A DNA stretch of 64,000 nt, taken from Candidatus Bathyarchaeia archaeon (lineage in GTDB: Archaea > Thermoproteota > Bathyarchaeia > Bathyarchaeales > Bathycorpusculaceae). The notes under the pieces are model-generated. The model was not told the origin of the DNA and did no database searches. It saw nothing but the letters and a program-made list of their open reading frames with translations. The stretch covers positions 1-64,000 of the forward strand of contig JBBFKZ010000002.1 of the NCBI GenBank assembly GCA_037481775.1, given 5' to 3'. A program made the translations under genes and the position numbers. This document shows positions 1-64,000 of this stretch, piece by piece; position 1 is the first letter of the stretch, and each line of letters begins with the position of its first letter.

Positions 1-2
1 GG

Positions 3-2441
3 CGAAGCAGGCGGAGCATCCTCGACTACCATGGCGGTTTCAGCATGCGATGGCCAGTAAGACTTGGAACCTGCAAACCTCGCGATAACAGTGTATGCTC
101 CGGGCACAGGCGGCTCAAACGTCGCCTTAAAGAAGCCGCTGCCATCACTTGTGGTTCGGGCAACTTCGTAGTAGTTGCCGTTGGGATCCAGCACCTCGAC
201 GATTACTTCGACGCCCTTTACATTCGCCGGACACGGGAACTGCTTATACACGTAAAGCATCCAATCACTCATACTCTCGTCCGCTACAGCAGGAACACCA
301 TTCGGAAAGCGTAATTTTATGGCTGAATCTTGCGTGCCGGGCGAGATGTCGGTCACTGTCCCCTCTACAAGTACTTTGCTGCCATGCACAGTAGTCTTTG
401 GTGAAGCAGTGACGGTGGTTGCGCTTGGACCCTTACCAATAGCATACACTCGCTGGTCATACGTGTCCATCCCGACCATTATGCTATCGCCAATTAAATG
501 TCTGCCACCCCACCTTGTTTGACGAAGCAAACCGTTTACACGAAATATTTCATCACCTGTTTCAGCGTCTAAGCATATTAGCGGTGCGCCGCGAGGTAAT
601 GGCTGGTTGGGCGAGTGCTCGCTGTGAGTTATGTAGACTTTTCCATCAGTTATGAAACAAATTTCTATAGGCCATTCGTTAGCTCCGAACTCCTTCTGCC
701 AAGCTTCACTAGCTCCATACGGATCACTGGCATAATATGTCCACAAAAGTTTGCCTGTTTTAACCTCGTAACAATATACTGTACCTGCAAATTGTGAGAC
801 ATAATAGAGTTGCCCTTTAACTATGTATCCACTATAGCTGTATACGCTTCTGTAGTCCATGGTTTCTGTGGGTCCCCAAAGTTGCCGCCCGTTATCTAAG
901 TCGAACCCATAAAGTTGCCTCGGTTCTTTTGCTTGCATAACGAAAACTCTGTCTTCTGCACTATATGCCACACGCCACATTACCACATCGCCCATAGGTT
1001 TCTGCCAAGTTACATTATATAGCAAGGTTCCTTCCTGTCCATATTTCAAGCTAATTGCCCAGAACACGATTGGGTTATCTCCAATCATGTAGTGGAAGCC
1101 AGTGCCATAAATTTCATTGCCGATTATGATGTCGTCTAGAAAGACCGCCCAGACACTTCCAGGAAGACCAGTTGGTATTGTCTTGTTCCACATGATACCG
1201 AGTGTGCCGTTCAGAGTTGTTCCCATGTACGCGGTGATCCAGCTTCCATGGGTTGATCCAGTTGGTCCATATTGGTTAATTTTCGTTTGTCTTTCGACAT
1301 GAGTCGAGTTCCATTTAGTCATCCAACCCCGTTGAAGATCCAAAGTGTAAATGATGATTTCACCGTGAGGTCCGAATACTTGTGTACCGCTTGGTACGTT
1401 GCTTATGCTATATACCCATCGACCAGTCGATGCTTCATAGCAGTTCCAAGTGCTTCCAACTGTTGACCAAAGGTACGCATAGGTACCGTGGTAGTTAAAA
1501 CTGTCCCAGTAGAACAATTGACCGAAGGCAAGTGTTCGATTACCCCAGTTTCTAACCCAAAGCTCATCTCCAGTATGCAAGTCTACAGCCACTACCTCTT
1601 GTTCAACCCTAGTGCTACCATCTGCTTTGTATCTATTGAAGTAAAGCACTCCACCGATAATAACTGGCGAAGAGCGGGGCGTAAATAGACCCTCATATGC
1701 ATCTCCGGTTTCGAAGCCGCGCTGATCAATCTCTGAAGTATCTGCAGTGTAACCGCCCACAAGACCGCCGCCTAATGCACTCATAGCGCCTTTTACTAGA
1801 GGTTGAGCCCAAAGTATGTGTGGAGCTTCAGGTCCTTGATTGTAAGGTGCATATCGTTGAGGTGGCTCCATAACCCAGTTTCCAGCTATACTAGTCCATT
1901 CTCGCAATTGGTCATCTATGGGGCGGCTCCAGTATTCAGTTGGAAGCGGCACGCCTGGAAAACCTGGCAGTGGTTCTTCTTGTACAGTAAGCGCGTATTT
2001 TTCACTATCGCTGGCTGCGTACCATATAGGTCCAAAAAGGGTTGGAGCGCGTGACGTACGCACTGTCCAGTTATATAGCTGCCGGGGGAAGTGTACCTGA
2101 AAATAGTATGTGCCGACTCTATTAGGAACGTATGTAGCACCTGTTGTTCCTGTTGCGTCAGTTTTATACGGCCCTAAGGTTTCAGTCTTGCCATCTGGTG
2201 TCTCAACAGTTATTGTTATGCCTGTCCATCCATCTGGATACTGATTAAGGTAGTCTGTAATACCGAAAAGAAGCTTTACGGGTTGACCAACACCAACAGG
2301 GTTGGGTTGAGCAATGATGTACGCATATGTCTTTTTTTCTGGGTATGTTTGTGCGTTAGTAGCTGGCAAGGATATAAACGAAACAGCAACAGCGGCCATC
2401 AGAATCAAGGCAATCGCAATCGGCGTTTTGTTTTTGTTCAT
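3..2441 (-). CDS. Secreted PQQ-binding-like beta-propeller surface protein (3' end runs off the window)
   Basis: Not in the ORF track because it has no stop in the window. Hand translation from ATG 2441 gives MNKNKTPIAIALILMAAVAVSFISLPATNAQTYPEKKTYAYIIAQPNPVGVGQPV (signal peptide plus PNPVGVGQ motif). The same frame reads YWPSHAETAMVVEDAPPAS at the window edge. Only the two ends were translated by hand. Confidence 0.85.
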   Translation of the reverse strand, partial: MNKNKTPIAIALILMAAVAVSFISLPATNAQTYPEKKTYAYIIAQPNPVGVGQPVKLLFGITDYLNQYPDGWTGITITVETPDGKTETLGPYKTDATGTTGATYVPNRVGTYYFQVHFPRQLYNWTVRTSRAPTLFGPIWYAASDSEKYALTVQEEPLPGFPGVPLPTEYWSRPIDDQLREWTSIAGNWVMEPPQRYAPYNQGPEAPHILWAQPLVKGAMSALGGGLVGGYTADTSEIDQRGFETGDAYEGLFTPRSSPVIIGGVLYFNRYKADGSTRVEQEVVAVDLHTGDELWVRNWGNRTLAFGQLFYWDSFNYHGTYAYLWSTVGSTWNCYEASTGRWVYSISNVPSGTQVFGPHGEIIIYTLDLQRGWMTKWNSTHVERQTKINQYGPTGSTHGSWITAYMGTTLNGTLGIMWNKTIPTGLPGSVWAVFLDDIIIGNEIYGTGFHYMIGDNPIVFWAISLKYGQEGTLLYNVTWQKPMGDVVMWRVAYSAEDRVFVMQAKEPRQLYGFDLDNGRQLWGPTETMDYRSVYSYSGYIVKGQLYYVSQFAGTVYCYEVKTGKLLWTYYASDPYGASEAWQKEFGANEWPIEICFITDGKVYITHSEHSPNQPLPRGAPLICLDAETGDEIFRVNGLLRQTRWGGRHLIGDSIMVGMDTYDQRVYAIGKGPSATTVTASPKTTVHGSKVLVEGTVTDISPGTQDSAIKLRFPNGVPAVADESMSDWMLYVYKQFPCPANVKGVEVIVEVLDPNGNYYEVARTTSDGSGFFKATFEPPVPGAYTVIARFAGSKSYWPSHAETAMVVEDAPPAS

Positions 2442-2507
2442 TTTCCTTTTCTCCTTTCATTATTTTTACGCAAAACATAATTATGAGATATGACTCTAAT
2501 AAAACTG

Positions 2508-2531
2508 TGTCATCAACGCTGAATGATGACA
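2508..2531. promoter_or_regulatory. Perfect inverted repeat TGTCATCA-N8-TGATGACA, candidate operator
   Basis: Palindrome read directly from sequence, located between the divergent PQQ-propeller gene and the TrmB-like fragment. Confidence 0.5.
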
Positions 2532-2585
2532 GACAAAAATAAGTTGCTTAATGAGCACTCCATAATAAGGGAAGAGCCACCTTTG

Positions 2586-2712
2586 ATGTCCGAGGAGCCC
2601 GTGAAAATTTTAGCAAAGCTCGGCCTTTCCAGCATAAAAGCAAGGGTGTACCTGGCTTTGCTGATCAATCAAGATGCAGATGCAAAAAGCCTCTGCAGAC
2701 AGCTGAAGAAGC
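2586..2712 (+). pseudogene. TrmB-family wHTH regulator N-terminal fragment
   Basis: MSEEPVKILAKLGLSSIKARVYLALLINQDADAKSLCRQLK matches the TrmB LGLS-x3-A-x-VYLALL pattern. The frame then turns into C/A-rich, non-homologous sequence. Confidence 0.65.
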
Positions 2713-2825
2713 CGCGTCCCAACCGCCGCATACTTACTCAAAAACTCACGCACACACTCATTCCCCTCCACAAACCGCTCCACATCCCCCGCCGAAACAC
2801 TATAACCAAACCTACGCCAACGCAA
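2710..2825 (-). pseudogene. Possible N-terminal remnant of a tyrosine recombinase/integrase-like gene
   Basis: MRWRRFGYSVSAGDVERFVEGNECVREFLSKYAAVGTR lies in a strongly G/T-skewed patch and is truncated where it meets the TrmB fragment. The resemblance to archaeal integrase N-termini is recalled, not searched. Confidence 0.35.
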
Positions 2826-2884
2826 CCGAAGCCGCCCACACTACAAAACACAAAAAACAGTGACAAGACATAAACTTTCCAGTG

Positions 2885-2943
2885 TCAGTTCGCCCGTCGA
2901 GTCATTATCATCGCGCGTGCTCTTTGACTCTTAAGCTCATCAT
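2885..2943 (-). ncRNA. Box C/D guide sRNA; D guide predicted to target 16S rRNA C1402 (E. coli numbering)
   Basis: Minus strand reads ATGATGA-GCTTAAGAGTCA-AAGA-GCACGCGCG-ATGATAATGA-CTCGACGGGCGAA-CTGA (59 nt, perfect C and D boxes). The D guide is complementary to the conserved 16S CGCCCGUC, and the D+5 rule lands on C1402. Confidence 0.7.
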
Positions 2944-3060
2944 CCAAGATAGATGGATACGACCGCTGAACTTAAGACTTTTGCATCTCAAAGCTAGCCG
3001 CTTAAAAAAGCAACAGTTTTTAATGCTTGAAACAGAAAAGGAATTACCGGATGAGGAGTA

Positions 3061-3582
3061 ATGGAACTTTTAGAAGCCATCAAAGGGCGGAGAAGCGTAA
3101 GAGCCTTCAAACCGCAAGATGTCCCTGGCGAGATTGTGGAGCAACTGGTTGATGCGGCGCGGCATGCGCCCTCGGCTGGAAACCTGCAACCATGGGAATT
3201 CATAATCGTCCGAAAACCTGAACAGAAGCAGCGGCTCGCTGAGGCTGCACGCCAAGCTTTCATTGAAGAAGCGCCCGTGGTAATCGTGGTCTGCGCGGAC
3301 GAAAACCGTGCGGCAACGGGCTACGGCAACAGAGGTAAGACGTTGTATTGCATACAGGACACGGCGGCGGCGACACAGAATATTCTCTTAACCGCTTACT
3401 CTCTTGGGCTGGGCACCTGCTGGGTAGGCGCCTTCAATGAAGATGAAGCCCGCAGAGCCCTGAATCTCCCCAGCGGCATACGCCCAGTAGCCATGATTCC
3501 CGTAGGCTACTGGGCGGCTAAAATGCCGACTCCGCGGAGCAGGCGCCCCCTAAGTCAGATAATGCATTTCGAAAGCTTCTGA
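3061..3582 (+). CDS. Nitroreductase family protein
   Basis: RRSVRAF, APSAGNLQPW and GLGTCWVG motifs. Confidence 0.93.
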   Translation: MELLEAIKGRRSVRAFKPQDVPGEIVEQLVDAARHAPSAGNLQPWEFIIVRKPEQKQRLAEAARQAFIEEAPVVIVVCADENRAATGYGNRGKTLYCIQDTAAATQNILLTAYSLGLGTCWVGAFNEDEARRALNLPSGIRPVAMIPVGYWAAKMPTPRSRRPLSQIMHFESF

Positions 3583-3759
3583 AACAGCGAGCACGCGGCT
3601 TCTACTCAGTGGCGTTGAAGCTTAACTGGACATTTATGTAGCTGTTTCCATAATTTGCGCTAAAACGGATAGTTAAGCGAAACTTTTCAATGACCATCCG
3701 ACACTCCACCGAGCTTCCGCGTGGAAATCGCTGTTTGTAACAAAATATAAATATTTCAT

Positions 3760-4557
3760 ATGACAACATTTTTGCGCTTGAAAGTAGCTGGTGAAAAAAA
3801 TAATGAAAAAATGATGTTGTTGCCAGCTGGGCTTTCAACACTGCTGCTTGCAATTGTGGCACCTGCAATGGCGCAAACCCAAGTTGTCGGCGTCCAAGTG
3901 GGCGACTGGTTCAAATACAAAGTTCAAGTTACACAATGGGAAACCACAATGCCCTTTCTTCCAGAGGGGTACTTGGGCCCTTTGAGGTTGGCGGACAATC
4001 AAACAAACTGGATAATGTATAATGTTACGGGCATTACGGGTGACGTAATAAACTTCGTGGTCACTTATAGCTGGAAAAACGGCACGGTAACAACTGCAAA
4101 TTATGATGAAAACGTAACTTTCAGCAACATAATGCTTGCTATAGGTGCTAACATGAAAGAAGGCGACAAGGTGCGCGATACTTTTGATTTCTTCGGATTT
4201 TATCAATGGCCCGCGCTTTACCTTAATAAGTCAATAATGCTTACCACGCCGAATGGGACAAGAGAAACTAACACGCTTAAGTACACTGTTGACATCATGG
4301 GCTCCATATACAACTATACGCTGTATTGGGACAAGGCAACTGGAATGCGAGTGTACTACGAGAACAGCGGAGACGTCACCGCTCTGGATTTTATTGGGCA
4401 ACCCGCTTACAAGTATACTGTTAAATGGGAGCTGATAGACTCCAGCATCAGCGGCTTAGTCATACCTGACATTACCGCGCCAATGTTGCTAACGGTAATA
4501 ATGCTGGCCACAGTGCCCATCGCTGTCATCTACAAACGAAAAAAGATAGCCCTCTAA
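3760..4557 (+). CDS. Secreted/surface protein with C-terminal sorting-like anchor
   Basis: Signal peptide, GVQVGDWFKY and YWDKATG motifs, many N-x-S/T sequons, and C-terminal VIPD-TM-KRKK. The start may be later than 3760. Confidence 0.7.
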   Translation: MTTFLRLKVAGEKNNEKMMLLPAGLSTLLLAIVAPAMAQTQVVGVQVGDWFKYKVQVTQWETTMPFLPEGYLGPLRLADNQTNWIMYNVTGITGDVINFVVTYSWKNGTVTTANYDENVTFSNIMLAIGANMKEGDKVRDTFDFFGFYQWPALYLNKSIMLTTPNGTRETNTLKYTVDIMGSIYNYTLYWDKATGMRVYYENSGDVTALDFIGQPAYKYTVKWELIDSSISGLVIPDITAPMLLTVIMLATVPIAVIYKRKKIAL

Positions 4558-4589
4558 CTTCTTCCCCATTTTTTTGCATGCGCCTAGGC

Positions 4590-5588
4590 TTATATGCGTA
4601 TGAAGCAGCCTATTTGTTTGGTCAATGCTTTCCGGTAGACTATCTCTGCTGCCGCGGCATCTTGAATGGCTAATCCCGTTGAGTCAAAAACGGTAATCTC
4701 CTCTCTCGATGTTCGGCCAGGCTTGGTTCCAGCTGCGATTTCGCTGAGTTCCGCCCACACATCCTCCTTGGATAAGATGCCGCGGGAGATGGGCACGTTT
4801 ATTTCGCCGCTGTGAGCCGCTTGTTCCCAATCATCTACGACAATCTTCGCCCGCTTCAAAATCGCCGGATCTATTTCCTCTTTAAGCGGCGCATCCGCCC
4901 CAATGCAATTGAGATGCGTTCCTCGGGAGATCCATGCGTCGAAAACAACAGGCTTCCTCGAAGGCGTCGTGGTGATCACTATGTCCGCGCCGCGTACTGC
5001 TTCCTCCTCGTTTCTCGCGATAACTACTCGGCTGTTTACAGCCTTGTTTTTGGCTTCGGCGGCAAAAGCCTCTGCTGCTTTAGGCAAAATATCGCAAACG
5101 CGGATTTCCTCCAGATTCGGCCGCGTCAAAAGAAGCGCTTGCAACTGCGCTCTGGCCTGGACTCCCGCGCCGATGAAACTGGCAATTTTAGCGTCCTTGT
5201 TAGCGAGATATTTTATCGCAATGCCGCCTGCAGCTGCTGTCCGCATGGCCGTCAAGCTGGTTCCACCCATTATTGCCAGTACCGCGCCGTTCCGGGGATC
5301 CAGCAGAAGCACGGTGGCTGAAACGGTGGGCATGCCGAATTTGCCGGGGTTGTCTGGATGCGAATTCACGATTTTAACGGCGGCCACGTCCAACCGCTCA
5401 AGATAGGCTGGCATGGCGCGCACGTCGCCATTGTACTTGGCAAAGTCAAGGTAAACTTTAGAAGGCATCTGCGCGTAGCCTAACGCTTTTTCTCTGAAGG
5501 CGTTTTCCACGGCATCCATAACTTCGTCCATGCGCAGCAGTTCGGTAACTTCCTGCTCAGATAACAAGAGAACGTTAATTGCGCTCAC
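4590..5588 (-). CDS. ala: Alanine dehydrogenase, archaeal ornithine cyclodeaminase/mu-crystallin family
   Basis: GDVRAMPAY, VKIVNSHPDN, TAMRTAA, GAGVQA and FDSTGLAIQD motifs. Probable GTG start at 5588 (ORF is open to 5648). Confidence 0.88.
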   Translation of the reverse strand: MSAINVLLLSEQEVTELLRMDEVMDAVENAFREKALGYAQMPSKVYLDFAKYNGDVRAMPAYLERLDVAAVKIVNSHPDNPGKFGMPTVSATVLLLDPRNGAVLAIMGGTSLTAMRTAAAGGIAIKYLANKDAKIASFIGAGVQARAQLQALLLTRPNLEEIRVCDILPKAAEAFAAEAKNKAVNSRVVIARNEEEAVRGADIVITTTPSRKPVVFDAWISRGTHLNCIGADAPLKEEIDPAILKRAKIVVDDWEQAAHSGEINVPISRGILSKEDVWAELSEIAAGTKPGRTSREEITVFDSTGLAIQDAAAAEIVYRKALTKQIGCFIRI

Positions 5589-5737
5589 TCCCCTGGTGGA
5601 AGCTTCTGCCTTTAACTGTTGATAAGCCTTTTCTTCAAACAACGCCAATTTTGTTGAATAAACCGCAGCCGAGGGGTTTACCGAGATGATGAGCTTTTAA
5701 TACTCTGCCGCGTGGTATATCTTGTGAGGTTTAGCAT

Positions 5738-7501
5738 GTGAATTATGCCGTAATCGCCGATGCCTACGAGCGCATCGAAGCCACCACAAAAAGGCTGGAA
5801 ATGACCGATCTACTAGTTGACCTTCTAAAAAAGACGCCTAAAGAAGTCATCGACAAAGTCGTTTACTTAACGCAGGGCAAGCTGTACCCGGACTTTGTGG
5901 GTTTAGAAATCGGCGTGGCCGAGCGGCTGGCGATAAAAGCTTTGGCGCGCGCCGCGGGTAGAAAAGAAAGCGAAATCGAAGAGGACTTGAAGAAAAGCGG
6001 CGACATCGGCGAAACCGCGCAGAACTTTATATCCAAAAAGAGGCAGGTTACCTTCTTCCAGAAACCGCTTACGGTGCAGCGCGTCTACGAGACGCTTGAT
6101 AAAATGGCGAAGACCACGGGCTCAGGCGCTGTGGATACTAAAATGGCGCTTTTAGCCGGGCTGTTATCTGACGCGACTCCGAAAGAGGCGAAGTATATTA
6201 TGCGCACGGTTACAGGCAATTTGCGGCTGGGCATTGCGGACATGACTGTGCTTGATGCTTTGGCCATAGCATACGGCGGCGGCAAAGACGCCCGCGAGTT
6301 AACTGAACGCGCCTACAACATTTCCTCAGACCTTGGCCGCGTCGCGAAGGTATTAGCTGAACAGGGCTTAGAAGGAATTAAGCAGTTCCAAGTTGTGGTT
6401 TTCGAGCCTATAAGGCCCATGTTGGCGGAGCGGCTTTCTTCGCCAGAAGAAATCCTAGAGAAGCTGGGCGGAAAATGCATCGCCGAGTACAAGTACGACG
6501 GCGAGCGCGTTCAAGCACACAAGAAAGGCGATGAGGTTGTGCTTTATTCTAGGCGTTTAGAGAACATTTCTGACCAGTATCCCGATGCCATTGAACTTGT
6601 AAAAGAGCATGTGAAAGCCACTGAGGCAATTCTCGAGGCGGAATGCGTGGCTGTGGATCTTGACACGGGCGAAATGCGGCCCTTCCAAGAGCTAATGCAC
6701 CGACGCCGCAAATACGAGATTGAACAGGCAATGGAGCAGTACCCCGTTTCGCTTTTCATGTTCGACGCCCTGTATGTTGACGGCAAAGACCTTACCCTTG
6801 AAGCTTATCCCGTCAGGCGGAAGGCACTGGAAAAAGCGCTTAAGGAAAGTGACAGAGTAAAAGCTGCTAAGCATATTTTAACCAGTAACATCGCGGAGCT
6901 TGAGGCGTTCTTTGAGGAAGCCATAGCCGAGGGCTGCGAAGGCTTAATCTGCAAATCCATCGGGAAAGACTCTGTGTATCAAGCGGGGGCCCGCGGCTGG
7001 CTTTGGATAAAGTACAAGCGAGATTACAAGAGTGAAATGACAGACACCGTTGACCTCGTCGTGGTAGGCGCTTTCCATGGCAGGGGCAAGCGTGCAGGAA
7101 CATACGGTGCATTGCTTCTTGCAGCGTATAACCCTGAAACGGACACGTTCGAAACAGTTACCAAGTGTGGGACAGGATTTACGGATAAAGACTTAGCTGA
7201 GTTACCTCAAATGCTGCTGAAGCATGTGATCGCCCATAAGCATTCACGCGTGAACTCAACCCTTGAGGCGGATGTCTGGTTTGAGCCGAAGCTAGTTCTG
7301 GAGATTTTAGGCGCTGAAATCACCTTGAGCCCAATTCACACGTGCGCAATGGGCTCCATAAGGAAGGGAAGCGGGTTGGCTATTAGGTTTCCACGTTTCA
7401 CAGGTAAATACCGCACAGACAAAGCCGCGGAAGACGCAACTACCTCCGCGGAAATAGTGGAAATGTACCGCAGCCAGCTCAAGCAGATTAGCTCCGCCTA
7501 A
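5738..7501 (+). CDS. lig: ATP-dependent DNA ligase
   Basis: EYKYDGER adenylation motif, EGLICK, WIKYKRDY and IRFPRF motifs. Confidence 0.97.
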   Translation: MNYAVIADAYERIEATTKRLEMTDLLVDLLKKTPKEVIDKVVYLTQGKLYPDFVGLEIGVAERLAIKALARAAGRKESEIEEDLKKSGDIGETAQNFISKKRQVTFFQKPLTVQRVYETLDKMAKTTGSGAVDTKMALLAGLLSDATPKEAKYIMRTVTGNLRLGIADMTVLDALAIAYGGGKDARELTERAYNISSDLGRVAKVLAEQGLEGIKQFQVVVFEPIRPMLAERLSSPEEILEKLGGKCIAEYKYDGERVQAHKKGDEVVLYSRRLENISDQYPDAIELVKEHVKATEAILEAECVAVDLDTGEMRPFQELMHRRRKYEIEQAMEQYPVSLFMFDALYVDGKDLTLEAYPVRRKALEKALKESDRVKAAKHILTSNIAELEAFFEEAIAEGCEGLICKSIGKDSVYQAGARGWLWIKYKRDYKSEMTDTVDLVVVGAFHGRGKRAGTYGALLLAAYNPETDTFETVTKCGTGFTDKDLAELPQMLLKHVIAHKHSRVNSTLEADVWFEPKLVLEILGAEITLSPIHTCAMGSIRKGSGLAIRFPRFTGKYRTDKAAEDATTSAEIVEMYRSQLKQISSA

Positions 7502-7527
7502 GGCGCTTAGATTGGCGCAGCAAAGAA

Positions 7528-8169
7528 TTGATAAGCACTAACCGCCAAAGATACGGATGTGTGAAGAGCATGCCGCTGGATTCCGAGAAGCTGAAGGCGC
7601 TTCTAAATTTTAAGGAGAGACTAGAACAGCGAATTAAGGAGTTAGAGGCTGAAATGAAAGAGGCAGCTGCCACGTTGGAAGCGGTAAACGCGGTTTTGCT
7701 TGAGAAGGGCTTTAAACGCGGAGACATTAAAGAGGTGAAAGTAACCGTAGCAGAAGCCCTACCTGAGGCAGCCTCCGCAGCGGAGGAAGCCCAAGCAGAG
7801 CCGCGTGCATTAGAGCCGGAAAACGTCATCCCCTTGAAAACTATGAACGAGGAGCCCCTAGCGATAATTTACGTTGACAAACAAGAGTTACATGTTTTGC
7901 CAGATGAAAGAAAAAAGTTCAGTGTGAGCACGCCGCCGTTCCAAAATTTCCTTGTTGAGCGCGTGCTAGTCAAGATGCAGGAAAAAGATAGCGAACTTGT
8001 TCGGCTAGGGCAACTCGCGCCTGAGAAGATGTTTGCTTTCAACATTATGCGCGAAGGCGACTTACTTCGTGAAATAGTTATTAGAAACGTGGATGAGGCG
8101 CGGTTAAGAGAGTTGAAGTCCAGCATACGGTGGACGCTGGAAAAAATGTATGAAAAAATGAAAAGCTAA
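7528..8169 (+). CDS. Conserved hypothetical protein with N-terminal coiled coil
   Basis: Long ORF with protein-like composition, co-oriented with lig. The start is probably 7561 or 7570. Confidence 0.75.
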   Translation: MISTNRQRYGCVKSMPLDSEKLKALLNFKERLEQRIKELEAEMKEAAATLEAVNAVLLEKGFKRGDIKEVKVTVAEALPEAASAAEEAQAEPRALEPENVIPLKTMNEEPLAIIYVDKQELHVLPDERKKFSVSTPPFQNFLVERVLVKMQEKDSELVRLGQLAPEKMFAFNIMREGDLLREIVIRNVDEARLRELKSSIRWTLEKMYEKMKS

Positions 8170-8187
8170 AAGCGGAGCACTGTTTTC

Positions 8188-8511
8188 TTACAAATGCTTT
8201 TCTAAGGCGTCAATGTATCGCTGCTTGGTACAGAGGCCGACAATCCTCTCAACTTCAGAGCCGTTCTTAATTACAACTACTGTGGGAATGCTGAAAATCT
8301 GGAACTGCTCCGCTGTATCGGGGTTCTCATCAACATTAAGCTTTGCCACAAGCACTTTTCCTGCATATTCCTTTGCCAATTCCTCGATTGTCGGCGCAAG
8401 AGCACGACATGGCCCGCACCATGGCGCCCAAAAGTCAACTAAAACCAGCAGGTTACGCTTCACCGCTTCTCCAAAATTTGCATCAGTCAAATGAAATGGC
8501 TCATTACTCAT
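8188..8511 (-). CDS. trxA: Thioredoxin
   Basis: VDFWAPWCGPC motif. Probable start MSNEPF at 8511. Confidence 0.95.
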   Translation of the reverse strand: MSNEPFHLTDANFGEAVKRNLLVLVDFWAPWCGPCRALAPTIEELAKEYAGKVLVAKLNVDENPDTAEQFQIFSIPTVVVIKNGSEVERIVGLCTKQRYIDALEKHL

Positions 8512-8593
8512 ACAATTCATTCTCCCAATAAACACTCTAATGGAGAAGCCCGCTTTAATATAAAGCGTTCGCAAATCAAGATGGCGCCAGACT

Positions 8594-8662
8594 AGCGCCT
8601 TCATATTTGGCGGCTATTAGCGATTCATTGCAGAAACCTATAGAGGGGCTATCACGGCAACA
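8594..8662 (+). repeat. Dispersed intergenic repeat, copy A
   Basis: agcgccttcATATTTGGCGGCTATTAGCGATTCATTGCAGAAACCTATAGAGGGGCTATcacggcaaca. Near-identical reverse-complement copies at 22770-22828 and 61695-61755. Confidence 0.9.
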
Positions 8663-8925
8663 GAAAACCAAAGGATGTCCTTCAGTTCAAAGCGAAGATA
8701 AATCCCACATTCGGGCTAATAACGCCGCCTATCACCAACCAGTGTTTATTCAAGAATTCAAGCTTAAAGATGGAAAAACCAGTTAAAATATGGCTTAAGC
8801 TTTATGTAGTTGATATGTAATTTGAAAACCTATTCACGAATGGTGTCCAATAAAATGTGCATAAAACAAAGCCTAAAGTCACCATTCCCAAAATCTTTAA
8901 ACAAGTATCTAAAGGTGCAAAATAA

Positions 8926-9906
8926 ATGAGTACCAACAAGAAGCTGAAAATAGCCTTCTATTGGGCTGCAAGCTGCGGTGGCTGTGAAATAGCGGTTTTA
9001 GACATAAACGAAAAAATTCTCGACGTGGTGAAAATCGCCGACATCGTGTTCTGGCCCGTAGCGCTTGACGTCAAATACAGTGATGTTGAAGCAATGCCTG
9101 ACAAGTACATCGACATCACCTTCTTTAACGGTTCCATCCGCAACAGCGAACAAGAGCACATGGCAAAGCTTCTGAGGCAAAAGTCCAAAACGCTTGTAGC
9201 GTTCGGTTCATGCGCACACGAAGGGTGCATACCTGGCTTAGCCAATCTGCATGACAGCAAAGAAATACTCGAGCACGTTTACCTGAAAGGAAAGTCAAAT
9301 GTTAACCCAGAAGGCATTATTCCCCAACCCGAAACCAAAGTTAACGAAGGCACGCTGGAGATTCCAGAATTCTACGACACCGTAAAAACCTTAGCGCAAA
9401 CAGTAGACGTAGACTACTACTTGCCCGGTTGCCCGCCCCCAGTTAAACTCATCATTAACGCCATAGATACCATCGCCAAAGGCGAACTTCCGCCAAAAGG
9501 CTCCGTACTTGCACCATTGAAGGCTGTTTGCGATGAATGCCCCAGAAAAAGAGAAAACAAGAGAATCTCCAAGATTTACCGAGTATACGAGAAAGCTCCT
9601 GAACCCGATAAATGCTTGCTCGAACAAGGAATACTCTGCATGGGCTTCGCCACGCGTAGTGGTTGCGGCGCGCAGTGCCTAAAAGTTGACATGCCCTGCA
9701 CGGCCTGTGGCGGAGCTGCACCTAACCTGCCGGAGCTGGGCTCTGGAATGATAACGGCTTTAGCCTCTATACTCGGCTACGACGAGAAAACCGCATCCCC
9801 CGAGGATGTTGAAAAACTAATGGCGCAAATAAAGGATCCAGTTGGCACGTTCTATATGTATTCTCTTCCAGCTTCAATTCTTCGAAGAAAGGTGATAAAG
9901 AAATGA
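8926..9906 (+). CDS. mvhG: [NiFe]-hydrogenase group 3c small subunit (MvhG-like)
   Basis: WAASCGGC, AFGSCA and LPGCPP motifs, and C-terminal Cys cluster (VCDEC, CLLEQGILCMG, C..C). Confidence 0.9.
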   Translation: MSTNKKLKIAFYWAASCGGCEIAVLDINEKILDVVKIADIVFWPVALDVKYSDVEAMPDKYIDITFFNGSIRNSEQEHMAKLLRQKSKTLVAFGSCAHEGCIPGLANLHDSKEILEHVYLKGKSNVNPEGIIPQPETKVNEGTLEIPEFYDTVKTLAQTVDVDYYLPGCPPPVKLIINAIDTIAKGELPPKGSVLAPLKAVCDECPRKRENKRISKIYRVYEKAPEPDKCLLEQGILCMGFATRSGCGAQCLKVDMPCTACGGAAPNLPELGSGMITALASILGYDEKTASPEDVEKLMAQIKDPVGTFYMYSLPASILRRKVIKK

Positions 9907-11357
9907 AAGAAATAAGCATAAACCCAATAACTCGCCTCGAAGGCCACGGCAGCATCTCCATATTTCTAAACGACAATGGCGAAGTGGAAAACGCATACTT
10001 GAAAATTCCCGAGCTGCGAGGTTTCGAGAAATTCTGTGAAGGAAGACGCGCCGAGCTGATGCCTCAACTGACATCGCGTATCTGCGGCGTCTGCCCCGTC
10101 GCCCACCATTACGCTTCAGTTAAAGCGCTAGACGCTGCTTTCAATGTTGAACCGCCATCCGCAGCCAAAAAACTCCGAGAACTAATGTATGCTGGCTACA
10201 TAATCTACGACCACACATTACACTTTTACTACCTAGGCGGACCAGACTTCATAGTTGGCCCAGACGCGCCGCCCGAAAAACGCAACATTCTAGGCGTCAT
10301 CGAAAAAGCAGGCCTAGACATAGCGAAAGAGGTCATAAAGCACAGAGCGTACGGCCAGAAAATAACCGAGATCATAGGCGGAAAAGCTACCCACCCCGTC
10401 TGCGGCTTGCCTGGAGGCATATCCAAGCCGTTGAGCGAGGAGAACAGGCAAGAAATCGAAAAGATGGCTGCTTCCTCTGTGGAATTTGCCAAATTAAGTT
10501 TGAAGCTATTCCACGACATAGTTTTGGGCAACAGCGCCTACGTTGATATGATCAAAAGTGACGCGTACACCATGAAAACATATTACATGGGCCTTGTGGA
10601 CGACAAAAACAAAGTCAACTTCTACGATGGAAAAATCAGAGTAGCAGATCCAGATGGCCGTGAATTCCTAAAGTTTGAACCGAAAGATTACCTCCAGCAC
10701 ATCGGCGAGCACGTTGAGCAATGGACATACTCCAAGTTTCCATTCCTGAAGAAAGTCGGCTGGAAAGGCCTAGTCTACGGAGCCGACAGCGGCATATATC
10801 GTGTAGGCCCGCTTGGGCGATTGAATGCGGCCGACGGCATGGCTACCCCGCTAGCGCAAGCTGAGTACGAACTGATGTACAAAACCTTGGGCGGCAAACC
10901 AGTGCACGGCACTTTAGCATTCCACTGGGCGCGCTTAATTGAGCTGCTTTACGCTGCCGAACGTGCGCTTGAATTGGCGAAAGACCCAGAAATCACGAGC
11001 ACTAACATACGCAATAAGCCTAGCGAGCCAGGAGAAGGCGTTGGCGTGGTTGAAGCGGCACGGGGTACACTGTATCATCATTATGTACTCGATAAAGACG
11101 CGCTAATCAAAGACGTTAACTTGATCGTGGCGACAACCAACAATTACCCTGCAATATGCATATCCATCCGCGACGCGGCGAAGGGCTTAATTTGCAACGG
11201 CAAAGTAGATCAAGGTGTGCTGAACAAGGTGGAAATGGCGTTCAGAGCTTATGACCCATGCTTCGCGTGCGCAACGCATTATGCAATCGGACAAATGCCT
11301 CTGACAATAGATGTCTACAATCACAAAAAGGAAATAATCAGGACGATAACGCGGTAA
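9903..11357 (+). CDS. mvhA: [NiFe]-hydrogenase group 3c large subunit (MvhA-like)
   Basis: PITRLEGH, L1 motif RICGVC, and L2 motif RAYDPCFACATH followed by a cleavable C-terminal extension. Confidence 0.93.
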   Translation: MKEISINPITRLEGHGSISIFLNDNGEVENAYLKIPELRGFEKFCEGRRAELMPQLTSRICGVCPVAHHYASVKALDAAFNVEPPSAAKKLRELMYAGYIIYDHTLHFYYLGGPDFIVGPDAPPEKRNILGVIEKAGLDIAKEVIKHRAYGQKITEIIGGKATHPVCGLPGGISKPLSEENRQEIEKMAASSVEFAKLSLKLFHDIVLGNSAYVDMIKSDAYTMKTYYMGLVDDKNKVNFYDGKIRVADPDGREFLKFEPKDYLQHIGEHVEQWTYSKFPFLKKVGWKGLVYGADSGIYRVGPLGRLNAADGMATPLAQAEYELMYKTLGGKPVHGTLAFHWARLIELLYAAERALELAKDPEITSTNIRNKPSEPGEGVGVVEAARGTLYHHYVLDKDALIKDVNLIVATTNNYPAICISIRDAAKGLICNGKVDQGVLNKVEMAFRAYDPCFACATHYAIGQMPLTIDVYNHKKEIIRTITR

Positions 11358-11693
11358 GAATTACTTCTCACTTTTTTATATTTTTGCTGGCGCATCGATT
11401 GCTTTTACAAGAAGCATAATTGGAAATGCAGAAAGTTTTTTCAAATTGCTTATCTCTCTTGCCGTCAGAAAATGTCCACTTTCCATCTGTACCGCTTATT
11501 TTCAAAACTTCATAATTAGTGACGCTTGAATCGCCTAATTTCTTCTCAAGCGATTTAGTTATGCGCGCGCATTTTTCGGTAGACAATTTGAGTATTGAAG
11601 AGGCAATTCAATAGAAGTTATTAACAGCAAAACTGTTATGCTAATAAATAATAGTAGTAAAGCTTATTTTCGCTTCTTTTACTTTTTTTACTA

Positions 11694-12200
11694 GTGTTCA
11701 AGGTGTGCGACGGCAAACATAATATCAAAGAGAAATTGCAAAACTGGTTTTTCAATGCAGAAAAAGTTGTCATAGCTGGAATTGGCAATCCCATGCGTAC
11801 AGATGATTTCGTCGGCAGTAAAATTGTTCAAGATTTAGAAGGCAGAGTTCTCGAGAAAGTCTATTTGATAAATTGTGAAACTGTTCCTGAAAGCTTCATG
11901 CAAGAAATTGTTGATTTTCAACCAAGCCATGTGCTTATTATAGACGCCGCTTTTCTCGGGCTAAAACCTGGAGAATCTCAGCTCGTCTTTCCCGAGCAAA
12001 TTGCCTCTTTCCCAGCTGTAACCACTCACGTGTTGCCTTTACGTATTTTCTGCGATTATATTGCAAAAACGACCGGGGCAAAAATTGCTTTACTGCTAAT
12101 TGAACCTGAAAACACTGACTTTGGGGAAGGCTTAACACCAACAGTGCAAGTGACCGCGGAAAAAATCACGAGAATACTAACTGATTTACTCGCAAAATAA
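11694..12200 (+). CDS. hycI: Hydrogenase maturation protease (HycI-like)
   Basis: GIGNPMRTDD, ETVPE, IIDAA and TTHVLPL motifs; next to mvhA. Confidence 0.88.
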   Translation: MFKVCDGKHNIKEKLQNWFFNAEKVVIAGIGNPMRTDDFVGSKIVQDLEGRVLEKVYLINCETVPESFMQEIVDFQPSHVLIIDAAFLGLKPGESQLVFPEQIASFPAVTTHVLPLRIFCDYIAKTTGAKIALLLIEPENTDFGEGLTPTVQVTAEKITRILTDLLAK

Positions 12201-12250
12201 ACGTGATTTCTGATCTTAAGAAAATATTTAAAAAGAGAGGGTATAGCTTC

Positions 12251-12745
12251 TTACTTTTTCTTTGCTTCTTGGAAGAGCTTCTTCACAGCACTGATTCTTG
12301 CCTTCTGCGCCAGCACATCACTCGTAACCAGCATTAAGGCTTCTTCAGGACACCACTTAATGCATTGTGGTTCGCCTTGCTCTTTACACAAGTCGCAGAC
12401 GTGAACAACTTTGGTCTCGGGATGTAGCATTATTGCACCGTAATCGCAGGCTTCAATGCACCAGCCACAGCCGTTACATTTGTCCATGTCCACCATTATC
12501 GTGCCTGTCTCTTCGGACTGCGTCAAGGCGTCACGTGGGCATGCAGCCACGCACGGCGGATCTTCACAGCGTCTGCACGTAACTGCCATATTCGCCAGTT
12601 GATTCACTCTGACTACGCGTATGCGCGATTTAAGTGGGTTGAAAGCTTTTTCCTTCGTCCAAGAGCAGATGTACTCGCAGATTTGGCAGCCAACGCACTT
12701 GTCTGGATCAGCTGAAACAAATTTTCGCTCATGAATCTTAACCAT
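12251..12745 (-). CDS. 4Fe-4S dicluster protein (AOR electron-transfer subunit)
   Basis: Four Cys-rich Fe-S binding segments (CVGCQIC, CRRCEDPPC, CNGCGWC, CDLC); 5 bp downstream of the AOR gene. Confidence 0.9.
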   Translation of the reverse strand: MVKIHERKFVSADPDKCVGCQICEYICSWTKEKAFNPLKSRIRVVRVNQLANMAVTCRRCEDPPCVAACPRDALTQSEETGTIMVDMDKCNGCGWCIEACDYGAIMLHPETKVVHVCDLCKEQGEPQCIKWCPEEALMLVTSDVLAQKARISAVKKLFQEAKKK

Positions 12746-12750
12746 TTTGC

Positions 12751-14610
12751 CTAAGCCTCCTGCTTGTCTTCAACTATGTTTATCAAGTCGTCCATGGCAA
12801 GCTCTTTCAGCTTTTTCACTGTAGGAACGCCTTCCAGCGTCCAACCGCGAGACTCGTAGTAATCGTCTAAGAGCAAGTCCAGTTCTTCCTGCGTTACTAC
12901 AGCCCCTTTTACGGGTCCCTCGTCAGGTATTGGCTCATTCATGACTTTCCATGGGAGAGTGTCATCTTTTCTGCTGAAGCCTTCTCTTATATTGATCAAG
13001 CGAGCAATCGTGTTAATTCTCTCGCCTGATTTTTTCAGCTCTTCTGCGGTCATGTCGATGCCAGTCACTAAACTATACAGCTTAGCCATGTCCTGTAGTT
13101 CCTTGTAGTAGGTGCCACGTGAAAACTTGCAGACTATGAATGAATCAATAAGCGCGTATACGTCTTCTAGGTCTCTTACCATTTTGCCTCTGCCCTTTTC
13201 AGCTTTTAAGCGGTCAACTTTGCCTTTTACGTCGAAAGCGTATGCGCCATGTCTATTGTGGTCTGCTCCTCGGAAGGAGACAGCGAAACCTAACGCGGCG
13301 GTTTTGAGGCATCTTAAGTCGTAGCCTGTGACTTCCAAGCCCTTGATGTGTTGCGCGAGTTTTTCGGCGCCTTTCCCTATTTTCTTCCCTGCAATTCTTA
13401 CACCTTCAGCTAGGATGTCGCCTATTCCTTCTCGTTTGCCCATTTTCTCGAGAATCTGCAGAAGTGCATCAGCGTTGCCGAAACTGGCGTCAATTCCGTC
13501 AAGATCTGCTTTTGACAAGATGCCTTTTTCGTAGCAGTCCATGGCGAACGCTACAATCACTCCCGCGCTGATCGCGTCCATGCCGTAGTAGTTGCATATC
13601 TCCATACCTTTTATTATGGCATCCAGCTTGTCGATGCCGCAGTACGGCCCCAGCGCCCACAATGTTTCATACTCCATCCGTGTCATCGTGCCCTTGTATG
13701 GACCTTCTGGAACAACAACCTCATGCTCACATCGCATTGCGCAACTGCTGCAAGCTATGATTTTCGCCACAAATTTATCGTTCAGCGCTTCTCCGCTGAC
13801 TTTTTCTGCGTTCTCAAAATGCGCGTTATTATAGTTGCGTGTCGGCATACAATGCAGCGCGTTGTGGACTAGGACGTTTTCTGGCGTGCCCAGCGTACGA
13901 TACTTTTGCGTTGCAGGCCCTTTCATTCTCTCATGGAATTCCTTCACCATGTCCATGAACTCGTCTGGCTTAGCTGGAACGATGTCGCGTGTTCCGCGGA
14001 CAGCGATGGCTTTGAGATTCTTGGAGCCCATCACAGCGCCTAAGCCTGTTCTCCCGGCCGCGCGTGTTTTCTCGTTAATTATGCAAGCTATCCGAGAAAG
14101 CTTTTCTCCAGCTACGCCTATTGCTGCAACACGTATGTAGTAATCGCCTAGTTCATCTTTGATGGCGTCTTCAGTTTCGGCTGGGGATTTGCCGATAAGA
14201 TGCGCTGCGTCCAGCAGCTGCACTGAATCGTCGTCTATCCATAGGTAAACGGGTTTTTCCGCCTTGCCCTTTAGAATCACTGCGTCGTACCCGGCTCTTT
14301 TTAGTTCTGCGCCAAATGTGCCGTGGGCAACTGCTTCGCCTATGCCGAACGTGGCTGGTGATTTTGCCACGAAGGCATGTCCGTTTCCTGCCGTTGGAAA
14401 CATTGTACCTGAGATTGGGCCGAGCGCCAAAACAAGCGGGTTGTCTGGGCTTAAGGGGTCAACTCCTGCTTTGGAGTTGTCTAGCCATAAGCGCATGCCT
14501 AAGCCTATTCCGCCGATGTATTTTTTCGCGTAATCTTCACTTAACTTTTCAACACGGGTTTTCCCCGTGCTTAAGTCAACATAAAGGATTCTTCCAGCGT
14601 AACCGTACAA
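12751..14610 (-). CDS. aor: Tungsten-containing aldehyde:ferredoxin oxidoreductase
   Basis: GYAGRILYVDLS, GRTGLGAVMGSKNLKAI, CSSCAMRC, EYET, GMDAIS and YYESRGW motifs. Confidence 0.93.
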   Translation of the reverse strand: MYGYAGRILYVDLSTGKTRVEKLSEDYAKKYIGGIGLGMRLWLDNSKAGVDPLSPDNPLVLALGPISGTMFPTAGNGHAFVAKSPATFGIGEAVAHGTFGAELKRAGYDAVILKGKAEKPVYLWIDDDSVQLLDAAHLIGKSPAETEDAIKDELGDYYIRVAAIGVAGEKLSRIACIINEKTRAAGRTGLGAVMGSKNLKAIAVRGTRDIVPAKPDEFMDMVKEFHERMKGPATQKYRTLGTPENVLVHNALHCMPTRNYNNAHFENAEKVSGEALNDKFVAKIIACSSCAMRCEHEVVVPEGPYKGTMTRMEYETLWALGPYCGIDKLDAIIKGMEICNYYGMDAISAGVIVAFAMDCYEKGILSKADLDGIDASFGNADALLQILEKMGKREGIGDILAEGVRIAGKKIGKGAEKLAQHIKGLEVTGYDLRCLKTAALGFAVSFRGADHNRHGAYAFDVKGKVDRLKAEKGRGKMVRDLEDVYALIDSFIVCKFSRGTYYKELQDMAKLYSLVTGIDMTAEELKKSGERINTIARLINIREGFSRKDDTLPWKVMNEPIPDEGPVKGAVVTQEELDLLLDDYYESRGWTLEGVPTVKKLKELAMDDLINIVEDKQEA

Positions 14611-14964
14611 TCGCCTTTTCCTCCATGTTCATGTGGTTATTAGTTCTGTGAAAACTATATTAACTTAATGGGCTACGCTGTTAGGATTCAATGAGTGATT
14701 ACACCTGCTACCCTGCTGTTGACCAATGATTTTAGTTTTTGCAGTGGACTGTGACGTCGTGTAGTTTAGGTAAGCTGTGAAGCGTTTGCGCTCGTCTATT
14801 TGTGCAAATCCATTTTTGATTCAAATATGCTGGAACGGTAATCCTCCGTATCAGAAAAGTGTCATGTTTCTATACTTAACAAGACCTTAAAAGTTCGGTT
14901 GGCTTCAAAGAAATCTAAATCGTCGGACCTGAAAAGGCGATACAGAAACCATATTGCTTGTTGT

Positions 14965-15435
14965 TTAGGCTTGGGTCTGGCGGGTTCCTAATGCAAGTTC
15001 TATAAACTCGCTCAGAGTTAGATGTCTAAATTCCCATGTTGGGTTTCCATACCTAAGCCCAGAACACATGGTATCCGCGTAAACGAAAAGTTTCATTCCG
15101 CGGTAATCGTATGCGGCTTCGCGTGCTTGCCCATATTTTGGCTCTGACATCACTTTGAAGGGCCATAGCTTACATGCGATAGGTTTCATGTTTTGTAAGC
15201 CGCAGTAATATGTGTTCCCCAGATTGCATAGGAATGTGCAGGAGCCGTCGCCGGCTCTTTTGATGTATAACCTGTTTAAGCCTGCAACGGTTTTTTCAAC
15301 ACCGAATGTTTTGACGATTCCGAGCCATTCTGGAAAGTTTAATACCACGCTGTAAAGTTTGCAGCATACGCCGCATGCTATGCATCGCCAATCAGCGATA
15401 TTTTGCCATGGAACAAAGCGCATTGCGAAACACAT
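14965..15435 (-). CDS. YkgJ-family (CxxCxxCC) Zn/Fe-chelating protein
   Basis: WRCIACGVCC, CTFL, YYC and KPIACKLWPF motifs. Confidence 0.82.
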   Translation of the reverse strand: MCFAMRFVPWQNIADWRCIACGVCCKLYSVVLNFPEWLGIVKTFGVEKTVAGLNRLYIKRAGDGSCTFLCNLGNTYYCGLQNMKPIACKLWPFKVMSEPKYGQAREAAYDYRGMKLFVYADTMCSGLRYGNPTWEFRHLTLSEFIELALGTRQTQA

Positions 15436-15490
15436 GCGAAAATAGACAATGTGTAAATTAAAAATATTTTTTGCGGGAAACTAAAGGTAA

Positions 15491-15967
15491 CTATGGTTTT
15501 TGGTACAAATAAATTGTGTGTGAAGGATAACCTAATTTGGGGTTTTCGCAGAAATTCTCAACTTTTAAGGGTTTCCAGCCCACAATTTCATAGTCATGGG
15601 AAACCACACGAGCGCCCTTTTTAAGCTCATTTTCCAGCTTTGGTCTAATTTTTTCGTTTGCGCTAGTTGTTAAGTAAAGAAAAACTACATCGGCAGAGCT
15701 TAAATTAACATTGAACATGTCGCCGTTAACTATTGTAACCCTGTCTGTGAGCCCGTTCTCGTGAATTGTGTTAAGCGCTTTTTTAGCCAAGTCTTCTCTT
15801 AACTCGATGCCTACCGCCCGAGCGCCGAAGTTTTTCGCTGCCATTATCACTGCTCTTCCCTCTCCTGCGCCGAGGTCAAATAGAACTTCGCCGGCTTTTA
15901 AATCAGCTAATTTGAGCATGTATTCAATGACTGGAAGAGGAGTTGGAACGAAAGGCGCAATAAACAT
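15491..15967 (-). CDS. SAM-dependent (protein-lysine-type) methyltransferase
   Basis: MFIAPFVPTP, FDLGAGEGR and VVSHDY motifs. ATG at 15967 has an upstream GGAG. The longer ORF-track start overlaps the next gene. Confidence 0.88.
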   Translation of the reverse strand: MFIAPFVPTPLPVIEYMLKLADLKAGEVLFDLGAGEGRAVIMAAKNFGARAVGIELREDLAKKALNTIHENGLTDRVTIVNGDMFNVNLSSADVVFLYLTTSANEKIRPKLENELKKGARVVSHDYEIVGWKPLKVENFCENPKLGYPSHTIYLYQKP

Positions 15968-16028
15968 CGTACAATTCTCCTTCAGTTTAAGAAGAGTATT
16001 TTTATCCTTAAAGAGTTTACGCATCTGT

Positions 16029-16355
16029 TTATGCCACATAGGTTTCTTTCTTCGGCGTCGGCCTTTTAGCTTCGCCGCATTTAACGCAGCTTTGAGCGCA
16101 CAACTCCAAATATTTCTCTTCATTCTTTGAGCCGACGGCTTCAGCGGCTTTGCGGCAGAGTTCACTGGGTTCGGTGCAGCCTTCTTCTCTGCAGAGGTTT
16201 GATATGTAACTGCAGATTTCCTGCACATCTTTAGGTTCCAGCACCGCGCGGTTTGTACGCACAATAAGGCATAACTCTCGAGCCATAACGCACGTTTTAA
16301 TGTACTTTATACGCTCAAGAACCTCAGCTCGCAGTTTTTTCCTGCTTATTTCCAC
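16029..16355 (-). CDS. Cys-rich hypothetical protein
   Basis: 108-aa ORF with a helical, Cys-rich pattern (CSYISNLC, CAQSCVKC) and an upstream GGAG. Confidence 0.7.
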   Translation of the reverse strand: MEISRKKLRAEVLERIKYIKTCVMARELCLIVRTNRAVLEPKDVQEICSYISNLCREEGCTEPSELCRKAAEAVGSKNEEKYLELCAQSCVKCGEAKRPTPKKETYVA

Positions 16356-16504
16356 CTTTTTAAGGTCTCCTAAACTTGATATAAATGTTTACGGCACAAT
16401 AAGTAACTTTTCACTTAAATAGTTGTTGTTAACGATTAAGCCTTCTAGCAATTGCGCAGTTGAACAGAAACTGTTTACGTCATAAGGCGCTTGCTTGATG
16501 TTTT

Positions 16505-19375
16505 CTACCTGAACCGCTTGCTTAGCGCTTTGCGTTCCGCCTCAAGAATCAACTCGTAAAATTTGTCGCCGAGTTTAGGTTCCTTTTCAAGTACGCCTGC
16601 AACATCTGATGGCCGGACCTTGCGTGCGCTTAGAGCCACCGCAGCCGCTTTACCATATTTTGCCGTTAACTCCGCGGTCTGTAATGCCTGCATTTTAAGT
16701 TTCTCTTCATTTATGGTGAGCTTTTGTCCTTTCTTTTCAATCAGAGGCAGCACCTTTTCCTCTTCCACTTTCAAGAGCCCAATTGCCTGTGAACCGCAAC
16801 GGGGGCATTTAGGTTTTTCAGGTAAGTTCTTGATTTGCAACATTTCTGCGTAATCCCAGCAGTTAGTGCACACAAAATTGCCTGTTTCGTTAAGCAGCCG
16901 CGCCTTGGCGGACTCCACAAGCACAGCTCTCATCCGCTCAGGCGGAATAAGGTCTGTTTTCATGCTTACCCTCTCGATGCCTACACGGGCAACTGGAGTC
17001 GCGGTTCCACCCGTTTCTAAAACTTGTAAATTTATTTCTTTGCTTTGAATCTTGTTCAGCACATTGATGAGGCCGTCTGCATCAAGATCCTTTGTGAAAA
17101 CTTCCTTCAAGCCTTCTTCGTAGATTGGCGTGTTTTCGAAACTCGTTATCAACTTCTGAAGGCTAACGTTGCTGAAGTCTGCCCACTTCTTTAAGGCGCC
17201 AAAACGGCGGGCCACATGAATCATGCGGCGCTTGAAGAGGCCAGTCTTCACCGTCGACTTTGTAAGCAAGTCTCTAATTGATTCTTCAGGCATTGAGACT
17301 AACTCGTTGAAAATTTCAAGGATGCGCAGCGCGTTAAACGTGCCCATTGTTTGCACGAAAATGCGGTATGGGTCGTGTTGAACAACGATGCCGTGCCCAA
17401 GCTTATCTGAAAGGACTTGCCCGAGGAGCTGCGCTAAGGCTCTGTTCGTAAGCGAGCCAAAGTTAGCGTGGATTATGACAAAATCTTCCCAGTCTTCGAG
17501 GACTATGCGCTTATCTGTGGGCACAGTTAAGCCAGCGTTCACTTGTTCTATTGTCTCAGCCAATGCACGTAGTATTGTATCCTTGTCGGCAGGATACCGC
17601 TCGCAAAGCAACTTGCTGATTTCTTCTGGTGATAAACCACTTTTCAGTTTTTCCTCGACAAACCCTCTTATCCAAGCTACTTCCTGCGCTATTTGGAAAG
17701 GCACTGGAATTTCTTCGCCGATCCAGCTTGGAATGGCACCTGTGGCGTCATCAACAGGCCGCACGTAAACCTTGTCTTCGGTGGTATAGACTATTTTCCA
17801 TGGACTGCCGCGGATAATAAATTTGGTGCCGGCCTTACCATACTCGGCTATGAAGGCTTCATCAAGCACTCCAATCGATGAGTCGGTGGATTCGTCAATT
17901 ACTAGAAACTGTTTTTCGACAGGAATCATGGACAAGTTATCAAAGTAGTACTCAAAGAGCGCCTTGGTTCGCTGCGGTTTCAAAACCACTTGGTCCTCAA
18001 AGGAAACCCAGGCTAAACGTGGAAAACGCCCATGCATGTAACTGAGTATTTTTTCCACATCCTCCAAAGTTAGGTTCTGATAGGGATAAGCGTTTTCAGC
18101 TATCTCCAAGATTTCATTAAACGCTAAGCGTTTGTTCTTAAGAAGTAAACCTGCGATTTGATGTGTTAAGGCATCGTATGGTTTAGGCGGGATCTCAACA
18201 GGCTCCAACTCTTCCTTCAAGGCTTTTCTAGCAATTACCAGCGCCTCTAAAGTGTCGTCAGAATCCATGCCAATAATTATTCCTTCTGCAACATGGCCCA
18301 CGCTGTGGCCTGCGCGGCCCACCCGCTGAATAAGTCTTGTAACCTGCCGCGGGCTCATGTACTGAATAACCAAGTCGATACGGCCTACGTCTATGCCGAG
18401 TTCGAGGCTGCTGGTTGCGATAAGCCCCTTAAGTGAACCTCTTTTCAGCCCCGTTTCTGCCGCTATGCGCGATGGTTTGGCAAGAGAACCATGGTGAATG
18501 GACACTGGGAAGTCTATGTCCCATACTTTGAATCTGCTTGCCAGCACCTCTGAAACGGAGCGGGTGTTAGTGAATAAGAGCACGGATTTCCGCTTACTCA
18601 TGTAGTCGCGAATTACCCTTAGCCGCGCTGCCACTTCTGGATGTGTATAAAGCTGCTCTGCAAGTTTCACGTCATCTTCGGTTGGCTGCGGAAAAATCAC
18701 TTGTAAACGCATCATTTTGGCAACAGGCACACGAATCATCTCAACCGCGCGTACGTCGCCTACCAGAAACTGCGCCACCTTTTCTGGGCTACCAATAGTG
18801 GCGGATAACCCTATGGTTTGAAAGTCTTTGCCTATGAGGCTTCGGATGCGTTCCAAGGCCAGAGACAGCTGGCTTCCGCGTTTGCTGTCCGCAAGCTCGT
18901 GTACCTCATCAATTATAACCCACCGCAGACTCTGCAGATGCTGCCTCAGTAACCAGCCGGATAGTATCGCTTGCAAGGTTTCAGGCGTGGTTATCAATAT
19001 GTCTGGTGGGCTCCGCGATTGCCGCGCTCTCTCTTTTAAGTCAGTGTCGCCGTGGCGAACTGCCAGTTTTATATCTAAATTGCTGCACCACCACTCAAGC
19101 CGTTCCAGCAGATCGCGGTTTAAAGCCCGCAACGGCGTGATATACAGCACTTTTATACCGGGCGTCTGCGGCGACTGCAATAACATGCTTAGTACTGGGA
19201 GAAACGCTGCTTCAGTTTTGCCCGTAGCTGTGGGCGAGATAAGTAGCACATTTTTGCCTTCAAGAATCTTGGGAATAGTCTGTTTCTGAGGCTCAGTTGG
19301 TTTAGGGAATCCTTTTTGCTCAACGAGCCTTCGAACTGGCTTCACAAGTAACTCAAAAACATTTTCATTAGACAC
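16505..19375 (-). CDS. lhr: Lhr-like ATP-dependent SF2 helicase
   Basis: PTATGKT, DEVHE, GLSAT, HHGSL, SSLELGID and QRVGRAGH motifs, plus C-terminal Zn finger. Probable GTG start at 19375 (ORF is open to 19426). Confidence 0.93.
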   Translation of the reverse strand: MSNENVFELLVKPVRRLVEQKGFPKPTEPQKQTIPKILEGKNVLLISPTATGKTEAAFLPVLSMLLQSPQTPGIKVLYITPLRALNRDLLERLEWWCSNLDIKLAVRHGDTDLKERARQSRSPPDILITTPETLQAILSGWLLRQHLQSLRWVIIDEVHELADSKRGSQLSLALERIRSLIGKDFQTIGLSATIGSPEKVAQFLVGDVRAVEMIRVPVAKMMRLQVIFPQPTEDDVKLAEQLYTHPEVAARLRVIRDYMSKRKSVLLFTNTRSVSEVLASRFKVWDIDFPVSIHHGSLAKPSRIAAETGLKRGSLKGLIATSSLELGIDVGRIDLVIQYMSPRQVTRLIQRVGRAGHSVGHVAEGIIIGMDSDDTLEALVIARKALKEELEPVEIPPKPYDALTHQIAGLLLKNKRLAFNEILEIAENAYPYQNLTLEDVEKILSYMHGRFPRLAWVSFEDQVVLKPQRTKALFEYYFDNLSMIPVEKQFLVIDESTDSSIGVLDEAFIAEYGKAGTKFIIRGSPWKIVYTTEDKVYVRPVDDATGAIPSWIGEEIPVPFQIAQEVAWIRGFVEEKLKSGLSPEEISKLLCERYPADKDTILRALAETIEQVNAGLTVPTDKRIVLEDWEDFVIIHANFGSLTNRALAQLLGQVLSDKLGHGIVVQHDPYRIFVQTMGTFNALRILEIFNELVSMPEESIRDLLTKSTVKTGLFKRRMIHVARRFGALKKWADFSNVSLQKLITSFENTPIYEEGLKEVFTKDLDADGLINVLNKIQSKEINLQVLETGGTATPVARVGIERVSMKTDLIPPERMRAVLVESAKARLLNETGNFVCTNCWDYAEMLQIKNLPEKPKCPRCGSQAIGLLKVEEEKVLPLIEKKGQKLTINEEKLKMQALQTAELTAKYGKAAAVALSARKVRPSDVAGVLEKEPKLGDKFYELILEAERKALSKRFR

Positions 19376-19702
19376 ATGTAATCCCGAATGAACCTTCAAA
19401 TGGCAGAAGACTAAGCGGGAAATCAACGGTAAAAATGTTTTGGAAAACTTTCAAAAGATAGTATATTATAAGCAGATGTTTCCGTTTTTAAAGCGTGTGT
19501 GAGGCGTGAAGTATAATGCTGATGAGTTGCTTGCATTTTGTTTACGCTATGTTTAGCCATTTTATACGAGTTTCAACACTTTTTAACATAAAAATGTATA
19601 ATTTTAATGTTTAAACGTGAATTTTCTATTTAAAAACAATGGAAAGTTATTTATCCACCATCATGAGAAACCATGGAAACGTAACATTACGGAGGAATCA
19701 AA

Positions 19703-19870
19703 TTGGCTAAATGTCCAAAATGTGGTGCTGACGTTCCGAAGATGAAGAAGACATGGAAGATGGCTGGTCGACCAGACAAATCGGGAAAACGGATGCAACT
19801 GGAAATCGGGCTGTATCAATGCCCAAAGGGTCACACCTTCCGAGAAGTGCTGAGTAAAAAGAAAATCTAA
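19703..19870 (+). CDS. Cren7-like small chromatin protein with Zn ribbon
   Basis: Not in the ORF track (55 aa). GGAGG RBS, TTG start, MAKCPKCGADVPKMKKTWKMAGRPDKSGKRMQLEIGLYQCPKGHTFREVLSKKKI. The K.W...IGLY..P.G..FR pattern matches Cren7. Confidence 0.8.
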   Translation: MAKCPKCGADVPKMKKTWKMAGRPDKSGKRMQLEIGLYQCPKGHTFREVLSKKKI

Positions 19871-20035
19871 AACTCGCATACCCCGCCAAAACCTGCAGTA
19901 ACGCTTCACCGTTAACAGCTAGAAATCACCTGTTTTCCTTCCTCATTTTTCTTTTTTAATTAGAAAGGCGGTAACTTTTAAAATAGAGAGCACTTATTCA
20001 ATAAGAACACTTCACCATTAAATCGAGGCTTTGCT

Positions 20036-20692
20036 TTGAATCATAACCTAAAAAAGCTTTGGAGTAACGAGTACGTGCAAACCGCCGTTGTCATCGGTTT
20101 GGTTGCCTTATTAATCTTTGGCTTCTGGTATGGACTGCAAATCGCGTTAAACACGCCGTATCCTGCGTTGGCAGTGGTAAGTGGTAGCATGTGCGTGTCG
20201 TATGATGGCGCATGCGACGGCTGGTCCCATCCCTTCTCACCTACTTTGCACATAGGCGACCTTATAATCGTGCAGGGAGTAAACCCGCAAGAACTAAGCG
20301 CGGATTATCCAAATAGTGATATTATTGTCTTCAAAAAACCCTCAAATCCCGACGAGCTAATCGTACATAGAATAGTGGCTGTGGATGAAATTAATGGCAC
20401 ACTGTACTTTCGAACCAAAGGCGACGGAAACTCCCATGTTAAGTGGCCAGAAATCCCATCCCCTTCAGATTATGATCCATGGGGCACCAATGGTGTTCCA
20501 GGCATACGCGAGGACTATGTGGTAGGCAAAGTTGTTATGCGTATTCCTTGGATTGGACATATTGTTCTGTTTATGCGTAACTCGATAGGTTTACCAATAA
20601 TTGCAGCACTCATAGTAATAATAATATTTGTTGAGTTCATCCTCCCTCTGTTGAAAGGAAAGAAACAGAAAGAAGGACAACTGCAAACATAG
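20036..20692 (+). CDS. Signal peptidase I (Sec11/S26B type)
   Basis: VVSGSM, GDLIIV, IVHR and TKGDGN motifs; N- and C-terminal TM segments. Confidence 0.92.
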   Translation: MNHNLKKLWSNEYVQTAVVIGLVALLIFGFWYGLQIALNTPYPALAVVSGSMCVSYDGACDGWSHPFSPTLHIGDLIIVQGVNPQELSADYPNSDIIVFKKPSNPDELIVHRIVAVDEINGTLYFRTKGDGNSHVKWPEIPSPSDYDPWGTNGVPGIREDYVVGKVVMRIPWIGHIVLFMRNSIGLPIIAALIVIIIFVEFILPLLKGKKQKEGQLQT

Positions 20693-20762
20693 ATGTATTT
20701 ATAAAGAAAACCCTTTATAACAAATGTGTGTTCAGTCAAAGACGCGATGAGAAGGGAAAATA

Positions 20763-21323
20763 ATGCCACAAGTTAAAGCTACAATAAGTATCGAAAACGT
20801 CGTTGCTTCAGCAACCTTAAATCAAAAAGTTGACTTAAACGCGGTGGTGAAAGGCTACCCCGGCGTCGAGTATCGTCCAGAGCAGTTTCCTGGGCTAGTA
20901 TTTAGGTTGAAAAGACCGAAGACGGCAACGCTGATTTTTAACTCAGGGAAAATGGTATGTACCGGCGCAAAGTCCGAGAAGGAAGCGCGTAGGGCTGTTA
21001 TGAAAGTCATTAAAGAACTGAAAAAAGGCGGAATAATAATTATCAGTAAACCAGAGTTAAAAATACAGAATATCGTGGCTTCCGCAGGTTTGGGTGGGCT
21101 GATTGACTTGGAAAAGGCTGCTTACACGCTTGGAAAAACTATGTATGAACCTGAACAGTTTCCAGGCTTAATCTACAGAATGGACGAGCCTAAAGTGGTA
21201 ATTCTGCTGTTTGCAAGTGGGAAACTCGTCTGTACTGGAGCTAAGAGAGAACAGGATGTTTATGACGCAGTGCAAAAACTGCATGTGCTGTTAGAGGAGA
21301 AAAAACTGATTTTCTATGATTAG
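20763..21323 (+). CDS. tbp: TATA-box binding protein
   Basis: Two repeats of NVVAS/NIVAS...Y.PEQFPGL..R...LIF.SGK.VCTGAK. Confidence 0.98.
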   Translation: MPQVKATISIENVVASATLNQKVDLNAVVKGYPGVEYRPEQFPGLVFRLKRPKTATLIFNSGKMVCTGAKSEKEARRAVMKVIKELKKGGIIIISKPELKIQNIVASAGLGGLIDLEKAAYTLGKTMYEPEQFPGLIYRMDEPKVVILLFASGKLVCTGAKREQDVYDAVQKLHVLLEEKKLIFYD

Positions 21324-21358
21324 GCGGCTAAGTAGCGTTTTTGCCTCAATTTTTCTAT

Positions 21359-21991
21359 TCATTTCTTAACTTGCTTTAAAATGGTTTTGAAGCTTTCTTC
21401 GTCAATGGCGCCTAACTCATACAATATGTTAGCCACTTCGCTTATTTTGACCAGCGTGTGAACTTTTATTCCCATCTTTTCAAGTTTTTCTCTTCCGCCT
21501 TCCTCTCTATCCAAGAAAGCGACTGCATCGTTGACGACGCCGCCTTCAGCTCTTATGGCTTGCACCGCTTTTTTCAGATTCAATCCAGTTGTAATTAAAT
21601 CGTCAATGAGCAAAACGCGGTCTCCAGAGACAAGGATTCCTTCAACTCTTCTCTGTCTTCCGTGTCGTCGAATGCCTTTGCGTACATATAGAAACGGCTT
21701 CCTTAGGTTGTAGGCGATTTGGGAGGCGAAAGGTATGCCTGCGATGGGCACTCCAGCGATCCTGTCAAAGTTTTTCAGTCCCACTTCAGTGGTTATGTAG
21801 GCTCCGTAGAAATCGCAGATTTGCCTATAGGCATCTGGGAAGCTGGGCACTATCCGAAGGTCTATATAGTATGGGCTTATTTTGCCGCTGGAGAGTTTGA
21901 AGACTCCGAATTTTAAAGCGTCTATTTTATGCAGTGCCTTAGCTATCTCATTTTTCTTTTTTTGATTCTCTTGCGCTGTAAAGGTTCTCAC
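21359..21991 (-). CDS. pyrE: Orotate phosphoribosyltransferase
   Basis: FGVFKLSSGKISPYYIDLR and the PRPP loop LLIDDLITTG. Confidence 0.93.
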   Translation of the reverse strand: MRTFTAQENQKKKNEIAKALHKIDALKFGVFKLSSGKISPYYIDLRIVPSFPDAYRQICDFYGAYITTEVGLKNFDRIAGVPIAGIPFASQIAYNLRKPFLYVRKGIRRHGRQRRVEGILVSGDRVLLIDDLITTGLNLKKAVQAIRAEGGVVNDAVAFLDREEGGREKLEKMGIKVHTLVKISEVANILYELGAIDEESFKTILKQVKK

Positions 21992-22677
21992 TTCCTCTTT
22001 GAAACTTGATAAATCTTGTTAAGCTCAGGAATCAAGCATGCGGTTCTTGGCAACTCTTTTTTGAGCAAATCCGCGAATTTCTGCTGTTGCGCAACTGAGT
22101 TTGTATGGTAAGGCACAGCTACTTGAGGCTTTGTTAATCTTGCGATTTCAAAACCTGTTTCAGGCGATGTACTAGGCGCAATTCCTACGGTGCAGAAGAC
22201 AACATCAAATTTTTCTCTCTCACCGATAGCGGCAAGTTCAGGATAAGGCAAACTGTCCGCGGTGTGGAAGACTTTGACGCCGTCTTCGCTTGTGATTATA
22301 TATGTTACGGGCTTGACTGCGGGATGATTACATTTTTCCGCTTTAACCGAAACATCGCCTACTTTAATTTCTTCGCCAACACAAATCTCCCGTAGCTTAT
22401 CTGAGGGAACAATATGCCGTAATCGATTCGCCGAGGAAGAATCAGCTATAATTGTGCAGTTTGCGACTTTTTGAATTTCCGCTATTAACCGCTGATCTAA
22501 GTGATCATAATGCTCGTGAGTAATTAAAATTGCATCCGTATTAAGAAAACTGCGAGCCTTTACATCCACAGGATCTATAACCAGAGTTTTCGAGGGAGTT
22601 TTAATGAGTACACCAGAATAATGGTTAAACCATACGAAAAGAATGGCGTTTTTTTCAGGAGTGCTTTCTACAGGCAT
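21988..22677 (-). CDS. Metallo-beta-lactamase fold hydrolase
   Basis: ITHEHYDHLD, FHTADS and PYH motifs. Confidence 0.88.
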   Translation of the reverse strand: MPVESTPEKNAILFVWFNHYSGVLIKTPSKTLVIDPVDVKARSFLNTDAILITHEHYDHLDQRLIAEIQKVANCTIIADSSSANRLRHIVPSDKLREICVGEEIKVGDVSVKAEKCNHPAVKPVTYIITSEDGVKVFHTADSLPYPELAAIGEREKFDVVFCTVGIAPSTSPETGFEIARLTKPQVAVPYHTNSVAQQQKFADLLKKELPRTACLIPELNKIYQVSKRK

Positions 22678-22769
22678 GCTGATTCCTCCACACGAAATTA
22701 TTACGCGCCATGTTTTAAAGAAGTTTCCGTTTCCTTCATCTCATATATAGTGCCAGCACTAGCAGCAGA

Positions 22770-22828
22770 ATAGCCCCTCTATAGGTTTCTGCATTGAATT
22801 GCTAATATGCGCCAAATATGAAGGCGCT
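22770..22828 (-). repeat. Dispersed intergenic repeat, copy B
   Basis: + strand atagcccctctataggtttctgcattgaattgctaatatgcgccaaatatgaaggcgct; 4 substitutions relative to copy A. Confidence 0.9.
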
Positions 22829-22945
22829 GTAGTTTTGAAGCCGCCTTTTTACTGCAGCAGAAATATCGATTAACGATTGCGAAAGGTTAGTTGCAGCGTT
22901 GATGTATTGAGGAAGCGAGAAAATTATGCCGTAATCTGTGATTGT

Positions 22946-23626
22946 TTACTTCCTTTCTGCTTGGTTTGATTTGGATCCTGTAATCTTTTGGTTGAAGTAG
23001 TGGTAGTATTTTTCAATTTTTAGCCGAAGCGGCACCGGCGTGCCGAAAGGTTGGCAGCGGCCGGCCGCGATTGCTTTCACAATGGCGTCAACGTCAAGTG
23101 GCGCTTCAATAAGTGTGTAGGCGTAGCCTATTGCTGGTGCATAGTGGGCATCGGTTCCAGCGACCTGTGGAAGCTTTAGCTGCGCTGCGATTTCTTCTGC
23201 CTTTCGCACGCTGCGCTTGAATGGGGTTGCAGAGGCGTTTATGGTTTCGACGGCGTCAAACTTGCCTGAAGCATGCTTGCCCAAGCTGCCTTTAAGAAGT
23301 GCAAAGGGGTGGCATGCAACTGCTACGCCGCCTGCTCTGTGGATTCGGTCAACGGTTTCTTCTACGCTTAAGCCCTTCGACACGGGTTCCTGCATGTTAA
23401 GGGCGACTATATGGCCGTTGCGGCTTGAAACCTCTATGCCTGGAATAATGAGCACGTCTGTTTCTGCTTCTTTTGCTATTTTTAATGCGCCTTCGATGGT
23501 GTTGTGGTCTGTTATAGCTACGGCGTTTAATCCTCTTTTCTTCGCGTAGAAAACAAGGTCCTTAGGCGTAATTAATGAGTCGCGTGAGTAAATGGTGTGT
23601 ACGTGCAGGTCGGCTTTAACTTGCAT
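22946..23626 (-). CDS. PHP-domain metal-dependent phosphoesterase
   Basis: DLHVHT, ITDHN, PGIEVS, CHPF and GTDAH motifs. Confidence 0.92.
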   Translation of the reverse strand: MQVKADLHVHTIYSRDSLITPKDLVFYAKKRGLNAVAITDHNTIEGALKIAKEAETDVLIIPGIEVSSRNGHIVALNMQEPVSKGLSVEETVDRIHRAGGVAVACHPFALLKGSLGKHASGKFDAVETINASATPFKRSVRKAEEIAAQLKLPQVAGTDAHYAPAIGYAYTLIEAPLDVDAIVKAIAAGRCQPFGTPVPLRLKIEKYYHYFNQKITGSKSNQAERK

Positions 23627-23655
23627 TTTCTATGCATCACACTGTTCATTTTTGG

Positions 23656-25365
23656 CTAAAGCTTCACTGTGTTCTCTCTAATTTTCGCTAGCAACTCGTC
23701 GAGTTTCTTTTCGTCAGCGTCTATCTTGCGGAAAAGCGGTGAAGCCTTGGCTATTTTGTGGCCCGCAGCCAACGGCTTTAAGGCGTCTTCCCATGTGCTT
23801 TTGTGAACGCTTCCATGAAGATTTAGCGTTTGCCAGAGTTGCTCCGCTATTGTTGGCATAAACGGCGCCGCGGCTATGGCAGTGGCTTTCACGATTTGCG
23901 CGGCCACATACAGAATTGTTGCCGCTCTTTCCTTGTCCGTTTTAATTAGGTTCCATGGCTCTTTTTCATTTAGGTACTGATTTCCAACTCGGCCCATGCT
24001 TATCAGCGTGTTCGCCGCAGACTGCAGCTTAGCCGCTTCAAATTCTTCAACTATTTCGCGCACTTTTTCTCTAATATCCTGAAGCACCGCCTCGTCTTCT
24101 ACGGTTAGTTTTTGCGGTTGCGGAATTTCGCTGTTGAAGCGGGCGTTTATGAAGCTTAGAGTTCTATGAATGAAGTTGCCGAATGTGTCATTCAAATCTG
24201 CATTTATTTTTTCAAGGAAGAAATCCCAAGAAAAGTTTGCGTCTTTAGTTTCTGGCCGCGTGGCCATCAGGAAGAAGCGCCAGTAATCAGCTGGAAACAG
24301 CTCTAACGCCTCGTCTATCCAGATGCCGATCCGCTGGCTTTTGGAGGCTTTCGCGCCTTTGAACTGGAGAAACTCGGTGGCTGAAACATTCCAGGGAAGA
24401 TTGTAATCTTCTCCTGTAGCCAGCAGCAGAGCTGGAAGAATTATGGTGTGGAAGGGTATGTTGTCTTTTCCCACGAAATACAGGGTTTTAGCTGACTTGT
24501 CAAACCAGAATTCACGCCACTTCTCAGGAGCGCCTATACGCCGACAATACTCTATGGTCGCGGACACGTAGCCCAAGACGGCTTCAACCCACACGTAAAT
24601 TGTTTTACCTTCTGCCCCTGGAAACGGCGCTGGAATCCCCCATTCCACATCCCGCGTGACCGCCCGCGGCTTCAATCCTTCCTTTATCCAGTTTAAGCTG
24701 AAGTTTTTGGCGTTAGCTGGAAGCTGCTGATTATTCTTAATGTACGTAGTAAGCGGCTCTGCAAATCTCGAGAGGTCAATGTACCAGTGCCGCGTGGTCT
24801 TAACTATCGGTGTGTTCCCGCAAATAACGCAGCGCGGTTCTACCAGGAAGGTGGTTTCTAAAAGCCTGCCGCACATGTCACATTGGTCACCGCGTGCCCG
24901 CTCGTAACCGCAGTAGGGACATTTCCCCTCCACAAACCTGTCAGGCAGAAACCGCTGGTCATGCTCACAGTACAGCATCTGCGTGTCTTGGCTGAATATG
25001 TAGCCGTTCCGGTAAATTTTCATCAACGTTTCCTGCACGAACTCTTTATGCACCGGGCTTTCGGTCCGCGTGTAATTATCAAATGAAATGCCCCATTTCT
25101 GGAATAACGCTGCTACACGCGCATGGTTCCTATCAGTCAGCTCTTTAGGCGTTATTCCCTGCCTGAGGGCTTCAACCTCAATGGGTGTACCATGCTCGTC
25201 CGAACCGCTTACTAAAAGCACATCATCTCCGCGTAGCCTGTAATATCGTGCGGCTACGTCTGCGGACAAAACGGAGCCGACGAGATTACCAAGATGTGGG
25301 ATTACGTTAATGTATGGCCAAGCGGATGTAACTAGAACCTTTGCGAATTTAACGGCACCCTCCAA
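23656..25365 (-). CDS. metG: Methionine--tRNA ligase
   Basis: SAWPYIN..PHLGN, GSDEHG, Zn knuckles, GKDNIPFH and KASKS motifs. Confidence 0.97.
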   Translation of the reverse strand: MEGAVKFAKVLVTSAWPYINVIPHLGNLVGSVLSADVAARYYRLRGDDVLLVSGSDEHGTPIEVEALRQGITPKELTDRNHARVAALFQKWGISFDNYTRTESPVHKEFVQETLMKIYRNGYIFSQDTQMLYCEHDQRFLPDRFVEGKCPYCGYERARGDQCDMCGRLLETTFLVEPRCVICGNTPIVKTTRHWYIDLSRFAEPLTTYIKNNQQLPANAKNFSLNWIKEGLKPRAVTRDVEWGIPAPFPGAEGKTIYVWVEAVLGYVSATIEYCRRIGAPEKWREFWFDKSAKTLYFVGKDNIPFHTIILPALLLATGEDYNLPWNVSATEFLQFKGAKASKSQRIGIWIDEALELFPADYWRFFLMATRPETKDANFSWDFFLEKINADLNDTFGNFIHRTLSFINARFNSEIPQPQKLTVEDEAVLQDIREKVREIVEEFEAAKLQSAANTLISMGRVGNQYLNEKEPWNLIKTDKERAATILYVAAQIVKATAIAAAPFMPTIAEQLWQTLNLHGSVHKSTWEDALKPLAAGHKIAKASPLFRKIDADEKKLDELLAKIRENTVKL

Positions 25366-25452
25366 ATGGTTCAGTTTAGACGTGCAATCAGATGTAAAAA
25401 CTATTACTTAATTCTGACGCTACAAGATTGCTCAGAAAAAGCGAAGTTAACG

Positions 25453-25989
25453 CTAAGTTAATTTTATCACTATGGTCTGCGAAAGATAATTGAAGGCTCG
25501 TTGCCGACTTTTCGGGTAAAGTATCCAGCCGAGGATGCAGTCCAACGGAAGTAGGAAGGCTTTACCCAGGCTTTCCAGGGCAGCCATGCTTATTCCGATT
25601 TTACCGCCGTCTAAACGAACAACCTTTATCTGCATAATCATTTTCCCCAGTGATTGTCCATACATGCCTTCCATGAACATCCAGTACAAGAAGTACAGGA
25701 CGCTGCCGGCATTAAAGAAAGGCACCCAATTAGGCCAACCTGGCCACGTCAAGCCAGCGAACAAATTGAATAGGTTCAATATGCCTACAATCACGCCTAT
25801 GATGATGACGTCTATTAACCATGCGACAAAGCGTTCGCCCCAAAATGCCAACTTCAACCCAGACGAAATAGTTTGTGCCGTCGCTGCGGGCGGCGCAGCA
25901 GGCGATTCTGCTGCTACGGCAGTTCCGCAAACTGGACAATATTTCGCTTCTTCGGGAAGTGCATTCCCACATTTAGTGCAGTAAGTCAT
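25453..25989 (-). CDS. Zinc-ribbon/RDD family membrane protein
   Basis: YCTKCG..YCPVCG ribbon, then RFVAWLID and GQSLGK RDD motifs. Probable ATG at 25989. Confidence 0.88.
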   Translation of the reverse strand: MTYCTKCGNALPEEAKYCPVCGTAVAAESPAAPPAATAQTISSGLKLAFWGERFVAWLIDVIIIGVIVGILNLFNLFAGLTWPGWPNWVPFFNAGSVLYFLYWMFMEGMYGQSLGKMIMQIKVVRLDGGKIGISMAALESLGKAFLLPLDCILGWILYPKSRQRAFNYLSQTIVIKLT

Positions 25990-26125
25990 TGCAATTTTCC
26001 TCAACTCTACTAAAAGGGAATAAGGTATATTTCCCTTTTCACTCTTCCAAAGCTTAAAACAAAGCTGGCACTTCACCAACGCAGATTCACAATAGTCTAA
26101 TTATCAAGTGCCAGACTGAAGTTTT

Positions 26126-26680
26126 TCACGCTTGCGCACTAATAATATAATGGTTGCGTCCGACGTCATTTACGCTCTCAATTCTAAAGCCCGCCGCCTT
26201 TATGAGGCTTGCAGCTTGTTCTTCGCTAAACCGTATATGCACTGGAGGCCCAAACAACGTGGGTTTCTTTTTCCAATCTATGTTTACAAGTTTGCCGCCG
26301 TGCTTGAGCATCTGCTTAGCGTTGCGTAAAACCTTAGCTGGATCCTTAAAATCATGAAGCACCGTGCTGTAGAAAACAATGTCGGCGCATCCCTCGCAGA
26401 AAACCGTGTCCTCAGCCGCGGCAGCCACCGCATAAATGTTTTTCACGCCTTCTTTTTCGGCTTTGCGTTTTAAGCGTTCAATGGCCGCGGCGTTCATATC
26501 CACAGCGTAGACTCTGCCTGCTTCCCCTACGCTTCTGGCAGCGGGAATAGTGAAGAAGCCGTCACCGCAGCCTACATCAATAAACACCATGCCCGCGCGT
26601 AAGCCTATGCTCTCCAAATTCACTCTTGGGCGATGCCACCTCCGCAGCGTCCCCTCGCCGCAGTGTATATGTTCGCTCAT
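26126..26680 (-). CDS. Class I SAM-dependent methyltransferase
   Basis: IDVGCGDG, VYAVD, VLHD and IDWKK..GPP motifs. Confidence 0.88.
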   Translation of the reverse strand: MSEHIHCGEGTLRRWHRPRVNLESIGLRAGMVFIDVGCGDGFFTIPAARSVGEAGRVYAVDMNAAAIERLKRKAEKEGVKNIYAVAAAAEDTVFCEGCADIVFYSTVLHDFKDPAKVLRNAKQMLKHGGKLVNIDWKKKPTLFGPPVHIRFSEEQAASLIKAAGFRIESVNDVGRNHYIISAQA

Positions 26681-26701
26681 ATAGTTTACCTTCTCAAGCT
26701 G

Positions 26702-26842
26702 TTATTCTTCTGCGTGGTGCTTCATAACTTTAGGCATCTTCCACTGCATCTTAGACATTGCTTCCTTCATCATATCCATCAGCGCCTCGTTAACTTCCAT
26801 CTCTACCGTAACCTTCACACGTCCCTTTTTTTCTTCAGACAT
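26702..26842 (-). CDS. Small Met-rich hypothetical protein (46 aa)
   Basis: Not in the ORF track. Strong GGAGGTGA RBS; MSEEKKGRVKVTVEMEVNEALMDMMKEAMSKMQWKMPKVMKHHAEE; fills the gap in a co-oriented operon. Confidence 0.72.
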   Translation of the reverse strand: MSEEKKGRVKVTVEMEVNEALMDMMKEAMSKMQWKMPKVMKHHAEE

Positions 26843-26846
26843 TAAA

Positions 26847-27158
26847 TCACCTCCCTCCACTTAGTTTGTTAAGCAATAACGCATCAAGAGCACGCGCAGT
26901 TTGCTGGGATGTCAATTCCAAATTAATTTCCATTTTATAGTTAAATTTGCCGAGCCTGCGCGTTGTGGCATGAAAACTAGAAATCCACCCTTCTCTTTCC
27001 AATTCCTGAAGTCGCTGAACCAAATAGCGTGAGATAAAAAGCGGAGCCAGCGGCTCAAAAAAGAATGCCCCTTTTATCAATAAACTGAAAAATCTCTGAC
27101 GCACCGAGGTTGACACATGCTTCTCCTTCTTCAAGCTTAACCTAAAATATGTTCGCAA
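26847..27158 (-). CDS. Hypothetical protein
   Basis: ORF whose stop overlaps the RBS of the small ORF. The start is uncertain. Confidence 0.55.
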   Translation of the reverse strand: MRTYFRLSLKKEKHVSTSVRQRFFSLLIKGAFFFEPLAPLFISRYLVQRLQELEREGWISSFHATTRRLGKFNYKMEINLELTSQQTARALDALLLNKLSGGR

Positions 27159-27237
27159 TTACGCCTTGCTTAATAGTAAGTAAATCGATTTTTTAAGTTT
27201 GCGTAAATGCGCATAAAAAACTGAAGTGTGAGCCACA

Positions 27238-27744
27238 TTGAGTATAGCAGAGCTAAATGAGCAAATCAAGAACTGCAGAAAGTGCCCGCTGTGGCAAGGC
27301 GCAACACAAGCTGTTCCAGGCGAAGGTCCACTTGACGCTAAAGTGATGCTGGTAGGGCAGAATCCCGGCGCGGAGGAAGACAAGACAGGCAGACCCTTCG
27401 TTGGAAGGGCAGGAAAATTCCTAAACAAAACGTTAGCTGAGAACAGAATAAACCGAGAAGAATTATTCATAACCAACATTGTCAAGCACATGACGCCGGG
27501 GAACAGGAAGCCCTTGGCTGATGAAATAACCGCATGTTTGCCCCACTTACTTGAGCAAATCAGAATAATCAAACCAAAAATAATTGTGCTTTTAGGTGCA
27601 GCAGCAAAAGAGACCCCCCGCATAGAGGGCATCAAATACGTAGAAATAATTCATCCGTCGGCTGCAATGCGTTTCACAGGCATGCGAGAAAAATTCAGGA
27701 AACAAATTGCCGTGCTGGCAATGCATTTGCAGCAATTAGCTTAG
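27238..27744 (+). CDS. udg: Uracil-DNA glycosylase family 4
   Basis: CRKCPL, VPGEG, VGQNPG..ED..GRPFVGRAG and HPSA motifs. Confidence 0.92.
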   Translation: MSIAELNEQIKNCRKCPLWQGATQAVPGEGPLDAKVMLVGQNPGAEEDKTGRPFVGRAGKFLNKTLAENRINREELFITNIVKHMTPGNRKPLADEITACLPHLLEQIRIIKPKIIVLLGAAAKETPRIEGIKYVEIIHPSAAMRFTGMREKFRKQIAVLAMHLQQLA

Positions 27745-27934
27745 AAATAGGCTCCTGTATTACATTCGCAAGCAATGCGCTGTAGCGCTTGCGTAACATA
27801 AAGCTTTAATCTTGATCGTGAATTCATAAGATACTTATTAATTAAATTCATATTAGCCGTAAGAATTCAGAGTTGAAATTAAGAAACGCTTAACTGTTAA
27901 AAGCGCTTAAATAGCAAAGACAGAGAGGAGAAAT

Positions 27935-28309
27935 TTGCCATCAATTGGGCTGTTCCGTAAACCAAAGAAAGAAGGCGAAGAAAAAGCAGAAGCGCCTTCT
28001 CCAGAAAATAAAGAGCCCGCTAACAAAACATATCTGAAAGCTATGCCTCTTCGAGAATTATCCGACTTGGAAATCATCAAGAACGAAGTTAAAAATGGGA
28101 ATGTCCTTATTCTCAGGATTACGCCTCTGGCAAGCAAAAGCATCGAAGACGTGAAACGCGCAGTAAACGAGCTATACGAGTTCGCCGAATCCATTGGCGG
28201 AGACATCGCCCGCCTAGGCGAAGAAAGAGTCGTCATCTGCCCGCAGAACATAAAAATCTGGAGAGAAAAACCACAGGTTTCAAAAGAAACCTTGCCTACA
28301 GCAGCCTGA
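27935..28309 (+). CDS. sepF: Cell division SepF-like protein (archaeal type)
   Basis: IKNEVKNGNVLIL and GGDIARLGEERVVICP motifs. Confidence 0.8.
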   Translation: MPSIGLFRKPKKEGEEKAEAPSPENKEPANKTYLKAMPLRELSDLEIIKNEVKNGNVLILRITPLASKSIEDVKRAVNELYEFAESIGGDIARLGEERVVICPQNIKIWREKPQVSKETLPTAA

Positions 28310-30215
28310 AAGTTTCTAAAACCGCTGGGACAATGGTGGGTATGCCCACTTTATTGTTGAGATAATTAGCCAAATTGGAGATTTTCTGTTTTTCTCCGTG
28401 GCACACGAAAATTCTCTCAGGCTTTGGCTTGAGATGCGTCAGATAATTGACTAATTGCCGCCTATCAGAGTGCCCTGAAAAGCCTTCAATTGACTCAACC
28501 CGCATCTTAACCTGGACAACAGCCATTTTACCTTCATTATCCATCATGGTAACCTCGTTTACGCCTTTCTGCACGCGTCTGCCCAATGTGCCTTCGATCT
28601 GGTAACTCACAAAGATTATAGTATTCTTCTCGTCTGCAGCCCAGTTTTTGAAATACTCTATTACAGGTCCGCCTTCAAGCATGCCTGATGTTGCGAGAAC
28701 AATGCATGGCTCGCCTTCGATTATGCTTTGTCTAACGCTTGGGTGCTCTACGATGGTGAAATAATCCGACTGGAACGGGTTAACCTCCTCATGAAGAATG
28801 CTGTGGCGAACTTCCCTACCCAAGTACTCGGGATAAGCAGTGTGAATCGCCGTGGCTTCCGAAATCATGCCCTCAATAAACACTGGCGCCTCTTTCATTA
28901 ATCCCCGCTTCATGTAGCCGTCAATGATAAGCATTATCTCTTGTGCTCTGCCCACCGCAGGCACGGGAATGAGCACTTTGCCTTTACGCTCCAAGGTTTC
29001 ATTTATAACACGTGTCAATCGTTCTTCAGCTTCAACTCTGGAGGGCATGAAGTCTTCGTGCCCGCCGTAAGTGCTTTCGGTTATCACGGTTTCGATGCGC
29101 GGAAATTCAGCTGACGCTGCTTCCAGCAACATCGTCCTCGCGAATTTGTAATCGCTTGTGTATACAATATTATGTAAGCCTTCGCCAATATGCAAGTGCG
29201 CCATAGCGGCGCCAAGAATATGGCCCGAATTATGTAAAGTCAAACGGATATCAGGTGCTACATCAGTTACAACGCCGAATTTGAGCGGAATCGTGTGCAA
29301 AACGCATTCACGAACATCCTTTTGGTCATAGTGTGGTGTTATTCCCTGCTTGCTTGCTACATCCAAGTAGTCAAGCTGGAGCATCGTCATCAAATTGGAT
29401 GTCGGAGCAGAACAGTAGATTGGACCGTCATAACCGTACTTGTAGAGAAATGGGGCTAAACCGCAGTGGTCAAGATGCGCATGTGTTATAACAACAGCAT
29501 CCAACTGGTCGATTTGAAATTCTGGAGAATCAAAACGTGGAAACGCCTCAAACGGCCTCTGTGAACCTGGGTTGATGCCGCAGTCCAACAAGACACTGCT
29601 TTCTCTGGTTTTAATAAGGAAAGCTGAGCGACCCACTTCTTGAGCGCCTCCGAGGACTGTTAATCTGATATCGCCTACGTCGTAGGCTTTCGGACGGAAG
29701 ATTCTTTCGCCTACATTGCGAAGTATTCTTTCGCGTTCTTTGCTTTCTGAGTGAAGATAGTGGCGCATGTGTGTGACAATCTTGGATTTTATCGGAGGGC
29801 TTCTCAATACATGAGGTCGCCACTTAGTTTTCTTTATGATTTCTTGGAGAACCGCGCCGTTTCTGCCTATAACTAAGCCTGGCTTTTTCGTTTCTATTAT
29901 TATCTCACCGAGGCTTGGATCAAAATTTATATCTGTTATCTCCGCCTCAGGTGCTATCAGTTCCCGCGTTATCTTTTCTGCTTCTGCTTCGGGAAGTCTC
30001 ACTGAAGGATCAGAGCGGACAACTATTCTTTTTCGAATTACACTGACGATTTCCGCCACTATATTGCTTTGGTCAACCAATACTTCCGGCTTTTTAGTGT
30101 AGACGGAAAGCGCTGGGCCCTCATACTCTATCCTAGTAACTTCAGCTTCTCTTGGGACGTGCTCAAGTATATAGTGGCTTATTTCTAGCTTGTCTTTATC
30201 AGAGTTTCTTGCCAC
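28296..30215 (-). CDS. fttA: Beta-CASP ribonuclease aCPSF1 (transcription termination factor FttA)
   Basis: N-terminal KH domains; GGAQEVGRS, THAHLDH, ESTYG and FSGHSD motifs; conserved synteny with psmB. Confidence 0.96.
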   Translation of the reverse strand: MARNSDKDKLEISHYILEHVPREAEVTRIEYEGPALSVYTKKPEVLVDQSNIVAEIVSVIRKRIVVRSDPSVRLPEAEAEKITRELIAPEAEITDINFDPSLGEIIIETKKPGLVIGRNGAVLQEIIKKTKWRPHVLRSPPIKSKIVTHMRHYLHSESKERERILRNVGERIFRPKAYDVGDIRLTVLGGAQEVGRSAFLIKTRESSVLLDCGINPGSQRPFEAFPRFDSPEFQIDQLDAVVITHAHLDHCGLAPFLYKYGYDGPIYCSAPTSNLMTMLQLDYLDVASKQGITPHYDQKDVRECVLHTIPLKFGVVTDVAPDIRLTLHNSGHILGAAMAHLHIGEGLHNIVYTSDYKFARTMLLEAASAEFPRIETVITESTYGGHEDFMPSRVEAEERLTRVINETLERKGKVLIPVPAVGRAQEIMLIIDGYMKRGLMKEAPVFIEGMISEATAIHTAYPEYLGREVRHSILHEEVNPFQSDYFTIVEHPSVRQSIIEGEPCIVLATSGMLEGGPVIEYFKNWAADEKNTIIFVSYQIEGTLGRRVQKGVNEVTMMDNEGKMAVVQVKMRVESIEGFSGHSDRRQLVNYLTHLKPKPERIFVCHGEKQKISNLANYLNNKVGIPTIVPAVLETFRLL

Positions 30216-30229
30216 GATTCTTTACTTCC

Positions 30230-30868
30230 TCAATTTGACAGAAGTTTGCGCTTCTCTTCGTCTGTCAACTCGCGATAACCATTCTTGTCTATTATCGTGA
30301 CATTGTAGCTGTTGCCGCTTGCAACATCCCGTTTCATAGCAGCGTTAACAGCCTTCACAACCGTCGGCAGTAACTCATTGACCGACATGTCCTCTCGATA
30401 ATTATCTTCTAGTACGCCATAGGCTATGGGCGAACCTGAACCAGTTGAAACCATTTTTTCCTCCATCAAGCTGCCAAATGGGTCCAAATTAAATATGTGC
30501 GGGCCAGTGTCATCTATGCCGCCAACCAAGACTTGTGTTGCCAGCGGTACGTATCTTGCGGAAAATAGCAGGTTTGCGGTAAGTCTTGCCGCGGCGCTCA
30601 CGGGCATGGGTCGATTCATGTTGATTTTGTAAAGTTGCGCATTAGCGATAAGTATATCGACAACCCGTTGTGCGTCGGCAACTGTTCCTGCTATGGTCAT
30701 GCCTAAGTGGTCGTCTATTTTGTAGACCTTCTTTCCGAATTTATGCGCTATATAGAAGCCCATGGTTACACGCGTGTCTGAGGCTAATATAACGCCGTCT
30801 TTGCAGACGACTCCCAGCGTGGTTGTTCCTTTCAGGACTAATTGACTAGCTGCGTTGTTCTGCGCCAT
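30230..30868 (-). CDS. psmB: Proteasome subunit beta
   Basis: Propeptide then GTTTLG; GTVADAQ and STGSGS motifs. Confidence 0.96.
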   Translation of the reverse strand: MAQNNAASQLVLKGTTTLGVVCKDGVILASDTRVTMGFYIAHKFGKKVYKIDDHLGMTIAGTVADAQRVVDILIANAQLYKINMNRPMPVSAAARLTANLLFSARYVPLATQVLVGGIDDTGPHIFNLDPFGSLMEEKMVSTGSGSPIAYGVLEDNYREDMSVNELLPTVVKAVNAAMKRDVASGNSYNVTIIDKNGYRELTDEEKRKLLSN

Positions 30869-31028
30869 TGCTCTTTTGCTCTCTCCTTAAAACCGGATTA
30901 TCTATAATTTCTACTGTTAGGAAGTAAACACATGTAATCTTTCTGTGATGTTTATTAATGTTGCGCTTGCTGGATAAGTCTCTTCCATATGACTTTTTGC
31001 TTCTTTTATTCTCTGCGTGAGGAAGAGC

Positions 31029-31922
31029 CTAGTATAGCTTAGCCCACTCGTCCACTATTCGTGTCATTTCAGCGAACCCGTGTTTGCTAAGCCACTCGCG
31101 GAAGTCACTGTTATTCACGGCGTATCTGCAGATTTGCCTTGCGTTTTCGGCGTCATGAACAAGCATGAGTGTGCCCATCAAGTTGTGCCTACTTAGATAA
31201 GCTACCGTCTTCAGCAAAGCGTCTGCTTTTTCGTCATTCAGCATTTCTGCGCTGACTTCTACAACAACCGGCTTCTTCAGAATTTTGACGAAATCCCTTG
31301 CTAGCAAGTCTACCCAGTAATTTGTCAAGTAATCCCGAGACGATAATGGTACATGGAAGTAATCTACCAATTCCGCTATGCGCTCGAAGTCTATTCCAAA
31401 CCTTTCTTTAGCAAGCACCGGGTCAGGGAACATTTCCACCGCGAAGGTGCCTTTAACCAAGCTTTTTGCCTTCTTAAGGAAACCAGTTATTTCCTGTGCT
31501 CGCCATTCTGTCCAGTTTAGTCCACTCTTTCGCCAAAGCTCAACGCATCGGGGGCAAACACAAAACTCTTCTTCTGGAAAATGATAAAGATTCAGCGTCA
31601 CTCCTTCGATGTTTTCTCTGCCGAGCTCTTCGATGTAACGCAGAATTTTTGCGCGGTATTCAGGATTTGTGGGACAAACGAAATCAAAAGGCAAGTTGAG
31701 CTTCCTATTCTTCCTTAAAGCTGGTCCATTGCTTGAAACTGCCACTGTGCTTGGGTCTTCTCGTATGGCTTCAGCGTCACAGAAGCATGTAACGTCATTC
31801 TGCATCTCTTTTGCAGCTGGAAAAACTGAGCCGTCAGCACGTTTCGAATAGTAAACATGCATGTCAAAGCCTTCAACTTTTTCCGGAGTATACGTGACCA
31901 ATCCTATTTTCATGCTTGTCAA
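31029..31922 (-). CDS. Unknown Cys-motif protein, glycoside-hydrolase-like TIM barrel (paralog 1)
   Basis: VCPTNPEYR, HFPEEEFCVCPRC and WTEWR motifs; aligns end to end with 33013-33912. Confidence 0.8.
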   Translation of the reverse strand: MTSMKIGLVTYTPEKVEGFDMHVYYSKRADGSVFPAAKEMQNDVTCFCDAEAIREDPSTVAVSSNGPALRKNRKLNLPFDFVCPTNPEYRAKILRYIEELGRENIEGVTLNLYHFPEEEFCVCPRCVELWRKSGLNWTEWRAQEITGFLKKAKSLVKGTFAVEMFPDPVLAKERFGIDFERIAELVDYFHVPLSSRDYLTNYWVDLLARDFVKILKKPVVVEVSAEMLNDEKADALLKTVAYLSRHNLMGTLMLVHDAENARQICRYAVNNSDFREWLSKHGFAEMTRIVDEWAKLY

Positions 31923-31975
31923 CTCTTAGCGCGCAACAGATATATTCAAGCGACTTATTTAATTGTTGACTCAAT

Positions 31976-32191
31976 ATGGGTAAACACAATCCAATAGTCG
32001 TTGACTACGCTAAATGTTCTCCATGCTCTGCGCTTATCTGCATTGGTGTTTGCCCATTAGGTGTTTTAGAAAAAGGCACAGACGGAAAACCAACAATAAC
32101 CGATGAGGCATACTGCAACCGATGCGGCGTCTGTGCGAGTCTGTGTCCTACACAAGCAATTACAATAACTCAAAATAGCAAAAGCAAATGA
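31976..32191 (+). CDS. Ferredoxin (4Fe-4S dicluster)
   Basis: CSPCSALICIGVCP and CNRCGVCASLCP motifs. Confidence 0.88.
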   Translation: MGKHNPIVVDYAKCSPCSALICIGVCPLGVLEKGTDGKPTITDEAYCNRCGVCASLCPTQAITITQNSKSK

Positions 32192-32194
32192 TGG

Positions 32195-32920
32195 GTGGAT
32201 GATTTTACGCAGCAAATCGAGCTCTTAGGCAACTGTGGAAAACTTGTTTTAAAAGATAACGTATTAGCCATATTATCCAACGTGGAACTAAGCACAGTAA
32301 GCTCCGCCATATACAATGGCGGCTTCAAAAAAGCAAAAGCAATACTTAATGTGCAAGCAACTGAAGAATACAGCGATAGGCAACTGCACGCTGACCCGCA
32401 GAAATTTATCTTGGAATCCGCCAAAAAGCTTGGGCTCCACGACAACTTTGTGGGGATGGTTACCGCCGCAGCAGTTGACAAGTTTGCTTTAGCTTCAAAG
32501 AAAGACGGAGAACTTGCAGTAAGCGTGGTTGCTACCGCTGTAGATCCAAAAGGTGAAACTTGTTCCCATGCTGAAACTGCAGGCGAACCCATAGAAGTCG
32601 AGGAGATAATTGGAACAATAAACATCATGGTAATGATAGATGGCAATCCTACTGAAAGCTGCCTCGTAAGCACCATAATCACCGCAACCGAGGCAAAATC
32701 AGCAGCAATGTGGGAACTGGGCATCAGAAGCAGATACTCCGGCGATTTAGCCACTGGAACCATAACGGATGCCGTAATTGTCGCTAAGACAGGCCGTGGC
32801 GCGCCAATAGTTTATGGAGGGCCGGCGTCAAAACTTGGCCAGCTTGTCGGATACTGCACACGAAAAGCCGTAAAAGAGACCTTGATGAAAGCCAACAAAT
32901 ATTGCAATAAAAAATGTTAA
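32195..32920 (+). CDS. cbiZ: Adenosylcobinamide amidohydrolase (CbiZ family)
   Basis: SSAIYNGG, GMVTAA, GTINI, TATEAK, ATGTITDA and YGGPASKLG motifs. Confidence 0.85.
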   Translation: MDDFTQQIELLGNCGKLVLKDNVLAILSNVELSTVSSAIYNGGFKKAKAILNVQATEEYSDRQLHADPQKFILESAKKLGLHDNFVGMVTAAAVDKFALASKKDGELAVSVVATAVDPKGETCSHAETAGEPIEVEEIIGTINIMVMIDGNPTESCLVSTIITATEAKSAAMWELGIRSRYSGDLATGTITDAVIVAKTGRGAPIVYGGPASKLGQLVGYCTRKAVKETLMKANKYCNKKC

Positions 32921-33012
32921 TAGTGCTTGTTGCGTGGAAAACTGAAAACCTTAAATAATTTGCAAGTTATTCCGTCTACAAAAATCATTAATGGTAATGG
33001 TGTGAGAATCAA

Positions 33013-33912
33013 TTGAAGTTTGCAACCTTTCTTTATCAACCGGAACCTGCTGAAGGTTTCGACATGAACTTTTACCGCATAAAACCAGAATCAGGAACAG
33101 TGGGCAAGCCGAATCCTCAGATGTACACTAACATCGCAGTGTTCGGAGACAACGCAATGGCGGCGAAACATCCAGAATGGATTTCCTTAAGCGCCGATGG
33201 CCCCGCGTTCCGTTCAAATAAAAAGTTCAATCTGCGCTGGGATGTCCTATGCATGACGAATCCTGAAGTTCGCGAGTACAACCTAAAACTAATCGAGGAA
33301 TGCGCAAGGCAAACGCCGGGCATAAGCATCAGCAGCCAGCACTTTGCGGAACACGCCTTCTGCACTTGCCCACGCTGTGTAGAGCTATGGCGAAAAAGCA
33401 AGCTGAATTGGATTGATTGGCGAGCTAAAACCGTGATCGAGTTTTTAGCTGAGGTTCGCGAACGCGTAGTTGGCAAGCCTCTGTTCGTGAATTGCCTACC
33501 AGACCCAGTTCTGGGCAAGGTGCGGTTTGGCTACGACTTTGACGCTATGGCTGAATACGCCGACTACTTTGTTGTTCCAATGTTCTCAAAGGCTTATCCA
33601 ACACCCTGGTACTGGGAGACATTGGCTAGAGCGTTTAAGAGCATCTTGAAGAAACCCGTGTTCGTAAACTTCTACGTGCGTGGTCCCGGTGAAACATGGG
33701 AAACAGTGGCGCCGCATAGGCAGATAATGACTGTGGCGACTCGCGCAGCGAGAACAGGCATCGATGGTATAATCTTTCTAGCTGAAAAGGCACAGTGGAT
33801 ACGGGAGTTCCAGAAGAAAGTGGTTGAGGACAAGGAATGGCGGAAAGAGCTCGAGGGCTACGGCGGCGACGACGTGCTGGAACTCTTTAACCGCTGGGAA
33901 AAACTTTTCTAA
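33013..33912 (+). CDS. Unknown Cys-motif protein, glycoside-hydrolase-like TIM barrel (paralog 2)
   Basis: LCMTNPEVR, HFAEHAFCTCPRC and WIDWR motifs; paralog of 31029-31922. Confidence 0.8.
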   Translation: MKFATFLYQPEPAEGFDMNFYRIKPESGTVGKPNPQMYTNIAVFGDNAMAAKHPEWISLSADGPAFRSNKKFNLRWDVLCMTNPEVREYNLKLIEECARQTPGISISSQHFAEHAFCTCPRCVELWRKSKLNWIDWRAKTVIEFLAEVRERVVGKPLFVNCLPDPVLGKVRFGYDFDAMAEYADYFVVPMFSKAYPTPWYWETLARAFKSILKKPVFVNFYVRGPGETWETVAPHRQIMTVATRAARTGIDGIIFLAEKAQWIREFQKKVVEDKEWRKELEGYGGDDVLELFNRWEKLF

Positions 33913-34019
33913 CCCTCTTCTATTCCCTTAGTCACGCTTTCTGTGAGCACTAGTCAAATCTGCATTCAAAATTTTCCAGCTTTGTCAAGCCGCCGATTTT
34001 AAGCGGGGTTAAACGCGGC

Positions 34020-35405
34020 TCAGCCGATGCCAAGTTTCAATTTCATGTATCCTACTAGATTCACTAATACCGTTATAGCCGTTGACGGTTTGAATCTTCT
34101 TTGCTTGTCTAGGAAGTAAGCAGGTCTCAGATAGAAGTGATGAAAGGCTTGTAAGCGTAAATTCCTAAGATCTTTCATGCTTAACCATGGTGTTTCAAAA
34201 ATAGGTGTAGCCGTGTCATACTTGTCGAAGTCAGTAACTTTCAGCCAGCCTTTCTCTTTGACCAAATCATACAGGGGCGTCCCAGGGAAGGGTGTAGCTA
34301 TATTGTAGAAGCCCATTGCGTCTGGACTTATTTTCTCCACGAATTTTATGGTTTCCCACGCTGTCTTTTTGGTTTCTCCTGGAAAGCCCAAGATTACGTT
34401 GGGCACAGGCTTTAATCCAAGTTCACGAACCCAGCCTAAAACTTTGATTGTCTGCTCTGTGGAGATTCCCTTTTTCATGGCGTCGAGAACATGTTGGGAG
34501 CCGGATTCCACGCCGAACCATACGGAGATGCAGCCTGCCTCCTTCATTTTTGCAAGTAACTCTTTCGTGATCATGTCAACACGGGTTCCGCAGTTCCATT
34601 GAATCTTCAGTTTGCGGTTTATTATCTCTCGGCATAATGCTTCGGTTCTGGCCTGATCCACGGTGAAGGCGTCATCGCAGAACGTGAACTTGCTTACACC
34701 GTAAGTTTTGTTAAGAAACTCTAGCTCGTCAACAATGTTTTTTGGGCTGCGCATTCTGAATTTGCGGCCGTGCATCCTTACAGTCGCGCAGAACTCGCAC
34801 CAGAAAGTGCAGCCGCGGCTCGCCGCCAAATAAAGCACGTCTTCGTATTCGCGCAGCCGCTCCATTGGCCATAGATGCCGCGCTGGGAAAGGCAGCGAAT
34901 CTAAATCTTCTATGTAGGGTCTGTCTGACGTTCGCACTATTTGCCCGTTTTTTCGATAAGTTATGCCCAGCACGCCATCGAAGCTTTTGCCTGCTTCTAC
35001 ACGCTGCGCCAGCTCCAGCAGGGTTATTTCGCCTTCTCTCCTTACAATAACGTCCAGCTCTGGGCATTCCTGCAGTGCCTTGTCATCCCAAAAGGTTACG
35101 TGTGGACCACCCATGATAGTTATGCAGTTTGGATGAACTTCCTTGGCTATCTTTGCCATCTGCAGCCCAGACTTGTACGTAAGCGTTGTCGACGTGATGC
35201 CTACGATACTGGGATTTCGCTTTGCTATCTCGCTTCTGAATCCATCCGCTGAAAGCTTAAGCACTTGGCAGTCAATCACATCTACTTCGTACTGGTTTTT
35301 TTCTAAAATGGCGGCCAAGTAGCCTAAGCCTAAAAGGGCGAAAGGTAAATGTCCAGTGGATCCGCTGGGTGCAGGCGGATTCACAAGGGTTACATGCATC
35401 TTCAT
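34020..35405 (-). CDS. Cobalamin-binding radical SAM protein (class B-like)
   Basis: LVNPP, LGLGYLAA, GGPH, EGE, SRGCTFWCEFC, FGVESG and TPFPGT motifs. Probable ATG at 35405. Confidence 0.92.
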   Translation of the reverse strand: MKMHVTLVNPPAPSGSTGHLPFALLGLGYLAAILEKNQYEVDVIDCQVLKLSADGFRSEIAKRNPSIVGITSTTLTYKSGLQMAKIAKEVHPNCITIMGGPHVTFWDDKALQECPELDVIVRREGEITLLELAQRVEAGKSFDGVLGITYRKNGQIVRTSDRPYIEDLDSLPFPARHLWPMERLREYEDVLYLAASRGCTFWCEFCATVRMHGRKFRMRSPKNIVDELEFLNKTYGVSKFTFCDDAFTVDQARTEALCREIINRKLKIQWNCGTRVDMITKELLAKMKEAGCISVWFGVESGSQHVLDAMKKGISTEQTIKVLGWVRELGLKPVPNVILGFPGETKKTAWETIKFVEKISPDAMGFYNIATPFPGTPLYDLVKEKGWLKVTDFDKYDTATPIFETPWLSMKDLRNLRLQAFHHFYLRPAYFLDKQRRFKPSTAITVLVNLVGYMKLKLGIG

Positions 35406-35623
35406 CTTCTCTTCACTAACTGCGATTCTTTGCAGAATACAAGATGCTGAAAGCTTAAATGTTTCGCCTACATCCAGTGCACAAAGATTACCGGCAGAAA
35501 GCCATTGCCAAAAACTTGACAGAACGTAGCGAGCCAGATAACCCATTTCTTGATGCTTTAGCCGTTAAAGCCTCGCCTATCGCTTTTTATTGGCTGTTTT
35601 CTAAATAACAGAAGCTTTAATAA

Positions 35624-36370
35624 TTGTCCTATTCTCTAACATTTTCTCGCATTGAGTGTGATTTAGTGAAGCTTGTTGTCAACTGGAGCGGGGGCAAAGA
35701 ATGCTGCTTGGCGCTTCATAAAGTTATTAAGCAAGGTCATGAGGTTGCTTATCTTCTTTCTTACATTTACAAGGAGCCATATATTTTCCACAGTGTTCCA
35801 TTAATGGAGTTGCAGTCTAAAACTTTAGGTATCCCACACTTGAAGGTTAAGATTAAACGGTCATATGAGGATATTCTCGCGACGCTTTCGCGGCTTAAAA
35901 AAGAGGAAGACGTGGAAGGCTTTGTTACAGGCGATATTGTAGGTGCTGGCTGCGCGCAAGTTCATCAAACTTACTATGACGCCATGTGCGAGCAGTTGGG
36001 CATGAAGTTGCTTATGCCCAATGAGAATCCAGCTAGAAACACTTACGAAGTGTTAACCGAAGAAATTGCTGCAGGAATAATGCCCCTAATGAACTGTATT
36101 AATCTGGATCATTTTGGCGAGGAGTGGTTGGGGCGCGTGCTTGATGAGTATGCTATTAAAGATTTGAAGACTCTCGCTGACAAGCAGGGAATAGACGTTT
36201 GCAGCGAAGATGGCAGAGGCTTCCACACTATGGTTCTCGATGCACCGCTTTTTAAAGAGCGCCTAGAAATTGGCAAATTCAAAAAGAAGAAGTATAAGGA
36301 AAAGTCGAAGAACTGGAAAAGAAATTGGCTTTACATGGATATTAAAGAGGCATTTTTGAAACCCAAATAG
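35624..36370 (+). CDS. Dph6/diphthamide-synthase-like PP-loop ATPase (divergent)
   Basis: WSGGKEC (PP-loop variant), VTGDI, WLGR, DVCSEDGRGFHTMVLDAPLFK. Start is probably GTG 35666. Confidence 0.78.
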   Translation: MSYSLTFSRIECDLVKLVVNWSGGKECCLALHKVIKQGHEVAYLLSYIYKEPYIFHSVPLMELQSKTLGIPHLKVKIKRSYEDILATLSRLKKEEDVEGFVTGDIVGAGCAQVHQTYYDAMCEQLGMKLLMPNENPARNTYEVLTEEIAAGIMPLMNCINLDHFGEEWLGRVLDEYAIKDLKTLADKQGIDVCSEDGRGFHTMVLDAPLFKERLEIGKFKKKKYKEKSKNWKRNWLYMDIKEAFLKPK

Positions 36371-36731
36371 AACGCCTTCCCGCTAATTTTTCAAATTTAA
36401 CACATAGAAAATCTTGCTTTTCACGAGGTTTGCTGGGGCTTTGGAACCCAAACTAAAGGAGAATAGAGAATTGCAATCTGCTGCAGTTGAATTTAAATCC
36501 AAAGCCCTTTCAGCCTCTCTCTTTGTATCTTCGCCTTTTCTGCCATCGCGGCTTGCCTGTGCTTATGTTTTAAGCTTATTATTTGGATAATCCATCCTAC
36601 TATATAAACTTTAAGTTAATAAAATTAATACTGTGTTGAATAACCATATAGAAGACACTATTCTACATAATAAAAGTGTGCTTCTATCTCCAATGCTGTT
36701 TGAGGATATGAAGGTTTCTATAGAAAAGGTA

Positions 36732-38291
36732 TCATTTAATTTTCGAGTAGACAATTTTGCCGCCTATAATAGTCATTTCCACGTTGATGTCTGCAATTTC
36801 AGTTGGCTGAATCTTCCTTGGATCATGCGAGAGAACTATAAGATCCGCTAATTTGCCCGTTTCAATTGAGCCCTTAAGATTTTCTTCGCATGCCGAGTAT
36901 GCCGCGTCAATCGTGTACATGCGTAAAGCTTCATCAACCGTTACCTGCTCTTCGGGGAAAACCTCTCTTGCCACCGCGGCTTGAATGCCCATCAAAGGGT
37001 TCAATGGTTCCATGGGACAATCTGAGCCGCCGATAACGCGTACTCCATTTTTGAGAAGCGTCTTAAGCGGATACAGCCACTTTGCCCGCTCAATGCCCAA
37101 GTGTTTAATGGCGGACCATACTGAAAATTCGGAGGCAATGACGAGCGGCTGCACGGAAATGATGACTTCCTGATTTTTAATGCGGTTAACTAACTCTTCG
37201 TTAAGCAATGCTGCGTGCTCAATGCGGATTCGCCTGAGTTTTCGCGGCGTTTCCTTCGAAATTTGTTCAATTGCCGCTAAAGCCGCATCTACGGCCCTGT
37301 CGCCCATTGCATGTATAACCAGTTGAAGACCCATTTTGAGAATTTCAGATGCAGCTGCCTTCATTTCTTCCACTGTGCAGAGCAGCTTTCCGTTTGATCC
37401 GAAGCTATCATTATACGGTTTAAATAGCGCGGCTGTTTTTGCTGCCAAATAGCCGTCTGCAGCAATCATTACGCCACCGACTTTTAATGCCAAGTTATCC
37501 GTCGATTTAAAATGTGCCATGTAATCTAATAGATTTACAGGAATTATGACATAAACCCGTAGTGGCAGCCTTTTTTGCTCGAGAAGCCTCTGCATTACGG
37601 AAAGCTCTGCGGCGGATAAGACTATCCAATGTACGCTGGTAACTCCTGCTTTCACTATTTTCTTGCACGCTAGTTCTGCGGCTTCTACAAGCTCCTCCTC
37701 ACTGGGCTCTGGAACTGCCTTCCACACGAGACTAGTGGCGCTTTCTCGCAAAATGCCTGTAAGCTCACCTGTTACTTCGTCCTTGTCAATAACGCCTCCA
37801 AATGGCGCGATTGTCCATTGTGTTATGGCTGCCGCTTCTAGTGCTTTGGTATTTACAACGCACATCTGCCCTAATTTGTGATAGAAAATTACGGGATTAT
37901 CTGGAGAGACAACATCGAGATCAAAGCGTGTGGGCAAGCGTTGCTCCACGAAGCGTGTTTGATCCCAGCCTCTACCTATTACCCATTTCCCTTTGGGCGT
38001 GTTCTCTACACGTTTTTTTAGGATAGTTTGCATTTCCTTGATGGATTTTATATCACTCAGTTCTACCCAAGTCAGGATTTTGCCAAAGTCGGCTACATGA
38101 ATGTGCGTATCTATGAAACCTGGAATAACCGTTTGTCCTTTCAAATAAATGACTTTTGTGTCTTTCCCAACAAGCTTGCTCATCTCCTCGTTTGAGCCTA
38201 CCTTGAGGATTCTGCCGTCTTTGATGGCAACAGCTTCCGCGTAAGGTTGAGCCGCATTCATAGTCAGAATATTTCCATCAATAAGCGCCAA
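36732..38291 (-). CDS. Amidohydrolase 3 (YtcJ-like)
   Basis: PGFIDTHIH, HAMGDRA, IEHA, GSDCP and GKLADL motifs. Confidence 0.9.
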   Translation of the reverse strand: MALIDGNILTMNAAQPYAEAVAIKDGRILKVGSNEEMSKLVGKDTKVIYLKGQTVIPGFIDTHIHVADFGKILTWVELSDIKSIKEMQTILKKRVENTPKGKWVIGRGWDQTRFVEQRLPTRFDLDVVSPDNPVIFYHKLGQMCVVNTKALEAAAITQWTIAPFGGVIDKDEVTGELTGILRESATSLVWKAVPEPSEEELVEAAELACKKIVKAGVTSVHWIVLSAAELSVMQRLLEQKRLPLRVYVIIPVNLLDYMAHFKSTDNLALKVGGVMIAADGYLAAKTAALFKPYNDSFGSNGKLLCTVEEMKAAASEILKMGLQLVIHAMGDRAVDAALAAIEQISKETPRKLRRIRIEHAALLNEELVNRIKNQEVIISVQPLVIASEFSVWSAIKHLGIERAKWLYPLKTLLKNGVRVIGGSDCPMEPLNPLMGIQAAVAREVFPEEQVTVDEALRMYTIDAAYSACEENLKGSIETGKLADLIVLSHDPRKIQPTEIADINVEMTIIGGKIVYSKIK

Positions 38292-38320
38292 ATCTGCGGA
38301 CGTTAAAGTATCCTCCCATG

Positions 38321-38800
38321 TTATTGCTTATGTTTTCGCCGAAGCGTTAAAATTTTTGCATAAAACATGGCTGCAAAAAGTTTAAGCATAACTGGCTCAT
38401 ACGCCAAGAGATAGGAAACTCGCAGAGTCATCATTTTTTTAGCCCTTCGAGTATAAGCGTACCCGATTAATGCTGCTGCCACCAGCGCTATTGCGATGGC
38501 TGCAATGTAAATGACCTTCAAGGGCAGTGCGCCTTTAGCTGCCTCTTTCACTTCTGTGTAATCAGCTTCGCTGTAAGCAGAAGCCTCGCGTCCTTTATCT
38601 GACTGCCACTTCGTCGCTATAATCCGTGATCCAGCCGTGTCTGGGGCATAAGTGAAGTTATACATGTCTTTCTTAGATGTTACCACATTCAGCTCACTTA
38701 CAACGCTGTCTGGCTCAACAATGTACACTTTTAAAGAGGCTTAAGATACGCAGGGGGAGAGGTACTTGCTGCACGCCACTGCTTCGTCCAATGTAGCTCG
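38321..38800 (-). pseudogene. Detached C-terminal Ig-like/TM anchor of the upstream PQQ-propeller gene
   Basis: In frame with 38801-41212 but separated by TAG (38801-38803) and TAA (38741-38743); retains FTYAPD, a TM helix and a basic tail. Confidence 0.6.
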
Positions 38801-41212
38801 CTACTTGGATACCGTAATAGTTATAGCGCTGTTCAGTGGCGGCTGATCCGCGAGGCAATAAACGTTCCAATCGTTGCTTCCCACGTACAGTTTTCCCTCG
38901 TATATGGTCGGCGAGCACCAACTGTTAGACTCAGTGTTGAAAACACTGATTTTCTCGCCGTTCGTGGCGTTAAGCACATAGACTGAGCGCTGATCTGTTA
39001 CCACGTATAGTTTTCCATCCGCGTAGCTCGGAGAAACATAAAGCTCCTCTCCCAAGTATGTGCTCCAGACTGAGCTCCCAGTTTTGGCGTCAATACAAAC
39101 GATGGAAAAATGATCAACTATGAAGAGTTTTCCATCATTGTAAACGGGCGTGCAAATTATGAATTCGCCGGCAGTAGCAGATCGATATATCCAATCAACA
39201 TTACCTGTTTCAGCGTTTATGCCATAATAATCCTTCACGTTGGAAGCGGCGAAGACCATGCCTGCAGCGACTGTCGGGGACGCATGCATATCCGTGCCTC
39301 CTGTAAGTATCGTCTCGTATGGAAGCTCCTTTTTCCAGATGAAACTGCCATCTGCAGCGTTCAGCTTGTAAAGAGCGCCCGCATTGGGCTCTTCTGCAAC
39401 AATATAAACTGCGTTGCCAGCAACAGCTGGAGAAGACGTGATGTACCCTTTGGTTTCATACGTCCAAATCACCTTGCCGTTGTCTGCGTCTAGACAGTAC
39501 ACCTTCTTATCCAATGAACCCACATACAATTTTCCGTCAGCCACCGTGGGTGATGACCTCAGCGCCGGCGCCGCGCCAAAATTAACCTGAACTGGACCGC
39601 CAGCGTATGTTGACCATACAAGGCTTCCATCGTATGCGTTAAGGCAGTAGATGTATCCGTCGTCTGGGCCTATGTAGACTCGGCTGCCAGCCACTGCCGG
39701 CGAAGACTTAATGCGCTCTTTGGCGCTGAACTTCCAGATGAGACTGCCCGTCCGCGCGTTAAGGCAGTAGACGTTCTTGTCGTGTGAGCCCACGTAGACT
39801 CTGCCATCCGCGACGGTTGGCGAAGACACAACCGCGCCGCCCGTGGTGAATTTCCACCTCAAAGTTAGATTTGTAGGGCCAGATTGGCCGACGCCGCTAT
39901 GAGCTGCGTCATGTCGATACATGGGCCAATTTCTAGCGCCTATGGCCCATATCTGATTAAATGTGGCGTATTCTTCTCCTGATTCCACATCCACAAGCGT
40001 CGTCACGTCACCGGGAATCAGATACAAGTTACCGTATGCAACGGCCACAGACTCTCTCGGAGCATGCGCTTCTATAGGTAACTTCCATATGAGCTGCCCC
40101 GTGAAGGCGTCAAGGCATGCGAATTCGGACTCGCTTTCCTGTCCTGTATACGATGCTCTCTGGCCGGTTGTAGCATAAATTTTGCCGTCAGCAACCACAG
40201 GGTTTCCAGGGAACATCAGGGGCCCCGGTCCCTTGTATTTCCACACTAACTCTCCTGTGTCCATGTTAAGTGCGTAAAGGTGGCCATCCTTGTTAAGCGA
40301 GTAGACCATGCCATACGCAACGGCGGGACCGATGCAGAAGTAGCCGTCTGGAGTCTGCGGATTGAATGTCCAGATGATTTCTCCGGTGGTGGCGTTGAAG
40401 CAGTACATTGTGTTGTCATGTGTGCCACCTCTGAAGAATCTGCCTTGGTAATATGAGCCGGAGAAAACCATGGGAGTTTTTGTTTCTGTGTCCCAGAGCA
40501 CCGCGCCTGTTTTTGCGTCAAGCGCCATCTGATGCGGATCATAGGAGCCGGGAAACACTTTGCCGTCTCCGTAGGTTACTCCAGAACCAACCAGCCCGCC
40601 GCCGGGAACATAGGTTTCCCACTTCAGCTTAGGCGGCACATCTGGATCCGAGAAGTCCCAGCCTTGAACATATGAACCATTCTTAACGTAGAACATTTTC
40701 TCCTCTGGACTGTAGACATTTGCAACAAAAAACGGCGCTGAAGTTGCAGAAAACACCGGGCTTGTCCATAAGATGCGTCCTGTGTCTATGTCTAGGCAAC
40801 TGCTGCCTACTACAAGGTGTGTTTCATCAATTTTATATACTGCTGGCCAGGCTCCAGGCGCAGGAACCGTTGTATTCCACAAGATCACGCCTGTGTTCCT
40901 GTCAAGCGCGTAAACCGCGGTTTTCGTGGTTACAAACACCTTGCCATTAAACGCGGTTACGTAACTCTGTATACCCGTTATGTTCGTTTTCCACAATATG
41001 TCCGGTGTTTCTGGAGCTGGACCCGGGGAGAAGCGCGTAAAAGAGGGGTCGCCTTGCAGCTGCGGCCACTCATACGTAAGCAAAAGATCGTTGCTGCCCG
41101 TTTCGGCGCCTGATTTTTCCGAGACATTTAAGTGCCATTCTCTGACATATATTGTCGCGATTAAAAGCATAATCAAAACTATTGCGACAATCAAAAGCCT
41201 CTTGTACCTCAA
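38801..41212 (-). CDS. PQQ-like (BamB-type) double beta-propeller surface protein
   Basis: N-terminal TM; WPQLQGD and WPMYRHD motifs; many SSP.VA.G.VY.GS.D..VYCLNA.TG..IW repeats. Probable TTG start at 41212. Confidence 0.88.
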   Translation of the reverse strand: MRYKRLLIVAIVLIMLLIATIYVREWHLNVSEKSGAETGSNDLLLTYEWPQLQGDPSFTRFSPGPAPETPDILWKTNITGIQSYVTAFNGKVFVTTKTAVYALDRNTGVILWNTTVPAPGAWPAVYKIDETHLVVGSSCLDIDTGRILWTSPVFSATSAPFFVANVYSPEEKMFYVKNGSYVQGWDFSDPDVPPKLKWETYVPGGGLVGSGVTYGDGKVFPGSYDPHQMALDAKTGAVLWDTETKTPMVFSGSYYQGRFFRGGTHDNTMYCFNATTGEIIWTFNPQTPDGYFCIGPAVAYGMVYSLNKDGHLYALNMDTGELVWKYKGPGPLMFPGNPVVADGKIYATTGQRASYTGQESESEFACLDAFTGQLIWKLPIEAHAPRESVAVAYGNLYLIPGDVTTLVDVESGEEYATFNQIWAIGARNWPMYRHDAAHSGVGQSGPTNLTLRWKFTTGGAVVSSPTVADGRVYVGSHDKNVYCLNARTGSLIWKFSAKERIKSSPAVAGSRVYIGPDDGYIYCLNAYDGSLVWSTYAGGPVQVNFGAAPALRSSPTVADGKLYVGSLDKKVYCLDADNGKVIWTYETKGYITSSPAVAGNAVYIVAEEPNAGALYKLNAADGSFIWKKELPYETILTGGTDMHASPTVAAGMVFAASNVKDYYGINAETGNVDWIYRSATAGEFIICTPVYNDGKLFIVDHFSIVCIDAKTGSSVWSTYLGEELYVSPSYADGKLYVVTDQRSVYVLNATNGEKISVFNTESNSWCSPTIYEGKLYVGSNDWNVYCLADQPPLNSAITITVSK

Positions 41213-41381
41213 CGGTTCTCCCCCATGATAAATGGTAAGCTTTAATTTAACTATAAAGCTTATGGAGCCGCGCCTCTTCCTATAGTTCACAACAGTTCAG
41301 CATGTCTTGTGTTGCTTAGTTGCATAAAGGGCAATGCTGGGATGAAGCACATAATCTTTTTTAGGATGACATTATCTTAAG

Positions 41382-42500
41382 GTGAATAATGAATTAACAA
41401 AACAGCATCGGGAGATGGGTTTTAATTTGGCAAACAAGGGTCCTTTACTTATGACTTCTTGGCGGGCAACAGGTGCCTGTAACGCGCATTGCAGATACTG
41501 TAATGTTGATGCAACGGCTGCGCATGCTCCAAGAGAATTAAGCACCAAAGAAGCGCTGCACTTGGTCGATGAAGTTTACAATTTCGGCGTCAAGTGGTTC
41601 GGCATCAAGGGCGGCGAGCCGCTGTTGCGGAAGGATATATTTGAAATTGTTGGTTACGCGAAAAGCCTTGGCCTCAATGTTTGCCTACTAACTAACGGGC
41701 ATTTCGTTGACGGCAAGATTTATGATAATCTTGTTAGAAACGAGGTCTGGACGTCCGTAAGCATAGACGGCCCGGAAGAAATAAACGATCAGCTGCGAGG
41801 AAAAGGCTCGTACAAGAAGGTGCTGGCAGCTATTCAAAAATTGTCAAAAGGGAAAATTCTGAATGGGCTGGCTGCAGCTATAACCTCCATAAACTATCAG
41901 CATCTGGATCATGTGGCTGAGCTAGCTGAAACCTACCGCGCCAATTTCGTATGGTTTAACCATCTCGTGCCCAGCGGAAGAGCAAAGGAGACCATGGAGT
42001 TAACGCCTTCTCCCGAGCAGTATGAGTGGGCTCTTAATCACATATGGGACTTAACCTTGAAATACGAAGGAAAATTTGAAATCCACGTGCACTGCCCGCA
42101 TTTTGCGCGTGTGGTCAAGCAACGTAATCCGCCGAACTTTCAGGAATGGTATGAGCATAAATTCCATGGAAAATGCACCTACTTCGCTTTTGGCGGATAC
42201 ATAAGCGTAACTGAAAACGGCGACTTAATCCCCTGCTTCTACACGGATCTGCAGCCCTCGGAACCGATGATGCTTGGAAACATAAGAGAAAAAAGCTTGA
42301 AGGACACTTGGGCTGAAATCCAAAAATCAGCCTATTACAACAGCTTCAGAGACAGAAGCATCCTGAAAGGCAAGTGCGGCGTCTGCGAGTACCGCGAAAT
42401 ATGCGGCGGCTGCAGAAACAGAGCTTACGCGTACACAGGCGACATATATGAGTCAGACCCAGCATGCGCATACATACCTGAAAGCCTAAGAAAGCAATAA
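41382..42500 (+). CDS. Radical SAM/SPASM protein (NirJ/Ahb-like)
   Basis: CNAHCRYC, GGEPLLR, SIDG motifs and SPASM C..C..CGGC..C. Confidence 0.9.
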   Translation: MNNELTKQHREMGFNLANKGPLLMTSWRATGACNAHCRYCNVDATAAHAPRELSTKEALHLVDEVYNFGVKWFGIKGGEPLLRKDIFEIVGYAKSLGLNVCLLTNGHFVDGKIYDNLVRNEVWTSVSIDGPEEINDQLRGKGSYKKVLAAIQKLSKGKILNGLAAAITSINYQHLDHVAELAETYRANFVWFNHLVPSGRAKETMELTPSPEQYEWALNHIWDLTLKYEGKFEIHVHCPHFARVVKQRNPPNFQEWYEHKFHGKCTYFAFGGYISVTENGDLIPCFYTDLQPSEPMMLGNIREKSLKDTWAEIQKSAYYNSFRDRSILKGKCGVCEYREICGGCRNRAYAYTGDIYESDPACAYIPESLRKQ

Positions 42501-42696
42501 GCATCCTGCTTTGTACATCATTTTTTAATTCTCCCGCAGCGATTTTCTGCGAATTAACTTGAAAATCCCGAAAAGCGCGTGGTCTAATCAAAGCTTATTA
42601 ATAACGCCAATGTTTAAGTCAGTCAACAAATTGCTGCCTCAGCCAAGTTTACGTTTGGGAAAAAGGCTTCGACAACTCTGAATAGGTAATAAGCCC

Positions 42697-44103
42697 ATGA
42701 AAGAAGTGAAAAAAGCGAAAATAGCTTTAGTTAATTCGCCTATTATCGAGGCAACTTATCAGCATCCGTTATTTCCCCCTCTCGGCTTGGCATACTTGGC
42801 CGCCGTGCTTGAACAAAACAATTTCGACGTAACCATAATTGACTGCCCCGCCTGCCGAATGGATCATAAAAAGCTGAAAGAAGAATTATCCTCCATGCAG
42901 CCTGCGTTGGTTGGCATAGCTTCTATGACGCCCACAGTGCCTTCAGCGCTTGAATCCGCGCGGGTGGCAAAAGAAGCATGCCCAGATACCAAGGTTGTTA
43001 TGGGCGGTCCGCACGCCACTTTCGCAGATACCGAGATCCTCACTGAAGAGCCGGCGGTTGACGTAATAGTGCGCGGCGAGGGCGAAGAAACTCTTTTGGA
43101 ACTTGCTCAAAACCTGCCTGAATTACGGAATCTCAGCAAGATAAGGGGTATAACCTTTAAGCATGATGGGGAAATCGTTAAGACGCCTAATCGGCCATTC
43201 ATTCAGAACCTTGACGCGCTGCCGCATCCCTCGTACAAGAGCCTCCCGATAGAGCGTTATCGGATTTGCGGGAAAAAGTTCCTGCCCCTCATGTCAAGCA
43301 GAGGCTGCCCCTTCCAGTGTTCCTTCTGTGTGGCCTCGCAGATGTTTGGCGCCAAATTCCGCGCAAGAAGCCCTAAGAACGTGGTAGATGAGATGGAATG
43401 GTTGATAAGCACGTATGGCGCGGAGGGCATATCATTCCACGATGACGCGTTGACTCTTGATAAAAAAAGGATATTCGACATCTGCGATGAAATAATCAGC
43501 AGGAAGTTAAAGATTGCGTGGGGCTGCCAGACAAGAGTCGATCAGGTTTCCAAAGAAGTTTTGGCTAAAATGCGACGGGCAGGATGCAACGAAGTTTCCT
43601 TCGGTGTAGAATCAGGCTGCCAAAGAATTCTAGATGCGGTAAAAAAGAAAGTTTCAACAGAACAAAGCGCAAGGGCTGTTAGAATTGCAAAGGAAGAAGG
43701 ATTGTTTGTTGCGGTATCCACGATAATAGGGTATCCTGGAGAAACACGAGAATCGCTGAAGCAAACATTGGATTTCATACATACCTTGGAGCCTGATGAT
43801 GTGTGGCTATGTTTAGCCACGCCGTATCCCGGCACTGAACTTCGCGCTTTAATCGAGCGCATGGGATGGAAAATGGTTACCGACTGGACATTATATAATA
43901 CGATGAATCCGATATTTGAGAATCCAGATCTGCCCTCTGAAGAAATCAGCAGGATGCGGAAGCAGTTTTACGACAAGTTCTATTCTCCGCGATATGTGCT
44001 TCGCCAAATGGTCAAAGGCTACGTGAAAGGCAACTTTTACAGTAAAATAATGGCGCGAACATCTGCAAACTATTTGCTGTGGCGAATTAAGTCCCATATG
44101 TAA
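42697..44103 (+). CDS. Cobalamin-binding radical SAM protein
   Basis: PPLGLAYLAA, GGPHAT, GEGE, SRGCPFQCSFC, GVESG and TPYPGT motifs. Confidence 0.92.
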   Translation: MKEVKKAKIALVNSPIIEATYQHPLFPPLGLAYLAAVLEQNNFDVTIIDCPACRMDHKKLKEELSSMQPALVGIASMTPTVPSALESARVAKEACPDTKVVMGGPHATFADTEILTEEPAVDVIVRGEGEETLLELAQNLPELRNLSKIRGITFKHDGEIVKTPNRPFIQNLDALPHPSYKSLPIERYRICGKKFLPLMSSRGCPFQCSFCVASQMFGAKFRARSPKNVVDEMEWLISTYGAEGISFHDDALTLDKKRIFDICDEIISRKLKIAWGCQTRVDQVSKEVLAKMRRAGCNEVSFGVESGCQRILDAVKKKVSTEQSARAVRIAKEEGLFVAVSTIIGYPGETRESLKQTLDFIHTLEPDDVWLCLATPYPGTELRALIERMGWKMVTDWTLYNTMNPIFENPDLPSEEISRMRKQFYDKFYSPRYVLRQMVKGYVKGNFYSKIMARTSANYLLWRIKSHM

Positions 44104-44292
44104 GTCTAAACAGGCCATGCTTTTGCAAGCAATGAAGCCTAACTAAGGAAGGGTATGCGGCGCCGAATCTACTCGTTGAATTGTCTTGGAATCATGTAGC
44201 TGGCACAGTTCTTGAAAAAGTAGAGGTTTTAACGGAAACTTTATTACTACTTCAAACGGTTAAAAACAATGAAACATCGAGGAAAGACTTAA

Positions 44293-45591
44293 ATGAAAAA
44301 CGCCGTTCTTGAACCGAACAATTCGAATGCTTATGATTCAAGGGAAAATTGGCCGCCATACACTTACCGTGATTATCCTGATATAAAGCCTGAGACATAC
44401 CGCGCGTTTCTTGATTTCCTGTCAACTGAGAACACTTCAGGAAAATTGATGGAACTGCAGCCTTGGATCTCTATATGCGACTCAAAATGTGCTTTCTGCT
44501 ATTTCCCAACCACCGCCACGGCTAAGGTGAACATAGACGATTATTTGGCGGTGTTAAAGAAAGAGCTGGATATGTACGCTAAAACAAAGTATGTGCGAAC
44601 CAGCGTGTTTGACGAGATAGTTTTGGGCGGTGGAACACCAAGCGTGCTTTCTGCCGAGCAGATGATTGACCTTATCGAGTTCTGCAAGCAGCGGTTCACC
44701 ACCAACAAAGAATACTTCATAAAAGTTACTGGTTCATCGAAGACGCTGGCGCTGAGCAAAATCGACAAGCTTGCAGCCTACGGCGTGTATCAGATGGACA
44801 TAGGCGCGCAAACATTCGATGATAACTTACGGAAGATGCTGTGCTTGCCTGATAGTGCAGCAAGCGTGGAAAAGGCCATCAGACACGCTAAAAAGCTCGG
44901 TTTATGCGTATGCGTTGACTTAATGTATAATCTTCCTGGGCAGACTATGGAAAGCTGGATAGATACGCTCAAAAAAGTCATAGAGCTTGACGTTGAAGTT
45001 GACACTTATTCCCTGCATGTTGACCCGGGTACACCACTTGAGACTATGATACAAAAGGGTGTGGTTCCTCCGCCAGGCGACGCTGAATATGAGAAGCAGC
45101 TGTATCTGGTAGCTTATAAAATGTTGACAGAAGCCGGTTACAAAGCCGTTGGGCATGACCGCTTCAGCAGAGTAGAATGGCATTTTAGAGAGAACTGCTT
45201 GAACGGCTGGCCTTGGGGCGGCATACTGACCACCGGCGCCGGATGCTTCATGGGCTATCTGCAAAGATTCTCCTACTCTAACACTGAAGACGTAGCAGAG
45301 TATATGACTGCCGTTACCGCGGGCAGATTACCTATTAACAGGCTTTCAGAATCCACCGACGAAGACATGATGCGCAGAACTATGACGCGGCTTTACCTGC
45401 GGCTTCCAGTTGACAAAATAGACTTCAAGCGTAGATTCGGAAAGCTTCCTGAAGACGTTTTTCCACAGCAACTTCAGCGGCTTAAAGAAAAGGGTCTTAT
45501 CGAAATTAACGATAAAGAAATTCGAATAACAAAGCTCGGCGACATCTGGAAAGGAAACATCGCCTGGGAATTCGCTCCTAAAGCCGCTTAA
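44293..45591 (+). CDS. HemN-like (class C) radical SAM protein
   Basis: ICDSKCAFCYF, GGGTPS, GAQTF and DLMYNLPGQT motifs; HemN-type C-terminal domain. Confidence 0.88.
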   Translation: MKNAVLEPNNSNAYDSRENWPPYTYRDYPDIKPETYRAFLDFLSTENTSGKLMELQPWISICDSKCAFCYFPTTATAKVNIDDYLAVLKKELDMYAKTKYVRTSVFDEIVLGGGTPSVLSAEQMIDLIEFCKQRFTTNKEYFIKVTGSSKTLALSKIDKLAAYGVYQMDIGAQTFDDNLRKMLCLPDSAASVEKAIRHAKKLGLCVCVDLMYNLPGQTMESWIDTLKKVIELDVEVDTYSLHVDPGTPLETMIQKGVVPPPGDAEYEKQLYLVAYKMLTEAGYKAVGHDRFSRVEWHFRENCLNGWPWGGILTTGAGCFMGYLQRFSYSNTEDVAEYMTAVTAGRLPINRLSESTDEDMMRRTMTRLYLRLPVDKIDFKRRFGKLPEDVFPQQLQRLKEKGLIEINDKEIRITKLGDIWKGNIAWEFAPKAA

Positions 45592-45639
45592 CAACCAACT
45601 CTAACTTTTTAAAAACAAAAAAATAAAAAGGGAAGATGT

Positions 45640-46305
45640 TTAGCTCGCGTAGTGTTTCATTGGTTGTATTCCGTACCAAGTCATCACTTTAGCGAGTATG
45701 GGCACTATTATGCCTAATGCAATGCTTGGAACGAAGTTAATTACAACTGCCATCACTGGATCTGTTGCCCAAGAGTTCTGCGCCATCATTCTGCCCGGTT
45801 CAAGAGCGACATTGTAGTTCATGAAAGCTTGGATTATCGCTGTTGTTATCGCCGCGGTTAAGCTTGCGCCCAGCATTCGTTTGAAATTTGTTGAACCTTT
45901 GCTTAATGAGCCGGCCATGTAACCGATTATAACGGCGTTGACGAGGTAGAAGAGCATGCTTATGTCGCCGAAGAAGTTGTAGGCAGTTACGCCCATACTG
46001 GCGTATAAGCCGTTGTACTGTCCTGCGCTTGCTACGTAGTACATGCCGCCCATAATGAAGCCTGCTGCGCCGCCAGCCCACTTGTTCCAAAGTAAACCCA
46101 AGATAAGAGGGACGCCGAGAACAATCATCTGAGCGAAGCCCTGTGTTAGAATCACTGCTATCACGTTTGTCTCGCCGAGCACATGATATTGTCCTGTGGG
46201 ATTAACGTAAACTGCGAGAACGAAGATAAGAACCACCAGAATTATCGGTATGACGATGCCATCAATTAGATCAGCTAGTTTAAATTTTTCTGGCTCCATT
46301 CCCAT
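45640..46305 (-). CDS. Integral membrane protein (about 6 TM, ECF S-component-like)
   Basis: Hydrophobic 221-aa protein with WAGGAAGF motif. The S-component resemblance is an inference from size and topology. Confidence 0.7.
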   Translation of the reverse strand: MGMEPEKFKLADLIDGIVIPIILVVLIFVLAVYVNPTGQYHVLGETNVIAVILTQGFAQMIVLGVPLILGLLWNKWAGGAAGFIMGGMYYVASAGQYNGLYASMGVTAYNFFGDISMLFYLVNAVIIGYMAGSLSKGSTNFKRMLGASLTAAITTAIIQAFMNYNVALEPGRMMAQNSWATDPVMAVVINFVPSIALGIIVPILAKVMTWYGIQPMKHYAS

Positions 46306-46461
46306 CCCTTGAACTATTTACTTGCTGGTGAGCTTATAAGCTTAATGCTAAAAAGTTTTGTTGCGCACATCGAAAATTTGTTAACAAGCAAACAAATATA
46401 ATGTCTTCAAAAGTTGTTTTTTAAAGTAAAAAATAAAAAGAGGATTATGACAGTTAAGGAA

Positions 46462-47838
46462 TTACTGTTGACGTAACATTGCTTTTGCTCTGAGTACACT
46501 GTTTCTAATGTCAATTCTTGCAGGGCAGACAAAGGTGCAGTGGCCGCATCCGTCACAGAGATCCGCTTGTAGCTTAACCAATTTGTTTACGTCTTTTTTG
46601 TCAAACGCTTCTTTGATCAAGATTGGGCTCAGTTTGTGACAGCATACACGCATGCAGGCGCCGCATCTTATGCAGTCTGTTGTTTTCACGATCGCGAATT
46701 GTTTGGCTTTAGGCAACTTCGGCTCCTTCTTTTCTGCTGTGGGTTTTAGTTTCCCAACTTTATCCAAAAATGGCGAAGTCAGGTTCATTATAACTAACGC
46801 AAGAATTGAGCCGCCAAAGAAGCCCATGTATGTTTGAATCAGCATTGTTAATATGGCTAAGCCGACGCCGAATATTATCTGTCCCAAGTACGTTAACGGC
46901 GTAGTTGCCGGGTCAGTAGCCATGAAGAACGCTAGGAAAATTGAGCTGCCAATGAACAGGTGGAACATCACTCTCAAGAGTGGATCTGGATCACCGAAGG
47001 CAAATGCGAATGCAACTGCAGCCAAGGCTGTTGTCGCAAGGTACGCAACGGTTATTCTCCATTTAATGTATTTGCGGCAAATGGCGAATAGCGCAATGCC
47101 CACGATTATGACTGCAATGCTTGAGGCGCCTCCTGCCCAGCCGTGGAACTTCTGTAATAGCAGCGTGTTTACTATGTCCGTCTGAGTTGCTCCCATGATT
47201 GTTAAGCCCGGATTGCCAAAGCAACCATAAATGTAGAAGCCAAAAGGCGCCATTCCATTGCCGCTGACAATGTCATATCCAATTGGACCTGCTAATGAGG
47301 GCACACCAAGCATGCCCGTGCTCAAGTGATCTGACGGAATCAAAACAGTAAATATTCCCACAAACGCTAGCACCAGAAGCTTTGCGGCTGCCGCTGGGTT
47401 CACGTATTTTCTCCCCTTCAGTCCCTGAAGCTTTTTGAACAACACCATGCCGACAAGTGTTATAAGCGCCACGTACAGGAATGATTGAGGTGCAATCAAC
47501 GGCAGAACTTCGACAGCACGCATTGAAGGCTCGCCATAACTGTAGCAAAGCGCAACAATCATGCCGAAAACAGCTGCAGACATTATGTTAAGAGGACTAT
47601 CAGCGGCCACTTTGTGTAAGAGCACATCTACGCCTACTGCAACACCAACAGCGATAGCGCAGCTTATAATGAGCGTTACACCGTAGTCCATGCCTATAGG
47701 CGCCTGCGTCATTGGATCCTTTGCGATTGTACCGAACCACATGACAGCTGTTATGACTGCAATTACCACAAGGGCAGCAAACGTGTAGGTCATAAGTTTA
47801 TCTTTAGTCATCGCTGAGTATTCTTTCACTTTAGACAT
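46462..47838 (-). CDS. RnfD/NqrB-family membrane protein fused to an RnfC-like 2x[4Fe-4S] domain
   Basis: VNPAAAA, GWAGGAS and FFMATDPATTP (RnfD); C-terminal CIRCGACMRVC and CDGCGHCTFVCPARI (RnfC-type). Confidence 0.85.
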   Translation of the reverse strand: MSKVKEYSAMTKDKLMTYTFAALVVIAVITAVMWFGTIAKDPMTQAPIGMDYGVTLIISCAIAVGVAVGVDVLLHKVAADSPLNIMSAAVFGMIVALCYSYGEPSMRAVEVLPLIAPQSFLYVALITLVGMVLFKKLQGLKGRKYVNPAAAAKLLVLAFVGIFTVLIPSDHLSTGMLGVPSLAGPIGYDIVSGNGMAPFGFYIYGCFGNPGLTIMGATQTDIVNTLLLQKFHGWAGGASSIAVIIVGIALFAICRKYIKWRITVAYLATTALAAVAFAFAFGDPDPLLRVMFHLFIGSSIFLAFFMATDPATTPLTYLGQIIFGVGLAILTMLIQTYMGFFGGSILALVIMNLTSPFLDKVGKLKPTAEKKEPKLPKAKQFAIVKTTDCIRCGACMRVCCHKLSPILIKEAFDKKDVNKLVKLQADLCDGCGHCTFVCPARIDIRNSVLRAKAMLRQQ

Positions 47839-47905
47839 TCTTTACGCACACTCTCCTCGATTAGAAACTGACCTCACTCTATAACGGAAGGCTTATAAGA
47901 TTTTC

Positions 47906-48178
47906 TCAAAGCAAAATTGAAAGCGCCAATGCAAAGAAAGAGCCGCTGGGTTTGATCTTTTTCGAAACTGCTTCCAGATATTTTCGTCTGGCATCCGCTA
48001 TCGACTGGGCTTTGTCCGCTTTGTCATCTATTGGCTCTGCGCTGCCGCAGCAAACGAATAACGCGACCTTCTTGTTCTTTAGTTCTTTCTGAAACTTTTT
48101 CAGGAACTTCTGAGGTTTGCTGTTTCCCTTGGTTATTTGGATGGCGCCGCCAGCAATACCCCGTTCACACTCAGACAC
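47906..48178 (-). pseudogene. Flavodoxin-like (HemG-type) internal fragment
   Basis: KFLKKFQKELKNKKVALFVCCGSA matches the flavodoxin_5 core; the N-terminal FMN loop and C-terminus are absent. Confidence 0.55.
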
Positions 48179-48403
48179 GTGCTCTAATTGGGCCTTTTTT
48201 AGGTCAACTATGTTGTATATCCTTAATCTGTTACTCTATCTTGGTGAAAAGCGAATGATTATGTTCAGAGGCTGAATGTAATTTTGAATTTTGAGGAAAA
48301 TGCTATATGTTAAAAATCACTCACTATAACATTTTGGGGTGTACCCCTAAATCCAATGGAGCCTGATGGAAGTGGCGCGTAAGCGTTTTTTGCGTTTTCG
48401 GCT

Positions 48404-49477
48404 TTGTGTGCTGTGGCGTTTGTGGCTGCGCCGGTTTTGGCGGATGGAGGAAAAGCGAGGTGGGGCGTTAAGGTTGTGGTGGTGCTGCTGTGCCTGGTAA
48501 TATTGTTGGTTGCGTTCTCTCAATGTGTGCCTGTTTCTGCTTCGTCGTCGAGGGCTGCGGTGGTTTGGGGTTCGGAGAGCATAGGCGCGTATAATTCGAA
48601 CTTGGGGTTTAGTTGGCGTAAGCATCCGAATGAGGTTACGTATCAGCGGTATATCAGCGGCAACGTTGTCAACTATTTTGGCTCCAACGGCTACTCTGCG
48701 TTTAATATGCAGGGGAATCCTGGTTCGGTGAAGAGCTATGTTCTTTCTACGCTTCAGAGTTTAACCAGCAATTATGATAGCGTGGCAGTAATAGTATTTG
48801 ATCACGGAGTTGGCAGAGATGACTACTCACAAGCACCACTAGGTGAATTTCATTTTATGTTCGAAGATAACATAGGCATTGAGTTAGGCTCATATCCCGG
48901 TATAGATCAACCAAATAACGGAGTTTATGACATGGATATCTATCCAAGGACTACTTCACGAAAAATAATGTTTGCGTTCGTTAGCACATGCATGTCCGCA
49001 AGTCTCTGGCATCCAATTTCAGGAGAACTGTGGCAGGGACTCGTGAATGGCCGGGCGCGCGGGCTACCCTTTGCATTTACTCAGCGTACCGTGAGATCCC
49101 AAGGCACAGGTTTTAACGTGACACAGCATATAAGTGTCGACGGATATGCAGTGCCAGACAGTGGCTCTCAATGTTATATAGGCTTTACATACGGTTCTGC
49201 GTCTCTTATTCAACGCATACCCTATAACACAGGAATTGAGTATATGCATTGGGTTAACAGTTTCTTCTATTATGCCCTATTCTATCAGATGACAGTAAAC
49301 CAAGCTCTAGACCACGCTTCATGGCAACATTGGGGCAACTATTTTGTGAATTCTCCCCTCAACACAGGATTCACAGCAGTATGGCCGTTTTATTATAATG
49401 GACAATGGAACAATCATTACGGGGCTGGCTCTAGAATGGCCGTTTACGGCAATGGAAATATATGTCTAAAAGCGTGA
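48404..49477 (+). CDS. Secreted protein with putative caspase/gingipain-like His-Cys dyad
   Basis: Hydrophobic N-terminus; VIVFDHG and FAFVSTC motifs; C-terminal MAVYGNGNI. Confidence 0.6.
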   Translation: MCAVAFVAAPVLADGGKARWGVKVVVVLLCLVILLVAFSQCVPVSASSSRAAVVWGSESIGAYNSNLGFSWRKHPNEVTYQRYISGNVVNYFGSNGYSAFNMQGNPGSVKSYVLSTLQSLTSNYDSVAVIVFDHGVGRDDYSQAPLGEFHFMFEDNIGIELGSYPGIDQPNNGVYDMDIYPRTTSRKIMFAFVSTCMSASLWHPISGELWQGLVNGRARGLPFAFTQRTVRSQGTGFNVTQHISVDGYAVPDSGSQCYIGFTYGSASLIQRIPYNTGIEYMHWVNSFFYYALFYQMTVNQALDHASWQHWGNYFVNSPLNTGFTAVWPFYYNGQWNNHYGAGSRMAVYGNGNICLKA

Positions 49478-49486
49478 GGATCCAAC

Positions 49487-51088
49487 ATGATCACCTACAG
49501 CAAAATATTCCATCTGCTTCATCTTTTTCCTCATTTTTTTATTACATGCACATTAAAAATGTCGCTATCAAAAATTTACGGGGCGCGTGTAATTATTTTT
49601 GCTTTCGGCTCAGTTTTGCTTATCTTTTTTGCCTTTGCACAATCAAGTTTAGTTTATGCCGATGACGCGTATGGAAATCTTGGTCAAAAGCTAGGGATCA
49701 GCAACTGGGTTAAAGACGAGTACCACAGCTTGAGCGCTACCCAAGTTGTATCACAAACTGAGGGATTATGGCAGAACGGCAGTGCATGGGAGGTAATGGG
49801 TGAGATGTATACTCCCCGAGGAGGATTAGGTGCAGCAGCAGTAAATGGCAAAATTTACGCGTTAGGTGGCTCCGTCCATTCACACTGGCCGGGTTATACT
49901 TATCCTTCTGTTGTGGATGCTAATGAAGAGTATGATCCTATAGCGAACCGTTGGGTTTCTAGGAAACCTATGCCCACCGCTAGAGCTTATTTTGGAATAG
50001 CAGTTTACCATGGCATGATCTACTGCATAGGTGGGTTCTCAAGTGATGGGGCAACTGGTGTGGTTGAGGTTTACGACCCTACAATTGATACATGGGAACC
50101 TAGGTCACCTTTACCTACTGAGGCGTTGGTTGAAGTGAAAAGCATGTCTCACTTTGAGACATCTGCCGCTGTGTTAAAGGATAAGATTCATGTGGTGGTT
50201 AGTGGAGGCGGCCATTATGTCTATGACCCGGAAACTGATACTTGGACAAGGAAGACACCACTGCCCGTAAGCAAATTTAACAACGTTTTAGTGGAGTTGG
50301 AAGCGAAGTTGTACGCGATATCTGAAGATAGCATGTACGTCTACGATTCGGAGAACGATTCATGGAGAGCGATGACGCCCCCTCCAACACCCTTATATCA
50401 TGCAACCGCAGTAGCCACGAGTGGATATTTAGCCGAGAAAATGATATGTGTTTTCTCCTCGGATCTCATAGTTCCGGTTTTTGGGTATTCGAAAGCGGGA
50501 TACACATTCATCTATTTCCCGGAAAACGACTCTTGGATCCAGAGCGCAAGCATGCCTACTGGCCGCGTCTACCCTGGAGTCGCCGCATACAAAGATATTA
50601 TCTACGTGATAGGCGGATTCACGCCAGTAGTCTCCGACATAGTGAAGCCCAGCAACAAAATTGAGCGTTTTCTGCCGCCGGGCTATGGTATGGTGCCGCC
50701 GCTTGTGCGTGTGCTTTCGCCTGAAAACACGACTTACGCGACGGGGAATGTTTCCTTGGTTTTCGCGGTGGATCGCCCGGTGGTCTGGATGGGCTATAGC
50801 TTGAATGGTCATGCGCGTAGGCCTGTGGATGGGAATGTTACGTTGGTTGGGCTGGCTGAGGGCGCTTATGCGTTGACAGTTTACGCCGTTGACGGCTTCG
50901 GCAACACTGCCGCGTCGGAAACTGTATGCTTTGCTGTGGTAAATCCCGTTAAGGCCATGTTGCTTCAAGCTTTAGCCGTGATCCTGCCTGCTGCAGTGGC
51001 CATTGTTGCTGTGGTGGTAATCAAGCGTTACAAACGCAGACGCCCTCAGCCTAAACAATCTGACATCACGTTTTCAGGTTCTGGATGA
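49487..51088 (+). CDS. Kelch-repeat surface protein with Ig-like domain and C-terminal TM anchor
   Basis: KIYALGG...EYDP..N.W and IYCIGG...VYDP..DTW repeats; SPENTTY...YSLNG...VYAVD..GN module; TM plus KRRR. Confidence 0.88.
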   Translation: MITYSKIFHLLHLFPHFFITCTLKMSLSKIYGARVIIFAFGSVLLIFFAFAQSSLVYADDAYGNLGQKLGISNWVKDEYHSLSATQVVSQTEGLWQNGSAWEVMGEMYTPRGGLGAAAVNGKIYALGGSVHSHWPGYTYPSVVDANEEYDPIANRWVSRKPMPTARAYFGIAVYHGMIYCIGGFSSDGATGVVEVYDPTIDTWEPRSPLPTEALVEVKSMSHFETSAAVLKDKIHVVVSGGGHYVYDPETDTWTRKTPLPVSKFNNVLVELEAKLYAISEDSMYVYDSENDSWRAMTPPPTPLYHATAVATSGYLAEKMICVFSSDLIVPVFGYSKAGYTFIYFPENDSWIQSASMPTGRVYPGVAAYKDIIYVIGGFTPVVSDIVKPSNKIERFLPPGYGMVPPLVRVLSPENTTYATGNVSLVFAVDRPVVWMGYSLNGHARRPVDGNVTLVGLAEGAYALTVYAVDGFGNTAASETVCFAVVNPVKAMLLQALAVILPAAVAIVAVVVIKRYKRRRPQPKQSDITFSGSG

Positions 51089-51210
51089 ATTTCCAGAAAA
51101 AAGATGGACAATGCTGTTTTTAGTTTTACGCTTTTTTGCTTCTTTCACTTATGATGCTGAAATTAGGGGTTTTTATCGTAACTCTTATATCATAAAGGTT
51201 TTATCTAAAT

Positions 51211-52293
51211 TTGCTTGTGAGCTTGATGGCTTCGAAAAAAGCGCCTTTGTACATGGTCACTTGGAGATGTACGCGGAGATGTGTAGGCAACTGCATGTAT
51301 TGCAGTTACACGCCTGAATACGCTAAAGACGCTGAAGTAGATACTAAGACTGCATGCAAGATTGTAGATGAAATTTATAATTTCGGCTCTCCCTGGTTCG
51401 GCATTAGCGGCGGCGAACCCTTGGTTCGCGAAGACATCTTTGATGTAATAGCATATGCGAAAAAGATTGGTTTCGAAGTTAGCCTCATAACCAGCGGGTT
51501 TGCCTTTGATGAGAAGCGGCTTAATAACCTTGTTCGTCATGAAGTTCACACAGCCGTCAGCATCGACGGCGCTAGGGAGTCAAACGACATTATACGCGGC
51601 AAGGGTAGCTATGATAAGGCGCTTTACGCTATGAAACGTCTATCAGAAAATGGCATCCTCGACTGCATAGTTACAACTATGACTAAGTATAACCTCAAAG
51701 ACGCTGAGCATGTGGTTAAGCTGGCAGCTGAACACAAAGCCCGAATGGTTGTTTTCCACAATTTGGTGCCCGTAGGCCGCGCTGATCCTAACATGCCTAA
51801 TTTGGCGCCTTCTCCTGAGGAATATGAGTGGGCGTTTAACAACATTTACGATCTGCAAGTCAAGTATGCTGATCAAGTGCATGTAAATGTTTATGCACCC
51901 TTTTACGCTCGAATTGTGCGCCAACGAAACCCAGCTGACTTCTGGGACTGGTTCACCCAGCGTTTTCTGGGTAAGTGCACAATCGGCGGAAACTACATCA
52001 GCGTCACAGAAAACGGAGACTACCGATCATGCGGTTTCCACGAAGGCTACCGTGTTGGAAACGTTAAATCTAAAGGTTTGCGTGAAACATGGGATGAGCT
52101 GCAGCGTTCCGAACTTCACCTTAAACTAAGAGACAAAAGCAACATTAAGGGCAAGTGCGGCGTCTGCGAGTACCGCGAAATCTGCGGAGGCTGCCGCACA
52201 CGCGCCGAATATTACACCGGCGACTTATTCCAAAGCGATCCTGCTTGTGCATATGTGCCTAAGGTACTTCGAGAAGCGCAATCAGGGCAATAA
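51211..52293 (+). CDS. Radical SAM/SPASM protein (paralog of 41382-42500)
   Basis: CVGNCMYC, SGGEPL, SIDG and KGKCGVCEYREICGGCR motifs. Confidence 0.9.
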   Translation: MLVSLMASKKAPLYMVTWRCTRRCVGNCMYCSYTPEYAKDAEVDTKTACKIVDEIYNFGSPWFGISGGEPLVREDIFDVIAYAKKIGFEVSLITSGFAFDEKRLNNLVRHEVHTAVSIDGARESNDIIRGKGSYDKALYAMKRLSENGILDCIVTTMTKYNLKDAEHVVKLAAEHKARMVVFHNLVPVGRADPNMPNLAPSPEEYEWAFNNIYDLQVKYADQVHVNVYAPFYARIVRQRNPADFWDWFTQRFLGKCTIGGNYISVTENGDYRSCGFHEGYRVGNVKSKGLRETWDELQRSELHLKLRDKSNIKGKCGVCEYREICGGCRTRAEYYTGDLFQSDPACAYVPKVLREAQSGQ

Positions 52294-52344
52294 TCCTCTT
52301 TCCTTGTCTACCTGCACTTTCAACTTGTAGTTAAGTAAATTCTC

Positions 52345-54642
52345 TTAGAAGTTACTCTTAATTTTGAAAATTACGTATCTGTCATTTGAATAGATTACTT
52401 CTAAACGTCTGCAGCCGATAATTTTTGTGTCAAGTTTGTTTCTGTCATAAACGATAAATTTGATGTTACGTTCTTTGATGAATTCATGGTAGTCTCGGCT
52501 TCGTACTTCAAAAGGCGTAGCGAGTTTAGCTGTAAATAGACTTTTCACCTCGCTTAGCCGCATCATTTCAGGCTGGCTGTTTTTCGAAAACGTAAGAATT
52601 TGATACGTGAAAGAGGCCGTTTGGTTAACGCTGATCCTGTCAAAGTTGTACTGAACGCGCACAGCGTCTATCTGGTTGCTTGCCAAAACACCCACGTTTC
52701 CCCAATCAGGTAGCTCGCTAAAGCTCAGTGCAAAGATTACCTCGTTTTTTGCATCATAGAAACCGATGTAGTTATCTGTCAAGGTTGAGCGGGTAAAGTT
52801 CACTACTGCCCAATCATTTCCGTGAATGTACGTGGGGCGGCTCCAGGGGTTTTCCCAGCTTAATACTCCTGGAACATACGCCTTCTCGAAGGAGAATTGT
52901 AAGTCAAAGAAAGTACTCAAATACAGTGAGACATTGCTGACGCTACTTTTTAGAGGCGATACTGCCCAAGTAACATTTATTGGGTATCTGTCGTTTTGAA
53001 TTAAAATCGTTTGTTTAATGCTTATTTCATCATTGAAGTAGCGGATTAACAGCTTTTTAGTAGAAGCCGCGTCGTCAAAAATCGTTTCCCTGTTAAAATT
53101 AGACAACTGTGTTCTTTTTTCAACGCCGTCTACATTGTATGAGATGAAGTTCCCATCTGCTGCCGAGTATGAGACCATGTACCAAACATGGTTTATGGAA
53201 ACGTAGCTTTCGTCAGAAACATCACCTTTGGTCATGTCATACACCCTGATCAAAGTTAGCGGGTGCTCAACTTCGTAAGTTAAGTCTAAAACCGCCTCAG
53301 CAATTACGTTTCTTTCGACTGTAGGACTCGTCTGCGCTATAACAGTCTTGCCTGAGAACAGTTGGAACCAAAAACCGGGAACTTCTGTAACAACCACGGT
53401 TGCTTCTTCTTGAAAATTGTTCCTAAGCCAAACGCCTGCATCGTACGCTTTCAAATCAGTTGTTGAATAGTACACGCTGGCTTCCATGATTTTCCCATAG
53501 ACGACTCCTGAACGAAACAGAAAAATCAAAGATGCCAAAACAATAAGCACAAGAATTATCGCCTGCAACTGTATCTTCTTCCATCTTCTTTTGTACTTGA
53601 GATAGAAGGCTGCGACCTGATCAATTATAGCTGTACACGCAACGGCTGCTAGAATAGCCATGGGCGGCATCAAATAATAAACGAACCATTGAAAAGGTAG
53701 ATATAACCCAAACATATGCGATTGCGACAAAACAAGGGGCACAAGGAAACTTAAGAGTAAAATCAGAAAGCACGTCAAGTGCTTTTCTGCTTTTAATGTA
53801 GAGAATGCAATAAAAATGCCGACTAGCGCAATTATGAGTATGAACCCAAAATTCATCATGAAAGCGTTAAGGCTGACGTATGGAATCTGATAGACGTAAG
53901 CCTTCTGCGTTAGGAATACATGCTCAATGAGCACGTCAACGTACGCTATTGTCGCCTTGAAATAGTAAAGGAAAAACGCTAACCCGCCGCCCAGAATCAA
54001 TGCCACTAACGCTTTGAAGTATGTACCCCTAGATTTTATGAGTAAAACGAGGAGGATTGGTGGAAGGATTAAGGCGATTACAAACGTGGTCAACTGATGG
54101 GACAAAACTAACGAAAAGCCTGCTAAGAAGGTAATTACAACATGTGTGAAATCTTTTGCTGAAGGCAAATATAAGAGTAGCAGGAGCATGAAAGCTAATC
54201 CAAGTATGGTTGTGTAGCCGCCCCACAGGTTGATTTCATACATTGGAACACACATTAAAAGTAAAATTGCGGCGGCAACCCCTGTTTTTTTGCTGAAAAA
54301 TTTGACGCCAATTAAATAAACAGATAACACCAGTAGCCAGTCGATAATTACGGCAGCCGCCTTAACCAAAAAGATCATCTGCTCAATGCTGCTTGCACCA
54401 GTAAAAGAAATGAACGCCGCAAGCATGATCGAGTAGAGTGGCGGCGCCCAACCCAGGTTTTCTAAGGGTATCTTGCCAGTTCGTAGAAATATCTGGGCCT
54501 TTTCTAAATGGACAGCAGGATCATTTCCTAGAACCACGCCGTTCATTGATATGAGCGCATAAAAAAGCACCAAAATAAATATTGAGAAAGCCATCCCGAA
54601 AATCGCTTCGAAAAATTTTTGGTTTTCAAGTTTCTGCGCCAA
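52345..54642 (-). CDS. Multi-TM GT-C-like glycosyltransferase (paralog 2)
   Basis: GNDPAVH in the first loop; PPLY, WGGY and LSH motifs; many TM helices then a soluble C-terminal domain. Confidence 0.72.
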   Translation of the reverse strand: MAQKLENQKFFEAIFGMAFSIFILVLFYALISMNGVVLGNDPAVHLEKAQIFLRTGKIPLENLGWAPPLYSIMLAAFISFTGASSIEQMIFLVKAAAVIIDWLLVLSVYLIGVKFFSKKTGVAAAILLLMCVPMYEINLWGGYTTILGLAFMLLLLLYLPSAKDFTHVVITFLAGFSLVLSHQLTTFVIALILPPILLVLLIKSRGTYFKALVALILGGGLAFFLYYFKATIAYVDVLIEHVFLTQKAYVYQIPYVSLNAFMMNFGFILIIALVGIFIAFSTLKAEKHLTCFLILLLSFLVPLVLSQSHMFGLYLPFQWFVYYLMPPMAILAAVACTAIIDQVAAFYLKYKRRWKKIQLQAIILVLIVLASLIFLFRSGVVYGKIMEASVYYSTTDLKAYDAGVWLRNNFQEEATVVVTEVPGFWFQLFSGKTVIAQTSPTVERNVIAEAVLDLTYEVEHPLTLIRVYDMTKGDVSDESYVSINHVWYMVSYSAADGNFISYNVDGVEKRTQLSNFNRETIFDDAASTKKLLIRYFNDEISIKQTILIQNDRYPINVTWAVSPLKSSVSNVSLYLSTFFDLQFSFEKAYVPGVLSWENPWSRPTYIHGNDWAVVNFTRSTLTDNYIGFYDAKNEVIFALSFSELPDWGNVGVLASNQIDAVRVQYNFDRISVNQTASFTYQILTFSKNSQPEMMRLSEVKSLFTAKLATPFEVRSRDYHEFIKERNIKFIVYDRNKLDTKIIGCRRLEVIYSNDRYVIFKIKSNF

Positions 54643-54668
54643 GACTGCAGTTGCCTCCTCTCTTGGGT

Positions 54669-57026
54669 TTAAGATCGTTTAACCCCAAATATTGCTACCT
54701 CATCGTTAATAAACGCGAGGTTAAACATGGGATCCTTTGCGAATTTTGGGATTAATTCCGTATCTCGACAGGCAACATAGGAAATAGCCCAGTCTTTTAT
54801 TGCTTTCTTGTAATCAAATACAAAGATGCCGTACTCTTTCTCCTCTTGATGTGGTTTAAGCAGCTTGCCTTCTTGAAGCGATTCAAGATTACTCAAGACT
54901 ATGTCCGTCATGCTCTTTTTTGTGTTTTCTGGGTTTTTATACGTGCTTGGGTTGTCTGTAACCGAAAAAGCGCTTGCTAGAAGCTGAATCTGCGCTTTAG
55001 ATTTACCTTTCAAGTTGTATTCTAATTCGAGTATGCATGGATTTTCATTGTTGACCACTTTGAGGTTTAATTCTGATTCATCGAAAATCAATTGCGCCAA
55101 AGCTTTCACGCCCTCATCTAACAAACCGACTGTTTTATTTTGGAGTGTAACTATTACCTTGCCTTTACTGTGCACTGTGAACGTAAGCCAGTCCAAACAA
55201 ACGTCATCAAGTGTACTCTCTAAAGTAACGGTCATGTTAACAAACTGTGCTCCTTTATAAACTGTTGTTAACTGCGTGTAATTGAAAAAGTCATTGCCCT
55301 TTTTCACGGTGATAGTGGCGTGCATTTGCTCGGCGTCGTTTTCCACCAGCATTTCTTTTACTGAAAGCTGAATTAAGCTTAAAGACTGCACTTCTTCGCC
55401 AATGCGGTATTTGATTTCTGTTGCGCTGTTATTGAAGTGCATGAAAGGATAGGGGAAATAGGTCCAGTTTAGCTTAGCCAGAAACATCGGGTTATGTCTT
55501 CCAATGTAGCCGCCGTCTTCTCGAACCTGAATTAGTCCATTATCGATTAGGTAATCTGTGTCAAGCAGGTTTTTCGCTATCTTTGCAGGTTCAAGCTCGC
55601 GGGCAAGCGTCAAATACTGCGGATCAACAGCGCTTAAGGTTGGGCGTTCTGCGAAACCTGAAAACCACCAACCATAGAGCGCATCGGAGACAAACACTGA
55701 ACCTGCAGGGGTATTCTGCCTAGCCCATTCTATTGCTTCATAGCCTTTGTCATTCATTACTTGGTAGAAGCTTTGCACTGTTACCCCTTGAATGGGAGTT
55801 ACGAAGAGTGGTACGCATAAAAACGAGAACAGCAACAAGCCGAGAACAAAGCCAGTGTAGAGGTTTTTACGCGACAAGCGCCGCATGAGTTTTGAGCTTG
55901 CCTTGCTTACGCTCTTCGTCGTTGGTGCGTTTTTGGTTAGGGATAAGTACGTGTCTATTATGCGAGCAAAGAAGGCTGCGCCATGATCAATTCCAAGGCC
56001 AATCAAGATTATAATTGGCAATATGATGAAGTATAAGAATCGATTATAGTCTGTATACATTCCCACCAAGTATCCCTGGGTAAAAGTCATGGGCACTAAG
56101 ATCCATGAAACGAAGAGAAAGACGGGAACTGTGAAGAAATTGCCTTTGTATTTTTTAGAGAACAAGAAGAAAAAGATAACCGAGCCGAAAAGGGGAATCA
56201 CCCACTCTAGAGGAAGTACTCTTGTCGAAAGCAGTGCTTGCCGGATGTCTGATATGCCGCCTGTAAATGCTTCTCTATTGTCACTTAAATAAGCCGGTGC
56301 AACTTCAACCAGAAAAGGCGAAACAAGCACTGCCCCGAGGATAACGGGTAAAAACCATGTGAGAACCTGCCTTTTTGACATGCCAGTTTTTCTGGAAAAA
56401 ATTAAAGTAAAAATCGAAGCGACAAATGTTATGCCCAAGAACATACTTGCACTTAGGGAGTGCGATAGGAACAGCGTTCCAGATAAAAGGGAGGTTGCGG
56501 CGAGAAACGGCAGCAACGAAAATTTGTTTTTTTGCAAGAATAAGTAAAAAATTAAAGGTATGAGCATCAACGTTATGACATTAGGGTAGCCTCCCCACAG
56601 TAGCATTTCTATGTCAAACCGCGAAATTGCCACTAAAAACGCGATTATTAAGGCAGTTGATTCCATCCACACCGCTCGTGTGATTAGATACGCAACTAAT
56701 ACAATGAGTGCGGAAAAAAAGGAAACAACTAGCGAGTGGGTCAAATAATCAGGAATGCCTGTTAATAAAATTATGTAGGACACGAAGATGTGGTATCCTG
56801 GGAATGTTAGGGAAAGCCCGCCGCCCATTTGATAGTTGTTCCAGAGGAAATCTGTATTACCAGAAAGCACAATTGACTTGATGACGCTTTGGTGTAACCC
56901 GATGTCAGCGCCTGGCGGGTAAATTGCCCAGCTCATCAGCAGTATCCGATATAGAAAGGCAATTGTTAAAATAAGGAACAGCAGGCGCGTCTCACTTGCT
57001 ATTTTGTGCATTTTCAGCCTTCCCAA
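54669..57026 (-). CDS. Multi-TM GT-C-like glycosyltransferase (paralog 1)
   Basis: GADIGLH, FPGYH, WGGYPN, LSH, RFLYF and AIEWARQNTP motifs; tandem paralog of 52345-54642. Confidence 0.72.
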   Translation of the reverse strand: MGRLKMHKIASETRLLFLILTIAFLYRILLMSWAIYPPGADIGLHQSVIKSIVLSGNTDFLWNNYQMGGGLSLTFPGYHIFVSYIILLTGIPDYLTHSLVVSFFSALIVLVAYLITRAVWMESTALIIAFLVAISRFDIEMLLWGGYPNVITLMLIPLIFYLFLQKNKFSLLPFLAATSLLSGTLFLSHSLSASMFLGITFVASIFTLIFSRKTGMSKRQVLTWFLPVILGAVLVSPFLVEVAPAYLSDNREAFTGGISDIRQALLSTRVLPLEWVIPLFGSVIFFFLFSKKYKGNFFTVPVFLFVSWILVPMTFTQGYLVGMYTDYNRFLYFIILPIIILIGLGIDHGAAFFARIIDTYLSLTKNAPTTKSVSKASSKLMRRLSRKNLYTGFVLGLLLFSFLCVPLFVTPIQGVTVQSFYQVMNDKGYEAIEWARQNTPAGSVFVSDALYGWWFSGFAERPTLSAVDPQYLTLARELEPAKIAKNLLDTDYLIDNGLIQVREDGGYIGRHNPMFLAKLNWTYFPYPFMHFNNSATEIKYRIGEEVQSLSLIQLSVKEMLVENDAEQMHATITVKKGNDFFNYTQLTTVYKGAQFVNMTVTLESTLDDVCLDWLTFTVHSKGKVIVTLQNKTVGLLDEGVKALAQLIFDESELNLKVVNNENPCILELEYNLKGKSKAQIQLLASAFSVTDNPSTYKNPENTKKSMTDIVLSNLESLQEGKLLKPHQEEKEYGIFVFDYKKAIKDWAISYVACRDTELIPKFAKDPMFNLAFINDEVAIFGVKRS

Positions 57027-57135
57027 GCATGTTTTTCTTATTTCTTGAATGGTTAATATAGATTCAGAGTTAAAGTTTAAATATGATATTCAAATATAAA
57101 AAGCGAGGGTAAAACCTGAAGGGAAGTAAGTTAAA

Positions 57136-57570
57136 ATGTCATGGCTTAAATCTATGATGGAAAAAGAGCCACCTGAACCTGAAAACCCACTTGGAACCGT
57201 TGTTATCGGCAATCTTGAACCCGACATGCATGATACCGCCAAAGAAGCGGTTAGGAAGGCATTGAAGCGCGCTGGCTTCAAAACTGTCGATGCAGGCAAA
57301 AGTGTTGCACCGCAAGTTTTTGTAGACAAAGTCAAAGAGTCCAATGCTGATATACTGGCACTTTCAATTAACACGGTGCCTGCGAAAAACAACCTTGCAA
57401 AACTGGATGAATCGCTGAAAGCTGCTGGGCTTAAAGGAAAACTGATAATTATCATGGGCGGTGCCGCGGTGAAAAAGGAAGATGCTGATGCTTTCGGAGC
57501 TTTATTCGGTAAGAATAAGGAAGAAGGCGTTGAACTAGCAAAGAAAGCAATAGCTGAAAAGAAAAAGTAA
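57136..57570 (+). CDS. Stand-alone corrinoid (B12-binding domain) protein
   Basis: VVIGNLEPDMHDTAK (DxH base-off motif), DILALS and IMGGAAV motifs; no cap domain. Confidence 0.85.
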   Translation: MSWLKSMMEKEPPEPENPLGTVVIGNLEPDMHDTAKEAVRKALKRAGFKTVDAGKSVAPQVFVDKVKESNADILALSINTVPAKNNLAKLDESLKAAGLKGKLIIIMGGAAVKKEDADAFGALFGKNKEEGVELAKKAIAEKKK

Positions 57571-57593
57571 ATTTTAGGTTCAGATGAGGCAAG

Positions 57594-58502
57594 ATGTTTA
57601 AGTTCAATACAGAACAAAAGGTATACCAAATAGGAAAAGTGCAAGTAGGCGGTCAACCAGGAGAGCTACCAACTTTCTTGATAGGCTCTATTTTCTGGCT
57701 TGGTCAGAAAATGGTGCAAGACGCGAACAGAGGAATATTTGACGCAAAAGAAGCGGAAGCGATAATCAACAAGATGGAGACATTGCGCGACTTGACTGGT
57801 GTGCCATTTGCTTTAGATGTCGTTGGAACCACCGAGGAAGCTTTTTCAAAGTATATTCCTTTCGTTGCTGACAAAACTGATGCGCCGATTATGTTGGACG
57901 CCATGAGCCCGAAGACGCGTATGGCGGGCGCGGAAATCATCAAGAATGCTGGTCTTCAAGACAGGTGCATATACAACTCATTCTACAAAGGTGTCTCCAA
58001 AGCTGAAGCGGCGAAGGTCAAGGAATGCGGGATCACTGCGTCAATCGTGCTGGCTGACAATCCAAAGGATAATAGCCTTGAAGGGAAAATGCAAGTCTTA
58101 GAAGAAGCTTTAGCCTTGGCCAAAGAGGGTGGAATCACAAAACCGTTGATTGACACTGCTATTCCCGCGTTTGAACCAGACATGGGCACTGCTGTTAGAG
58201 CGATACCAAAAATAAAGGAGAAATACGGTCATCCGACGGGATTGGGCACTGGAAACGTTGTTACCACTATGGGCTGGGTTAAGGCACATGTTCCTAAGGA
58301 ATTCCGTCTTGGCACTAGAACTGCTACCAATGCTATAATGCAGACTCTGGGTGCTAACTGGCTGATGTTCGGGCCGGCTGAGCAGTCTGACTTCGTCTTC
58401 CCCGCAGTGGCTATAGTTGACACGTATATTGCATCTGCGATGGGCGACTTGGACATTAGACCGCTACATGAGCAGCATCCGATCTACAAGATCTTTCTCT
58501 AA
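57594..58502 (+). CDS. mtrH: MtrH-family pterin:corrinoid methyltransferase
   Basis: MFKFNTEQKV, GGQPGELPTFLIGSIF, IYNS, PLIDTA and GANWLMFGP motifs. Confidence 0.9.
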   Translation: MFKFNTEQKVYQIGKVQVGGQPGELPTFLIGSIFWLGQKMVQDANRGIFDAKEAEAIINKMETLRDLTGVPFALDVVGTTEEAFSKYIPFVADKTDAPIMLDAMSPKTRMAGAEIIKNAGLQDRCIYNSFYKGVSKAEAAKVKECGITASIVLADNPKDNSLEGKMQVLEEALALAKEGGITKPLIDTAIPAFEPDMGTAVRAIPKIKEKYGHPTGLGTGNVVTTMGWVKAHVPKEFRLGTRTATNAIMQTLGANWLMFGPAEQSDFVFPAVAIVDTYIASAMGDLDIRPLHEQHPIYKIFL

Positions 58503-58556
58503 TTCTCTCTTTTTATTTTTTGAAGTTTGCTTTAAATTTGTTGAAGGATAAAAAGG

Positions 58557-58943
58557 TTGAAGGCTTCTAGTTGGCTTGGAATAGTCTTATTATATACAGC
58601 TTTGACTCTGCTTTGTGTTTACCTGGTTCCTAGTGCTTCGCCATTTTCAGTATTCACGTACGTGTTTGGTTTCATCTTTGTTGCTGTTGTTCCAGGCTAT
58701 TGTCTTGTCAGCGTTTTGTTTCAGGAAGGGAAATTGGATTTAGTTGAAAAAGCTGTTTTGTCAGTGGCCCTAAGTTTCAGTATAGTTGGAGTTTCTGGGC
58801 TATTCTTAGGCTTATCACCAATAGGGATAACGGTGCCTTCGATTATAGTTTCCCTTACTAGCATCGTTGTGATTTTGGCTTTTCTAGCCTTTCTTAGGAA
58901 AAGAAAGCTCCGAGCACAAAGTGCCGAGCCAGTAAATGCCTAA
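58557..58943 (+). CDS. Small membrane protein (DUF1616-like)
   Basis: VPGY...LF and E...LSVALS motifs; 4 TM. Confidence 0.7.
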   Translation: MKASSWLGIVLLYTALTLLCVYLVPSASPFSVFTYVFGFIFVAVVPGYCLVSVLFQEGKLDLVEKAVLSVALSFSIVGVSGLFLGLSPIGITVPSIIVSLTSIVVILAFLAFLRKRKLRAQSAEPVNA

Positions 58944-59002
58944 AGTTTGTTTGCCATTAAAGGCATAGCTGAACATTTATGTGTGTTGCTTAGGATCTGG
59001 CT

Positions 59003-60451
59003 TCATCTTTTTCCTAACAGTGTCCTTAATGTTTTTCGTGGGTTTCTCATGGCTCTTATTATCTTGTCACGAGTAAAGATGGGATTAACAAGATTGGCTT
59101 GCATGCATAGGTCGCGCAGTTCATCGGCTGAAAATTCCGGCGTCTCAATAAGCGGTTCCGCGCCAGCTAAGGCCTCATCGCTGAAGCATTCTCTTAAGAA
59201 GCCTTCTCTTTTTGCTTGCTCATAAAGTCTAGTTCCATAGACGGGTGTGGCTATGCTGAAGACGAAGCTTTCTGCGCCGAGTTGCCGAAGCTTGTAGGCG
59301 TAGTTTATGGTTTCCTGTATGTCCTTTTTCGTTTCGCCTATGAAGCCTATTACAAAGAAGCAGCCTACCTTAATTCCAACTTTTTTGCATAGGGCAACAG
59401 CTTGCTCTACGCTCTTAAGGTCAAGACCTTTTTTGATAATTTGGTCTGCGACACGTTGTACACCAGACTCTGGCGCGACTCGGATTTTCTTGCATCCAGC
59501 CTTTTTCATTTTGGTTAAGAGTTTTTCGTCTAGAGTGTCTGCTCTGACGCCGTTTGGGGTGAACCATTCAAACTTCAAGCCTTTTTTTATGATGAGGTCG
59601 CAGATGTTTTCCATCCTTTTTCTGTCAAGAGTCATGTTATCGTCGAGAAAGTCGATCTGCTTAACATTGTAGGTTTTGATGACGTGTTCTATTTCGGCAA
59701 TCACGTTTTCGGGGCTTCTGCCACGCCATTTTCTTCCCCAAACTATGTGGTGCGTGCAAAAGATGCATTCGTATGGGCAGCCGCGGCTGGTTATCAGCGC
59801 CGTCCAGGGCTTGTAGATTTCGCCTCTAAGCGGGTTTTCTTTAACGGCTTCATAATACGCTTTGATTGGGAGAAGATGTCTTGCTGGAAAAGGAAGCGCG
59901 TCCAGATTCTCCAGCAAAGGCCGCGGCGGCGTGATGACTGGTGCGCCATTTTTTTTGAACCCTATTCCTTTTATTTGTTCAAAATTTCCTGCTTCCATGT
60001 CCAGTGCGTTGATTAATTCGTATATGGTGTTTTCTGGTTCACCTATAACGATGAAATCAACATTGGGATTTGCGAGGCAGCCCTCAGGACGCGCGGAAGG
60101 ATGCTGTCCCTCCAGCACCGTGCTGATGTTACTGTTAATGCTTTTTGCGATGGCTGCGACTTCAAACGCGGTTTTGGACCAGCCTGAAAATGGAATCTCC
60201 ACTACAATCGCATCTGGCGCCCAGCGTTTGAGCCTATCTGCTATTTCTGCGTTGCTTAAGCCGACGCGGTATTTTGTTTCATCCATGTGCTGTAGGTTTC
60301 GCCAGCCTTCTGTGGGCGCATCTATTATGCACACTTCATGCTGCTTTTCCAGTATGGCTGCTATGTACGCTAAGCCTATGGGTTGAAAAACGCTTGGTTT
60401 ACCCCATGCTTTCGGCTGAATGCGCGGCGGATTAATCAGGCAAACACGCAT
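59003..60451 (-). CDS. Cobalamin-binding radical SAM protein
   Basis: LINPP, PIGLAYIAA, GQHPS, GEPE, TSRGCPYECIFC and APESG motifs. Confidence 0.92.
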   Translation of the reverse strand: MRVCLINPPRIQPKAWGKPSVFQPIGLAYIAAILEKQHEVCIIDAPTEGWRNLQHMDETKYRVGLSNAEIADRLKRWAPDAIVVEIPFSGWSKTAFEVAAIAKSINSNISTVLEGQHPSARPEGCLANPNVDFIVIGEPENTIYELINALDMEAGNFEQIKGIGFKKNGAPVITPPRPLLENLDALPFPARHLLPIKAYYEAVKENPLRGEIYKPWTALITSRGCPYECIFCTHHIVWGRKWRGRSPENVIAEIEHVIKTYNVKQIDFLDDNMTLDRKRMENICDLIIKKGLKFEWFTPNGVRADTLDEKLLTKMKKAGCKKIRVAPESGVQRVADQIIKKGLDLKSVEQAVALCKKVGIKVGCFFVIGFIGETKKDIQETINYAYKLRQLGAESFVFSIATPVYGTRLYEQAKREGFLRECFSDEALAGAEPLIETPEFSADELRDLCMQANLVNPIFTRDKIIRAMRNPRKTLRTLLGKR

Positions 60452-60617
60452 AATGTGTACCTGCGTTCTGCAGTTTATTTTTTGTTGAACGCTGATGGCT
60501 CATGAGAATTTGGCGTTGCGGAGAAAACGTGCTGGCCATGGTGCACTGCATCCCTTTTTTGATGGAATTATTTGAGAACGTGCGATTAATAGGTTTTGCA
60601 GCTACGCCAGCCTGGAG

Positions 60618-61604
60618 TTAGTAGGGAAAAAAGTACATTCTCGTGAGCAAAATTATGGGTAAGCTTAAGAGTAGGCATAACAGCAGCGCGCCGTTCCTGA
60701 GTTTCAGTGCTTTTAGTATCTTGTCCGGGGTAAGCGGTTCGATTTGATCGCCGAGAATGTATTGCCCTGGCTTTTCCAGTTGCACGCGTAAGGCTCCTGC
60801 CATGGCTGCCATTGGCCAGCCGTGGTTTCTGCTGGGCGTTTTGGCGTGGTCTCGGCGGGCGATTTTCCATGCGGTTTTGTAGTCTTCTCCGATTATGGCG
60901 GCGGCTATCACGATAAGTACTGCGGTTAAGCGTGCTGGAACATAGTTGACTACCGTGTCGAGGTTTGCGCTGAACCAGCCTGTGTGGATGTGTTCGCTGT
61001 CTTTGAAGCCGACCATGCCATCGAGGGTGTTGACTGCTTTGAAGGCGATTGCGCCTGAAACGCCAAAGAACGAGTATGCAAGTATCGGTGAGATTTTGAA
61101 GTCGATTAGGTTTTCCGCCATGGATTCAATAACTGCGGAGCTGATTTGCGAGCCTGTTAGGTTTGTGGAGTCTCGCCGTGAAAAGTGCGAGTATTTCTTG
61201 GCTTCATTTAAGTCGTTTGCCGCGATGGCTGCGGTTGCCGCTTTTGCCCAGTCGGTTTCAAGCTTTATGCAAATCGTTAGCTTCAAGAGTATAATGGCAA
61301 ATGCTGCGTAGATTATTACGCCGAAAAAGACGTAGGCGGCCCATAATCCGAGGAAAATAGGGAGCGTTGAAGCTGCAATCACAGTTAACGCTAGCAGAGC
61401 ACCCTTTAGTTTGGCTACTTTGGGTTTTGCATCCTTAAAATGCGGCTCCAGCTTCTTGATAAGTTTGCCCATAAGCACGGCTGGATGTAGTTTGAAAGTA
61501 GTTTTCTCCGGGTAATTTGGCGATGGATCACCGATCAACAAGTCTAATGTCATCGCCAATAGGAGGACGGAAACAGCTACTGCCACAGCGATCATGCAAA
61601 CCAC
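60618..61604 (-). CDS. cbiB: Adenosylcobinamide-phosphate synthase CbiB/CobD
   Basis: DLLIGDP, HP, ESMAEN..D, KAVNTLDGMVG, PARL, SRNHGWPMAAMAGAL and LEKPG.Y motifs. Confidence 0.92.
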   Translation of the reverse strand: MVCMIAVAVAVSVLLLAMTLDLLIGDPSPNYPEKTTFKLHPAVLMGKLIKKLEPHFKDAKPKVAKLKGALLALTVIAASTLPIFLGLWAAYVFFGVIIYAAFAIILLKLTICIKLETDWAKAATAAIAANDLNEAKKYSHFSRRDSTNLTGSQISSAVIESMAENLIDFKISPILAYSFFGVSGAIAFKAVNTLDGMVGFKDSEHIHTGWFSANLDTVVNYVPARLTAVLIVIAAAIIGEDYKTAWKIARRDHAKTPSRNHGWPMAAMAGALRVQLEKPGQYILGDQIEPLTPDKILKALKLRNGALLLCLLLSLPIILLTRMYFFPY

Positions 61605-61694
61605 GAATGCCAGGATGGCTAAACTTCTGAGGAGTGAACAATTTATCTGTATCGATTGTCACGTGATTTCCCTTTTTAATGGGGAAGCTCAAGA

Positions 61695-61755
61695 TGTTGC
61701 CGTGATAGACCCCTCTATAGGTTTCTGCAATGAATGGCTAATAGCCGCCAAATAT
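61695..61755 (-). repeat. Dispersed intergenic repeat, copy C
   Basis: + strand tgttgccgtgatagacccctctataggtttctgcaatgaatggctaatagccgccaaatat; 1 insertion and 1 substitution relative to copy A. Confidence 0.9.
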
Positions 61756-61851
61756 TCGTTTCCCGTTTAAATTTATGCCATGCCTTCCGTATTTCACAGA
61801 TTTATCTTATAATACCCGCAGCGGATATCTGAACTCTGATGCAATGCTTTT

Positions 61852-63974
61852 TCAAGTGCTGTTTTTGAGGAGTGTGATTACGTCTGGGAAGTCTATGCCG
61901 AGCGCTTTCGCCTTTTCTATTGTAGGCACTCCGTTGGGTGTCCAACCGCGACGCTTGTAAACTGCATCCTTCAACTTCTCATACTCCGCCTCGCGATGCC
62001 GCCTCAAAATGGCTATTTTCTCCTCTGTTGACTTGCCCGCGGGGTCGATGCCAAGCTTCTCCTTAAGCTGCTTATCATAGCGTTCTCTGCGGCTCTCATA
62101 CTCTTCCTTTGTGACTGGGCCGACGGCGCGGTATGGTATGGCGTCGTGTTCGCGTGTGCCATAGCCCATGCGCAGGTTGAAGATGCGCTGGAAATTGTAA
62201 ACCTTCTCGCTCATCAGTATCAAATCATCCACAGTAACTTTCTTGCCAGTAACCGCATAAAACAGCTTGGCATAATTCTCCACGTGCGCCATAACCTTTG
62301 CGGGCTCCTTCGTCTGCTTATTGTTTTCTGGCACAACATCGTTCCAGGGTAGCTTGCATAAGCCGTTAAGCCCGAACCATGTGCGCCACATGGGGAACCA
62401 ATGCAAGCTCTCGGCTTTCTGCTCGAACGTAGGCATCAAGTTATGCACCATGTCTAGGAATATCAGCCACGCCTCGTCATGCTGCGGGCCCTTCAATGTC
62501 AGCCCATAGCCGCCCTGCTGCGCCAGCGACTCCTTAGTAACATACTCTGAAAACTCTAAGCCCTTCGCCTCCATCCCAATGTCGTTCATAATAGCCGGGT
62601 CTGCACCGTATTTCTCGGCGAAAATCTTTTTCATCCGCCTTATGCCCTGCCCCACAACGGCGCCGAAGCCTTCGCCCCGCGCCATCTGATGCACCAGCTC
62701 CAGCGCCGCATCCTTGTTGCCGAACCGCAAATCCAATCCGCCTGTAGCTTCCTTGCCGATTAAGCCCATTTCGTAGCATTCCATGGCGAAAGCCGTAGCA
62801 GTGCCAACGCTTATGGTGTCCAATCCGTAGATGTCACAGTAAAAGTTCATCTCAATAACATGATCAACATCGAAGATGCCGCAGTTACTGCCAACCGCCG
62901 CTGCAGTCTATACTCTGGGCCAGTAACGAACACCTTTTGCCCCTTGTACGGGCCAGTTTTAAGCTCAAAGTCCTTGACGACATGTGCGCATGACAGAGCG
63001 CAGCCCATCCAGCAGCCGTCAAAACCCTTATGGAACTTGTTGCGGTAAACTTCACGTCCAAGCTTTTCAGCTTCAGGATGTGAACCATAACGGAAATTGT
63101 TCACGGGCAGCAAGTCGAAATTGTTCATTGCTGACACAAGCTGCGGCGACCCGATAATGGACATTTCATTCTGTTTCGGATCAAGCATTCTTATCTCCCT
63201 GTTATGGGCAGTTCCGACCTCCTTCACCAATGCCGCGTCAGCGGGACCGTTACTTTCAACTGTTATCCGCCCAGAATACTTGACAACAATGGCTTTTATC
63301 CGCTTGTTCCGCAGCACCGTGCCTATGCCGCCTCTGCCCGCCTGCTTCAGCCGGTGCACACGCCTAGCCGCGTCATACCATGAAACATTTAAGCAGCCGA
63401 TCAATGTGTGCTCCGCGCCTGGTCCAGAGGAAACCACAGATATGCTGATCGGATTTTCCTTACCATACTTCTCCGCCAATATGTCAGTAATCAAGTGCGC
63501 TTCCGAGGGCAACTCGTCAGCGGTTTCCACCTGAACCTTGCATTCATCCCCGTCAATGAATATGACCACTTCAGATTTTGGCTTGCCCTGCACTTCAAGC
63601 GCATCCCAACCGGCGAACTTCAAGTAAGGCCCAAAGTAGCCGCCGACGTTAGAGTCCACAACCATATTAGTTAACGGCGAAATGGAAACCGCAATGCTTT
63701 TGCCGCTGCCAGGATAAACCGGAATGCCGCCTAAGGGGCCTGAGGCAATGCAGATTTCGTTTTCCGGATCATCCCACCGCACAACGCGGTCTTTGGGCAA
63801 AGCGTTCCAGAGCAGCCACAAGTTGAAGCCGCGGCCACCCGTGAACGTTTCCTTCATCTTCTCAGAAACTGGTTTGCTGGCAATTTGCATGCTGGAGAGA
63901 TTCACGTAAAGCGTCCTGTTATTGTAGCCTCTCTCCACCTTTCCCGGTTCATACTTAAACTCTGCAAGTATCAA
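61852..63974 (-). pseudogene. aor: Aldehyde:ferredoxin oxidoreductase family gene split by a single-base frameshift
   Basis: The N-half (62847-63974) and C-half (61852-62850) join into GPEYETAAAVGSNCGIFD if one G is restored between 62910 and 62909 (GAG TAT [G]AG ACT). Confidence 0.85.
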
Positions 63975-64000
63975 AGCTTCAGCCCTTCAACAGCCTTTTA

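Follow-up and report, generated by a model that had tools for sequence, protein, structure and literature searches.

In this study, we found that two paralogous TIM-barrel genes, TIM1 and TIM2, enclose a ferredoxin-CbiZ unit in a window of 64,000 nucleotides (the whole stretch analysed) from a Candidatus Bathyarchaeia archaeon. On balance, we lean towards the view that TIM1 and TIM2 form an uncharacterised accessory module of corrinoid (B12) uptake or salvage in Bathyarchaeia and are not sugar enzymes. The barrels are probably part of B12 handling because their relatives lie beside genes for B12 uptake, adenosylation or salvage. All four open reading frames (ORFs) claimed for this locus were found, and their positions and strands confirmed that the two barrel genes point outward. 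The features are as follows.

31029..31922, minus strand: TIM1, GH42/GHL-like (beta/alpha)8 barrel paralog with a Cys4 site (297 aa ORF)
31914..31975, no strand assigned: divergent intergenic region, probable shared bidirectional promoter judged from the sequence
31976..32191, plus strand: two-cluster [4Fe-4S] ferredoxin (71 aa; Fer4, Fer4_10 and Fer4_7 matches)
32195..32920, plus strand: CbiZ (adenosylcobinamide amidohydrolase family), short form (241 aa; PF01955, 159.7 bits)
33013..33912, plus strand: TIM2, second barrel paralog (299 aa ORF)

The true start of TIM1 is probably the ATG at 31913 (294 aa), since the orthologs start with MKIGLVTY and 31032-31913 was the stretch matched in the genome search. 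Thus, the gap of 53 bp between TIM1 and the ferredoxin holds for the longest ORF, but it becomes 62 bp from the likely start. A gap of 3 nt separates the ferredoxin ORF from CbiZ. In the region 31914..31975, which is probably a bidirectional promoter common to TIM1 and the ferredoxin-CbiZ-TIM2 unit, the two elements GATATATTC and CTTATTTAATTGTTGA are A+T-rich and TATA-like. Among 12 f1 loci compared, 10 have the 16-mer CTTATTTAATTGTTGA unchanged and two have it with 2-3 changes, and it was not found in the 2 f5 loci. Within the window, the gathering score was not reached for any Rfam family, the cobalamin riboswitch included, and no RNA holder is listed for the region. The window also contains three B12-radical-SAM genes, one of which is convergent with TIM2, and one B12-binding/MtrH pair.

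The results of gene context analysis showed that the order TIM1, ferredoxin, CbiZ/CbiS and TIM2 was kept in 16 of 16 fetched loci of two families (f1 and f5), which are kin and do not represent 16 independent observations. The ferredoxin ortholog lay between TIM1 and CbiZ/CbiS in every one of them (13 by ORF BLAST, and three short ORFs by tblastn). In addition, the single-copy barrel gene abuts corrinoid genes in all five single-copy genomes. Three f8 genomes carry btuF-TIM-rSAM-btuC-btuD divergent from cbiB-cobT-cbiZ-cobS-cobY, an f11 genome carries btuF-TIM-btuC-btuD divergent from cobD-zf-cobQ-cbiB-cbiS-cobS, and the barrel gene of an f29 genome is divergent from a gene for a PduO-type adenosyltransferase. 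The btu/cbi layout was repeated in three more metagenome loci, and the PduO gene was present in 62/62 f29-type metagenome loci with more than 200 nt upstream. Family members are therefore co-located with each other and with corrinoid genes, the latter in several Bathyarchaeia lineages. Meanwhile, no CbiZ, CobS, CbiB, Btu or PduO neighbour was seen at 8 unlinked paralog loci (TIM3/TIM4 and an extra copy in G086), and neither of two Bacillota homologs had a corrinoid gene within 8 kb. TIM3 of this genome lies by GAPDH/PGK, a PNP-family phosphorylase and adenosine kinase, and SAM synthetase is near two other family loci. Sugar transport or catabolism genes were not recurrent beside the family loci examined. 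Together, the contexts point to a stage between import/adenosylation and nucleotide-loop rebuilding.

The family comprises 159 representative clusters among 1.84 billion, all of them unnamed, and the source names of its members are "hypothetical" throughout. Further homologs were found in Dethiobacter alkaliphilus and Halobacteria, and a metagenome search with P0174 gave no matches. CbiZ was present in 26 of 27 genomes with the barrel family, compared with 49 of 201 overall. Furthermore, four genomes of genus g3 (96-97% complete) had no paralog by the family HMM. At the locus, these genomes have also lost the ferredoxin and a linked nitrilase-type amidase, and they keep CbiS, an Asn-synthase-like gene and M48. 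The retention of CbiS there indicates that the barrels are not obligatory for CbiS. An ortholog of the linked amidase was found in 22/22 f1/f5 genomes with the family and in 0/13 without it. The loss of all paralogs together fits their joint action, which need not mean that they bind each other as in the heterodimer suggested before. Thus, the tie to cobamide metabolism proposed in the earlier note was upheld and much strengthened by the gene contexts, the co-loss and the PduO pairing.

Elsewhere, this genome encodes btuFCD, a CobA-type adenosyltransferase, cbiB, cobD, cobY, cobT, cobS and a cobZ-like gene. This is the full known salvage set, so there is no known missing step for the barrels to fill. 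A PduO-type gene was not found in this genome. The idea that the barrels replace an absent adenosyltransferase was rejected because of the CobA-type gene. We also rejected the idea that the f29-type host has no loop-assembly genes, which would exclude remodelling, because G200 has CobS and CbiB.

TIM1 and TIM2 align end to end (BLASTP, 115/300 identities, 38%, E 4e-71, residues 4-297 against 1-299). This is far beyond chance and agrees with the end-to-end alignment of the earlier note, and the motifs quoted there are present. The paralogy is real, but the two are not merely a pair, because a third copy (TIM3, G000:C19:9739-10629), 54% identical to TIM2, lies on another contig. TIM1 proteins formed a clade of 17 rows in the tree (support 100/99). 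Of the proteins in the cluster, TIM2 is conserved best. Its f1 orthologs from other genera share 70-89% identity, compared with 50-65% for CbiZ. In 10 of 10 such loci, the conservation of TIM2 equalled or exceeded that of TIM1, and CbiZ was less conserved than either. No NCBIfam family was found for TIM1 or TIM2. Judged by eye from the translations, neither N-terminus looks like a signal peptide, and no longer fused family forms were seen at E <= 1e-5, which is weak evidence.

The fold places the barrels among glycosidases. The AF2 model of TIM2 (pLDDT 90.9, pTM 0.89) is a single-domain (beta/alpha)8 barrel as predicted, and that of TIM1 (pLDDT 71) shows the barrel from about residue 80. The best solved matches of the TIM2 model were PgaB, Cwp19 and a fucosidase (VIA Z 20.6, 20.4 and 19.8), all of them glycosidase barrels, and the closest structures are without exception enzymes that act on polysaccharides or oligosaccharides. 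The model matched 6au1 with Z 20.6 and rmsd 3.3 over 270 residues. The PgaB C-terminal domain (6AU1 and 4F9D, Z 20.6 and 18.5) and Cwp19 (5OQ2, Z 20.4), which we take to be GH153 and GHL10, aligned over 240-270 residues (rmsd 3.0-4.0), but with just 9-15% sequence identity to the barrels. PgaB and Cwp19 act on exopolysaccharide or peptidoglycan as secreted or cell-wall enzymes, and we know of no Cys4 site in them. Against GH42 structures, the TIM2 model gave Z 15-17 (15.4-16.8 for 3TTS of Bacillus circulans and 1KWK of Thermus A4). GH42 chains have 644-688 aa with extra domains, whereas the barrels are one domain of 297-299 aa in a context of cytoplasmic B12 genes rather than sugar genes. The Pfam matches to GHL10, DUF4015 and DUF4838 were weak. 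TIM2 exceeded the DUF4838 cut-off (PF16126, 29.8 bits against 26.6) for residues 29-129 only, and it stayed below that of DUF4015 (PF13200, 26.2 against 27); TIM1 was below that of GHL10 (PF02638, 14.7 against 27.9). An f8-type relative passes DUF4015 with 34.1 bits. Neither TIM1 nor TIM2 matched Pfam Glyco_hydro_42 at E <= 0.1, and a single-sequence search of the PDB gave chance matches only (E >= 0.38). Pfam, profile alignment and structure matches together bear out the earlier comparison with GH42/GHL-type barrels. We therefore think it slightly favoured that the family descends from a GH42/GHL-type glycosidase lineage as cytoplasmic single-domain barrels of about 300 aa.

Among 24 diverse members, only G28, C80, C117, C119, C122, G173 and Y195 were invariant, and the Cys4 columns make up four of these seven. 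Thus, of the pattern NPE.R / CxCxxC / WxxWR / HF described before, the cysteines are family-wide, but NPE, WxxWR and the "HF" His belong to particular lineages. The family's C...CxCxxC aligns column for column with the zinc-binding Cys cluster of GH42 3TTS (weak profile alignment, E 0.04). A Cys4 zinc cluster is found in part of GH42. In the sections of PMC8573354 on this cluster, it is described as a structural, non-catalytic Zn site, and the acid/base Glu is placed in an Asn-Glu-Tyr motif where strand 4 ends. The alignment with a structural Zn site makes zinc or another mononuclear metal the default, and the Cys4 site would most simply hold zinc. The earlier suggestion of an Fe-S enzyme is not supported.

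In the same weak 3TTS alignment (E 0.04), the Asn-Glu of GH42 falls on Phe-Pro in the family consensus and in TIM1 and on F111-A112 in TIM2, so the acid/base position of the barrels is non-acidic. This agrees with the earlier reading and with the residue pattern. In the PduO-adjacent single-copy clade, D107 was present in 64/64, E114 in 63/64 and E219 in 64/64. The strand-4 Asp (D107) was lost in 52/52 paralogs of this genome's lineage. The strand-7 Glu (E219) is still there in 17/17 TIM1 proteins, but it is gone from 35/35 TIM2/3/4 proteins; the strand assignments, including the equivalence to the GH42 Glu, rest on model secondary structure and strand order, not on residue-level superposition. 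By strand order, TIM1 and the single-copy relatives would share the strand-7 Glu of GH42. It is E222 in TIM1 (strand 219-224), which has Asn at the strand-4 Asp position; TIM2 has S107 and N219 at the two positions. At position 110, f1/f5/f8 proteins carry His, and 64/64 f29-type proteins carry Cys instead. An intact glycosidase site is found in neither TIM1 nor TIM2, and the single-copy relatives keep the Asp/Glu pair.

Based on these results, we propose the following scenario. The ancestral single-copy form would be an enzyme with the strand-4 Asp and the strand-7 Glu, and its chemistry was presumably hydrolytic. It may act on newly imported corrinoid, either once this is adenosylated or at the same time, and before loop rebuilding by CbiB, CobY, CobT and CobS, as a remodelling or processing hydrolase with a role like that of CbiR or CbiZ. 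Duplication in this genome's order would then have founded two lineages, TIM1 and TIM2/3/4; the Asp would have been shed in both, and the Glu as well in TIM2/3/4. The barrels, the ferredoxin, CbiZ/CbiS and the nitrilase-type amidase would form a co-inherited and co-regulated module. We infer that the ligand of the barrels is a corrinoid and that the paralogs act jointly; they would probably work together by binding the corrinoid and presenting it to CbiZ, and not by cutting sugars. Lower-ligand or side-chain remodelling, as suggested before, is one of several roles that fit. A bolder version is possible, if doubtful. It holds that the family is a new B12-processing class on a GH42-like scaffold, in which the Asp/Glu single-copy form acts on adenosylated imported cobamide, maybe by ribosyl or nucleotide-loop cleavage, as a third remodelling route beside CbiZ and CbiR. 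Here, it would be a hetero-oligomer of the semi-catalytic TIM1 and the acid-less pseudoenzymes TIM2/3/4 with ferredoxin, CbiZ and amidase, and the Cys4 site may have taken on a new use as a centre that is redox-active or faces cobalt.

Such a redox role is central to another explanation, which resembles the idea of the earlier note and which we regard as unlikely: a ferredoxin-dependent corrinoid reductase or upper-ligand enzyme, an archaeal analogue in role of PduS or CblC, whose Cys4 site (Fe(Cys)4 or Fe-S) reduces or dealkylates the import before the adenosyltransferase and CbiZ. Conservation within the family is strongest at the four Cys, and by the weak alignment CxCxxC lies 5 residues past the GH42 catalytic acid position, which would put the Cys site near the pocket; the His or Cys at position 110 also speaks for the redox reading. 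Furthermore, the ferredoxin is co-operonic in all f1/f5 loci, a small radical-SAM gene follows the barrel gene in f8-type btu operons, and the PduO-type adenosyltransferase, the constant partner of the f29-type barrel, requires reduced cobalt. However, the motif is homologous to the non-catalytic GH42 site, and four protein ligands in C-x-C-x-x-C spacing typically mark a mononuclear site and not a cubane cluster. Neither a ferredoxin nor a radical-SAM gene stands beside the barrel in the f11 and f29 contexts, and the strict Asp/Glu pair of the single-copy forms suggests acid-base chemistry over electron transfer. It is less probable still that the barrels are non-catalytic carriers or chaperones, which hold a corrinoid on the C-terminal face and pass it to CbiZ, the adenosyltransferase or B12-dependent radical SAM/methyltransferase proteins. 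The absence of any candidate acid from TIM2/3/4, despite the high conservation of TIM2, and the 3-4 paralogs per genome in these B12-rich organisms would suit such a role, as would the capping of the corrin by TIM barrels in many B12 enzymes, a point made in part of PMC7733943. Nevertheless, a mere carrier does not need the invariant Asp/Glu/Glu set of the single-copy forms, and co-inheritance with the amidase and CbiZ suggests a pathway and not cofactor delivery.

Two explanations leave the corrinoid itself untouched. The barrels might hydrolyse an adenosyl or ribosyl by-product, for example as a 5'-deoxyadenosine or alpha-riboside nucleosidase that clears the products of radical SAM/B12 enzymes. 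The glycosidase-like fold with an Asp/Glu pair, the adenosyl-handling neighbours (PduO, radical SAM and the B12-radical-SAM gene convergent with TIM2) and the nucleoside and SAM synthetase genes near TIM3 and two other loci are in line with this. We consider it very improbable, because it leaves unexplained both the place inside btuF-X-btuCD operons and the loss of the acid pair in 52 paralogs, and because the nucleoside-metabolism neighbours are not recurrent. Finally, it is hardly credible that the barrels are ordinary GHL10/DUF4015-type polysaccharide glycoside hydrolases that lie near B12 genes by chance. The DUF4838 and near-threshold DUF4015 scores of TIM2 and its glycosidase structure matches would be expected of such enzymes. 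Against this, both barrels have an incomplete Asp/Glu pair and carry Ala or Pro at the acid/base position, no signal peptide is apparent by eye, sugar genes do not recur nearby, and corrinoid neighbours recur across separate lineages.

For the preferred reading as a corrinoid-handling module, we know of no precedent for a GH fold acting on a corrinoid. The closest functional analogy is CbiR, because the barrels occupy the same kind of genomic place. In the part of PMC7733943 devoted to it, CbiR of Akkermansia is a TIM-barrel cobamide remodelling phosphodiesterase that acts on adenosylated cobamides; it has His/Asp/Glu metal ligands, belongs to the AP endonuclease 2/xylose isomerase-like superfamily (PF01261), which was not earlier tied to B12, and was recognised via cobamide salvage loci. 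The likeness is in role only, because TIM1 and TIM2 have no PF01261 match at E <= 0.1 and are GH-like with a Cys4 site. CbiZ/CbiS is encoded between the barrels, yet it is unrelated to them in sequence and fold family.

Anoxic sediments harbour Bathyarchaeia in abundance, and these archaea rely heavily on B12 enzymes. The processing of imported corrinoids before use (foreign-ligand removal, reduction and remodelling) is only partly known in anaerobes and archaea. As stated in part of PMC11697101, each Bathyarchaeia genome carries 7-20 genes for B12-type radical SAM proteins, and many of the lineages obtain corrinoids by salvage alone. The barrel family offers a concrete candidate, open to experimental testing, for a missing corrinoid-processing step. 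If this is true, a glycosidase scaffold was recruited to cofactor metabolism and then duplicated into residue-depleted paralogs. In the literature searched, we found no published link of the barrel family, DUF4015 or GHL10 to cobalamin, and nothing relevant on a corrinoid reductase in archaea.

The CbiZ of this locus is a short form. Its ORF matched PF01955 over profile positions 5-191 of 191, well above the cut-off of 27 bits. It scored 105.3 bits, below 250, against the NCBIfam CbiS model NF038002 and covered only positions 10-191 of 335, the N-terminal part, so the C-terminal alpha-ribazole phosphatase part of the bifunctional CbiS is missing from this profile match. Beyond the own genus, the CbiZ/CbiS orthologs have 341-391 aa, compared with 241 aa here. 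A 385 aa relative in G064 has a PgpA-like C-terminal domain, and one ortholog, in G110, matches the CbiS model with a score under the cut-off. In this genome, a gene of its own on contig C3 (G000:C3:86113-86592) encodes the PgpA-like domain.

The four open reading frames (ORFs) of the cluster were found in the window in the following arrangement.

31029-31922, minus strand: TIM1, 297 aa
31976-32191, plus strand: two-cluster ferredoxin, 71 aa
32195-32920, plus strand: CbiZ, 241 aa (159.7 bits against a cut-off of 27)
33013-33912, plus strand: TIM2, 299 aa

TIM1 and TIM2 could be aligned end to end with 38% identity (E 4e-71), which bears out the paralogous pair around ferredoxin and CbiZ that the earlier note had described. 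The genome (1.82 Mb, 96.7% complete, Bathyarchaeia) also holds a third paralog, TIM3, on contig C19, and it is 54% identical to TIM2. Because the orthologs of TIM1 begin with MKIGLVTY and the genome search match spans 31032-31913, the true start of TIM1 is probably the ATG at 31913. The divergent gap between TIM1 and the ferredoxin would therefore be 62 bp; it is short, as had been noted, but the proposed length of 53 bp probably does not stand. In addition, this intergenic DNA is conserved to an unusual degree, which suggests a putative shared bidirectional promoter, and the 16-mer CTTATTTAATTGTTGA within it was exact in 10 of 12 loci of the archaeal family f1.

Elsewhere in the window, a second corrinoid island (57136-61604) includes genes for a B12-binding protein, an MtrH-like methyltransferase, DUF1616 and the following two.

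59003-60451, minus strand: B12 radical SAM gene
60618-61604, minus strand: second CbiB paralog

The B12-binding/MtrH/DUF1616 trio directly adjoins the TIM cluster in relatives from family f5 and genus g3. Meanwhile, an aldehyde:ferredoxin oxidoreductase is present as two ORFs with a 4-nt overlap, 61852-62850(-) and 62847-63974(-), one covering AFOR_N and the start of AFOR_C and the other AFOR_C positions 118-385; the pair is a split gene or a frameshift.

The order TIM1, ferredoxin, CbiZ and TIM2 was kept in 16/16 loci, which come from 16 of the 21 other f1 and f5 genomes carrying the barrel family; three short ferredoxin ORFs fell below the 70-aa threshold and were recovered separately. Four of these loci contain unrelated inserts, namely a histidine kinase (genome G190), a methyltransferase (G154), a 909-aa ORF accompanied by inversion of TIM2 (G124), and three ORFs (G196). 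Conservation within the cluster is highest for TIM2, with 70-89% identity in f1 outside its own genus, followed by TIM1 (68-80%), CbiZ (50-65%) and ferredoxin (44-62%). The CbiZ orthologs outside the genus are 341-391 aa long. The relative in G064 (385 aa) has a PgpA-like C-terminal domain, and the G110 ortholog matches the model for the bifunctional CbiS at positions 7-264 of 335 with 113.5 bits, below the 250-bit cut-off. In the window's genome, the PgpA-like gene stands alone beside btuF on contig C3.

Several minor features were seen around these loci. The M48 peptidase accompanying the cluster in relatives is 349-362 aa long; in the window's genome (contig C2, 124967-126031) it consists of two ORFs of 253 and 83 aa and may be broken. 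A PGK-GAPDH gene pair adjoins TIM2 in G110 (locus L033:9377-11699) and TIM3 in the window's genome (contig C19, locus L053:5121-7474), and it looks as if these flanks were swapped through recombination between paralogs. Furthermore, a match to the B12-binding domain with one in-frame TAG lies at 364469-364720 on contig C3 of G064.

The family was found in 27 of 201 sampled genomes of the class; f1 and f5 have 3-4 copies per genome, whereas f8, f11 and f29 have a single one. CbiZ was present in 26 of these 27 genomes versus 49 of 201 overall, a comparison in which related genomes are not independent. Four g3 genomes (96-97% complete) have no family member according to the family HMM. Their locus runs B12-binding protein, MtrH, DUF1616, CbiS, Asn-synthase-like gene and M48, and it lacks both barrels, the ferredoxin and the nitrilase-type amidase otherwise next to them; a search of the whole g3 genomes did not find the specific amidase ortholog. 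Across f1 and f5, this ortholog occurs in 22/22 genomes with the family and 0/13 without it. Thus, gain and loss go in step for all paralogs (linked and unlinked alike), for the amidase and, at the locus, for the ferredoxin, whereas CbiS may be retained without them. The TIM1/TIM2 cluster is conserved and inherited as one module, with a tie to B12 salvage.

The AlphaFold2 model of TIM2 was confident (pLDDT 90.9, pTM 0.89), and that of TIM1 was weaker (71.0), with its first 80 residues poorly modelled. In an all-against-all structural search the top matches were glycosidase barrels only, and Foldseek gave the same picture. The best match was the PgaB hydrolase domain (6au1, Z 20.6, rmsd 3.3, 270 aligned residues), followed by Cwp19 (5oq2, Z 20.4) and a Paenibacillus fucosidase (6tvk, Z 19.8); we take the family labels of these matches to be GH153, GHL10 and GH151. 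GH42 enzymes matched with Z 15.4-16.8. Pfam matches were borderline, with DUF4838 (29.8 bits, cut-off 26.6) and DUF4015 (26.2 bits, cut-off 27) for TIM2 and GHL10 (14.7 bits) for TIM1, and neither barrel matched any NCBIfam family. A profile of 24 diverse members, whose only invariant columns are G28, C80, C117, C119, C122, G173 and Y195, matched an uncharacterised structure of DUF4015-like type (4s1a, E 0.0011) and GH42 3TTS (E 0.04). In the latter match the Cys cluster of 3TTS aligns with C80 and C117-x-C119-x-x-C122 of the family, and its Asn-Glu falls on Phe-Pro/Ala. As described in the part of PMC8573354 consulted, the GH42 Cys cluster is a zinc site (Cys113/153/155/158), and the catalytic motifs are Asn147-Glu148 and Met304-Glu305.

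When 1.84 billion representative proteins were searched with the profile, 159 members had E <= 0.001, many of them fragments, and 27 had E <= 1e-30. Members were all named hypothetical protein where a name was found, and they came mostly from Bathyarchaeia, with a few from Bacillota MAGs, one Halobacteria MAG and Dethiobacter alkaliphilus; a protein atlas gave the same picture. Among the papers searched, DUF4015 was met in a single one on an unrelated subject, and none joined GHL10 with cobalamin.

The phylogenetic analysis (maximum likelihood, 78 members, unrooted, with quick trees in agreement) showed that the 52 f1 and f5 paralogs were set apart from the 26 other rows (ultrafast bootstrap/SH-aLRT 100/99). 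Among the paralogs, TIM1 formed a group of 17 rows (100/99), and TIM2, TIM3 and the further paralog TIM4 formed a group of 35 rows (100/100). The duplication would have occurred in the ancestor of f1 and f5, provided that the root falls within the 26 other rows.

Clan-type glycosidases have their catalytic pair at the end of strand 4 and on strand 7. In the predicted models, D107 (TIM2 numbering) lies where strand 4 ends, and E219 is part of strand 7. Both were conserved in 64/64 distinct sequences from members adjacent to a PduO-type adenosyltransferase gene, E114 was conserved in 63/64, and K24, D46, R67, D77, D164, R171, D184 and Y195 are conserved in this set as well. Among the paralogs, D107 is replaced in 52/52: TIM1 has Asn or Cys there, TIM2 has Ser, and TIM3/4 have Asn. 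At position 219, Glu is present in 17/17 TIM1, and 35/35 TIM2/3/4 carry Asn, Gly, Ser or Ala instead. An acid at 113 or 114 persists. With these losses, TIM1 and TIM2 are residue-depleted descendants of an apparently active enzyme. The loss of D107 also agrees with the earlier opinion that the pair is not a glycosidase, and neither protein is a working glycosidase of known kind. Position 110, the His of the HF segment pointed out earlier, is His in 17/17 TIM1, in 32/35 TIM2/3/4 (Tyr in three) and in f8 proteins, Cys in 64/64 PduO-adjacent proteins, and mostly Gly elsewhere. The residue lies at the barrel mouth, and its change between His and Cys could be the sign of a ligand to a metal or to cobalt.

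The barrel adjoins corrinoid genes in 5/5 single-copy genomes, for which the identities of CobT and the corrinoid ATPase come from NCBIfam. In three f8 genomes the layout is btuF-TIM-radical SAM-btuC-btuD, its genes spaced 1-100 nt apart, with cbiB-cobT-cbiZ-cobS-cobY transcribed divergently from it. In the f11 genome, btuF-TIM-btuC-btuD faces away from a set made up of cobD, a gene for a small Cys-rich protein, cobQ, cbiB, cbiS and cobS, and in the f29 genome the gene divergent from the barrel encodes a PduO-type adenosyltransferase. When metagenomes were scanned with an f29-type member, 79 loci were obtained (73 of f29 type, 5 of f8 type and 1 other). The PduO gene lay about 70 nt away on the opposite strand in 62/62 f29-type loci whose upstream part exceeds 200 nt, and the btu/cbi layout was repeated in three long f8-type loci. 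Furthermore, in 16 of 17 long f29-type loci (L076 being one of the 17), PduO is followed in its operon by genes for an ABC ATPase and two ABC-2 permeases, which may be an unrecognised corrinoid transporter.

Common to the three contexts (transporter operon, adenosyltransferase, and CbiZ with loop-assembly genes) is the moment just after corrinoid import, and for this reason we lean towards a corrinoid-processing role; the reading of a B12 module as a whole seems somewhat more likely than not. CbiZ acts on adenosylated corrinoids. The same is described for CbiR, the nearest precedent, in the part of PMC7733943 consulted. An adenosyltransferase partner therefore fits a processing or remodelling enzyme. 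The ancestral barrel would have been a hydrolase, and around CbiZ the paralogs of the window's lineage would act together as a set, for the most part without catalysis. The metal, ligand, chemistry and oligomeric state of the barrels are what we infer. The function of this barrel family is probably new. CbiZ beside BtuFCD and salvage-only lineages were reported in Bathyarchaeota, and the consulted part of that paper does not mention the barrels (PMC11697101).

Some evidence does not fit. Two Bacillota homologs had no corrinoid gene within 8 kb, and their neighbours include fumarate hydratase, amine oxidase, regulators and sugar-type ABC parts. Eight unlinked paralog loci had varied neighbours, among which CbiZ, CobS, CbiB, Btu and PduO were not found, and in one of these loci a B12 radical SAM gene and an amidohydrolase gene lie at a distance of 5-6 kb. 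In addition, every known salvage step is encoded elsewhere in the window's genome. Contig C3 carries btuF-btuC-btuD, a diphthamide-synthase-like gene and cobT-cobS-cobY, contig C8 carries cobD-cbiB together with another short CbiZ, and the adenosyltransferase, of CobA type, is encoded on C7; no PduO-type adenosyltransferase was found in this genome.

Other explanations were weighed against corrinoid processing. A ferredoxin-driven reductase, or an upper-ligand processing enzyme, using the Cys4 site seems unlikely; beside the ferredoxin gene of the f1 and f5 loci stands the aligned zinc site of 3TTS, which stabilises the structure and takes no part in catalysis (PMC8573354, citing earlier work, in the part consulted). 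A pure carrier, to be set next to the depleted paralogs and the acidic residues retained in PduO-adjacent proteins, is clearly less probable still. TIM3 in the window's genome has GAPDH/PGK, a PNP-family phosphorylase and adenosine kinase as neighbours, and btu and cbi genes surround the single-copy barrels of f8 and f11; a nucleosidase for adenosyl by-products appears improbable. The fold is that of glycosidases and the paralogs lack D107, and we give an ordinary glycosidase hardly any credence.

In f8 clusters, the gene after btuD encodes a DUF4443 protein that has a CggR-like DNA-binding domain, and such a gene also lies 2.7 kb from one TIM4 copy (L049:12070-12723, L048:1980-2597, L055:11506-12183). 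This protein is a candidate regulator of these genes. Meanwhile, PP-loop amide-forming enzymes recur in the corrinoid clusters of Bathyarchaeia (contig C3 of the window's genome, 81855-82529; window 35624-36370(+); L049:13592-15166; L033:2480-3460). A Diphthami_syn_2 gene lies within the genome's own btuFCD-X-cobT-cobS-cobY operon, and a second copy, scoring below the Dph6 cut-off, is found at a distance of 1.7 kb from TIM2. The last genes of the f8 clusters are Diphthami_syn_2 and an Asn-synthase-like gene, and in f1 loci an Asn-synthase-like gene adjoins the amidase. These PP-loop enzymes may re-amidate corrinoid carboxylates.
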